DNA of 31,834 bases from the IMG/VR virus record IMGVR_UViG_3300031760_000361, positions 1 to 31,834 of that record, one strand, 5' to 3'. A program made the position numbers and the translations under genes. Source of the DNA: a virus. Below are positions 1 through 31,834 of the stretch, one piece after another. Numbering within the stretch: the stretch's first letter is position 1; each line of letters starts with the position of its first letter. The notes beneath the pieces are model-generated. The model was given only the letters and a program-made list of their open reading frames with translations, had not been told where the DNA came from and made no database searches.

Positions 1-127
1 AACCAAGCATAAACCCTATATATATAATCCATTTATATCTCCTTATCTAAATATTTTTCATAAAGTAATAGTTCTTCACATAATCTATCTATAACTCTAT
101 ATAAAGCTTCTTTATTTAAACTATCTA
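1..127. repeat. Contig-closure overlap, copy 1 (identical to 31708-31834)
   Basis: Compared base by base: 1-127 (aaccaagcataaaccc...tttaaactatcta) equals 31708-31834 with no mismatch. The molecule is therefore circular or circularly permuted with 31,707 unique bp. An exact 127-nt end overlap is typical of de Bruijn assembly of a circle. Confidence 0.95.
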
Positions 128-209
128 GCCATTCTTTTCTTTCTTCTGATGCCATTTCTTCTAGTAATTTATTTTCTTTACCTACTCTTATATAAATACC
201 ACTATTCAT
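33..209 (-). CDS. Small ORF (58 aa), hypothetical; not in supplied ORF track; spans the contig junction
   Basis: ATG at 209-207 overlaps the stop of 202..444 (ATGAATAG). TAA at 35-33 directly abuts the ATG (32-30) of the wrapped copy of the 71-aa gene. Hand translation: MNSGIYIRVGKENKLLEEMASEERKEWLDSLNKEALYRVIDRLCEELLLYEKYLDKEI. It fits the tight translational-coupling pattern of the neighbours. Confidence 0.5.
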   Translation of the reverse strand: MNSGIYIRVGKENKLLEEMASEERKEWLDSLNKEALYRVIDRLCEELLLYEKYLDKEI

Positions 210-444
210 TGTTGTTCTCCTTATCTACTTTATCTAATATTTCTAAAAGTTCTTTTTTATTAAAATCATATAAATGATAGCTATAAAACTGCATACCATT
301 AAAAGCATTATCACACTCATACTTTATATGTTGTTCTATATATTCTCTTACTTCTTTTATGATATTATTTAATCTTTCTATTTCTTCTTGCATATCTAAA
401 TATGTTGGCTGTTTTTGCTTTTTACTATAATCTGGTATTTTCAC
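202..444 (-). CDS. Small coiled-coil protein, EIERLN-motif paralog family
   Basis: 80-aa ORF with a GTG start at 444, preceded by AAGGAGATGATAAAGAGTG. Contains EEIERLNNIIKEV, encoded by the shared 19-nt DNA motif at 368-386. Confidence 0.6.
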   Translation of the reverse strand: MKIPDYSKKQKQPTYLDMQEEIERLNNIIKEVREYIEQHIKYECDNAFNGMQFYSYHLYDFNKKELLEILDKVDKENNNE

Positions 445-450
445 TCTTTA

Positions 451-621
451 TCATCTCCTTTTTTCTTTGATTAAATAATCTTCATATAAGTTTGTTGCTT
501 CATCTGAATTGTCTACTAAATATTCTATTATTTTATTTAATCTTTCTATTTCTTTGTCTTTTTCAACACACATTTCTGTCATTTTTATTAAATCATTTAC
601 TACTGGTTCTATTTCACTCAC
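451..621 (-). CDS. Small ORF (56 aa), fourth EIERLN-motif paralog; not in supplied ORF track
   Basis: GTG at 621-619 overlaps the TGA stop (620-618) of 618..1013 in the same GAGTGA junction used by its neighbours. Its own stop is TGA at 453-451. Hand translation: VSEIEPVVNDLIKMTEMCVEKDKEIERLNKIIEYLVDNSDEATNLYEDYLIKEKRR. Confidence 0.5.
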   Translation of the reverse strand: MSEIEPVVNDLIKMTEMCVEKDKEIERLNKIIEYLVDNSDEATNLYEDYLIKEKRR

Positions 622-1013
622 TCTTTATCACTTCCTTTTAGTTCTTGTAATCTTTTAAAGTATTTTAACCAACATTTTTTATAATCATCATTACAAGTTT
701 CTTCACAATAATCATCTTCATAAAATACTTCTTGTGCTCTTTCTTCATCACATTCCTCCTGATAACCAAAGTTCAAAGGACATTCTTCTTTAAAAAAACC
801 AAAATCTAATATTGTATTTATGATATTATTTAGTCTTTCTATTTCTTTATGTTTATTGTTTATTATTTCAGTTGCTGTATCTAATGTTTTATTTAGTCTT
901 TCTATTTCTTCTGTTGCATCATCATAAAGTTCATTAAATATTTCAGTAGGAATTATTGTTGTTCCTCCGTGTTGATGATATTGTTCATAAAATTCTTCTT
1001 CTCTTAATTTCAC
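618..1013 (-). CDS. Small acidic coiled-coil protein, EIERLN-motif paralog with two motif copies
   Basis: 131-aa ORF whose GTG start at 1013 overlaps the stop of 1010..1375 (GTGA). Contains EEIERLNKTLD and KEIERLNNIIN. The C-terminus LKGSDKE is identical to that of the upstream paralog. Confidence 0.65.
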   Translation of the reverse strand: MKLREEEFYEQYHQHGGTTIIPTEIFNELYDDATEEIERLNKTLDTATEIINNKHKEIERLNNIINTILDFGFFKEECPLNFGYQEECDEERAQEVFYEDDYCEETCNDDYKKCWLKYFKRLQELKGSDKE

Positions 1014-1324
1014 TCTTTATCACTTCCTTTTAATGTTTCTATAATATGGTTTATTTGTTTTCTATCTATTCTTTCATCGTGGTCTAAAAATGTATCATCA
1101 CCCAATATATAATCGTATTTTTTTTCTATATATTCTATTGCTTTATCTACTTTTTTAGCTTCGTCATAGAATTTACTTTCCCATTTTGTGCTTTCAGCTG
1201 TTAATCTTTCTATTTCTTTTTTCAACACTTTGTTCTCATCATACAAATCATGCACTCTATCTTTTAGCATATCGTATTCAGCGTCTGCTTTAGCTACTAT
1301 TTCTTGTATTTCTTCATTTGTCAC
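1010..1324 (-). CDS. Coiled-coil protein, EIERL-motif paralog (start moved to GTG 1324)
   Basis: The track ORF is 1010..1375, but its first 17 codons overlap the 3' end of 1338..1898. AAGGAGG followed 7 nt later by GTG (1324-1322) gives a better start, VTNEEIQEIVAK. Contains KKEIERLTAES and ends TLKGSDKE. Confidence 0.6.
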   Translation of the reverse strand: MTNEEIQEIVAKADAEYDMLKDRVHDLYDENKVLKKEIERLTAESTKWESKFYDEAKKVDKAIEYIEKKYDYILGDDTFLDHDERIDRKQINHIIETLKGSDKE

Positions 1325-1337
1325 TCTTTCTACCTCC

Positions 1338-1898
1338 TTAATACCAATGGTGGCTTTGCCAGAAGCTCCAAGCATTACTAGGTGTTTTATATCTATTTTT
1401 GATATAATCTCTACACCACCTTAATTGTGTTTTATAATTAGTTCGCCAATCTTTTCCGTAGCTTGCCATTTTCTTGCCTGGTAAAGCTTGACATAAACCT
1501 GTAGCTCCTGATTTTTTATTTTTTGCATAGGGGTTAAATGAAGACTCACGTTTAACTATCATTAACCAAGCTATATAGTCATCATTACTCCACCCATATT
1601 CAGCATTTAAAATATTCATATAATGTTGAATTTCTGCTACGTTGTATCTATAATTGTATTTTGCTTTCTTAGTTGCTTTTTTCTTAACCACTTTCTTTTT
1701 CGCACTTTTAACTTTTTTCTTTTTTTGCGAAGTCTTTTTAACCACCTTTTTAGCCTTTTTCTTTTGCACTGTTTTTTTATTTTTTAGTGCATTTTTAGCC
1801 ACTTTAATTGTACTTGCTATAGTTATCTCATTTTTTGCGATAACTGGCTCACTATATATTAACAAAACCCCTGAAAGTATTATTAATATATTTTTCAT
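1338..1898 (-). CDS. Secreted lytic-transglycosylase-like (SLT-type) muralytic protein with a poly-lysine linker
   Basis: N-terminal signal-peptide-like MKNILIILSGVLLIYSEPVIA/KN. A ~45-aa Lys-rich tract follows (KKTVQKKKAKKVVKK...KKKATKKAK). The catalytic-region motif RESSFNPYAKNKKSGATGLCQ resembles the SLT E-S...GLMQ signature. The C-terminal WSFWQSHHWY resembles the ends of Apf/SLT-type Firmicute proteins. Confidence 0.7.
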   Translation of the reverse strand: MKNILIILSGVLLIYSEPVIAKNEITIASTIKVAKNALKNKKTVQKKKAKKVVKKTSQKKKKVKSAKKKVVKKKATKKAKYNYRYNVAEIQHYMNILNAEYGWSNDDYIAWLMIVKRESSFNPYAKNKKSGATGLCQALPGKKMASYGKDWRTNYKTQLRWCRDYIKNRYKTPSNAWSFWQSHHWY

Positions 1899-1902
1899 TC
1901 AA

Positions 1903-2034
1903 TTACTCCTTTGTATCTTTTTCTTCCTCTATATCCATTTCGAAGTCGTCGTCCTCATCTGGTATGGCTTGTAGTATACACATAAGTATTACTCCTATCA
2001 TTAAGCCACACATAATACCGCTAAAGAACTCCAT
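1903..2034 (-). CDS. Small ORF (43 aa), one predicted TM helix plus acidic tail; not in supplied track
   Basis: ATG at 2034-2032 overlaps the TAA of 2034..2267. TAA at 1905-1903 lies inside the RBS-like AGGAGTAATTGAATG of the next gene. Hand translation: MEFFSGIMCGLMIGVILMCILQAIPDEDDDFEMDIEEEKDTKE. Confidence 0.4.
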   Translation of the reverse strand: MEFFSGIMCGLMIGVILMCILQAIPDEDDDFEMDIEEEKDTKE

Positions 2035-2267
2035 TACTTATCACCTCTTTTTTTATCTTTGTTATAGTTGTATTTTACGTATCTAGATTTATTACCAAAC
2101 CTATCAGTAAAGTCTATCCATTCGTTATCTATATCCATTCCGTATTTATGTCTTAAGTTAAAGATTATAGCTGATAATCTAGTAGCTCCATATTCTTTGA
2201 TAGCTTCCCAACTTGTTATATTTCCTTTTTCTTCTAAATGCGTTAAAATTGCGTTTTGTTTACTCAT
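2034..2267 (-). CDS. Small winged-helix/HTH DNA-binding protein (HTH_39-like)
   Basis: 77-aa ORF. The pattern ILTHLEEKGNITSWEAIKEYGATRLSAIIFNLR is typical of small phage wHTH proteins. Family assignment is from memory of the motif only. Confidence 0.5.
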   Translation of the reverse strand: MSKQNAILTHLEEKGNITSWEAIKEYGATRLSAIIFNLRHKYGMDIDNEWIDFTDRFGNKSRYVKYNYNKDKKRGDK

Positions 2268-2281
2268 TTTAAAACCTCTTT

Positions 2282-2617
2282 CTAATTATTTGATATATTT
2301 GTATATTCTCTTTGTAATTGACTCTCTATGAGTCTTATTTCTAGCTTTAACGTGTTAATAGCCTCTTGGTTTGCTTTATATATTGCCTCAGCTACGTCAC
2401 GTTTAAATCTTGCCTCGGCTACTGAGGGGATACCATAACAAGTTAATTGGATAACTCCTATAGCTTCGCCCTCGTTCCTTAGCTTTAATACTTCTTGTCT
2501 TAGAAGTATCTTATAGTCACGTTCCGTTTTAGCGTATTCCGAGCCCGTTTGACGTAACTTTTTAAGCGACGCGCTTAATTGGTCTAGCTTGGCTTGTAAA
2601 TCGTTGTATAAGTCCAT
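2282..2617 (-). CDS. Hypothetical coiled-coil protein in the recombination module
   Basis: 111-aa ORF just downstream of the SSB-like and annealing-protein genes. No catalytic motif recognised. Confidence 0.55.
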   Translation of the reverse strand: MDLYNDLQAKLDQLSASLKKLRQTGSEYAKTERDYKILLRQEVLKLRNEGEAIGVIQLTCYGIPSVAEARFKRDVAEAIYKANQEAINTLKLEIRLIESQLQREYTNISNN

Positions 2618-2626
2618 AAATCACCT

Positions 2627-3004
2627 CTAAAAAGGTAACTCGTATATATCGTCGTTATGTTCTTCCCCAAACTCTTTGAATAAATCGCCTGAGTCATTTT
2701 TAACTTCTTGCTTTACTATATCTTTTTTGCTATCTCTTATTACTTGCTCGGCTGTTTCATATTCCATACAAACTACATAAGGTATGGTACGTTTATCTTT
2801 GCTTAAGTAAAAACTTATCCAAGCTCTCTTTAAATAAATCCTATCTCTATTTTTAGGAGGCTCACATTTAGCGAACTTCACATCTATGTATCCGTTCTGG
2901 TATGAGCCGTCTTGCATTTTCTTACTCATTTGGAGTCTATAAAATTTAGTTCCGTTTATTTCCTTTTCGTATATAGTGTATTGTTTATCGTCTTGTATAT
3001 TCAT
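2627..3004 (-). CDS. SSB-like single-stranded-DNA-binding protein (non-canonical)
   Basis: 125-aa ORF adjacent to the annealing protein. It has an acidic C-terminal tail ending DDIYELPF, which resembles the conserved SSB tip D-D-D-(I/L)-P-F. The N-terminal part is beta-rich and could be an OB fold. Confidence 0.5.
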   Translation of the reverse strand: MNIQDDKQYTIYEKEINGTKFYRLQMSKKMQDGSYQNGYIDVKFAKCEPPKNRDRIYLKRAWISFYLSKDKRTIPYVVCMEYETAEQVIRDSKKDIVKQEVKNDSGDLFKEFGEEHNDDIYELPF

Positions 3005-3006
3005 AA

Positions 3007-3849
3007 TTAACCTCTTTTCTCTATTATTTCTTTTATTTGCTCGTCGCTTAACTCATTAGTAGTTTTTACTTTGTAGTACTCGCATATCTTATCTACGTCT
3101 AACCCTTTTTCATTTATTACATTTACTAATTTTAGTGTAAGTGGCATTCTCTCGTCCCACTCTTCCTCGGTTTTAGGCGTTCTACCTGTAAGTAACTCTA
3201 TAGCTTTTAGTATTTCTTGATTGTTTGAGTTATTTAATAACCAATCTATATATGGATTTTCTTCTTTGATTAAGTCTATTAACAACTTGCCTTTATGCTT
3301 ACCGAAGTTGATAGTATACTTTTCAGCTTCCTCTTTTGTCATTTCTTTAGGTTGATTATATTTACTATCACCCCAATATATATCGGCTCCCATTCCTAAA
3401 CTTTTACAAGCTACGCTAAGGGCGTCAGTATAAGCCATTTTAAAACATTCGTCATTGGTATAAAGGCCATTTCTTTCTTTAGCTATAAAACTACTACCTC
3501 CTGTGCCCTCTATAGGTTCGCTCCATTCCCCTTTATCGTTTTTTATATAAAGGTCTATGTCTACTATAGCTATCTTTTCGCCGTTAGCTCCCTCTATTAT
3601 TTCTTTATTCTTTATAAAGGTTTTCCACCCAAACCCACATATACCAAAAATCTCGGTTAGTTTTTCTATACGCCACATTGGTTTAATATCCGTCATACCA
3701 TTTAATCGCCCACCATTTATCTTTTTTTGAGCTTTATCTGGTACGGATTTTACTTTGTTATATATAGAAAGATTTTCACTTTCTTGTTCTTGATTGATTT
3801 CCTCTATTTCTATCTTTTCTTCTACTATCTCAGTTTTCTTGTCTTTCAT
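3007..3849 (-). CDS. Rad52-like (Sak/DUF1071-type) single-strand annealing protein with a C-terminal DUF3820-like domain
   Basis: IEKLTEIFGICGFGWK and FKMAYTDALSVACKSLGMGADIYWG match the Rad52/Sak pattern (FG..GW ... K.A.TDAL..A...LG.G..LY). C-terminal NFGKHKGKLLIDLIKEENPYIDWLL resembles the GKHKG...Y..WL domain found at exonuclease X C-termini. Confidence 0.65.
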   Translation of the reverse strand: MKDKKTEIVEEKIEIEEINQEQESENLSIYNKVKSVPDKAQKKINGGRLNGMTDIKPMWRIEKLTEIFGICGFGWKTFIKNKEIIEGANGEKIAIVDIDLYIKNDKGEWSEPIEGTGGSSFIAKERNGLYTNDECFKMAYTDALSVACKSLGMGADIYWGDSKYNQPKEMTKEEAEKYTINFGKHKGKLLIDLIKEENPYIDWLLNNSNNQEILKAIELLTGRTPKTEEEWDERMPLTLKLVNVINEKGLDVDKICEYYKVKTTNELSDEQIKEIIEKRG

Positions 3850-4207
3850 AATAAACTTCTCCCTCTTCTCTCATTCTATCGTAGTCTTCTTCTGAAAACG
3901 TATTTCTTATAAACTCAAGTTCTTTCTTTAACTCGATATTTTCATTTATTAATTCATTTAGCTTTTTAATAGTGCTTAATTGTAGGCTATTACTATTCTC
4001 TTCTTTTCTAGAGTCATAATCGTCTACTACGTCTTTTAGTTTTTCTTCAGCATACTCTCTACTATCTTGAGTATCGTCTAGGCACCATAGTAAATCTTCA
4101 GCACCTATATAGTATCTATCGTTATATTCCATTATTTCGTACTTTCTAAAGTTTTCTTTCTCTAGTTTTTTTATTAGGCTAATCCATTTTTCGTCTATTT
4201 CTATCAT
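3830..4207 (-). CDS. Hypothetical acidic protein
   Basis: 125-aa ORF overlapping both neighbours (coupled). No motif recognised. Confidence 0.55.
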   Translation of the reverse strand: MIEIDEKWISLIKKLEKENFRKYEIMEYNDRYYIGAEDLLWCLDDTQDSREYAEEKLKDVVDDYDSRKEENSNSLQLSTIKKLNELINENIELKKELEFIRNTFSEEDYDRMREEGEVYYERQEN

Positions 4208-4473
4208 ATTCTTTTCCTCATTTCTTTTTTAAATTTAAGTAGAGCTTCTCTTTTATTGATTTCTTCATCGTGTATCTTTTGTTTTTCTTTATCTACGTAT
4301 AAAGAGTAACCACACCAATGGCAAACTACACTTTCTACTCCTGGTTTTATTACTACGCTTTTGCCACATTTACATTTATATGTATGATTGGTTCTTTCTT
4401 GGAGTATCTTTTCTACATTGTCGATTTTACCTTTGTTCCAATTTACGTATCTATCTACTGAGTAGACAACCAT
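4204..4473 (-). CDS. Zinc-ribbon protein
   Basis: 89-aa ORF with CKC-N17-CHWC (YKCKCGKSVVIKPGVESVVCHWCGY), a four-Cys ribbon. Confidence 0.55.
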   Translation of the reverse strand: MVVYSVDRYVNWNKGKIDNVEKILQERTNHTYKCKCGKSVVIKPGVESVVCHWCGYSLYVDKEKQKIHDEEINKREALLKFKKEMRKRI

Positions 4474-4586
4474 TTCTTACACTCCCTTTTCGTTCTGGCG
4501 TGGTATCTATCTATTGAGTAGTTTGTATGTACTTCCCAAACTATCCACGTATTTAAGTATTTATCTTTTTCTATATTAAATTTCAT
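4455..4586 (-). CDS. Possible small ORF (43 aa); not in supplied track
   Basis: ATG at 4586-4584 overlaps the TGA of 4583..5143 (ATGA) and fills an otherwise ~110-nt gap. Hand translation: MKFNIEKDKYLNTWIVWEVHTNYSIDRYHARTKRECKKWLSTQ. The stop TAG at 4457-4455 lies inside the next gene. Confidence 0.3.
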   Translation of the reverse strand: MKFNIEKDKYLNTWIVWEVHTNYSIDRYHARTKRECKKWLSTQ

Positions 4587-5143
4587 TGCAATTCCTCTAT
4601 TCCATATTTTGGTTCACGTCCGTAAAATGTTTCTATGACGTTTGTTATGCCTCTTTTTTCAATTATGTCAGTAACATTCGGTAACGCTTTTTCTAAAACG
4701 AATATATATGCCTTATCAAAGTCTTTATTCGCCATATTGTATAATTTAGCTAAGTCCTCTAATTCTCTTTTAAAGTATTTTCTATATATTCTTTGTAAGT
4801 ATTTAATACTCCTACACCTATCTTCGTGTTGGTGTATTTCTAGCCTACTCATTATTCTTTTGCAAAACATACAATATACTTTGCCTTTAGAATTTTCTTC
4901 TTTGTCTTTAGTAGTAAGTAAACCTCTTATAAGTTGGTAAGCGTCTGGTTCTTTACCATAGTTGTTTTCATTTTTTAAGAACTTTTCTAGACTACTTTTA
5001 ATATCTTCATAATCGTAAGGCTCCATTATATGAGTCCATTCGTTTATTAAATCTTTGTATATCTCATCACCTAATCTAGTAACAAAGTAAGGTCTATGTA
5101 CTTGTATTATTTTCACTAGATTGTTTACGTCATTTCTTGTCAT
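4583..5143 (-). CDS. Putative replicative-helicase loader (G39P-like N-terminal domain) with a Cys/His cluster
   Basis: The N-terminus NLVKIIQVHRPYFVTRLGDEIYKDLINEWTHIMEPYDYEDIKSSLEKFL follows the SPP1 G39P-like pattern and lies directly downstream of the replisome organizer. CMFC...H.HEDRC suggests zinc binding. Confidence 0.45.
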   Translation of the reverse strand: MTRNDVNNLVKIIQVHRPYFVTRLGDEIYKDLINEWTHIMEPYDYEDIKSSLEKFLKNENNYGKEPDAYQLIRGLLTTKDKEENSKGKVYCMFCKRIMSRLEIHQHEDRCRSIKYLQRIYRKYFKRELEDLAKLYNMANKDFDKAYIFVLEKALPNVTDIIEKRGITNVIETFYGREPKYGIEELQ

Positions 5144-5799
5144 ATCCCTAATCTTCTATTCCTTTCCTCTACGCTTTCTATTTGAAATCTAGGCTTGGTT
5201 TTAGTGTCCTCTCTTCGTTCCCACGTTCTTACACAAGCTTTCCAATCTTTCATTTTGTTTTTACCTACATACCAATCTTTACTTTCGTAAAAGTCGTAGA
5301 ACGCCTCGGCATTTATGCCGTTATTTCTTTCTAAACAATATTGGTTGATTTCTTCTAGTGTAGGTTTGATAAATTTTCTTTTAGCTTTTTCTTTATATTC
5401 TTTATTACTTAATTCTTTATTATTTAATTCTTTATTATTTAATTGTGCTTTATTTTCTATATCTAGCTTTTCTATATCTACATTTTCTATATCTTCATTT
5501 TTGCGATATAGTGGCTTTTCGTATATGTCATAAGTCCAACTATCTATTTTTCCGTTTACATAATTCCTGGTTCTTTGTAAATAGCCAAACTCTTCTAATT
5601 CGTTTAATATAGAGTTAATACAATTACGGCTTTCTAGGTTTATTTCCGTTAATCCAAGTACTGAATAATCCCAATCGTCTGGTAGGCTTAACATTTCACT
5701 AAGTAAACCTTTTGCTTTTAAGCTCATTCTTTTTTCTTTGAAATGGTATTTACCCATTGTTACATAGTCTTTATTTTTATTAACTCTAAACACTGTCAT
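5140..5799 (-). CDS. Replisome organizer / replication initiator (wHTH N-domain, phage conserved C-terminal domain)
   Basis: N-terminal KAKGLLSEMLSLPDDWDYSVLGLTEI...LNELEEFGYL is typical of DnaD/phage replication-protein wHTH domains. C-terminal INAEAFYDFYESKDWYVGKNKMKDWKACVRTWE is the common phage replisome-organizer C-terminal motif. The central linker is coded by 15-bp iterons. Confidence 0.7.
   Translation of the reverse strand: MTVFRVNKNKDYVTMGKYHFKEKRMSLKAKGLLSEMLSLPDDWDYSVLGLTEINLESRNCINSILNELEEFGYLQRTRNYVNGKIDSWTYDIYEKPLYRKNEDIENVDIEKLDIENKAQLNNKELNNKELSNKEYKEKAKRKFIKPTLEEINQYCLERNNGINAEAFYDFYESKDWYVGKNKMKDWKACVRTWERREDTKTKPRFQIESVEERNRRLGI
5397..5499. repeat. Two sets of tandem 15-bp iterons inside the replisome-organizer gene (candidate origin)
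   Basis: Set 1: attctttattactt / aattctttattattt / aattctttattattt / degenerate aattgtgctttattt (5397-5455). Set 2: ttctatatctagctt / ttctatatctacatt / ttctatatcttcatt (5455-5499). They encode NKELN and DIE(N/K)x peptide repeats. Confidence 0.7.
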
Positions 5800-6148
5800 T
5801 ACTTTTCACCTCTATGTTGTGTATATTAGGTATCATTCCTATTAAGTAATATTTGTAATCATTCCATTTACTACATTCTTCCCATACGTTTACAAAGTCT
5901 TCTAGTGCTCTTAAATAATTACTATTTATTCCATTACCATTTTCTAACACTGATTTTATTTTCACTTCAATATGTTCTTGATATTTTAAGTGTTCTAAAG
6001 TTCTATGGTAATCTTGATGTAGTTTTTTTGGTAACATTACTAAATTAGCAAACTGGTTATTGTTTCTATTCATATCAATATGATGTATTTCATATCCTTT
6101 TGGTATTTTTTGATTAATCATTTTTTCATATATACTTCTATAGCTCAT
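5786..6148 (-). CDS. HNH homing-type endonuclease (HNH_3-like), copy 1 of 3
   Basis: KGYEIHHIDMNRNNNQFANLVMLPKKLHQDYH is the H-N-(N)-H signature of phage HNH_3 endonucleases. The gene overlaps the start of the replisome organizer by 14 nt. Confidence 0.8.
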   Translation of the reverse strand: MSYRSIYEKMINQKIPKGYEIHHIDMNRNNNQFANLVMLPKKLHQDYHRTLEHLKYQEHIEVKIKSVLENGNGINSNYLRALEDFVNVWEECSKWNDYKYYLIGMIPNIHNIEVKSNDSV

Positions 6149-6150
6149 AA

Positions 6151-6324
6151 CTAACCTCTTAGCTTGTCTAACCCTTTACCTACGATAACTACATTTACTA
6201 AGCTTGTTAGTACACCAAACCAAGTGTAAGTAGCTCCTAACATTAACTGTATAAAATCACTTACTATGCCTACACCAGCAACCCCCATTGCTATTAATAA
6301 GATTAAATTCTTATATTTTTTCAT
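6151..6324 (-). CDS. Small hydrophobic membrane protein (57 aa, two predicted TM segments); not in supplied track
   Basis: ATG at 6324-6322 is preceded by GAAAGGAAATGAATAT. The stop TAG is at 6153-6151. Hand translation: MKKYKNLILLIAMGVAGVGIVSDFIQLMLGATYTWFGVLTSLVNVVIVGKGLDKLRG. Confidence 0.5.
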   Translation of the reverse strand: MKKYKNLILLIAMGVAGVGIVSDFIQLMLGATYTWFGVLTSLVNVVIVGKGLDKLRG

Positions 6325-6325
6325 A

Positions 6326-6354
6326 TATTCATTTCCTTTCTTTTGTGTTATAAT
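6326..6354 (+). promoter_or_regulatory. Candidate plus-strand promoter with an extended -10 (TGtTATAAT)
   Basis: TATAAT at 6349-6354 with TG at 6346-6347. The -35 is weak (TATTCA at 6326-6331, 17-nt spacer). It sits in the gap between two minus-strand genes. Confidence 0.3.
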
Positions 6355-6360
6355 GAAGTT

Positions 6361-6420
6361 GCTTATTATTAAGTAAGCATATATTCATTTCGGAGCCTTT
6401 TATTAGGTTCCCCTTTTTTT
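6361..6420 (+). ncRNA. Candidate ~60-nt plus-strand small RNA (promoter + two hairpins + U-run), antisense to the minus-strand intercistronic region
   Basis: Hairpin 1 is GCTTAT-tattaa-GTAAGC (6361-6378). Hairpin 2 is GGAGCC-ttttatta-GGTTCC (6392-6411, one G-U pair), followed by CC and T7 (6414-6420), which is intrinsic-terminator geometry on the plus strand only. There is no plus-strand ORF here. Confidence 0.3.
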
Positions 6421-6622
6421 ATTTGAACAACTCATAATAATTTTTTTTGTAATACTCGCAGAGCTTATCAACTTCGCCTATCGTCCAATCATTACGTCCT
6501 GTAAGCTTTCTATATAAGCTCATTGTTGTTATTCCTAATACTTCAGCTATCGCTTTTCTTGTATGTTTATGCTTCTTCATTTCATATGTTATATTAGGAT
6601 ATTTAATTTCTGCTTTACTCAT
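6419..6622 (-). CDS. Cro/XRE-like HTH transcriptional regulator
   Basis: 67-aa ORF. The HTH segment is TRKAIAEVLGITTMSLYRKLTGRND. A strong RBS (AAAGGAG) lies 7 nt before the ATG. It is the second gene of the early leftward series. Confidence 0.65.
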   Translation of the reverse strand: MSKAEIKYPNITYEMKKHKHTRKAIAEVLGITTMSLYRKLTGRNDWTIGEVDKLCEYYKKNYYELFK

Positions 6623-6645
6623 ACTATTCTCCTTTCTATAGGTAA

Positions 6646-6676
6646 TTAAAAAACCTATGGCTTTTAACCATAGGTT
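6646..6676 (-). terminator. Perfect 9-bp hairpin + U-run in the leader of the Cro-like gene (terminator/attenuator or operator)
   Basis: Minus strand AACCTATGG-ttaaaag-CCATAGGTT (6676-6652), followed by TTTTTT, only ~25 nt upstream of the Cro-like RBS. Confidence 0.45.
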
Positions 6677-6746
6677 CGTTAAATATATATTATGTTAACT
6701 TACTATGGCTAAATTATAAGGCTTTTTGTTCCCTATTACTATAACC

Positions 6747-6774
6747 ATTATAACATATTTTATATTATAATCAA
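6747..6774 (-). promoter_or_regulatory. Candidate sigma-70-type promoter (TTGATT-16-TATAAT, extended -10 TGtTATAAT)
   Basis: Minus strand reads TTGATT (6774-6769) ATAATATAAAATATGT TATAAT (6752-6747). It lies between the stop of 6805..7107 and the leader hairpin. Confidence 0.45.
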
Positions 6775-6804
6775 TAGTTTTTTAACATTTTTTTTATCTT
6801 TACA

Positions 6805-7107
6805 CTAAATTTTTGTAGCCGATACTATCGTTCTAAATAAAATAAGTAAAAAAAATAAACGTCCTATATCGTCGCATACTCTAAAAAGCTTTTTCTTTAA
6901 TTCATAAAAAAATCTACTTATCTTATAATTTCTTTCTTGTAATTTATTATATATATCTCTAGGGTAATAAATTCCTTTGTAGCAATATTTAATATCTATA
7001 CATTCCCAACCATAAGAGTTAATATACCCTACTCTATAATATAAATCATTACCAACATATCTTTTTATGATTTCCCCATTTTTCTTTTTATATGTTACTT
7101 CTACCAT
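6805..7107 (-). CDS. Hypothetical protein with a hydrophobic C-terminus (first gene of the early leftward series)
   Basis: 100-aa Tyr-rich ORF with a C-terminal LFFLLILFRTIVSA segment. No motif recognised. Confidence 0.5.
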   Translation of the reverse strand: MVEVTYKKKNGEIIKRYVGNDLYYRVGYINSYGWECIDIKYCYKGIYYPRDIYNKLQERNYKISRFFYELKKKLFRVCDDIGRLFFLLILFRTIVSATKI

Positions 7108-7138
7108 AATGTAAACTTAACCCCCTTTCGTGCCATTT

Positions 7139-7167
7139 ATTTTATATATAAGCTTTCTATTCGTCAA
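7139..7167 (-). promoter_or_regulatory. Candidate early leftward promoter (TTGACG-17-TAAAAT)
   Basis: Minus strand reads TTGACG (7167-7162), a 17-nt spacer and TAAAAT (7144-7139), about 30 nt upstream of the 6805..7107 start. It lies in the divergent region shared with the plus-strand HNH gene, which has its own TATAAT at 7176-7181. Confidence 0.5.
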
Positions 7168-7218
7168 ATTTATATTATAATAAGATTAAAAACCCTATAT
7201 TTTGTTCGGTGGTGACTT

Positions 7219-7647
7219 ATGAATAAATGTACCCATTTAAAGCTTAAATTGAACGGATTATTATATTGCAAGGTATTTAATAAGGAAATACCAAAAACGT
7301 TTTGCTATGCTTGTAAATATAAGGAATTCAAGCATAATAAACCTACTAAAAGAACTAAAGCTCTAGGCATAACTAAAAAGACTAAACTAGCCGTATGGGA
7401 ACGTGATAACCATAGGTGTATCTTCTGCGGTAAATTAGTGCCGTGGAATAACGCTAACTCTCACTTTATAAAAAGGAGTCAAGGTGGGTTAGGTATAGAA
7501 CGGAATATCCTTACTAATTGCGAAGAATGCCACCATAAGTTTGATGATACACCAGAGCGTGAGGTATTATGGGAGTATGCTGAAAGATACTTGATGAGTA
7601 AATATAGGGATTTCAATATAGACTCGCTTACATATAAAAAGAACTAG
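7219..7647 (+). CDS. HNH endonuclease, copy 2 of 3; the only credible plus-strand gene
   Basis: WERDNHRCIFCGK...NSHFIKRSQGGLGIERNILTNCEECHHKF is a classic Cys-box HNH nuclease signature. RBS GGTGGTGA precedes the ATG at 7219. Confidence 0.8.
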   Translation: MNKCTHLKLKLNGLLYCKVFNKEIPKTFCYACKYKEFKHNKPTKRTKALGITKKTKLAVWERDNHRCIFCGKLVPWNNANSHFIKRSQGGLGIERNILTNCEECHHKFDDTPEREVLWEYAERYLMSKYRDFNIDSLTYKKN

Positions 7648-7666
7648 GATAACCTAGTCTTTTTTT
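7643..7666 (+). terminator. Intrinsic terminator of the plus-strand HNH gene
   Basis: ACTAGG-ataa-CCTAGT (7643-7658), followed by C and T7 (7660-7666). The stop codon TAG (7645-7647) lies in the stem. Confidence 0.6.
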
Positions 7667-7705
7667 AATGATAGCACTCTACCTCTACCACTGAAATGAG
7701 CATAC

Positions 7706-7738
7706 GGCACTTTATAAGTACCATAGAAAACATATACC
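7706..7738. repeat. Direct repeat copy 1 in the noncoding island
   Basis: ggcactttataagtaccatagaaaacatatacc. Compare 7956-7990. Confidence 0.6.
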
Positions 7739-7955
7739 CTTAGCTAAGTATCTTAAAGGCGTTTATACCTCTTTTTTACAATATATGTTCTCTACGCTAC
7801 CTATAAGGTAACGTACAACCAAAATTTTAAAATCACAAACGTTATTACGTCCGTTTGCAAGACGAGAGCCATTGGGCTACTACGGGTCGCCTAGTCTAGC
7901 ATTGAGTTAACTAGCTATCGGCTTTTGAGTGTTTAACTCCTCTAATCGTTATTCT

Positions 7956-7990
7956 GGTACTTTATAAGCACCTTAGAAATAGATATATAC
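7956..7990. repeat. Direct repeat copy 2 in the noncoding island
   Basis: ggtactttataagcaccttagaaatagatatatac. About 27 of 33 positions are shared with 7706-7738, 250 bp away. Each copy begins with an imperfect palindrome, GG(C/T)ACTTTATAAG(T/C)ACC. Confidence 0.6.
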
Positions 7991-8150
7991 TCATACTAAC
8001 TAAGCTAGTGCTTTCAAACTATATCTATCTCTAAGCTACTAGGAACACAGCGATAGTTCCTTTAGCTATATTGTATCATCATAGGCAACAAAAGGGGTTC
8101 TATTACCTAATTAAATTATACCAAAATATTGAGCTTTAACCCAAGAAAAT

Positions 8151-8183
8151 AAGTAAAAGAAAATAGAGCTTTTTACACTCTAT
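8151..8183 (-). terminator. Candidate terminator at the end of the late operon
   Basis: Minus strand ATAGAG-tgtaaaaag-CTCTAT (8183-8163), followed by TTTCTTTTACTT, immediately after the endolysin stop codon. Confidence 0.4.
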
Positions 8184-8831
8184 TTACTTTAGATATTTAT
8201 TGGAACAATAGCACCCTAGTACATTGTCTACTATATTCCACCCGTTTTTTACTCCGTGTGTTTCTACTTGAGTATTATACTTAGCCGTATAGACTATTCC
8301 ACCTTTTACACTAGGTTTATTTCTTACGTTTAATCCGTCTTTAGCTGTTACCTTTTTAGTATGAGGTATCAAGTCTTTAGTTCCATTTGTACTTGTAGTT
8401 TGTCCGTCGTATACATTTAGATACTTAAGAGGGTCTACCCATTTAGCTAATAAGCCATATTTAAGCCCTTTACCTTTTTGGAGTCCGAAGTGTAGGTGAT
8501 TACCACTAACTTTACCCGTACCACCCATAGAAGCTATCATTTGTCCCTTAGATACTCTAGTGTTTAAAGCTACAAGGATACTCCCTCTTTTAAGGTGTCC
8601 GTATTCGCTAGTCATATTATACTTTTCGTGATATATACCTAACACGTAACCACCACTACTTTGGTATTTTTTATATACTACTATTCCGTCCTCGCAAGCA
8701 TATATAGGTTGGTTAGCTCCTCCGTGCTTAGAGTCCCAACCAAAGTCTACGCCTTTATGGGTTAAACTGAACTTGTTAAATTTTCCACTTTTATTCTTTA
8801 CTATACCGATATAGTTTGTGGGGCAACGCAT
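8184..8831 (-). CDS. Endolysin: M23 (LytM-type) peptidase domain + C-terminal SH3-like cell-wall-binding domain
   Basis: The M23 zinc-site motifs are present: HKGVDF (HxxxD) and GNHLHFG (HxH). C-terminal VTAKDGLNVRNKPSVKGGIVYTAKYNTQVE...GW is SH3_3-like. The gene follows the holin with a one-base overlap. Confidence 0.85.
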   Translation of the reverse strand: MRCPTNYIGIVKNKSGKFNKFSLTHKGVDFGWDSKHGGANQPIYACEDGIVVYKKYQSSGGYVLGIYHEKYNMTSEYGHLKRGSILVALNTRVSKGQMIASMGGTGKVSGNHLHFGLQKGKGLKYGLLAKWVDPLKYLNVYDGQTTSTNGTKDLIPHTKKVTAKDGLNVRNKPSVKGGIVYTAKYNTQVETHGVKNGWNIVDNVLGCYCSNKYLK

Positions 8832-9022
8832 TATTTACCACCCCACAACTTACCTTGTATAAGATAGGTACCTATAACGCCTTGTATTACAGCTATTATC
8901 TGGACTATCACTAAAGCGTTAGGAATATCTACTCCGTCTATAGCATTTATACCCACGATTAACATACTAACCATACCCAAAATATTAGTAGTATACTTAG
9001 CTATCTTCTTAACTTTCTTCAT
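8831..9022 (-). CDS. Holin (63 aa, two TM segments)
   Basis: Small protein with two hydrophobic helices and a basic N-terminus, immediately upstream of and overlapping the endolysin gene. Confidence 0.65.
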   Translation of the reverse strand: MKKVKKIAKYTTNILGMVSMLIVGINAIDGVDIPNALVIVQIIAVIQGVIGTYLIQGKLWGGK

Positions 9023-10895
9023 TTTCTTCCTCCTCTAAAGGTTCTATGTTGTCTACCTCTGTTGGTTGTATATCATTCTCTTGTGTATTTAATGTATTTC
9101 CTAAACTTAATGGATTTACCATACTTAGTGTACTATTTAAAGAGGTACTTTCTTGCCACTCTTTTAATGCACTAGCACTTATAATAAATGGTAAATCATT
9201 ATTTACTTGTGATATATTAGTTTGTCCGTCTTTACTCATAGCTTTTTCTAATAAGTTAAGTTGATTTATCAAAGGTTCGTATGTTAGTTCTTCGGTTGTT
9301 GGAGTTGCTAGTACATAATATATTTCTAAATTGTTTGTACTTAACCAATTATTTGCTTGTTCTAATGTATATGTGCCTATATCATCTATATAAATAATAA
9401 ACATTGTAATTGCATCACTAACACTTATTCCTTGAACTCTACCATAAGTATTAACAAGAGTTTTTGGTAATAATTTATTGCAATAAACATCAGCAATTTG
9501 TCCTGATGTTTGTAATTTAACAGGTATTTCATTAGTCCTATAACGATTTATTCCACTTGTGTTAGTTGAAAAAATTTGAGTAAATCTGTTTGAACTACCA
9601 TTTAAAACAACTTTCCCTATCTCTTTATGTAAATACCACTTACCACTATCTTTATAGATATAGTCTTGGTATGTTCCTATTTTACATAGTTCTATTGGTG
9701 TTGTTCCGTATGGGGTGTAATTGTTTGCCTTTATATTAGTTATCATTGGTTTAACTATTAAATTATTAACAGTTGCACCACTCATAACAGTTAGTTCTAT
9801 ATAGCATTGTGTATATGTGGATTTATCAATTGCTACTGAAGTTCCATCTGAACTACCTAAAACGTGATAACTATCACCTGAATGATTAATTACTCTAACT
9901 CTTACATTACTACTTAAACCACCACTTACGTAATCACCTGGTATTGTGCCTTGACTTTGATAACTAGCAAACAATGTAAGTGAAGCATTAGCTGTTGCTG
10001 TGCCATTTACCTTTATAGTTCCGTCACCTAAATCAGTAAACGTGATACCATTAGTTGTTTTTGTAGTTTGTGGGTAAGGGTAAGGTAATAAATTCTCTAC
10101 TGGTAAATCCACATTATATGTATCTGCGTTATATGGGTCGTAGACATTATCACTTAACGTTGATACCATAGGATAAAATTTAACATTGTTCATTGTTGCT
10201 CCTGACTTTATTGTAATATATGAAGCAACATAATAAGCATTTGCATTGTTAATAGTTGCTCCATTCCCTGTATCAGTTACTCCACCTAAATATGTATTAG
10301 TATCATTATAATAATAATAAGAAATAAAATATGTTGACGTGCTCCCATTAGAAGGACACCCACTACAATAATGCGTTACGTTGGGAGTTATTGGTGTTCT
10401 ATTTGCATAAGGCGTTTTTCCAGAACTTATAGAACTATAACTTGCATCACTAGTAGCAGTTCCATTTACATTTATATATTGTAATAATCCATTCTCATAA
10501 ACAGGTGTAAATGATATACCACTATAAGTTGCACTTGATAGGTTTTTGCTATCTAATATATTTTTTCCTATTACATTTATCTCATTATCTCCACTTACTA
10601 CATTTACTGGTATAGGGCTTGTAGGTGTAGGAGTACCACTTTGAGAGGTATTGCCTTTTAATGTACTTTTAATTTTACCCACTCTAGTGTCGTCTAGTGT
10701 TAAGCTTGTACCCTCTCCACTTACTTGTGGCATACTATCGTATATATCGTCTAATACTATAGATATATTTTCTATATTTTTATTTACGTTAGTTAAGTCA
10801 GCTCCTAATCCTTGTAATTCATCATAAGCTTGTTCTATATGAGATGACATTTCGTTTATTCTTGAAGTTATACTCATACTATACACCCTCTCCAA
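9009..10895 (-). CDS. Tail fibre / receptor-binding protein with an internally duplicated domain
   Basis: 628-aa Asn/Thr/Ser/Tyr/Gly-rich ORF, the last structural gene before the lysis genes. Two homologous segments begin GISFTP...YINVNGTATSDAS and GITFTD...IKVNGTATANAS and end GATMNNVKFYPMVS / GATVNNLIVKPMIT. Confidence 0.6.
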   Translation of the reverse strand: MERVYSMSITSRINEMSSHIEQAYDELQGLGADLTNVNKNIENISIVLDDIYDSMPQVSGEGTSLTLDDTRVGKIKSTLKGNTSQSGTPTPTSPIPVNVVSGDNEINVIGKNILDSKNLSSATYSGISFTPVYENGLLQYINVNGTATSDASYSSISSGKTPYANRTPITPNVTHYCSGCPSNGSTSTYFISYYYYNDTNTYLGGVTDTGNGATINNANAYYVASYITIKSGATMNNVKFYPMVSTLSDNVYDPYNADTYNVDLPVENLLPYPYPQTTKTTNGITFTDLGDGTIKVNGTATANASLTLFASYQSQGTIPGDYVSGGLSSNVRVRVINHSGDSYHVLGSSDGTSVAIDKSTYTQCYIELTVMSGATVNNLIVKPMITNIKANNYTPYGTTPIELCKIGTYQDYIYKDSGKWYLHKEIGKVVLNGSSNRFTQIFSTNTSGINRYRTNEIPVKLQTSGQIADVYCNKLLPKTLVNTYGRVQGISVSDAITMFIIYIDDIGTYTLEQANNWLSTNNLEIYYVLATPTTEELTYEPLINQLNLLEKAMSKDGQTNISQVNNDLPFIISASALKEWQESTSLNSTLSMVNPLSLGNTLNTQENDIQPTEVDNIEPLEEEENEES

Positions 10896-11334
10896 CGTCT
10901 AAGTTAGTTAAGATACTTTCTATATCGCCGACTAATTCATTAATAACGTCGCAAGAATAAGTATTGCCACTACCACTAGAGATTTCATTTACTACATTAG
11001 CATTTGTTACGTCAAAAGTAGTAGTTGTACCATTAGTATAAGTAATAGTATAAGTATCTACATTAGAGCTTGTACTTGTTTTAGCCACGCTTGATATTCC
11101 ATTACCTGTAGCACCTGTTTGTCCCGTTGCTCCTGTATCACCTTTTGTACCTTTTTCGGCGATTAATTGCCAATAAGTTGTATTTGTTGGAACGTTCCCC
11201 TTTGTAGCTTGTAAGCTAACATAAGAACTCCCTTGATATGTTACTACGTCATTTTTCTCGTATTGAGTAGCTGAATTATAAGTTCCTTTTGATAGGTAAG
11301 CGACCTTACCTAAATCTTGTGTTATTGTTGCCAT
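10879..11334 (-). CDS. Tail fibre protein with a short collagen-like Gly-X-Y run
   Basis: N-terminal Y..ND.V.YQGSSYVSL....GN.P.N..YWQLIAEKG followed by GTKGDTGATGQTGATGNG. This pattern is common in Firmicute phage fibre proteins. Confidence 0.6.
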   Translation of the reverse strand: MATITQDLGKVAYLSKGTYNSATQYEKNDVVTYQGSSYVSLQATKGNVPTNTTYWQLIAEKGTKGDTGATGQTGATGNGISSVAKTSTSSNVDTYTITYTNGTTTTFDVTNANVVNEISSGSGNTYSCDVINELVGDIESILTNLDVGEGV

Positions 11335-11335
11335 A

Positions 11336-12223
11336 TTACACCTCTATTCTTTCTATTAAATGTCCGTTATCATTTAAAATAAAATTTATGTTTTCTAAAT
11401 CCGACTCGCTATACATAATTAAGTGAGCTTGGTTATTTATATCTAATATTGGGAAGTTAGCGTCGCCTCTATCTCCTTTTTCGCCTTTAAGATTTTCAAA
11501 AGCAAAGTTAAAACTTCTATTGCTTTCGGTACCACCCATAGTTACGTCTACGCTAGGTACTCCAGACTCGTTATTAATAGTTGCTGTAGCTCCACTAATA
11601 ACGGCATTTTTACCTTGATAGATAGTAGCCTCGTGTTCTACTCCGTCCCTATCGGTAAAGGTAACGTCATATTGTCCTTGTCCGTCTACTACTTCTACAT
11701 TTACTTTCTCGGCTCCACTTGTAGCAATTTCGCACTCCTGGATAGCTTCGTCTATGTCGGCTCTCATTTGGTCTACGTCAGCTTGCCACTCGCCCATTTT
11801 ATCTTGATACTGACTCATTACTAAGTTGGCATTTTGTAACCAATTCTCTATTGTAGTAGGCATATCACCCTCGCCGATTTCTAAGCATTCGTCTAAAGTA
11901 ATATCGGCTTGTTTTGAGTGCCATACCATATCATCGTTTACAATTTCTATTTGGATAGTATAGTTTAATTCACTAGCTACATATTGAGTTACCTCTAAGT
12001 CGTATGAGTTCTCTTCTTGATTTATAGTAAGGGGGAAAGCTACAAGCTCGCCGTTACTATCGGTTAAAGTAGTAAGGAGTGTAGCTGTTCCCACGATAAA
12101 GTCGTCAAAGGTAAATCTAAGTAAGTCTACGTCATTGTCGGTCTTAACTCCTAGCCCTAAATTAGAACTAGTAGTCATCTCCATTACTCTGGAGTCTTTA
12201 TATACGTTTATTATTTTTATCAT
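11336..12223 (-). CDS. Tail fibre / baseplate-associated structural protein
   Basis: 295-aa acidic ORF in the fibre cluster. It contains a short collagen-like GEKGDRGD. Confidence 0.5.
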   Translation of the reverse strand: MIKIINVYKDSRVMEMTTSSNLGLGVKTDNDVDLLRFTFDDFIVGTATLLTTLTDSNGELVAFPLTINQEENSYDLEVTQYVASELNYTIQIEIVNDDMVWHSKQADITLDECLEIGEGDMPTTIENWLQNANLVMSQYQDKMGEWQADVDQMRADIDEAIQECEIATSGAEKVNVEVVDGQGQYDVTFTDRDGVEHEATIYQGKNAVISGATATINNESGVPSVDVTMGGTESNRSFNFAFENLKGEKGDRGDANFPILDINNQAHLIMYSESDLENINFILNDNGHLIERIEV

Positions 12224-12233
12224 ATATTCCCTC

Positions 12234-12503
12234 CTATTTCTTAACGCCTAGTTTGTATAAGCAATAAGCTAATACGGCGTAAAATATATAATCTATTAAT
12301 TTGTCCCATTTCATACCTTTTTTATCGGTTTCAGTACTTATCTTTTCTTTAATACCCGTAACCTCAGCTTCTACATTATTTAGTGTAGTTTCCATTTTAG
12401 CCATTATTACGTATATCTTCTCGAGCTTGCCTATTCTTTCTTCGTGGTTTTTGAATTTTTCTTCGTGGTTTCTAAATTTTTCTTCGATTAAATCGTCACT
12501 CAT
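12234..12503 (-). CDS. XhlA-like protein (coiled coil + C-terminal TM anchor)
   Basis: 89 aa. The N-terminal heptad region contains duplicated FRNHEEKFKNHEER, and the C-terminal TM segment is LIDYIFYAVLAYCLYKLG. This matches the architecture of PBSX XhlA-family proteins. Confidence 0.5.
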   Translation of the reverse strand: MSDDLIEEKFRNHEEKFKNHEERIGKLEKIYVIMAKMETTLNNVEAEVTGIKEKISTETDKKGMKWDKLIDYIFYAVLAYCLYKLGVKK

Positions 12504-12513
12504 AAAACCACTC

Positions 12514-12936
12514 CTAATCCGTTGTCTTTGTATATTCTATAATCACCCAAGTATAAGCGTGACTTAAAGGACAATAGTATTGTAAATTATTATTAACTAC
12601 TCTTAAAAGTGTGTCATTCCAAACACAATTATTAGGACTACCACCCATTAAACCTTTAACTAAAGTATCTACATTAGAGATTGATAAGAGAGTAGTCCAA
12701 GCATTTTGTGCCATAGTGCCACTTATAGAATAGACTCTTCCATATCTAGGTTTGCCTAACCAAGTGCCAACTACTGTTTCGGTAGTTGAATACGTCGTAC
12801 TATCTACTAAATAATTAGCGTTAGCGTTTACTACCGATTTTATTTCGTTCATATTACTATCGGTAACTTTGTTTACTTCTGGGATACTTGGTTGTGTACC
12901 CATTGCTTGTTTATCAGCATAAGTTATTAAAGCCAT
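12514..12936 (-). CDS. Small tail-fibre-like / receptor-binding-module protein
   Basis: N-terminal ITYADKQAMGTQPSIPEVNKVTDSNMNEIKSVVN resembles the conserved N-terminus of many Firmicute phage fibre proteins (..YADK....P.I....KV...D.NEIK.VVN). Confidence 0.45.
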   Translation of the reverse strand: MALITYADKQAMGTQPSIPEVNKVTDSNMNEIKSVVNANANYLVDSTTYSTTETVVGTWLGKPRYGRVYSISGTMAQNAWTTLLSISNVDTLVKGLMGGSPNNCVWNDTLLRVVNNNLQYYCPLSHAYTWVIIEYTKTTD

Positions 12937-12951
12937 ATATCATCACCCTTT

Positions 12952-14868
12952 CTAAACTACGTGTACGTCTTGAGTAATCACGTAGTATTTATTATTCTCT
13001 AAATTTAAGTTAGATATAGTTTGATATGTAGTAACTTCATCATTACTAATTATTTCTATTTTTTGGATATTAGTATCGCTAGGAACGTGGACTCCTATAG
13101 AATATCTATAAACATTATTAACTAATGTGCTACTAACTTTTGTTATATATGAGGTATTATCGTCATAAGTGACACGTATTTTAGTAGCTTTGGCGTTTTC
13201 ATAATCTAAGTCTTTACCAGAGCTTATATTTAGCCTACTACTACCTTGTAGGTTATAAGAGTAGTCGTTAGTATTTCTATTTTGCATTGTAATAGCGTTT
13301 ATAAAGTTGATATATAGGTTTTCGTATACGTTCTTATTTATGGTTTGAGTATTATCTATAAGCTCGTAGCTAGTAGAACTATATAGGTTTTCATTTGATA
13401 TAGTTACATTATTAAGTAGGTTATTAGGTACATTTAATGTCGCCATAGTTTGGTTATTATATACTTTAAGATTGTATAAATTTCTCGCAAAAACAAGGTT
13501 ATTATCCGAGTCAAAGAGTAGCCCTTGCGTGGGTACTAACATTTTTTTATCTTTGTACTTTAATCCATTGTAATTATTTTGGTTATATACCATTTTATAA
13601 GTTACTAGGTAATAAGGGGAGTCGTTACTATCTCTATTTATATAGTTTATAATATACTCATTGTATAGGTTATAAACTCCATATCTTTTTATTGTTAAAC
13701 TACTCCAGGAGTTCTCTATGTCGGTTTTAATAAAAAAGTTTTCTTTTACTTCTCTACCTACCATAGAAAAGCATAAGTTATATACGCTACCACTTTTATA
13801 CTGAGGAGTAAGGTACATAAACAAACCATTTACCACTTTACCTCTTATATTATATGGAGCTATTGTACTACTCCCACTAGGTGATACTTTTTCATCTAAT
13901 AAAACAATATTCCCATTGTCATAATTGTAGATATCCATTTTTGATACATATTGACTACCACTAGGAATGACTCCAACTATAGCAAAGTAAAAGTTATTAT
14001 TGTAATTTGAGTATAAAGTTATATCAAAATTAGTTACCTCACTAATAGGACTGTGGTAATAATCTCCTATAACATTTGTAACTAAGTCAATATAAGTTGG
14101 TTCGCCATTTCCTATTGTAGTAGCTTTATTTATAGCCCATTCGTCGTCCCGTCTTTCAGTTCCTATATATTCAGCTATAGGTTGGTCGTTAGTATCGAAG
14201 TATATATGTCCTATATCCACGTCACCAAAAGTAAATAAAACATCTGGTAATCTAGTCCACGTATTCTCGGCTCCGACATTTATTTGAAATAAACTAGGCA
14301 TTATTAACGAGCCCGTTCCCTCTTGTAATGCAAAATAATAAGTTGCACTTTGAGTTGATTTCGCTAAAAAAGTTTCATACTGAGGGTTTATGTCATCACC
14401 ATAAGTATCATAGCCTTGCACGTAGTAACTATTCCTTAAGATAACTTGGTAATCGTTATATCCTTTAGGAATTTCGCTTATGTTATTTAGTAGAATTATT
14501 CTATATACATTGACTCCGTTTTGGACTATGTAATCTAACCCGTAAGCATTTCCTACCTCGTCTACTTCTATGTTTAAGAAAGTCCCAAAAGGTGTACCAC
14601 TAGCGAATGTAGTAAATGTTTTTATAATTGTCATATCTTTACTATCTACAAGGCTTATTTTATTGCCTCCGTGAGAATAATATAAGTCTAGCCCGTTATA
14701 ATTTCCTTGTCCGTCTTTACACCTTACTACTAAGGAACCTAAACCAGTAGGATTGTCGTTATACTCACTTGTAGTTACTTCGGCATACATAGGCGTAGCT
14801 GAGCTTATACCTTGAGCTATATTACCCGTTAAGTATTCTAGTAAGTTTTCTTTATAATCATTTGTCAT
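12952..14868 (-). CDS. Large baseplate / tail-tip structural protein (Tal position)
   Basis: 638-aa Asn/Tyr-rich ORF, the second gene after the tape measure. The assignment is by position only; no lysin motif was seen. Confidence 0.4.
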   Translation of the reverse strand: MTNDYKENLLEYLTGNIAQGISSATPMYAEVTTSEYNDNPTGLGSLVVRCKDGQGNYNGLDLYYSHGGNKISLVDSKDMTIIKTFTTFASGTPFGTFLNIEVDEVGNAYGLDYIVQNGVNVYRIILLNNISEIPKGYNDYQVILRNSYYVQGYDTYGDDINPQYETFLAKSTQSATYYFALQEGTGSLIMPSLFQINVGAENTWTRLPDVLFTFGDVDIGHIYFDTNDQPIAEYIGTERRDDEWAINKATTIGNGEPTYIDLVTNVIGDYYHSPISEVTNFDITLYSNYNNNFYFAIVGVIPSGSQYVSKMDIYNYDNGNIVLLDEKVSPSGSSTIAPYNIRGKVVNGLFMYLTPQYKSGSVYNLCFSMVGREVKENFFIKTDIENSWSSLTIKRYGVYNLYNEYIINYINRDSNDSPYYLVTYKMVYNQNNYNGLKYKDKKMLVPTQGLLFDSDNNLVFARNLYNLKVYNNQTMATLNVPNNLLNNVTISNENLYSSTSYELIDNTQTINKNVYENLYINFINAITMQNRNTNDYSYNLQGSSRLNISSGKDLDYENAKATKIRVTYDDNTSYITKVSSTLVNNVYRYSIGVHVPSDTNIQKIEIISNDEVTTYQTISNLNLENNKYYVITQDVHVV

Positions 14869-14876
14869 ATTATCAC

Positions 14877-16394
14877 CTACTCTATAATAGTTTCTATTAC
14901 ACTATCTAAAGTGTTTTCTACTGGGTATGTTTCGTCTACTTCTACTTCTTGTACTTGTAAGTTATCCCATATTATATTAGCTGTACTTTCTATATCTATA
15001 TTTCTATTTATGTAAGAGCCCTCGGTAATATTTCCTTGAGATTTATTACGTTGATTATCGAACCAATTTATAGCTTTTTCACCATTAAACGTACTTGATA
15101 ATTCATATGTATAGAATAGTTCCCAAGTTCCATTACCTACAGCTATAATATTTATCTCTTTACTCTTTACTAGGTATTGTTTACTTAAGTTACCTATAGG
15201 GGCTATAAAGTCTACCACTTGCCCCACTTCATATAAATTATTATTATGAGTAGTTAATGTAAGGATAACTTCAGCTTCACCTTTGTATTTTAAGTAAGTA
15301 GAACCTATACTAATTAGTTGGTTACTATCAGTAACGTCGTTTCTTTCTTCATACCTTGATATAACTCCATTAACTCCTAATTGGTTAGCTACTCGGTCTA
15401 TTTCATCAGCATTAGAGATTATTTCTCTACCATTAATGATAGGAGTATATTCTAATTGAATAACACTCCCAGGAGCTAATATCGAGTCACTAGTATTTTG
15501 AATAAAGCTTGTATCACCACTTTTATAATAGAAGTTAGCGTATACTCCATTATCTTTCTCTACTTCGTCGGCTATAGTTTTTTCTATACCATTTACTTTG
15601 ATATTTGTAACTCTACCTATTCTATCGGCTGTTACATACTCGTAAGAGTATCCGTTAGCTACAAACCTTTCACTATAAGTTATATCGGCGAACATTTCGC
15701 TTGATAGCATTATTTGTTTATTACGATAGTCGTAAGTTCCATATTTAAACTTTAGGTCTACTAAATTGTTAGTTTCAGCCCACTCTTTTGAGTACTCTAT
15801 TGTAGTACCTTTAGGCATTAGTGTAGGGTCGTAAAAGTCTATCGCTAGTGAAGTATCATCTATAACACGTGTTTGCCATTTGGCACCACTTATCTCGGCT
15901 AAATATTGAAACACGTCATAAGCTGTTTTATTAAGTGTAGAATAAGCCCCTATAACGTCATCACCATTTAGGATATTTACATTACCCAGAACAAAGCCAT
16001 ATTTTGAAACGGAGTCAACCACCATTTGTATAGCTTCATTTATAGTCTTATTAGAGATAACAAAGTCTAATGTATCCCCCTCACTTAATAGAGTCTTATA
16101 AGATAGTATTTGTATAGAGCAATATTTAGGCTCTCTAGGGTTTAAACTAATATCGGAGGTATTCTTGACTATACCACTAAAGATTAACTCGCTAGAGCCG
16201 TTTTCTATATGTTCTATGGTACATTTAGAATAATCTTGAGGATAATAAAATCTATTTACATAGTCTTTGTCATCTTCCCAACTCTTTGGATAGCAATTAT
16301 TTAAGATAATAGAAGAGGCTGATAACATTTCTTCTTTTATTATAATATTCTTATCACATACTACCTCTTCATTACCTATCATCATTTTTAACAT
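14877..16394 (-). CDS. Distal tail protein (Dit)-like tail component
   Basis: 505-aa ORF immediately downstream of the tape measure gene. The assignment rests mainly on conserved siphovirus gene order. Confidence 0.45.
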   Translation of the reverse strand: MLKMMIGNEEVVCDKNIIIKEEMLSASSIILNNCYPKSWEDDKDYVNRFYYPQDYSKCTIEHIENGSSELIFSGIVKNTSDISLNPREPKYCSIQILSYKTLLSEGDTLDFVISNKTINEAIQMVVDSVSKYGFVLGNVNILNGDDVIGAYSTLNKTAYDVFQYLAEISGAKWQTRVIDDTSLAIDFYDPTLMPKGTTIEYSKEWAETNNLVDLKFKYGTYDYRNKQIMLSSEMFADITYSERFVANGYSYEYVTADRIGRVTNIKVNGIEKTIADEVEKDNGVYANFYYKSGDTSFIQNTSDSILAPGSVIQLEYTPIINGREIISNADEIDRVANQLGVNGVISRYEERNDVTDSNQLISIGSTYLKYKGEAEVILTLTTHNNNLYEVGQVVDFIAPIGNLSKQYLVKSKEINIIAVGNGTWELFYTYELSSTFNGEKAINWFDNQRNKSQGNITEGSYINRNIDIESTANIIWDNLQVQEVEVDETYPVENTLDSVIETIIE

Positions 16395-16395
16395 A

Positions 16396-17970
16396 CTAAT
16401 AACCTCCTACGTAGTTATAGTCATTTTTAGCCCCACCAGAGAACGTTTTAACACTATTGACTAATTGTCCTAGTGAGTCCATTTCCATTGAGTTATGGAT
16501 AGTTACATTAGCCGTAGGAGTAGGAGTTGTCATACTTCCTATAGAACCATTAGTAAATGGGTTAAATGTAGCACTCACGGACTTATCAATTTCTTTTTGC
16601 ATTCCGTCAAGTCCCTCTACGTATCCCTCGGCTGAATATTTACCGACAATAGCGAACTCTTTACTAGGTGACTTTATACCTAGTACCTTTTTAAGCCCTC
16701 CTAGTATAGCTTTTCCCATACCTTTGACTTTATCTATAACCCAATCTTTCATTTTTGAAAGTCCATTCCATAAACCTTTACCGATATCTTTTCCAATATT
16801 AATCATTCCGTTAGTCATTTTACTAAAGGTAGATTTAATACCATTCCATACGCTTGCAACTACTGTAGCTATCTTTTTAAATGCATTTATAACGCTTGTT
16901 ATTCCGTTTTTAATACCCGTTACTACTACCATAAACGTAGCTTTTATACCACTCCATAAACCTTCCCAGAAGTTACGGAAGCCCTCGCAATGGTTCCATA
17001 AGTACGTAAATCCAACTACTAAAGCACTTAATGACGCTATTATCAAACCTATAGGGTTAGCCGTTAAAACAAGCCATAAGCCTTTAAACATAGCTGTTAT
17101 TTTGCCAACTATTAAAACTCCAGCTAATACGTTAATAAATGTTAGTAAAGGCACGGCTATAGCTATTACTATGTCTTTATTCTTAGCTAGCCAATTAAAC
17201 ATATCCGTTAGTTTAGGTATCAACCCACTTATAGCCTTAAATAGTCCCTCGGTAAGTGTACCTTTAAGAACTTGTAAGCTTTCGTCTAAGTTACTCATAG
17301 CTCCGTTATAGGTTTTACTTTGGCTTTCCATAGCTCCGTAGTATTTTCCACCCTCACTACTTGCTAACTTAAGAGCGTCGCTTAACATATCATAAGTTAC
17401 GTCCAACTTACTCGCTTCGGTTCTGGTTATACCCATAGAGTCAGCTAACAAGCCGTATATGTCTATTCCTGCGTAAGCGAATTGCTTAATATCTAGAGAA
17501 CTAGCTTTACCTACGTTTTTAATTTGTTGTAAGTTTACAGCCATACGTTGTAATTCTTCATTACCTCCACCACTAGCTGAAACGGCATCACCTAAAGCTA
17601 ATATATCGGCTCTAGCTTCTTCGGCTGATAAACCCGTAGACAATAGTAAGCTTTCGGCTTGAGTCAAACTAGCAACGTCAAAAGGAGTAGTAAGTGCGTC
17701 TTTTTTAATTTGGGCTAGAACTTTATCGGCATTTTCAGCCGTACCCGTTAATGTAGTAAGTCTAGTATTAAAGGTTTGCATTTGGGCGTTATATGTTATT
17801 CCACCCTTTACAATAGCTCCAACGAAAGCGTCAACGGCTGTAGTAAGTCCTAAAAATGCTAGCTCACCTTGTTTTTTAGTTTGTTTAAGATTTTCTTGTA
17901 AGTTTTTAGTGGCGTTATCCATTTGTGACGAGTCAGCCGTAAACTTTGTTAGAACTTCAGCTCCTTGCAT
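16396..17970 (-). CDS. Tail tape measure protein
   Basis: LTTPFDVASLTQAESLLLSTGLSAEEARADILALGDAVSASGGGNEELQRMAVNLQQIKNVGKASSLDIKQFAYAGIDIY matches the TP901-type tape-measure core. A hydrophobic central stretch and a Gly/Lys-rich repeat region are also present. Confidence 0.85.
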   Translation of the reverse strand: MQGAEVLTKFTADSSQMDNATKNLQENLKQTKKQGELAFLGLTTAVDAFVGAIVKGGITYNAQMQTFNTRLTTLTGTAENADKVLAQIKKDALTTPFDVASLTQAESLLLSTGLSAEEARADILALGDAVSASGGGNEELQRMAVNLQQIKNVGKASSLDIKQFAYAGIDIYGLLADSMGITRTEASKLDVTYDMLSDALKLASSEGGKYYGAMESQSKTYNGAMSNLDESLQVLKGTLTEGLFKAISGLIPKLTDMFNWLAKNKDIVIAIAVPLLTFINVLAGVLIVGKITAMFKGLWLVLTANPIGLIIASLSALVVGFTYLWNHCEGFRNFWEGLWSGIKATFMVVVTGIKNGITSVINAFKKIATVVASVWNGIKSTFSKMTNGMINIGKDIGKGLWNGLSKMKDWVIDKVKGMGKAILGGLKKVLGIKSPSKEFAIVGKYSAEGYVEGLDGMQKEIDKSVSATFNPFTNGSIGSMTTPTPTANVTIHNSMEMDSLGQLVNSVKTFSGGAKNDYNYVGGY

Positions 17971-17990
17971 ATTGTCACTTCCTTTCTAAT

Positions 17991-18023
17991 AAAAAACGGT
18001 AGGAAGGTTTATTCCCTCCTACC
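17991..18023 (-). terminator. Intrinsic terminator between the major tail and tape measure genes
   Basis: Minus strand GGTAGGAGGG-aataaa-CCTTCCTACC (10-bp stem with one G-U pair, 18023-17998), followed by GTTTTTTATT. Confidence 0.65.
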
Positions 18024-18033
18024 TAAAAGGATA

Positions 18034-18507
18034 TTAAGAACTTGTTACTACTGTTCCCTTTCCTTGTAAGCTGATTTCGTAGCTAAACTCAGCTTCGTCT
18101 TCAGCATTACCTCCTAAGTCACTTAATTTGATAACTACAGGAGCTTGATATTTTGTATAAGTCATTGTTGAGTTTGATACTCCACTTAATAACTCGAATT
18201 GAATAACATCCCTAAATTGAGATATTTCTCCGTTAGTAATAAATGAATGTATTTTGCTTAACAATGTCATATTAGCTGTATTATTAAGGTCTAACTTCAT
18301 AGTACCACTTATAGTAAGAGTACCACCAGTTAAGATAGTTCTTTGTATAGCGTCACACCATACGTAGAAAGTCTTTTCTTCCCAATCGGTTTCTAGACTA
18401 ATTTCGCTAGAAGTACAAGCCTCAGTAAAAGTTGGACTTGATGAAGTACCAGTATTGAAAGCTAAGCCCTTAATAAACTCTCTATTATTAATGAACCAAT
18501 TATTCAC
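18034..18507 (-). CDS. Major tail protein
   Basis: 157-aa Thr/Ser-rich ORF, the last gene before the tape measure and followed by a strong terminator, as is common for abundant structural genes. Confidence 0.55.
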   Translation of the reverse strand: MNNWFINNREFIKGLAFNTGTSSSPTFTEACTSSEISLETDWEEKTFYVWCDAIQRTILTGGTLTISGTMKLDLNNTANMTLLSKIHSFITNGEISQFRDVIQFELLSGVSNSTMTYTKYQAPVVIKLSDLGGNAEDEAEFSYEISLQGKGTVVTSS

Positions 18508-18509
18508 TC

Positions 18510-18923
18510 TTAATCCTCCTTATCAATTCTATTTACAATACATTGAAATGTCATCGTATAACTTACACGCCTTATATCATAGTATTGTATTGTTCTTGGA
18601 TTGCTATATTGCTTAATTAATATTTGCCATTTTTGACCTTGAAAATCTACATAATTATTATGTCCTATTAAGTCACCTATTTTGGCACTTGTCTTATACT
18701 CTTCTTCGATACTATCGCCGAATATTTCGATATTAAAGTAACTATATAGTGGATTGTCATTATCAAAGAATACTATCTTTTGTCCTGAAGTTTCTTGCAC
18801 TACGATTACTTTAACGTCTTTATCGTTTGTACTAAACTCGGCTTTTATCTTAAACCCACTTATTATTGAGTTTAAGAATTGTATAAGCACTAGGTTTTTA
18901 TTTCGTCTATCAGTTTCCGTCAT
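18510..18923 (-). CDS. Tail terminator / tail-completion-like protein
   Basis: 137-aa ORF in the head-tail joining cluster. Assignment is by position only. Confidence 0.4.
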   Translation of the reverse strand: MTETDRRNKNLVLIQFLNSIISGFKIKAEFSTNDKDVKVIVVQETSGQKIVFFDNDNPLYSYFNIEIFGDSIEEEYKTSAKIGDLIGHNNYVDFQGQKWQILIKQYSNPRTIQYYDIRRVSYTMTFQCIVNRIDKED

Positions 18924-19288
18924 TTTAACTCACTCTCTGCGTTCTTTATGGCAAGCTGTACTAACTCGGTCTTATGTTTTTGGAAAGTACCTATATACCA
19001 TTGAGGTAATGTACTTGGGTTAGTCCAATTAGTATTGTCGCCCATTTTCCATACTCTAGGAGCATAGCTTACTCCTACAGCTCCCAACTCGTATGTAGCA
19101 TTAGAGCCTCTTACTCCCATAGCCATAGAGCCTTGATTTAAAGCCCCCGTTCTATATGGGAAGTAATGAGCTGAATTGGTAAAATCTAAAGTAGCTCTAG
19201 CCAAGCTATATACTACTTTATCTTCCCACCTTTTTAATTGCTCTACGGGTAAGTCTTTTACTATTTCAACTTTAACTGAGTAACTCAT
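18920..19288 (-). CDS. HK97 gp10-like tail component / neck protein
   Basis: 122-aa ORF. Position and the segment FPYRTGALNQGS are reminiscent of gp10-family proteins (P..TG.L..S). Confidence 0.4.
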   Translation of the reverse strand: MSYSVKVEIVKDLPVEQLKRWEDKVVYSLARATLDFTNSAHYFPYRTGALNQGSMAMGVRGSNATYELGAVGVSYAPRVWKMGDNTNWTNPSTLPQWYIGTFQKHKTELVQLAIKNAESELK

Positions 19289-19587
19289 TTTACTAACACA
19301 CCTATATTAGCTAATTTATTCCATAACCAATTATCTTGTACTTCCAATACTGAATAAGTCCTATTTTGGAAAAGGATTTCGTCGCCCTCTCTTATATCTA
19401 CTTTAGACTTGACTATAAAATAGCCTTTAGCCTCTGGAGTAGTATAGACTCCAAACCTCACAGCTTGGTCTACGTTATAAGGACATACTTTTATAGGAAC
19501 TTGTTTCTTGTCTTGGTCGTCATATATTGAGCTACTACCCCTATTATTTTGTATAAGGATAGCTTTCATACCATTTACGTTATACAT
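19285..19587 (-). CDS. Head closure / head-tail adaptor protein
   Basis: 100-aa ORF. C-terminal VDIREGDEILFQNRTYSVLEVQD resembles the head-closure pattern (..GD.I...G..Y.I..V.D). Confidence 0.45.
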   Translation of the reverse strand: MYNVNGMKAILIQNNRGSSSIYDDQDKKQVPIKVCPYNVDQAVRFGVYTTPEAKGYFIVKSKVDIREGDEILFQNRTYSVLEVQDNWLWNKLANIGVLVK

Positions 19588-19958
19588 TAGAAAGGTATAT
19601 TAAGTCCCATATTGTAGTTAATTGGACTACCTCTATATAAATACCCGTGATTAGCAAGTATTCTTAGAGCTAGAGTAGAATAATCAGTTCTAAGGTCGCT
19701 AGTCATATTACCAGCCGAAATACTACCTCTATTGTCTAATAAAGGCATATCGTATTCTAATAAAAACCTTAATTGTTCCATACTAGCTTCTTTAATAGGT
19801 GTAGGCACTGTCTTTGGAGTCCAAGTGGTATTTCTAAAACGAGCACCAACTTGAGCGTATATCATTTCCGAAACAGCGTCTATCTTCCATAAGTCCTCTC
19901 TATCTAATGTGATATGAGGGTATTTAGTTTCAAAGTCATTTTTTGTGAAGAAAGTCAT
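19587..19958 (-). CDS. Head-tail connector (gp6-like position)
   Basis: 123-aa ORF, the first gene after the major capsid gene. Assignment is by position only. Confidence 0.4.
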   Translation of the reverse strand: MTFFTKNDFETKYPHITLDREDLWKIDAVSEMIYAQVGARFRNTTWTPKTVPTPIKEASMEQLRFLLEYDMPLLDNRGSISAGNMTSDLRTDYSTLALRILANHGYLYRGSPINYNMGLNIPF

Positions 19959-19976
19959 AAACTGACCTCCTTTCTA

Positions 19977-20783
19977 CTAAGCTAATTTAACTATAGCTTC
20001 ATCTCTAACAATTTCAGCTCCGAACATTACTCTACCTTCAATTACGAACATTCCTGGTAAGCCTGGATATTCACTAAATTGGTTGAAGTTTGAGAAGTAA
20101 GCATCTCCAGCTACAGCTTCTACATTTGTAAAGTAACCTTTAACGTTTGAGCCGATAACTGAACTAGCAATAGGGAATATATCTACTCCGTAAGCTCTTG
20201 CAACTGTACCTCTATCTACACCCTCTACACCAGCTAGTGTTTCGAATTTCAATAATGAAGTTAATTTAGCCACTAAGTTACCATATTCAGTAGCCTCTAA
20301 GCCCATTTTATAATCATCATAAGCGTTGTTATTAAATAGTGTAGCTTTTAAAGCGTTAATGTCAGCGATAGGGTCGCTAGTTAATGTAAAGCTTTGAGTA
20401 GCTGAACCTAACTTACCATATCCGTAAGCGTCTATTGCGTTAGCAATTTGAGCGTCTTCTTGATTAATTTGTGACTCTATAGCTTGAGCTATATTATTTA
20501 ATCTAGGGTCTACAGCAACTGAATAATGTTTATCTAATTCAGTTAAATCAATTTTTACACTATCATAAGTAGCTAGTGTTGGAGCTATTGGTGTTGCTCC
20601 GTTAGCGTTAGATAGTGCAACAGGTTTTGTTTTGATAACTTCTATCATTGGTGTTCCTGTGCTTCTAATTTCACCAATATAAGCTGGGTTAAGGAAGTTC
20701 ATAAATGAAGAACGGTATAGTAAATCATCATATACTTTCTTAACTACGCCTTGTAAATCTAAGTTTAAGTTTGTATAATTCAT
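19977..20783 (-). CDS. Major capsid protein
   Basis: 268-aa Ala/Gly/Val-rich ORF directly after the scaffold-like gene, with a strong RBS context. Assignment is by position and composition. Confidence 0.6.
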   Translation of the reverse strand: MNYTNLNLDLQGVVKKVYDDLLYRSSFMNFLNPAYIGEIRSTGTPMIEVIKTKPVALSNANGATPIAPTLATYDSVKIDLTELDKHYSVAVDPRLNNIAQAIESQINQEDAQIANAIDAYGYGKLGSATQSFTLTSDPIADINALKATLFNNNAYDDYKMGLEATEYGNLVAKLTSLLKFETLAGVEGVDRGTVARAYGVDIFPIASSVIGSNVKGYFTNVEAVAGDAYFSNFNQFSEYPGLPGMFVIEGRVMFGAEIVRDEAIVKLA

Positions 20784-20796
20784 TTCTTTTCACTCC

Positions 20797-21324
20797 TTAT
20801 TTAATCAATAAATCTTTTATGCTAGTTTTACGTGTTATGTTTATAGGATTGGCTTGGGTACTAGCATTACCTAGAGCCATTTCGTTTGGGACGTCTATTA
20901 CTTCTTTTTTAGGAAAGTATGTAGCTCCGAATTTATCTTTAATAAGTCCGATAGCTTTAGTATCGTCAGTTTCTTCGGCGAACATACTAGAGCGTAGACT
21001 TGCTACTTCGTCTAGCTTATCGCTTGGAAATCCCTCTTGCATTAAAGACATTCTAAGTTTTAAGTCCCCAATCATTTTGGTTTGGTTTGTATCTCGTTCT
21101 TGTAAAGAGCTGTAACTTTTTTCTAACTCGTTATACTTGTTTTCAAGTTCTACGTATTTTGAAGTGCTTTCTTTAGAGTTGTTACTTATTGCTTCTTTTA
21201 TAGCGTTCTCTTTATCGGACTCTAATACATAACCTTTCCTAATATCTTTTTCCAACTTTTCAAGGTTAAAATCCTCATTGGATAGTTGAATATCCTTGTT
21301 TGTTAGATATTTACTAATATCCAT
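20797..21324 (-). CDS. Scaffolding protein
   Basis: 175-aa highly charged, helical, coiled-coil-type ORF between the MuF-like and capsid genes. Confidence 0.55.
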   Translation of the reverse strand: MDISKYLTNKDIQLSNEDFNLEKLEKDIRKGYVLESDKENAIKEAISNNSKESTSKYVELENKYNELEKSYSSLQERDTNQTKMIGDLKLRMSLMQEGFPSDKLDEVASLRSSMFAEETDDTKAIGLIKDKFGATYFPKKEVIDVPNEMALGNASTQANPINITRKTSIKDLLIK

Positions 21325-21403
21325 ACATTTTTTCCTCCATTCTAGAACTGGAAGTGCAATTTAGGTACCTTACTTAAAGTTTTAAGACATTCAAGCCTCT
21401 GGT

Positions 21404-22438
21404 CTAGCGATTAATCGCCTTTACTTGCTTTTTTAAGGACTCCGTAGGTAGTTTTCCTACTTCATCTCTTATAGCTTTGTTTAACTTGCTTATTCTAGCT
21501 TTTATCTTATCTACTTGCCCCTCGTTACCTATCGACTTAGCTATTTTTAAATCAGTCTTTAGGTTAGTACGTTTGAGGGTAAGTGAGTTTACTTTTTGCC
21601 TTATTTTGTATTGCTCATCTACCTCCTGGCGTATCATTGACTCTCTACTTATTTGAGTAGGACTCCAATAGATAGATAAAGTACACTTACAATTTGGGTG
21701 TAGTACGTTGCCTACTTGCTCCTCAGCTTTTATCCCTATAATGTTTTCTACTTGCCAAGCCGTTAATACTCTATTTTGATACTCATAACAATACAAACAA
21801 CTAAATGGGTGATATGGGATTATAAACTCTCTTTTATCTAGTTTTTCGCTATCGGCTAGTGTTTGGTTCCACCCAGAGCGAGTCAAGTCTACATTATGTA
21901 CCATAGCTAAGTAAGTAGATAGTTTTACGTAGTGAGCTAGCATTCCGTTTTTATGGTAGTAAGCTACTACTTGATTTACTTGTTTATCGTATTTATCTAG
22001 TTTTTTAGTTAGATACTCTTCTTTATCTACTTTTTCTATGGAGTTATGAGCAACTCCGTAGTTTGTTACTACGTTCTTTTTAAATCGTTTCTCAAACATT
22101 TGAAAGTCGCTTTCTGGTGTTAATTTGAAGTACTCATCATCAAACGTCCACCCTAGCGTTTCTAGATACTCTTTATTCTTAAAACGTCCTATATTAATAG
22201 CTTGCTCTACGTTATCGTTATGTACTAACTCTCTCAATTCGGCTATTTGCTTATCCATAAATCTATGGTCTACTTTATCCCATATCTTCCCTACTTCTTT
22301 TTCAAAGAACTCTTTTGATTTCCCCTCTTCTAGACATTTGAAGTACAACTCCTTTGTCTTATTCATCATCTTGGTATATCGTACATTTACTAGGTATACG
22401 TTCTTATCTATCAACTCGCTAGATTTCTTCGTACTCAA
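21404..22438 (-). CDS. Head morphogenesis protein (SPP1 gp7 / Mu F-like)
   Basis: Contains YHPFSCLYCYEYQNR...LHPNCKCTL, the HPNC(R/K)C signature of Phage_Mu_F domains. It lies immediately after the portal gene. Confidence 0.7.
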   Translation of the reverse strand: MSTKKSSELIDKNVYLVNVRYTKMMNKTKELYFKCLEEGKSKEFFEKEVGKIWDKVDHRFMDKQIAELRELVHNDNVEQAINIGRFKNKEYLETLGWTFDDEYFKLTPESDFQMFEKRFKKNVVTNYGVAHNSIEKVDKEEYLTKKLDKYDKQVNQVVAYYHKNGMLAHYVKLSTYLAMVHNVDLTRSGWNQTLADSEKLDKREFIIPYHPFSCLYCYEYQNRVLTAWQVENIIGIKAEEQVGNVLHPNCKCTLSIYWSPTQISRESMIRQEVDEQYKIRQKVNSLTLKRTNLKTDLKIAKSIGNEGQVDKIKARISKLNKAIRDEVGKLPTESLKKQVKAINR

Positions 22439-23762
22439 TTCTTAACTCTTCTCTTTCTTGCTTATACATATTTGTATAAGTTTCGTCGTCTATTGGCTCG
22501 TCTATTAGTTTGTTAAGGATAGGAGTAATAATTTTAGAACGTACTTCATAAGGAACAGCCGTTGTCCTTTGTATAGCTCCTAGCACTTGTAACTTTTTCA
22601 TATCGTCAAACCTTTCATTACTTCCATAGTCCCACACTAAGTCTATAGGAATAGCGTTTTCTTCTATCTTTAAGCTTTGTTGTAGTTTTACTACGTTAGT
22701 AATTAAGTTATTTACTTGAGGTTCTATTTGTTTCTTAATAGCCTCTATAGTCATATCCGTAAGGTTAGCGTTTAACTCTATATTAGCTACATTTTGGTAA
22801 GAGTCTTTCTCATAACCGAATGTGGCTGGACTTAAGTTAGCTAGTTGTATGACTTGGTAATCACAAAACTTAAATGTTTCTATATACTTATCGGTTCTAA
22901 TATCACCTTGTAGGAACTCGAATATTTGGTGCTCTCTATCTCCTGGCATTAATGTAAAGTAGTCCTCCATACTTTTAACCGATAAGGTTTGTATTTCGTA
23001 CATATTACTTCTAGGTTGCCAACTACTTGCCACGTCACCCGTTTGGTAATGTTGGCTTGTAACTATCCTAGTCTTAGTCTTTTCTATCTCATCAGCTAAA
23101 GTGTTAAATACGTGCATTTCTTCGTTTAGGAACTTTTCACTATGCTTAAAGAAGTCTTGCCCTATATCTATATTGATAATTGGATAGTAAGGCAGGTTAT
23201 AGAAAGATTTATAAGAAGAACCTGTCAACTTATTAAATCTTCCTATATCTATCTTTATCCATTCATTTTTATTTTTAACTTTTTCGTAAGCTTGATACTT
23301 GATAGTAGCCGTTCCATCATCTTTTAACTCTATATGGCGTTCTAGGGAATAATCATTATCTTTACTTTCAAAGTCTTGGATAATATCACAGCTTATGACT
23401 CTATCAAACTTCTGCACTAAGTTATGTATCATACACTTTGGTATACACTCTAGATAAACCTTATTATCAAACTTATGTATATAAATAAAACTTTCTCTAT
23501 CATATACAGCTTCTTCTAGTGCTTCTCCTAGTGTTGGCATTAGCCAATTAATATCTAAGCCCTCCGTTTGTGTAACTAAGTCGCTACCGAATAGTTGGTT
23601 ACGGATATATGTACCTATCTTTTTAGCACTTGGAGCTAATACGTATTTGTACTCGTCCTTTATATTTGGTATTCCATTTGTATATCCTGGTACACTTACT
23701 TTAGTCTTTATTTGTATAAAAGGAGCTCTTAGTATTTCGCTTGCTCTTAGTTTTCCATTCAT
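22419..23762 (-). CDS. Portal protein
   Basis: 447-aa ORF between the terL region and the MuF-like gene. Size and position are canonical for a portal. Confidence 0.65.
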   Translation of the reverse strand: MNGKLRASEILRAPFIQIKTKVSVPGYTNGIPNIKDEYKYVLAPSAKKIGTYIRNQLFGSDLVTQTEGLDINWLMPTLGEALEEAVYDRESFIYIHKFDNKVYLECIPKCMIHNLVQKFDRVISCDIIQDFESKDNDYSLERHIELKDDGTATIKYQAYEKVKNKNEWIKIDIGRFNKLTGSSYKSFYNLPYYPIINIDIGQDFFKHSEKFLNEEMHVFNTLADEIEKTKTRIVTSQHYQTGDVASSWQPRSNMYEIQTLSVKSMEDYFTLMPGDREHQIFEFLQGDIRTDKYIETFKFCDYQVIQLANLSPATFGYEKDSYQNVANIELNANLTDMTIEAIKKQIEPQVNNLITNVVKLQQSLKIEENAIPIDLVWDYGSNERFDDMKKLQVLGAIQRTTAVPYEVRSKIITPILNKLIDEPIDDETYTNMYKQEREELRIEYEEI

Positions 23763-24028
23763 TTAAACTCAACTCCTACTTCATCTATTACACCTAAGTA
23801 GGTAATCTTCTTTATTTCGTCAGTTTTAAGCACTCTAACGGGTGTTACTATACGCCCTACTATAAACTTACCGAACTTATCTTTATGTCCTACTATGGTT
23901 ATGTAAATGGGTTTTTTATCGAATAGCTCATCTCTTAGTTTGATTTTCTTTATTAACGCTCCGTCGTAAAATAGGTAGAGTTTCCATCTTTTAATATCGT
24001 GTATCTTCTGGATAAGTTTCTTAAACAT
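23759..24028 (-). CDS. Hypothetical protein (start moved to ATG 24028)
   Basis: The track ORF starts at a TTG (24040) inside the U-run of the upstream terminator-like hairpin. The first ATG (24028-24026) gives MFKKLIQKIH... (89 aa). The stop overlaps the portal start (ATGA). Confidence 0.5.
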   Translation of the reverse strand: MFKKLIQKIHDIKRWKLYLFYDGALIKKIKLRDELFDKKPIYITIVGHKDKFGKFIVGRIVTPVRVLKTDEIKKITYLGVIDEVGVEFK

Positions 24029-24055
24029 AAAAAAACACAACCTCTCTAGGCTGTG
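24029..24055 (-). terminator. Terminator-like hairpin + U7 immediately upstream of the portal-proximal gene
   Basis: Minus strand CACAGCC-tagaga-GGTTGTG (24055-24036, one G-U pair), followed by TTTTTTT (24035-24029). Confidence 0.5.
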
Positions 24056-24106
24056 CTTCTAAATGCGAGTCAATAACTCCAAAATTGCACTTCTTTTTCT
24101 AATTAC

Positions 24107-24134
24107 ATTATAACATCTATTTATTTGTCTACAA
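24107..24134 (-). promoter_or_regulatory. Candidate promoter (TTGTAG-16-TATAAT, extended -10 TGtTATAAT)
   Basis: Minus strand reads TTGTAG (24134-24129) ACAAATAAATAGATGT TATAAT (24112-24107). It lies in a 94-nt intergenic gap, about 45 nt upstream of the terminator-like hairpin. Confidence 0.5.
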
Positions 24135-24338
24135 TTATTTATTTTTAGAAACATTCTCTATAAATGTATAATGTGTCAAGTAAATGTCATATACTTCTAC
24201 TTCCTTGCATATCCTACAAGGTACTGTTACTCGTAAAGGTATCAATTGCTCTATACCCATATCTTTTAAGTTTTGTACGTAGCTTTCTATATCTACCTTA
24301 CATAAGAACCTATGCGAACGTTTGCATTTCAAAATCAT
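24135..24338 (-). CDS. Small Cys-containing hypothetical protein (start moved to ATG 24338)
   Basis: ATG at 24338-24336 overlaps the TGA of the TerL C-terminal ORF (ATGA). The product is MILKCKRSHRFLCKV...VPCRICKEVEVYDI (67 aa), a possible zinc ribbon. Confidence 0.45.
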   Translation of the reverse strand: MILKCKRSHRFLCKVDIESYVQNLKDMGIEQLIPLRVTVPCRICKEVEVYDIYLTHYTFIENVSKNK

Positions 24339-24580
24339 ACTATAGGGCACCTACCACTATCTACAAACTCTCTTATGATATATCTAGTAGCGTCTACTGA
24401 GTTATGAACTATTATTCCGTTCGCAATAAAATTATGAGTATCTTTCACCTCCATATTATAAGTATCTTCTTTGCCTACATATTTTATCTTCTTAACGTGA
24501 GCAATCTTTACACATTTTCCTGTAGGAGTATTTGTTGCAAGTGTATTCTTTGCCACATTTAATGCATTTTCTTGTTTCAT
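24335..24580 (-). CDS. terL: Intein C-terminal half fused to the C-terminal 21 aa of the large terminase
   Basis: Residues 36-60, GKEDTYNMEVKDTHNFIANGIIVHN, match intein blocks F/G and end in His-Asn. Ser+1 follows (24400-24398), then SVDATRYIIREFVDSGRCPIV, which resembles the conserved TerL nuclease C-terminal D-A-x-R-Y region. The ATG at 24580 is preceded by AAGGAAAAGTGGGGTAGATA. Confidence 0.75.
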   Translation of the reverse strand: MKQENALNVAKNTLATNTPTGKCVKIAHVKKIKYVGKEDTYNMEVKDTHNFIANGIIVHNSVDATRYIIREFVDSGRCPIV

Positions 24581-25421
24581 TATCTACCCCACTTTTCCTT
24601 CTATATGCCGATTTGCATTTATTACTACAAAATCTATTCATACCATTATTAATTTTATAGTATTCTTTGCCACAATTTTCGCATATAAATTTTATAGGTT
24701 TCAAAACCCCCAATGATATTTTATATAGTTCTTTATGAAATTCTTTTGCCTTGTCACTTTTATGCCATTCTACAGCTTTAGGTCTTGCTTTTTCATTTAG
24801 ATTTTTTCTATATCGCTCTCTTTGTTCTTCCGTCATTTCTATTCCGTGTAACTTTTTATGTGTTTTGCTAGATATAATTTCTAAATTATTTATCTCGTTA
24901 TTATCTTTGTTATGGTCTATATGGTGTATATCATATCCTTTGGGGATTTTCCCGTTGTATTTCTCCCACACATATCTATGTAGTCTTACTCTTCTCCCAC
25001 TTACAACACCTGATAAATAATACCCTGTTTTCTTATCTTTTTTAAATTTAATATTGTCTATTATTCCGTATCCGTTTTTGTATTCAATTTCCATTTTTAT
25101 CACCCAATATAATTATATCATATATCGGCTCGTATCTATATATCAAACATACAAAATTTCGTCTTTTTCTGTCAACTCACTTAACAATACATATCCTCTC
25201 GTTGTTAATATAGGGTGGTCTGATGTCCCTCTTATCTTATAGCCATTATCAAGCTCTAATTCGTATATATCTACATTTTCCATAGTCTTATGGCAATTAT
25301 AATATTCTTTTTCTACTATAACCCCATTTTCATAAGTGTATACTTTACCCTCAGTATTAACTAATTCTTTTATAGGTATATCTCCTTTTGTTGTGCTTAC
25401 TATAGTTTCACCTACAAGGCA
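24401..25421 (-). mobile_element. Intein region interrupting terL: IntN (25421-25146), free-standing HNH gene, IntC (24580-24401)
   Basis: Cys1 codon TGC is at 25421-25419, directly after ...KKELDH. Block A is CLVGETIV and block B is GTSDHPILT. IntN ends in a TGA stop after 92 aa. The terminal HN/S is at 24406-24398. Confidence 0.75.
24492..25103 (-). CDS. Free-standing HNH homing endonuclease (HNH_3-like + C-terminal zinc-ribbon repeats), copy 3 of 3
   Basis: KGYDIHHIDHNKDNNEINNLEIISSKTHKKLH is the HNH signature. The C-terminal motifs are CENCG...CSNKC and CIKCG...CKDC. Start is GTG 25103 or ATG 25094. An extended -10-like TGATATAAT lies just upstream. Confidence 0.85.
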   Translation of the reverse strand: MIKMEIEYKNGYGIIDNIKFKKDKKTGYYLSGVVSGRRVRLHRYVWEKYNGKIPKGYDIHHIDHNKDNNEINNLEIISSKTHKKLHGIEMTEEQRERYRKNLNEKARPKAVEWHKSDKAKEFHKELYKISLGVLKPIKFICENCGKEYYKINNGMNRFCSNKCKSAYRRKSGVDNETRKCIKCGKEYTCNKYSYRKMCKDCSR

Positions 25422-26738
25422 ATGGTCTAGTTCTTTCTTATAGCAATTTATACCACTATTAGCACTTTTAACTCTATCGTATTGGTAAGAGTCAAACTCT
25501 AATAAGCTCCTATCTACTACGTCTTCTTCATATCTTCCGTCTGGTAGGATATATCTAATACTAGGCTCTTCTAATATGTAGAATATCTCCTTATCTAGTA
25601 GGGATTGTAAGTGCTGTACTCCCTCATCTACTGAACCACTACCTTTACGTGATAAAGTGTGTTTTATTCCGTCAGTTATTAATCTATTATCAAAATGGGA
25701 AGCTTCGGAGTCTATCACTATATCCGTTATAGGTATGTTAGGGTACTTATCCTTAAGTAGTAGTATAAACATTTTAAGCTCTTTAGAGTAATACTCCGTA
25801 GTAGGGTTATCGCCCTCTTTTTTACTATCGTGATAGTAACATTGGAGCCTTACCAGAACCCAACGTCTATCGCTTTGTCTAAAACACAAGGCTATAGGCA
25901 CAAACGTAGTAGGATTTACACTACCATAGTCTATACCGATACCGATTTCACGTATTACTAAGCCGTCCATAGACTTGATTTTATTTATCTTATTAAATAC
26001 TTTACCCTCAGCTATTACCCATTTATTAAATACCTTTTGCTCTCTTAAGGTGCCCGTAAATGAGTGGCACGCTTGCCTTATCTTATCTTCGGTATCTAAT
26101 ACGGGGTTATCATAAGGGAAAAAGACATATTTCTTACTATCTTTTCCGTCTATATATTTTACTTTATAAGGGTGGTTATCGTTACCCTCTACGTTATATG
26201 AGTCTATTCTTTTGTAGTATGGGTGTCCCGAGTAACTCATCATACGCCCTGGTATTTCGTCAAAGCTTTCTTGTAAGGTGTTACTTGAGTATATCCTCGC
26301 CGACTCATCTACCCATACGAATATTAAAGGCTTACCTAGTATCCTATTAAATGATAGGTTGGTATTAAACCCAAAGAAGTAGAACCTCATTCCGTATATA
26401 TCTAAATACTTATCTTGTTGTCCGTATTTTAGGACATACTCTTTACCATTAGTAAAGTGATACTCATTAGTAAGTATTTTCTCTAATGGCTCTATTATAT
26501 TGGACTTGATAGTGTCAGTAGTCCACCCAATTATGGCTCCGTAGTAATCTCGAGGCACGTAATCTTTATTTTTTCGTTGCTCTTGCTCGTATTTTTGCAA
26601 CTCTTTAGCATATTGAATAAAAGAAAAGTCTATACAATGTGTCTTACCACTTTGTGTAGAACCTAGTACGCTTATTTCAGGAATAAAGGGACTTATTATA
26701 TCGTTATAGAGTGCTATTTGTTTCTTCGATAGTATCAT
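25143..26738 (-). CDS. terL: Large terminase N-terminal 439 aa (ATPase + most of the nuclease) fused to the intein N-terminal half (92 aa)
   Basis: Walker A is LGSTQSGKT and Walker B is LIFVWVDES. Nuclease-domain acidic motifs are GIDYGSVNPT and IVIDSEAS. At residue 440 the sequence switches to CLVGETIVSTTKGDIPI...GTSDHPILTTRGYVLLSELTEKDEILYV, then stops. Confidence 0.85.
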   Translation of the reverse strand: MILSKKQIALYNDIISPFIPEISVLGSTQSGKTHCIDFSFIQYAKELQKYEQEQRKNKDYVPRDYYGAIIGWTTDTIKSNIIEPLEKILTNEYHFTNGKEYVLKYGQQDKYLDIYGMRFYFFGFNTNLSFNRILGKPLIFVWVDESARIYSSNTLQESFDEIPGRMMSYSGHPYYKRIDSYNVEGNDNHPYKVKYIDGKDSKKYVFFPYDNPVLDTEDKIRQACHSFTGTLREQKVFNKWVIAEGKVFNKINKIKSMDGLVIREIGIGIDYGSVNPTTFVPIALCFRQSDRRWVLVRLQCYYHDSKKEGDNPTTEYYSKELKMFILLLKDKYPNIPITDIVIDSEASHFDNRLITDGIKHTLSRKGSGSVDEGVQHLQSLLDKEIFYILEEPSIRYILPDGRYEEDVVDRSLLEFDSYQYDRVKSANSGINCYKKELDHCLVGETIVSTTKGDIPIKELVNTEGKVYTYENGVIVEKEYYNCHKTMENVDIYELELDNGYKIRGTSDHPILTTRGYVLLSELTEKDEILYV

Positions 26739-27027
26739 CAGCTACCTCTTTAGTAGCTTTTTCTTTTTCTATCTCTTTTATCTTTTTATTTATCTTACTT
26801 ACTTTTTTTATCTTTTCTACTTCACAATCACAATCGCTATTGTTTAGTATTAGTTCGTTTTTTTCATACTTTAGTTTTTCCTCTTCTGATAGTATTACAC
26901 TATTACTACCTTTTAGTAAGTATTTGTCACCTACTTTGATAAATTCCATACTTAATACTCCTCTCATAAAATCGTCTATCATATAGTCATTTCTTCTATT
27001 CAATTCCTCTAAGTTAATTTTTTTCAT
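26704..27027 (-). CDS. Hypothetical acidic protein between the terS-like gene and terL
   Basis: 107-aa ORF overlapping both neighbours. No motif recognised. Confidence 0.5.
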   Translation of the reverse strand: MKKINLEELNRRNDYMIDDFMRGVLSMEFIKVGDKYLLKGSNSVILSEEEKLKYEKNELILNNSDCDCEVEKIKKVSKINKKIKEIEKEKATKEVADDTIEETNSTL

Positions 27028-27364
27028 CGTACATAACCTTTTCTAAATTAGAATTGTCTATTACTCTTATTTCTATACTAGGTGTACCTGTAGAATTAAC
27101 AGCGTCATCTATATAATCCATTATAGTTTTATAGTTTTCAGCTTTACCTTGCATAGCACCTTTTATTAATCCTAACGTTATATTTTCCCCATAGGTTTTA
27201 CCATTTTTAGTAGGCTCTTCTAGTAGCCTTTTAAGTATTTCTATTTGTTCTTTTCGCCTGTTCCTTACCTCGCCACTTTTAATACCACCATTCCTACCAG
27301 CACTTACCGGTTCAATACCGGTTCCAAACCTAGTAGCTTCACTATTAGGTACTGTTTTTGCCAT
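27014..27364 (-). CDS. terS: Putative small terminase subunit
   Basis: 116-aa ORF upstream of terL, with a basic N-terminus (GRNGGIKSGEVRNRRKEQ) followed by a helical region. The assignment rests mainly on position. Confidence 0.4.
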   Translation of the reverse strand: MAKTVPNSEATRFGTGIEPVSAGRNGGIKSGEVRNRRKEQIEILKRLLEEPTKNGKTYGENITLGLIKGAMQGKAENYKTIMDYIDDAVNSTGTPSIEIRVIDNSNLEKVMYDEKN

Positions 27365-27368
27365 AGTA

Positions 27369-27524
27369 TCACTTCCCTACATATTTTATTTTCATTAAAT
27401 TAAATAAACCTTTTCTAAATCCTTGTATATCACCTTTTAGTATTTGTCCTTTAAAAGTTTTGTATTGTTGTTTTGTTAGTCTATGTCTATAATCGTTTAA
27501 TAAAATAAAACATTCTCTAATCAT
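27369..27524 (-). CDS. Small basic ORF (51 aa); not in supplied track
   Basis: ATG at 27524-27522 overlaps the TAG of the methyltransferase gene (ATGATTAG). TGA at 27371-27369 lies just before the terS-like ATG. Hand translation: MIRECFILLNDYRHRLTKQQYKTFKGQILKGDIQGFRKGLFNLMKIKYVGK. Confidence 0.4.
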   Translation of the reverse strand: MIRECFILLNDYRHRLTKQQYKTFKGQILKGDIQGFRKGLFNLMKIKYVGK

Positions 27525-29007
27525 TTAATAACACAGCTTTCTTACCTGTAAAGTTTTCCCATCTTTGTATTATTACATCTACCCACTTTGGTTCTAATTC
27601 CATAACATAGCAATTTCTATTATTTTGTTCACAGGCTATTAATGTACTACCACTTCCACCAAATACATCAAGTACATTTTCATTTTCTCTGCTTGAACTT
27701 TTTATTGCTCTAGTACATAATGCTATTGGTTTTGGAGTTGCGTGTCCTCCTGCGCTTTCTCTTTCTTCTCCACTTGTTTTGCTAAAATGCCATACATTAT
27801 TCATATTATCGTGTGTATTATTAAAGTATGCTCTTGTTGAATAATACTCTGCTTTTCTTTTTTCATACTCTGCTTTTATTCCATTTACATTTTCAAAAAT
27901 ACTTATTCCTTTACTTTTTGCATATTCTTGTAATGCTTTAAAGTTTTCTTCTGTTGGAAAACTCCATTGTGATTTGCTCCACCAATGGTTTACAGTTCTT
28001 CCATCTTTATAACCAAGTGCATTTGCTATTTTTTGGTCGCTTTCACCTATTTTTTTTATTTCTTTTTCTAAATAACTTCTTACTGGTTCCCATTCTTCAA
28101 AATAATTATCTTGGTTAGTATTAAATCCTTGTACTCCACACATAACAAATAAACATTTTTCATCTGCTATTGGATACATTCTAAATTCACTTGCTAATTG
28201 ACCTTGACCATTTCCTTTATCCCAAGTGATAAGATTTCTAAAAGTAATTTTATTTTCTTTTTGCATAGGTTTTAAAATATTTGAATATATATCCATTAAT
28301 GGTTCATCTATTCCCCAACAATACCAACTTCCATTATCTTTTAAATTATTAAATGTTATAGGTATCCATTTTTTATTAAATTCTAGTAAATCATCATAGT
28401 TAAGGTTATCATTTGCTACACCATCATTTTCTTTTTTCATTCCGTAAGGTGGGTCAGTAAATACCATATCAGCCTTAACACCATTCATTAATTTTGCTAC
28501 ATCTTCTTCTTTTGTGCTATCTCCACACATTAATCTATGGTTTCCTAATTGGTATATATCTCCTAATTTTGCTTTTGGTTCTTCTGGAACATCGGGAACT
28601 TCATCTTCTACTATTTCTTGTTCTTCTTCTATATCTAAATCAATATCAAATCCAAAATCACTCATATCAATAGTATCAAAGTTAATTAATTCATCGTTTA
28701 GTATATCTAAATCAAAATCACTATTCATAGTTAATTTATTATGTGCTAGAGTATAGGCTTTTCTTTCTTCATCAGTTAAATGGTCTAGACGTATTATAGG
28801 AACTTCTTTATAACCTAACTCTTTACATGCTATTAATCTACCATGCCCCTCAACTATTTCGTCTTTCCATATACCAATAGGGTCATCCATACCGAATAAC
28901 TCTATAGACTTCTTTATCTGGTCTATTTGCTCTCTAGGGTGTTTCTTAGCGTTATTCTTATATGGTTTTATTGTATCTATATCTACATACTCTATCTTAA
29001 GTTTCAT
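27517..29007 (-). CDS. ParB-like nuclease N-domain fused to a beta-class N6-adenine/N4-cytosine DNA methyltransferase
   Basis: The ParB-N motif is IVEGHGRLIACKELGYKEVP. Methyltransferase motif IV, FTDPPYG, precedes the AdoMet-binding motif I, VLDVFGGSGSTLIA; this order defines the beta class. Confidence 0.85.
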   Translation of the reverse strand: MKLKIEYVDIDTIKPYKNNAKKHPREQIDQIKKSIELFGMDDPIGIWKDEIVEGHGRLIACKELGYKEVPIIRLDHLTDEERKAYTLAHNKLTMNSDFDLDILNDELINFDTIDMSDFGFDIDLDIEEEQEIVEDEVPDVPEEPKAKLGDIYQLGNHRLMCGDSTKEEDVAKLMNGVKADMVFTDPPYGMKKENDGVANDNLNYDDLLEFNKKWIPITFNNLKDNGSWYCWGIDEPLMDIYSNILKPMQKENKITFRNLITWDKGNGQGQLASEFRMYPIADEKCLFVMCGVQGFNTNQDNYFEEWEPVRSYLEKEIKKIGESDQKIANALGYKDGRTVNHWWSKSQWSFPTEENFKALQEYAKSKGISIFENVNGIKAEYEKRKAEYYSTRAYFNNTHDNMNNVWHFSKTSGEERESAGGHATPKPIALCTRAIKSSSRENENVLDVFGGSGSTLIACEQNNRNCYVMELEPKWVDVIIQRWENFTGKKAVLLND

Positions 29008-29101
29008 TTTTACTCCTTTACTAAGCCGACAGCTTAACCCTCTACTAGCCTTGTCCTTACAAGTTCGGCTCCCTAGTTCCCATTAATCAACCCTTTTTAT
29101 T
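29008..29101 (-). other. 94-nt comparatively GC-rich leader upstream of the methyltransferase gene
   Basis: Minus strand reads GGGAGCCGAACTTGTAAGGACAAGGCTAGTAGAGGGTTAAGCTGTCGGCTTAGTAAAGGAG. It contains a local hairpin CTTGT-aagg-ACAAG nested inside a longer-range pairing AGCCGA...TCGGCT. This is an unusual gap in an otherwise overlapping gene series. Confidence 0.3.
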
Positions 29102-29515
29102 CTATTGAAGTTTAATTAATGGTTCATTTATACTATCTAGGAACTTGATTGCTTCTTCTTTGTTATTAAATGTTTGTTTAAATTTCATACCATTAGCTAC
29201 AACCCATAACTGATTTACTTTAATTTTTCCGTCAATTATTACGTATTTATCTTCTTCTCTTTTAGTTGTTTCATATTTAGGTACCGGTCTAGTACTTTCT
29301 ATTACATTAAATTCTTTAGGTTCTTTGTTAATATTTTGATTAAATCTTTCTCTTTTAACTTCTTCATTAGTTAATTCCATGTAATCACACCTAGCATATA
29401 AATAACTGTTAGGTATTACATATTTAGTACCTTTTTCTTTGTTATAGTACTCGCTTATATCTTTGTTAATTATAGTTACATTATTCATAAACGTTCTTAA
29501 ATCTTCATTTACCAT
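29102..29515 (-). CDS. Hypothetical protein
   Basis: 137-aa ORF with a codon pattern like its neighbours. No motif recognised. Confidence 0.5.
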   Translation of the reverse strand: MVNEDLRTFMNNVTIINKDISEYYNKEKGTKYVIPNSYLYARCDYMELTNEEVKRERFNQNINKEPKEFNVIESTRPVPKYETTKREEDKYVIIDGKIKVNQLWVVANGMKFKQTFNNKEEAIKFLDSINEPLIKLQ

Positions 29516-29518
29516 TAT

Positions 29519-29836
29519 TTAGTCCACCTTTACTTTTCCAACTTCTTTTTTTAACTCATTTCTTATGGTTTCAGTAGGTATATAAATATCTGGTATTTTA
29601 TTAGCTTCTTTAAGTTCTCGCCAATACTTACGTTGGTCTTTATCCTTTATAGACTCCAAGTTGATTGCTCTTGATTTAATTATATCGTAAAGAGGTTCGT
29701 TTTTGGGAATACTATTTAATTTCATACTAAACTCTTCATAACCTAACGTCAATAAATCGTCAAACTTAATGTTGCCATAGTTCCTACACCAAAAGGGGTA
29801 TATATCCTTAAGGTCGTAAGGGAGGCATATTATCAT
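29519..29836 (-). CDS. Hypothetical protein
   Basis: 105-aa ORF. No motif recognised. Confidence 0.5.
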   Translation of the reverse strand: MIICLPYDLKDIYPFWCRNYGNIKFDDLLTLGYEEFSMKLNSIPKNEPLYDIIKSRAINLESIKDKDQRKYWRELKEANKIPDIYIPTETIRNELKKEVGKVKVD

Positions 29837-29858
29837 TTTGCCTCCCTTTTTCCCTTGA

Positions 29859-30278
29859 TTATCCTCTGGGAGTTGAATTTGCTAGTATATCGCCAAACTC
29901 TTTGTAGAACTCTTCTACTTCTTTTTCATCGGTAAAGCCTATATCTAGTATGATAGCCGAACTATCCATATTGAATACTTGCTTACATATCCTATCTACT
30001 ACTTTAGCTTGTTCTTGTTCTATATATCCTTGCTCTACGAAATCTTTGTTAGAATGGTCGTATATTATCTTACTACCCTCTTTATGTTCTTTGATTAAAT
30101 CCTGGACACTCATACCTTTTTTAGCTAAATCTGTTACCATTTCTAGCCTAGCGTTTTTAGTAACTTCTTGTAAGTCTTTTACCATTTCTACCTTACTACA
30201 AAAGTTTATTTCCTTATCTTTATACTTAAGTGTATAATCATCTATTCCATTCTTTATAAATTTATATTTTTTTGTCAT
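29859..30278 (-). CDS. Hypothetical protein (start moved to ATG 30278)
   Basis: The track starts at GTG 30293. GGAGGT followed 8 nt later by ATG (30278-30276, MTKKYKF...) is a better initiation context and reduces the overlap with 30262..30450. Confidence 0.5.
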   Translation of the reverse strand: MTKKYKFIKNGIDDYTLKYKDKEINFCSKVEMVKDLQEVTKNARLEMVTDLAKKGMSVQDLIKEHKEGSKIIYDHSNKDFVEQGYIEQEQAKVVDRICKQVFNMDSSAIILDIGFTDEKEVEEFYKEFGDILANSTPRG

Positions 30279-30450
30279 ACATTTTACCTCCACATTCTAA
30301 AATTATATCTTTTACTCCCCATTTGATTAGTATATTTTTAAGCTCTATAAAGTCGCCTACTTGCATTTCTTTTCTTATGTATACTTTATTGTGTACTACG
30401 TCAAACTCGGCGTTATATTTATCTCTTAACCACTCTAGTAAATACCTCAT
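30262..30450 (-). CDS. Hypothetical small protein
   Basis: 62-aa ORF. No motif recognised. Confidence 0.45.
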   Translation of the reverse strand: MRYLLEWLRDKYNAEFDVVHNKVYIRKEMQVGDFIELKNILIKWGVKDIILECGGKMYDKKI

Positions 30451-30453
30451 ATA

Positions 30454-30759
30454 TTATCCTTTCTTATAATATCCCTCAAGTATCCTTTTTAATGTCCTAT
30501 TGTTCTTATTACTTCTATCTAGTATAAGCTCTTCATCGGTTATCCCAAACTCTAGCTGAAATTGTCTTAATATATTATGTACGTCAGCCAATTCCTTTTT
30601 AAAGTTATCTAGTCTATTTTCGTACTCGCTTAATGGACTATTCTCTAACTCGAATATAGACTCTTGTAGCTCGAATACTTCCTCCTGGAGCTTTCTTTGT
30701 TGAGTATTTACACCAAAGTAATTTATAGTAACCAATAACCCCGTATCTAAGTCTTTCAT
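30454..30759 (-). CDS. MazG-like nucleotide pyrophosphohydrolase domain protein
   Basis: 101-aa all-helical ORF. QRKLQEEVFELQESI ... FKKELADVHNILRQFQLEFGI follows the small phage MazG pattern (EE..E ... E.aDV...l..la...g.). Confidence 0.45.
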   Translation of the reverse strand: MKDLDTGLLVTINYFGVNTQQRKLQEEVFELQESIFELENSPLSEYENRLDNFKKELADVHNILRQFQLEFGITDEELILDRSNKNNRTLKRILEGYYKKG

Positions 30760-30929
30760 TTGTCCTCCTTTTTATAAGTAATTCCTTTATCTTCTTTTAT
30801 TTCTTTTAACCTTACTTCTAGTACCTCTTTATTGAATTGATTAAGTATGTCTTTCATTTCTTCTAATTCTTGTATGGTAAATTTACGATAGTCTAACTCA
30901 TACATAATCTTAATTAGTAATTCATACAT
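30756..30929 (-). CDS. Small ORF (57 aa); not in supplied track
   Basis: ATG at 30929-30927 directly abuts the TAA of 30930..31145. The TGA stop overlaps the next ATG (ATGA). Hand translation: MYELLIKIMYELDYRKFTIQELEEMKDILNQFNKEVLEVRLKEIKEDKGITYKKEDK. A truncated copy of its 5' end occurs at 31482-31523. Confidence 0.45.
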   Translation of the reverse strand: MYELLIKIMYELDYRKFTIQELEEMKDILNQFNKEVLEVRLKEIKEDKGITYKKEDK

Positions 30930-31165
30930 TTATTTCTTTAGCGCCCTCCCTTTGTATAAGTTTTCTCTATATATAGGGAAATCACTATTTAATTTAATAT
31001 CATGTTGTATAATCAAGTAATTTATATACTCTTTTTTATTTAAGTTTCTACCCATAGCTTTAGCTCTATCTAAATTGTTAGTGTTACCTATATGCTCTAC
31101 TCCTCCAGAATATAACCAAGCATAAACCCTATATATGTAATTCATTTATTCCTCCTTATTTAATT
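30899..31165 (-). repeat. ~267-bp direct repeat, copy A (contains the 71-aa gene)
   Basis: Aligns with 31493-31759 at a constant offset of 594 bp with only scattered mismatches. The encoded proteins differ at 3 of 71 residues. Confidence 0.85.
30930..31145 (-). CDS. Hypothetical 71-aa protein, paralog A
   Basis: MNYIYRVYAWLYSGGVEHIGNTNNLDRAKAMGRNLNKKEYINYLIIQHD... is near-identical to 31524..31739. Confidence 0.6.
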   Translation of the reverse strand: MNYIYRVYAWLYSGGVEHIGNTNNLDRAKAMGRNLNKKEYINYLIIQHDIKLNSDFPIYRENLYKGRALKK

Positions 31166-31466
31166 TATCTATTATTTCATTGATTTTTCTTCTTGTTTGA
31201 TTAGCAGCAAGTAAAATATTAGCTGTTCCGTCTATCATTAGTAACTTTTCTATCTTCTTATCTTCTATAATTGGTATTTCTTCACACGTTCTATTTAAAT
31301 CTTCAGTTTCTAAATCTTCTACTAAATACTTATGGTTTATATCTATACATCTATAATCATAAAATTCTTGATTCCATTCGTATTCTTTGCCTTTAAACTT
31401 TATTTTTATAGGTATTCCCTCATCTTTAGCTATTCGATTAAGTAAGTCAATTATCTTTAGCTTCAT
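31146..31466 (-). CDS. Hypothetical 106-aa protein bracketed by the duplicated 71-aa genes
   Basis: The ORF abuts both neighbours. No motif recognised. Confidence 0.55.
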   Translation of the reverse strand: MKLKIIDLLNRIAKDEGIPIKIKFKGKEYEWNQEFYDYRCIDINHKYLVEDLETEDLNRTCEEIPIIEDKKIEKLLMIDGTANILLAANQTRRKINEIIDKLNKEE

Positions 31467-31481
31467 TGTTACTCTCCTTAT

Positions 31482-31523
31482 CTAATATTCTCCATACATT
31501 ATCTTGACTAAAAATTCATACAT
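31482..31523 (-). pseudogene. Truncated 13-codon remnant of the 30756..30929 ORF
   Basis: The minus strand reads ATG TAT GAA TTT TTA GTC AAG ATA ATG TAT GGA GAA TAT TAG (MYEFLVKIMYGEY*), against MYELLIKIMYELDY... in the full copy. This marks the lower-coordinate boundary (minus-strand 3' end) of repeat copy B. Confidence 0.4.
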
Positions 31524-31759
31524 TTATTTCTTTAGTACCCTCCCTTTGTATAAGTTTTCTCTATATATAGGGAAATCACTATTTAATTTAATATCGTGTC
31601 TTATTATCAAGTAATTTATATACTCTTTTTTATTTAAGTTTCTACCCATAGCTTTAGCTCTATCTAAATTGTTAGTGTTACCTATATGCTCTACTCCTCC
31701 AGAATATAACCAAGCATAAACCCTATATATATAATCCATTTATATCTCCTTATCTAAAT
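31493..31759 (-). repeat. ~267-bp direct repeat, copy B
   Basis: See 30899-31165. Its upper end runs into the 127-bp contig-closure overlap. Confidence 0.85.
31524..31739 (-). CDS. Hypothetical 71-aa protein, paralog B
   Basis: Differs from paralog A only at N2D, Q47R and A68V. Confidence 0.6.
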   Translation of the reverse strand: MDYIYRVYAWLYSGGVEHIGNTNNLDRAKAMGRNLNKKEYINYLIIRHDIKLNSDFPIYRENLYKGRVLKK

Positions 31760-31834
31760 ATTTTTCATAAAGTAATAGTTCTTCACATAATCTATCTATA
31801 ACTCTATATAAAGCTTCTTTATTTAAACTATCTA
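31708..31834. repeat. Contig-closure overlap, copy 2 (identical to 1-127)
   Basis: See feature 1-127. 31740-31834 duplicates the 3' part of the 33..209 ORF. Confidence 0.95.

Follow-up and report, generated by a model that had tools for sequence, protein, structure and literature searches.

The sole large-terminase gene (terL) of the window, by which we mean the whole 31,834-nt stretch analysed, is most probably a fractured gene, interrupted by a composite selfish element of a canonically split class-1 intein (Cys1/Ser+1) and a free-standing HNH_3 gene. Since the genome is closed and circular and has this terL only, the arrangement is best explained by trans-splicing of the protein halves to a TerL of 53.7 kDa, and we give this reading a probability of about 0.85. 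As the reading frame of the intein is broken in the window, any splicing must occur in trans. The initial annotation had put trans-splicing forward as the simplest reading, and every computational check proposed there supports it. The arrangement is real and widespread, yet examples of its kind, one terminase included, have been known since 2009. What is new is the position in the nuclease motif, an IntC start that lies within the HNH gene and how large this under-annotated family is.

In the proposed mechanism, TerL-N::IntN, the HNH protein and IntC::TerL-C would be translated as three separate proteins, after which the acidic IntN would pair with its basic partner IntC in a HINT fold. Splicing would start with an N-S acyl shift at Cys1 and proceed through transesterification to Ser+1 and cyclisation of Asn60 to a final O-N shift, giving a native TerL of 460 aa and 53.7 kDa whose junction reads ...ELDH-SVDATRY..., along with free IntN (10.5 kDa) and IntC (6.7 kDa). 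In co-infected cells, the HNH protein may cleave intein-less terL alleles, whose recombinational repair would spread the element.

The interrupted terminase gene, its intein and the HNH gene

On the minus strand, the order is TerL-N(439 aa)::IntN(92 aa), the HNH_3 gene and IntC(60 aa)::TerL-C(21 aa) (Table 1), with predicted masses of 61.9, 23.9 and 9.1 kDa for the three products. The TerL-N::IntN and HNH ORFs share one frame in the window, and the TGA that closes the former is followed 27 nt downstream by a second in-frame stop, TAA. The ends of the window overlap by 127 nt, so it represents a closed circular genome, and no second terL is present anywhere in it. Thus far the initial annotation holds: the three ORFs lie where it had placed them, the Walker motifs are present, Cys1 directly follows ...KKELDH, the halves are as described (92 aa of IntN; IntC followed by Ser+1 and 20 residues) and this terL is the only one.

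Table 1. Coordinates of the features of the split terL locus in the window
Feature	Position	Strand	Description
TerL-N::IntN ORF	26738..25143	-	531 aa
terL N-extein, 439 codons	25422..26738	-	ATPase domain and most of the nuclease domain; ends ...NCYKKELDH
IntN, 92 codons	25146..25421	-	Cys1 in CLVGETIV (block A); Thr66/His69 in GTSDHP (block B)
Stop TGA closing TerL-N::IntN	25143..25145	-	Identical in L001 and L002
Spacer, 48 nt	25095..25142	-	Promoter-like TTGATA-N18-TATGAT, TGATATAAT; GGGTGA RBS upstream of HNH
HNH ORF	25103/25094..24492	-	203/200 aa
HNH_3 free-standing (putative homing-endonuclease) gene	24492..25094	-	200 aa from ATG; PF13392, E 8.9e-16
IntC::TerL-C ORF	24580..24335	-	81 aa
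IntC, 60 codons	24401..24580	-	Leader of ~21 aa, then blocks F and G (TYNMEV..THNF..IIVHN)
terL C-extein and stop	24335..24400	-	Ser+1, then 20 residues (SVDATRYIIREFVDSGRCPIV); matches the C-termini of 460-aa homologs

The host protein has the architecture of a large terminase, namely an N-terminal ATPase (Walker A GSTQSGKT, Walker B IFVWVDES) and a C-terminal RNase H-like nuclease. Annotated phage TerLs are matched by tblastn with E values down to 9e-21; the direct Pfam match (Terminase_6N, E 0.049) is below the cut-off, neither this TerL nor the HNH protein has a family in NCBIfam and a PDB sequence search with the spliced TerL gave chance matches only. This last search was replaced by a Foldseek comparison of the AlphaFold model of a homolog (P0003), which matched the TerL of phage D6E (5oe8) with an E value of 4e-24. 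The model has a helix at 439-453, and the C-extein is thus predicted to form the terminal helix of the nuclease domain, with D442 and Y446 invariant in 30 sequences. The 439+21 aa of the exteins align collinearly with TerL proteins that carry no interruption, and the ligated product predicted in the initial annotation has the same length as dozens of intein-less homologs, which are exactly 460 aa long, up to 91% identical and uninterrupted across the junction. In these proteins the junction reads ...ELDH/S(I/V)DATRY..., which places the insertion site within the conserved nuclease motif DH/SxDAxRY.

Both halves of the intein show Hint-domain similarity above curated cut-offs in the HMM searches that had been proposed. 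NCBIfam intein_Nterm (TIGR01445) matches residues 440-512 of the long ORF with 44.3 bits (cut-off 24.5; profile positions 1-83), and intein_Cterm (TIGR01443) matches residues 40-61 of the short ORF with 36.1 bits (cut-off 15.6), ending at Ser61, so that the edges of the matches fall exactly at Cys1 (Cys440) and Ser+1 (Ser61). Additionally, Pfam PF14890 is covered at positions 9-93 of 155 by the long ORF (E 2e-6) and at positions 118-155 of 155 by the short one (E 5e-8); consequently, the halves are complementary and broken at the usual position of the endonuclease domain. Among solved structures, the NrdJ-1 split intein (8ubs; E 1.6e-13) is the nearest relative, in an alignment that covers both halves. 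A Cys1 nucleophile, the T-x-x-H of block B and a C-terminal His-Asn before Ser+1 (...THNFIANGIIVHN/S, with IntC ending in IIVHN) indicate a class-1 intein. It is naturally split at the canonical site, between blocks N4 and F, its halves lie on separate ORFs and these are complementary in charge: IntN is acidic (net charge -8, pI 4.6) and IntC basic (net charge +4, pI 9.4; +6 in its first strand). An alignment of 14-15 family members shows conservation of Cys1, the TxxH of block B, both C-terminal blocks (F and G), the final Asn and a nucleophile at +1. At one position of block F an Asn stands in place of the Asp of many class-1 inteins, which counts against the main reading; this Asn is kept family-wide, viable phages included.

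The HNH protein has an HH..N..H motif, two Cys4 zinc ribbons and a pI of 9.6, and homologs of it are found at the 3′ end of terL in many phages. An HNH ORF at 24492..25103 had been claimed, and the ORF is indeed present, but its likelier start is ATG 25094, with a GGGTGA RBS upstream, and not GTG 25103. The spacer may have a regulatory role: L021, whose element is 26% diverged, has a 23-nt block of it (CGATATATGATATAATTATATTG) unchanged. The promoter-like matches, which would make it a candidate promoter, exceed shuffles by only ~1.5 sd in this AT-rich DNA. A repeated phage promoter consensus was rejected, as the motif occurs only once in the window. We also rejected a packaging role for the HNH protein of the kind of HK97 gp74, since the gene is absent in intein-less sisters and decayed in L002, L016, L029 and BL3.

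The IntC leader (~21 aa) overlaps the 3′ end of the HNH gene in a different frame, and the start codon of IntC::TerL-C, probably ATG 24580, thus lies inside the HNH ORF. The context of this start is kept in seven of ten split loci. The Shine-Dalgarno-like sequence there is weak and GTG 24556, eight codons downstream, is an alternative, both of which count against the main reading. A further possibility, which we regard as doubtful, is that intein and HNH gene form one co-evolved mobile module, in which the HNH sequence would supply the RBS and start of IntC::TerL-C (through its conserved G-(V/I)-D-(N/D) codons), and which would have travelled as one unit into unrelated TerL families and between two adjacent nuclease-motif sites. 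If so, expression of an essential 9-kDa TerL fragment would be tied to keeping the 3′ end of the HNH gene. A homing endonuclease gene would thereby be protected against deletion in a manner not recognised before, and the activation of the terminase nuclease might also be timed in this way.

Relatives, selection and mobility

Stops, frames and layout are identical to those of the window in two independent assemblies from other samples, L001 and L002. The same layout is found in L021, L022 and L023, whose element differs by 26% of its DNA and in which, as seen in L021, TerL-N::IntN and HNH lie in different frames; layouts are similar in L003, L004, L006, L008, L010 and L016. Among isolated phages, the layout is complete in Lactobacillus phage CL2 (predicted junction ...KAHDH-CMDATR...), and in Brochothrix phage BL3 the split intein persists next to a remnant of the HNH gene; their short IntC::TerL-C ORF is unannotated in the former and has no assigned function in the latter. 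A search of papers other than the original descriptions of CL2 and BL3 found none on the split terL of either phage. In L002, BL3, L016 and L029 the HNH gene is truncated or decayed, yet the IntC ORF is intact with a start of its own. The TerL frame of phiCDHM19, TJE1 and Highwayman is open through the intein, with HNH nested out of frame. By contrast with these occupied alleles, the intein-less relatives L013 and L014 have an empty site and no HNH gene; the intein-less allele reads ...GAACTAGACCAT/AGTATAGACGCTACT... at the insertion site (also as ...AAAGAACTAGACCAT/AGTATAGACGCTACTAGATAT...). Another relative, vB_EauM-23, may have an intron at exactly this site; an Rfam intron search found none in vB_EauM-23, CL2 or BL3.

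A word-indexed protein search with the fused intein recovered three IntC ORFs only, and it was an exhaustive search that revealed the family, with intact short IntC::TerL-C ORFs in at least 36 clusters at 50% identity. At closer range, a search for near-identical DNA in the phage collection gave no match, and JGI metagenomes, GTDB genomes and IMG/VR yielded no additional close copies when scanned with a codon-degenerate pattern for GTSDHPILTTRGY.

Comparison of the window with L001 and L002 shows purifying selection on both intein halves, both exteins and the HNH gene: IntN has no changes at all, the IntC core and C-extein have synonymous changes only (pN = 0) and the pN/pS of HNH is ~0.1. Within the element, L021 and L022 are alike at all but 1 of 1,160 nt, against differences of 3.9% and 14.5% in its flanks. 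The element is thus far younger than its flanks in this pair, which is the footprint of homing. The switch of the Ser+1 codon from AGY to TCN falls precisely on the junction. A 458-nt block, which comprises IntN, the spacer and the HNH 5′ end, is the same in the window, L001 and L002, next to an HNH 3′ part with a pS of 0.07-0.20; a simple single transfer does not account for this pattern, which is less clear-cut than that of L021/L022 and counts against the main reading. Presence or absence at a fixed site among close relatives, together with an element younger than its flanks, suggests that the HNH gene is a homing-endonuclease gene.

Weighing other readings of the split gene

Complementation without a peptide bond, in which IntN and IntC would be a mere dimerisation module joining TerL-N and the 21-aa C-terminal helix, is unlikely. 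Genes in pieces that work unspliced do exist, for instance the HNH-split NrdA of phage Aeh1, which consists of two chains (PMC2677866, PMC3045599), and the charge complementarity of the halves fits simple association as well. However, residues needed only for splicing (Cys1, the Thr and His of block B, the penultimate His, the terminal Asn and the +1 Ser/Cys) are conserved over a family of 35-100% identity, and an intein of ~17 kDa left in the active-site motif of the nuclease would probably obstruct it. Still less probable is a dead gene, that is, a terL destroyed when a homing endonuclease invaded a once-contiguous intein, in a phage that would be defective or satellite-dependent. Decay occurs in this lineage, as seen from a 108-nt deletion within the terL of L001 and a nonsense mutation in the HNH gene of L002. 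Against general decay stand the purifying selection on intein halves and exteins, the layout kept over 26% DNA divergence, the split arrangement of the propagating isolates CL2 and BL3, the 36 or more clusters of intact short ORFs and the fact that this is the sole terL of a complete genome.

The shared frame of TerL-N::IntN and HNH in the window, and the open TerL frame of phiCDHM19, TJE1 and Highwayman, would also fit recoding, either by readthrough and a +1 frameshift, giving one continuous TerL-intein-HNH chain for splicing in cis, or by frameshifting into an HNH-IntC fusion. We consider this very improbable, as a TGA and a TAA lie in frame between IntN and HNH, the two ORFs are in different frames in L021, no slippery site was seen and the self-started IntC ORFs stay intact where HNH is truncated or decayed (L002, BL3, L016, L029). 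Least probable of all are a sequencing or assembly artefact, which the initial annotation had named as fatal to its claim, and RNA splicing of a group I/II intron carrying HNH. The former is excluded because stops, frames and layout recur in independent assemblies from different samples and in isolated phages. As for the latter, HNH_3 genes are frequently intron-borne in phages (PMC10448857), and the possible intron of vB_EauM-23 lies at the same site; yet an Rfam scan of 24000..26000 returned no intron model at E <= 1 (two chance matches only), the intervening DNA is bordered by complete intein blocks, the spacer is just 48 nt long and the HNH ORF overlaps IntC. Trans-splicing of two separately translated halves is thus preferred over each of these readings.

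Significance and comparison with known systems

A canonical-site Cys1/Ser+1 split intein akin to the fast NrdJ-1, with dozens of diverged orthologs, provides candidate orthogonal protein-ligation tools. As CL2 and BL3 are cultivable, one can test directly whether an essential virion-assembly enzyme is trans-spliced in vivo and whether this step is rate-limiting. One HNH family is seen free-standing by terL, between split halves, nested out of frame in a contiguous intein and as decayed remnants, a living series for the model of Dassa et al. in which inteins gain and lose endonucleases. Additionally, since the short IntC::TerL-C ORF is routinely missed, terL appears truncated in many phage genomes.

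Whether such an arrangement had been described for a terminase was left open in the initial annotation; it had, both by Dassa et al. in 2009 and for AceL-TerL and GOS-TerL. The fractured genes of Dassa et al. comprise gp41, NrdJ, NrdA, IMPDH, DnaE, ligase and one gp17-like terminase (PMC2677866). The window has a fractured gene in their sense, with collinear exteins, a split-intein half on each of two ORFs, a same-strand free-standing HNH_3 gene between them and a phage context, and it shares the break at the canonical endonuclease-insertion position, the acidic IntN and basic IntC, and an intein nearest their NrdJ-1. In contrast, their endonucleases are GIY-YIG or Vsr-like only, HNH-type fracturing being merely predicted, and their terminase is T4 gp17-like, with an atypical break and a 122-aa IntC (PMC2677866), whereas the window has a PBSX/D6E-like TerL, a nuclease-motif site, an HNH endonuclease and an IntC start nested in the HNH ORF. 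AceL-TerL and GOS-TerL are likewise naturally split inteins of phage large terminases, for which trans-splicing has been shown experimentally, with an IntN of 25-37 aa, an IntC of 104-115 aa and Cys/Cys or Ser/Cys nucleophiles (PMC11766414). With its IntN of 92 aa, IntC of 60 aa and Cys1/Ser+1, the intein of the window falls outside this atypical group. A free-standing HNH-family gene between IntN- and IntC-bearing ORFs has been reported for PolB of an isolated phage; the host gene differs from TerL, and that report has no comparative or selection evidence.

Mycobacteriophage TerL inteins occupy seven sites, all in the ATPase domain (Kelley et al. 2016, PMC5050341), and are all contiguous, none of them split, most with LAGLIDADG endonucleases (PMC5050341). 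They share with the window the targeting of a functional TerL motif and, probably, a mobility driven by homing endonucleases, but the intein of the window is split, HNH-type and located in the nuclease motif. Finally, inteins with out-of-frame or antisense endonuclease ORFs have been proposed to originate from the invasion of an intein by a free-standing endonuclease gene (bioRxiv 10.1101/2025.01.02.630785). The same origin is proposed here, and the sister elements of phiCDHM19, TJE1 and Highwayman have such a nested out-of-frame HNH, whereas in the window the reading frame of the intein is truly broken.

Anatomy of the split terL locus

The three minus-strand ORFs of the locus lie exactly at the coordinates reported in the initial annotation. 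The HNH ORF does have its own start, as was claimed there, although this start is better placed at ATG 25094, with a GGGTGA ribosome-binding site, than at GTG 25103. A second in-frame stop (TAA) is found 27 nt past the TGA of IntN, the N-terminal intein half.

Features of the terL locus in the window
Feature	Position	Strand	Description
TerL-N::IntN ORF	26738..25143	-	531 aa; ends in TGA
TerL-N extein	residues 1-439 of the 531-aa ORF	-	Walker A GSTQSGKT; Walker B IFVWVDES
IntN	from Cys440, 92 aa	-	NCBIfam intein_Nterm; Pfam intein model
Spacer block CGATATATGATATAATTATATTG	25102..25124	-	23 nt; just upstream of HNH
HNH_3 endonuclease gene	25094..24492	-	PF13392, E 8.9e-16
IntC::TerL-C ORF	24580..24335	-	81 aa: 60 aa of IntC ending ...IIVHN, Ser+1 and 20 further residues

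TerL-N resembles annotated phage large terminases (tblastn, E down to 9e-21), and the Hint-domain similarity proposed for both intein halves was recovered. NCBIfam intein_Nterm scores 44.3 bits in the long ORF (cut-off 24.5) and intein_Cterm 36.1 bits in the short one (cut-off 15.6), with match edges that coincide exactly with Cys1, the first intein residue, and Ser+1, the first C-extein residue. The Pfam intein model, of 155 positions, aligns to the long ORF at 9-93 and to the short ORF at 118-155. For a fused IntN+IntC query, the best solved structure is the NrdJ-1 split intein (8ubs, E 1.6e-13), and Npu DnaE and gp41-1 are also matched. The spacer block occurs once in the window, contains the extended -10-like TGATATAAT and is unchanged in L021, a contig of a sister TerL lineage whose element is otherwise 26% diverged; its probable role is as a promoter or other regulatory site serving HNH and IntC::TerL-C.

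A protein search returned 984 relatives, of which the best 120 are nearly all 459-464 aa long and mostly 460-462 aa, in agreement with the 460 aa (439+21) of the predicted spliced TerL. These relatives, at most 91% identical to the window's TerL, are uninterrupted across the junction (...NCYKKELDH^S(I/V)DATRYII.EF.DTGR.P.V, where ^ marks the insertion point), so the 439+21 aa extein is indeed collinear with an uninterrupted TerL, as had been suggested. D438, H439, D442 and Y446 do not vary among 30 aligned sequences; on this basis, the insertion motif is probably the acidic motif conserved near the C-terminus of RNase H-like terminase nucleases. The AlphaFold model of P0003, an intein-less TerL homolog, has a pLDDT of 78.8 and matches the large terminase of phage D6E (5oe8, E 4e-24); in it, the C-extein is the terminal helix 439-453.

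In the nearest intein-less genomes (L013 and L014), the HNH gene is absent and terL is directly followed by a 71-aa ORF, the one that follows the element in the window. The empty site reads ...GAACTAGACCAT^AG(T/C)ATAGACGCTACT..., whereas the Ser+1 codon is TCA or TCT in occupied alleles, and four differences between empty and occupied alleles cluster exactly at the junction. This clustering and the switch of codon family indicate that the element brought its own +1/+2 codons.

Integrity of the divided gene

The interruption is not an assembly or sequencing artefact, and the gene is not a dead one. L001 and L002, related contigs from two other samples, have the same stops, spacer and frames as the window, and the sister lineage (L021, L022 and L023) keeps the three-ORF layout and the IntC start (MKQEN...) in an element copy 73.6% identical in DNA. 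Among the window, L001 and L002, pS is 0.17-0.20 and pN about 0.01 in TerL-N, and the values for HNH are 0.07-0.20 and 0.008-0.017, respectively; all changes in the IntC core and C-extein are synonymous, and IntN has none. These substitutions show purifying selection on HNH as well as on each half of the intein. In the HNH/IntC overlap of the same three sequences, substitutions are synonymous in the HNH frame but non-synonymous in the IntC leader, which is thus unconstrained.

The statement that this closed genome holds no other terL was upheld by PHROG scans of the large ORFs and by tblastn with 13 diverse TerLs, none of which found a second copy in the window. Positions 1..127 are identical to 31708..31834, a circular-assembly overlap indicating a complete, circular genome of about 31.7 kb. 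An Rfam search of 24000..26000 found no intron. With both intein halves above their cut-offs, collinear exteins, a sole terL and selection, the trans-splicing reading of the split TerL is supported.

Near 5190..5201 (window about 25809..25904), the element-bearing contig L001 has lost 108 nt in frame between direct repeats of 12 nt (AATCCTACTACG), and with them 36 aa of the TerL nuclease domain. This points either to a defective variant or to sequence collapsed during assembly. In L002, HNH has a premature stop (AAA to TAA, Lys125, window 24722) and Ile is replaced by Lys in HHIDH. The two halves of the intein are undamaged in this contig; its HNH gene is decaying independently of them.

As IntC requires about 39 residues before Asn60, its initiation has to occur upstream of the HNH stop, where ATG 24580 and GTG 24556 are the only candidate starts. 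The ATG arises inside the HNH codons G-(V/I)-D-(N/D) in 7 of 10 split loci, with Shine-Dalgarno-like Gly-codon purines 6-9 nt upstream; the GTG, formed by CxxCG codons, is likewise conserved among split loci. IntC ORFs are intact despite the HNH nonsense codon (L002) or truncation (Brochothrix phage BL3 and contigs L016 and L029), which argues that IntC expression is independent of full-length HNH translation.

Distribution and mobility of the element

In a scan of viral contigs with the IntN region, TerL backbones that differ widely from one another proved to be occupied at this same site (..DH^CLVGET..). The fractured layout, in which an IntC ORF overlaps the 3′ end of a homologous HNH gene, is present in L003, L004, L006, L008, L010/L011 and L016, and other IntN-matching contigs have contiguous inteins of about 330 aa. 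Isolated phages cover every state of the element. Lactobacillus phage CL2 (KR905067) has the full fractured layout, including an IntC::TerL-C ORF (2490..2774) missing from its GenBank annotation, and phage BL3 retains the split intein, with HNH reduced to a 40-aa remnant (gp2, gp3) and IntC::TerL-C as the unnamed "gp3" (2311..2607); the annotated terL of both records is actually TerL-N::IntN. A contiguous intein that leaves the TerL frame open for about 230 codons, with the HNH gene nested out of frame inside it, is found in C. difficile phage phiCDHM19, Tetrasphaera TJE1 and Acinetobacter Highwayman; the annotation of these proteins is simply a long "terminase large subunit". Pseudomonas PAE1 and Salmonella Shemara have an intact, intein-less terL and a free-standing HNH gene of the same family directly downstream.

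An exhaustive search with the 81-aa ORF gave 1,359 matches. When these are clustered at 50% identity, the best 150 representatives include 36 short ORFs of IntC::TerL-C type, 65-155 aa long, with the pattern leader-...DVYNMEV..HNF...IVHN^[CS]xDAxRY. Conservation throughout the family extends to Cys1, TxxH in block B, VYN(M/L)EV..HNF in block F, the terminal Asn and a +1 Ser or Cys. By sequence comparison, the block F Asn, at a position that is Asp in many inteins, characterises the family and is also found in viable phages; it is not a defect. L029 (a 1,093-nt Logan contig, SRR22923228) reveals a second insertion point within the same nuclease motif. Its TerL is of the window's own family, and a related split intein has entered it four residues further on (..ELDHSIDA^CLTGD.. 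and ..VVHN^CRYILKEW..), with HNH decayed to fragments in two frames.

Two other loci may be mentioned here. L030 (ENA ERZ28614295) encodes, at 172..591, a 139-aa ORF in which the last ~20 IntN residues are joined straight to IntC::TerL-C, without an HNH gene or upstream terL-N; it may be a relic, a rearrangement or a chimeric contig. In Exiguobacterium phage vB_EauM-23 (MH844558, 2200..3140), terL ends in ..EDKNNH-SMAA* and is followed by an HNH gene 49% identical to the window's and by an ORF-less stretch that encodes ..CDATRYAMEMDM.. and has no intein blocks. Joining ..CACTCGAT^TGACGCA.. would give back NNHSIDATRY, and a group I intron bearing an HNH gene of this family may occupy the same site in terL; an Rfam search gave no match.

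Between L021 and L022, divergence is 3.9% in TerL-N and 14.5% immediately past terL, but the element, taken with the short stretches of extein beside it, has a single difference in 1,160 nt. The element is thus much younger than its surroundings, a sequence pattern as would be expected of homing with co-conversion. Additionally, a 458-nt block (25429..24972), which takes in IntN, the spacer and 123 nt at the 5′ end of HNH and whose left edge is at most 8 nt from the insertion point, is identical in the window, L001 and L002; for IntN by itself, some 10 synonymous differences were expected and none is seen. The remainder of HNH, towards its 3′ end, is about as diverged among the three (pS 0.07-0.20) as terL, whose exteins have a pS of about 0.18, making a mosaic. 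We tentatively read this mosaic as partial gene conversion between element-bearing phages; constraint at the DNA/RNA level is a second candidate cause of the identical block.

Upstream of the terminase module, the window encodes a 496-aa ParB_N-DNA methyltransferase fusion (27517..29007, minus strand; phrog_498, E 3e-119), in whose position L001 and L021 have glycosyltransferase and other genes (Mom-like in L001, NrdD-like in L021).

Proposed mechanism and known systems

We infer the following mechanism of splicing and HNH targeting. Three separate polypeptides of 61.9, 23.9 and 9.1 kDa would be produced, IntN and IntC (computed charge -8, pI 4.6, and +4, pI 9.4, respectively) would associate, and class-1 splicing via Cys1 and Ser+1 would yield a 53.7-kDa TerL. 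The same nucleophile pair is used by NrdJ-1 and gp41-1. The HNH enzyme would target the conserved nuclease-motif DNA in intein-less terL alleles.

The finding is real and its kind is already known. The concept of fractured genes comes from Dassa et al. (2009, PMC2677866), whose set contains a single gp17-like terminase with an atypical break point; the endonucleases there are GIY-YIG or Vsr-like, in contrast to the HNH gene of the window, and HNH cases were predicted. The experimentally active TerL inteins AceL-TerL and GOS-TerL are atypically split (PMC11766414), whereas the window's is canonically split. In mycobacteriophages, every TerL intein is contiguous and sits in the ATPase domain (PMC5050341), unlike this split intein in the nuclease motif. 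Out-of-frame endonuclease ORFs in inteins have also been described, with the same invasion origin proposed (preprint 2025, 10.1101/2025.01.02.630785). Our literature searches found no paper on this split intein of the TerL nuclease motif and its HNH gene. Compared with these systems, the new features are a TerL intein, split canonically, with an HNH gene between its halves, the insertion site within the nuclease motif, the IntC start nested inside the HNH gene, and a large unannotated family with all evolutionary states of the element.
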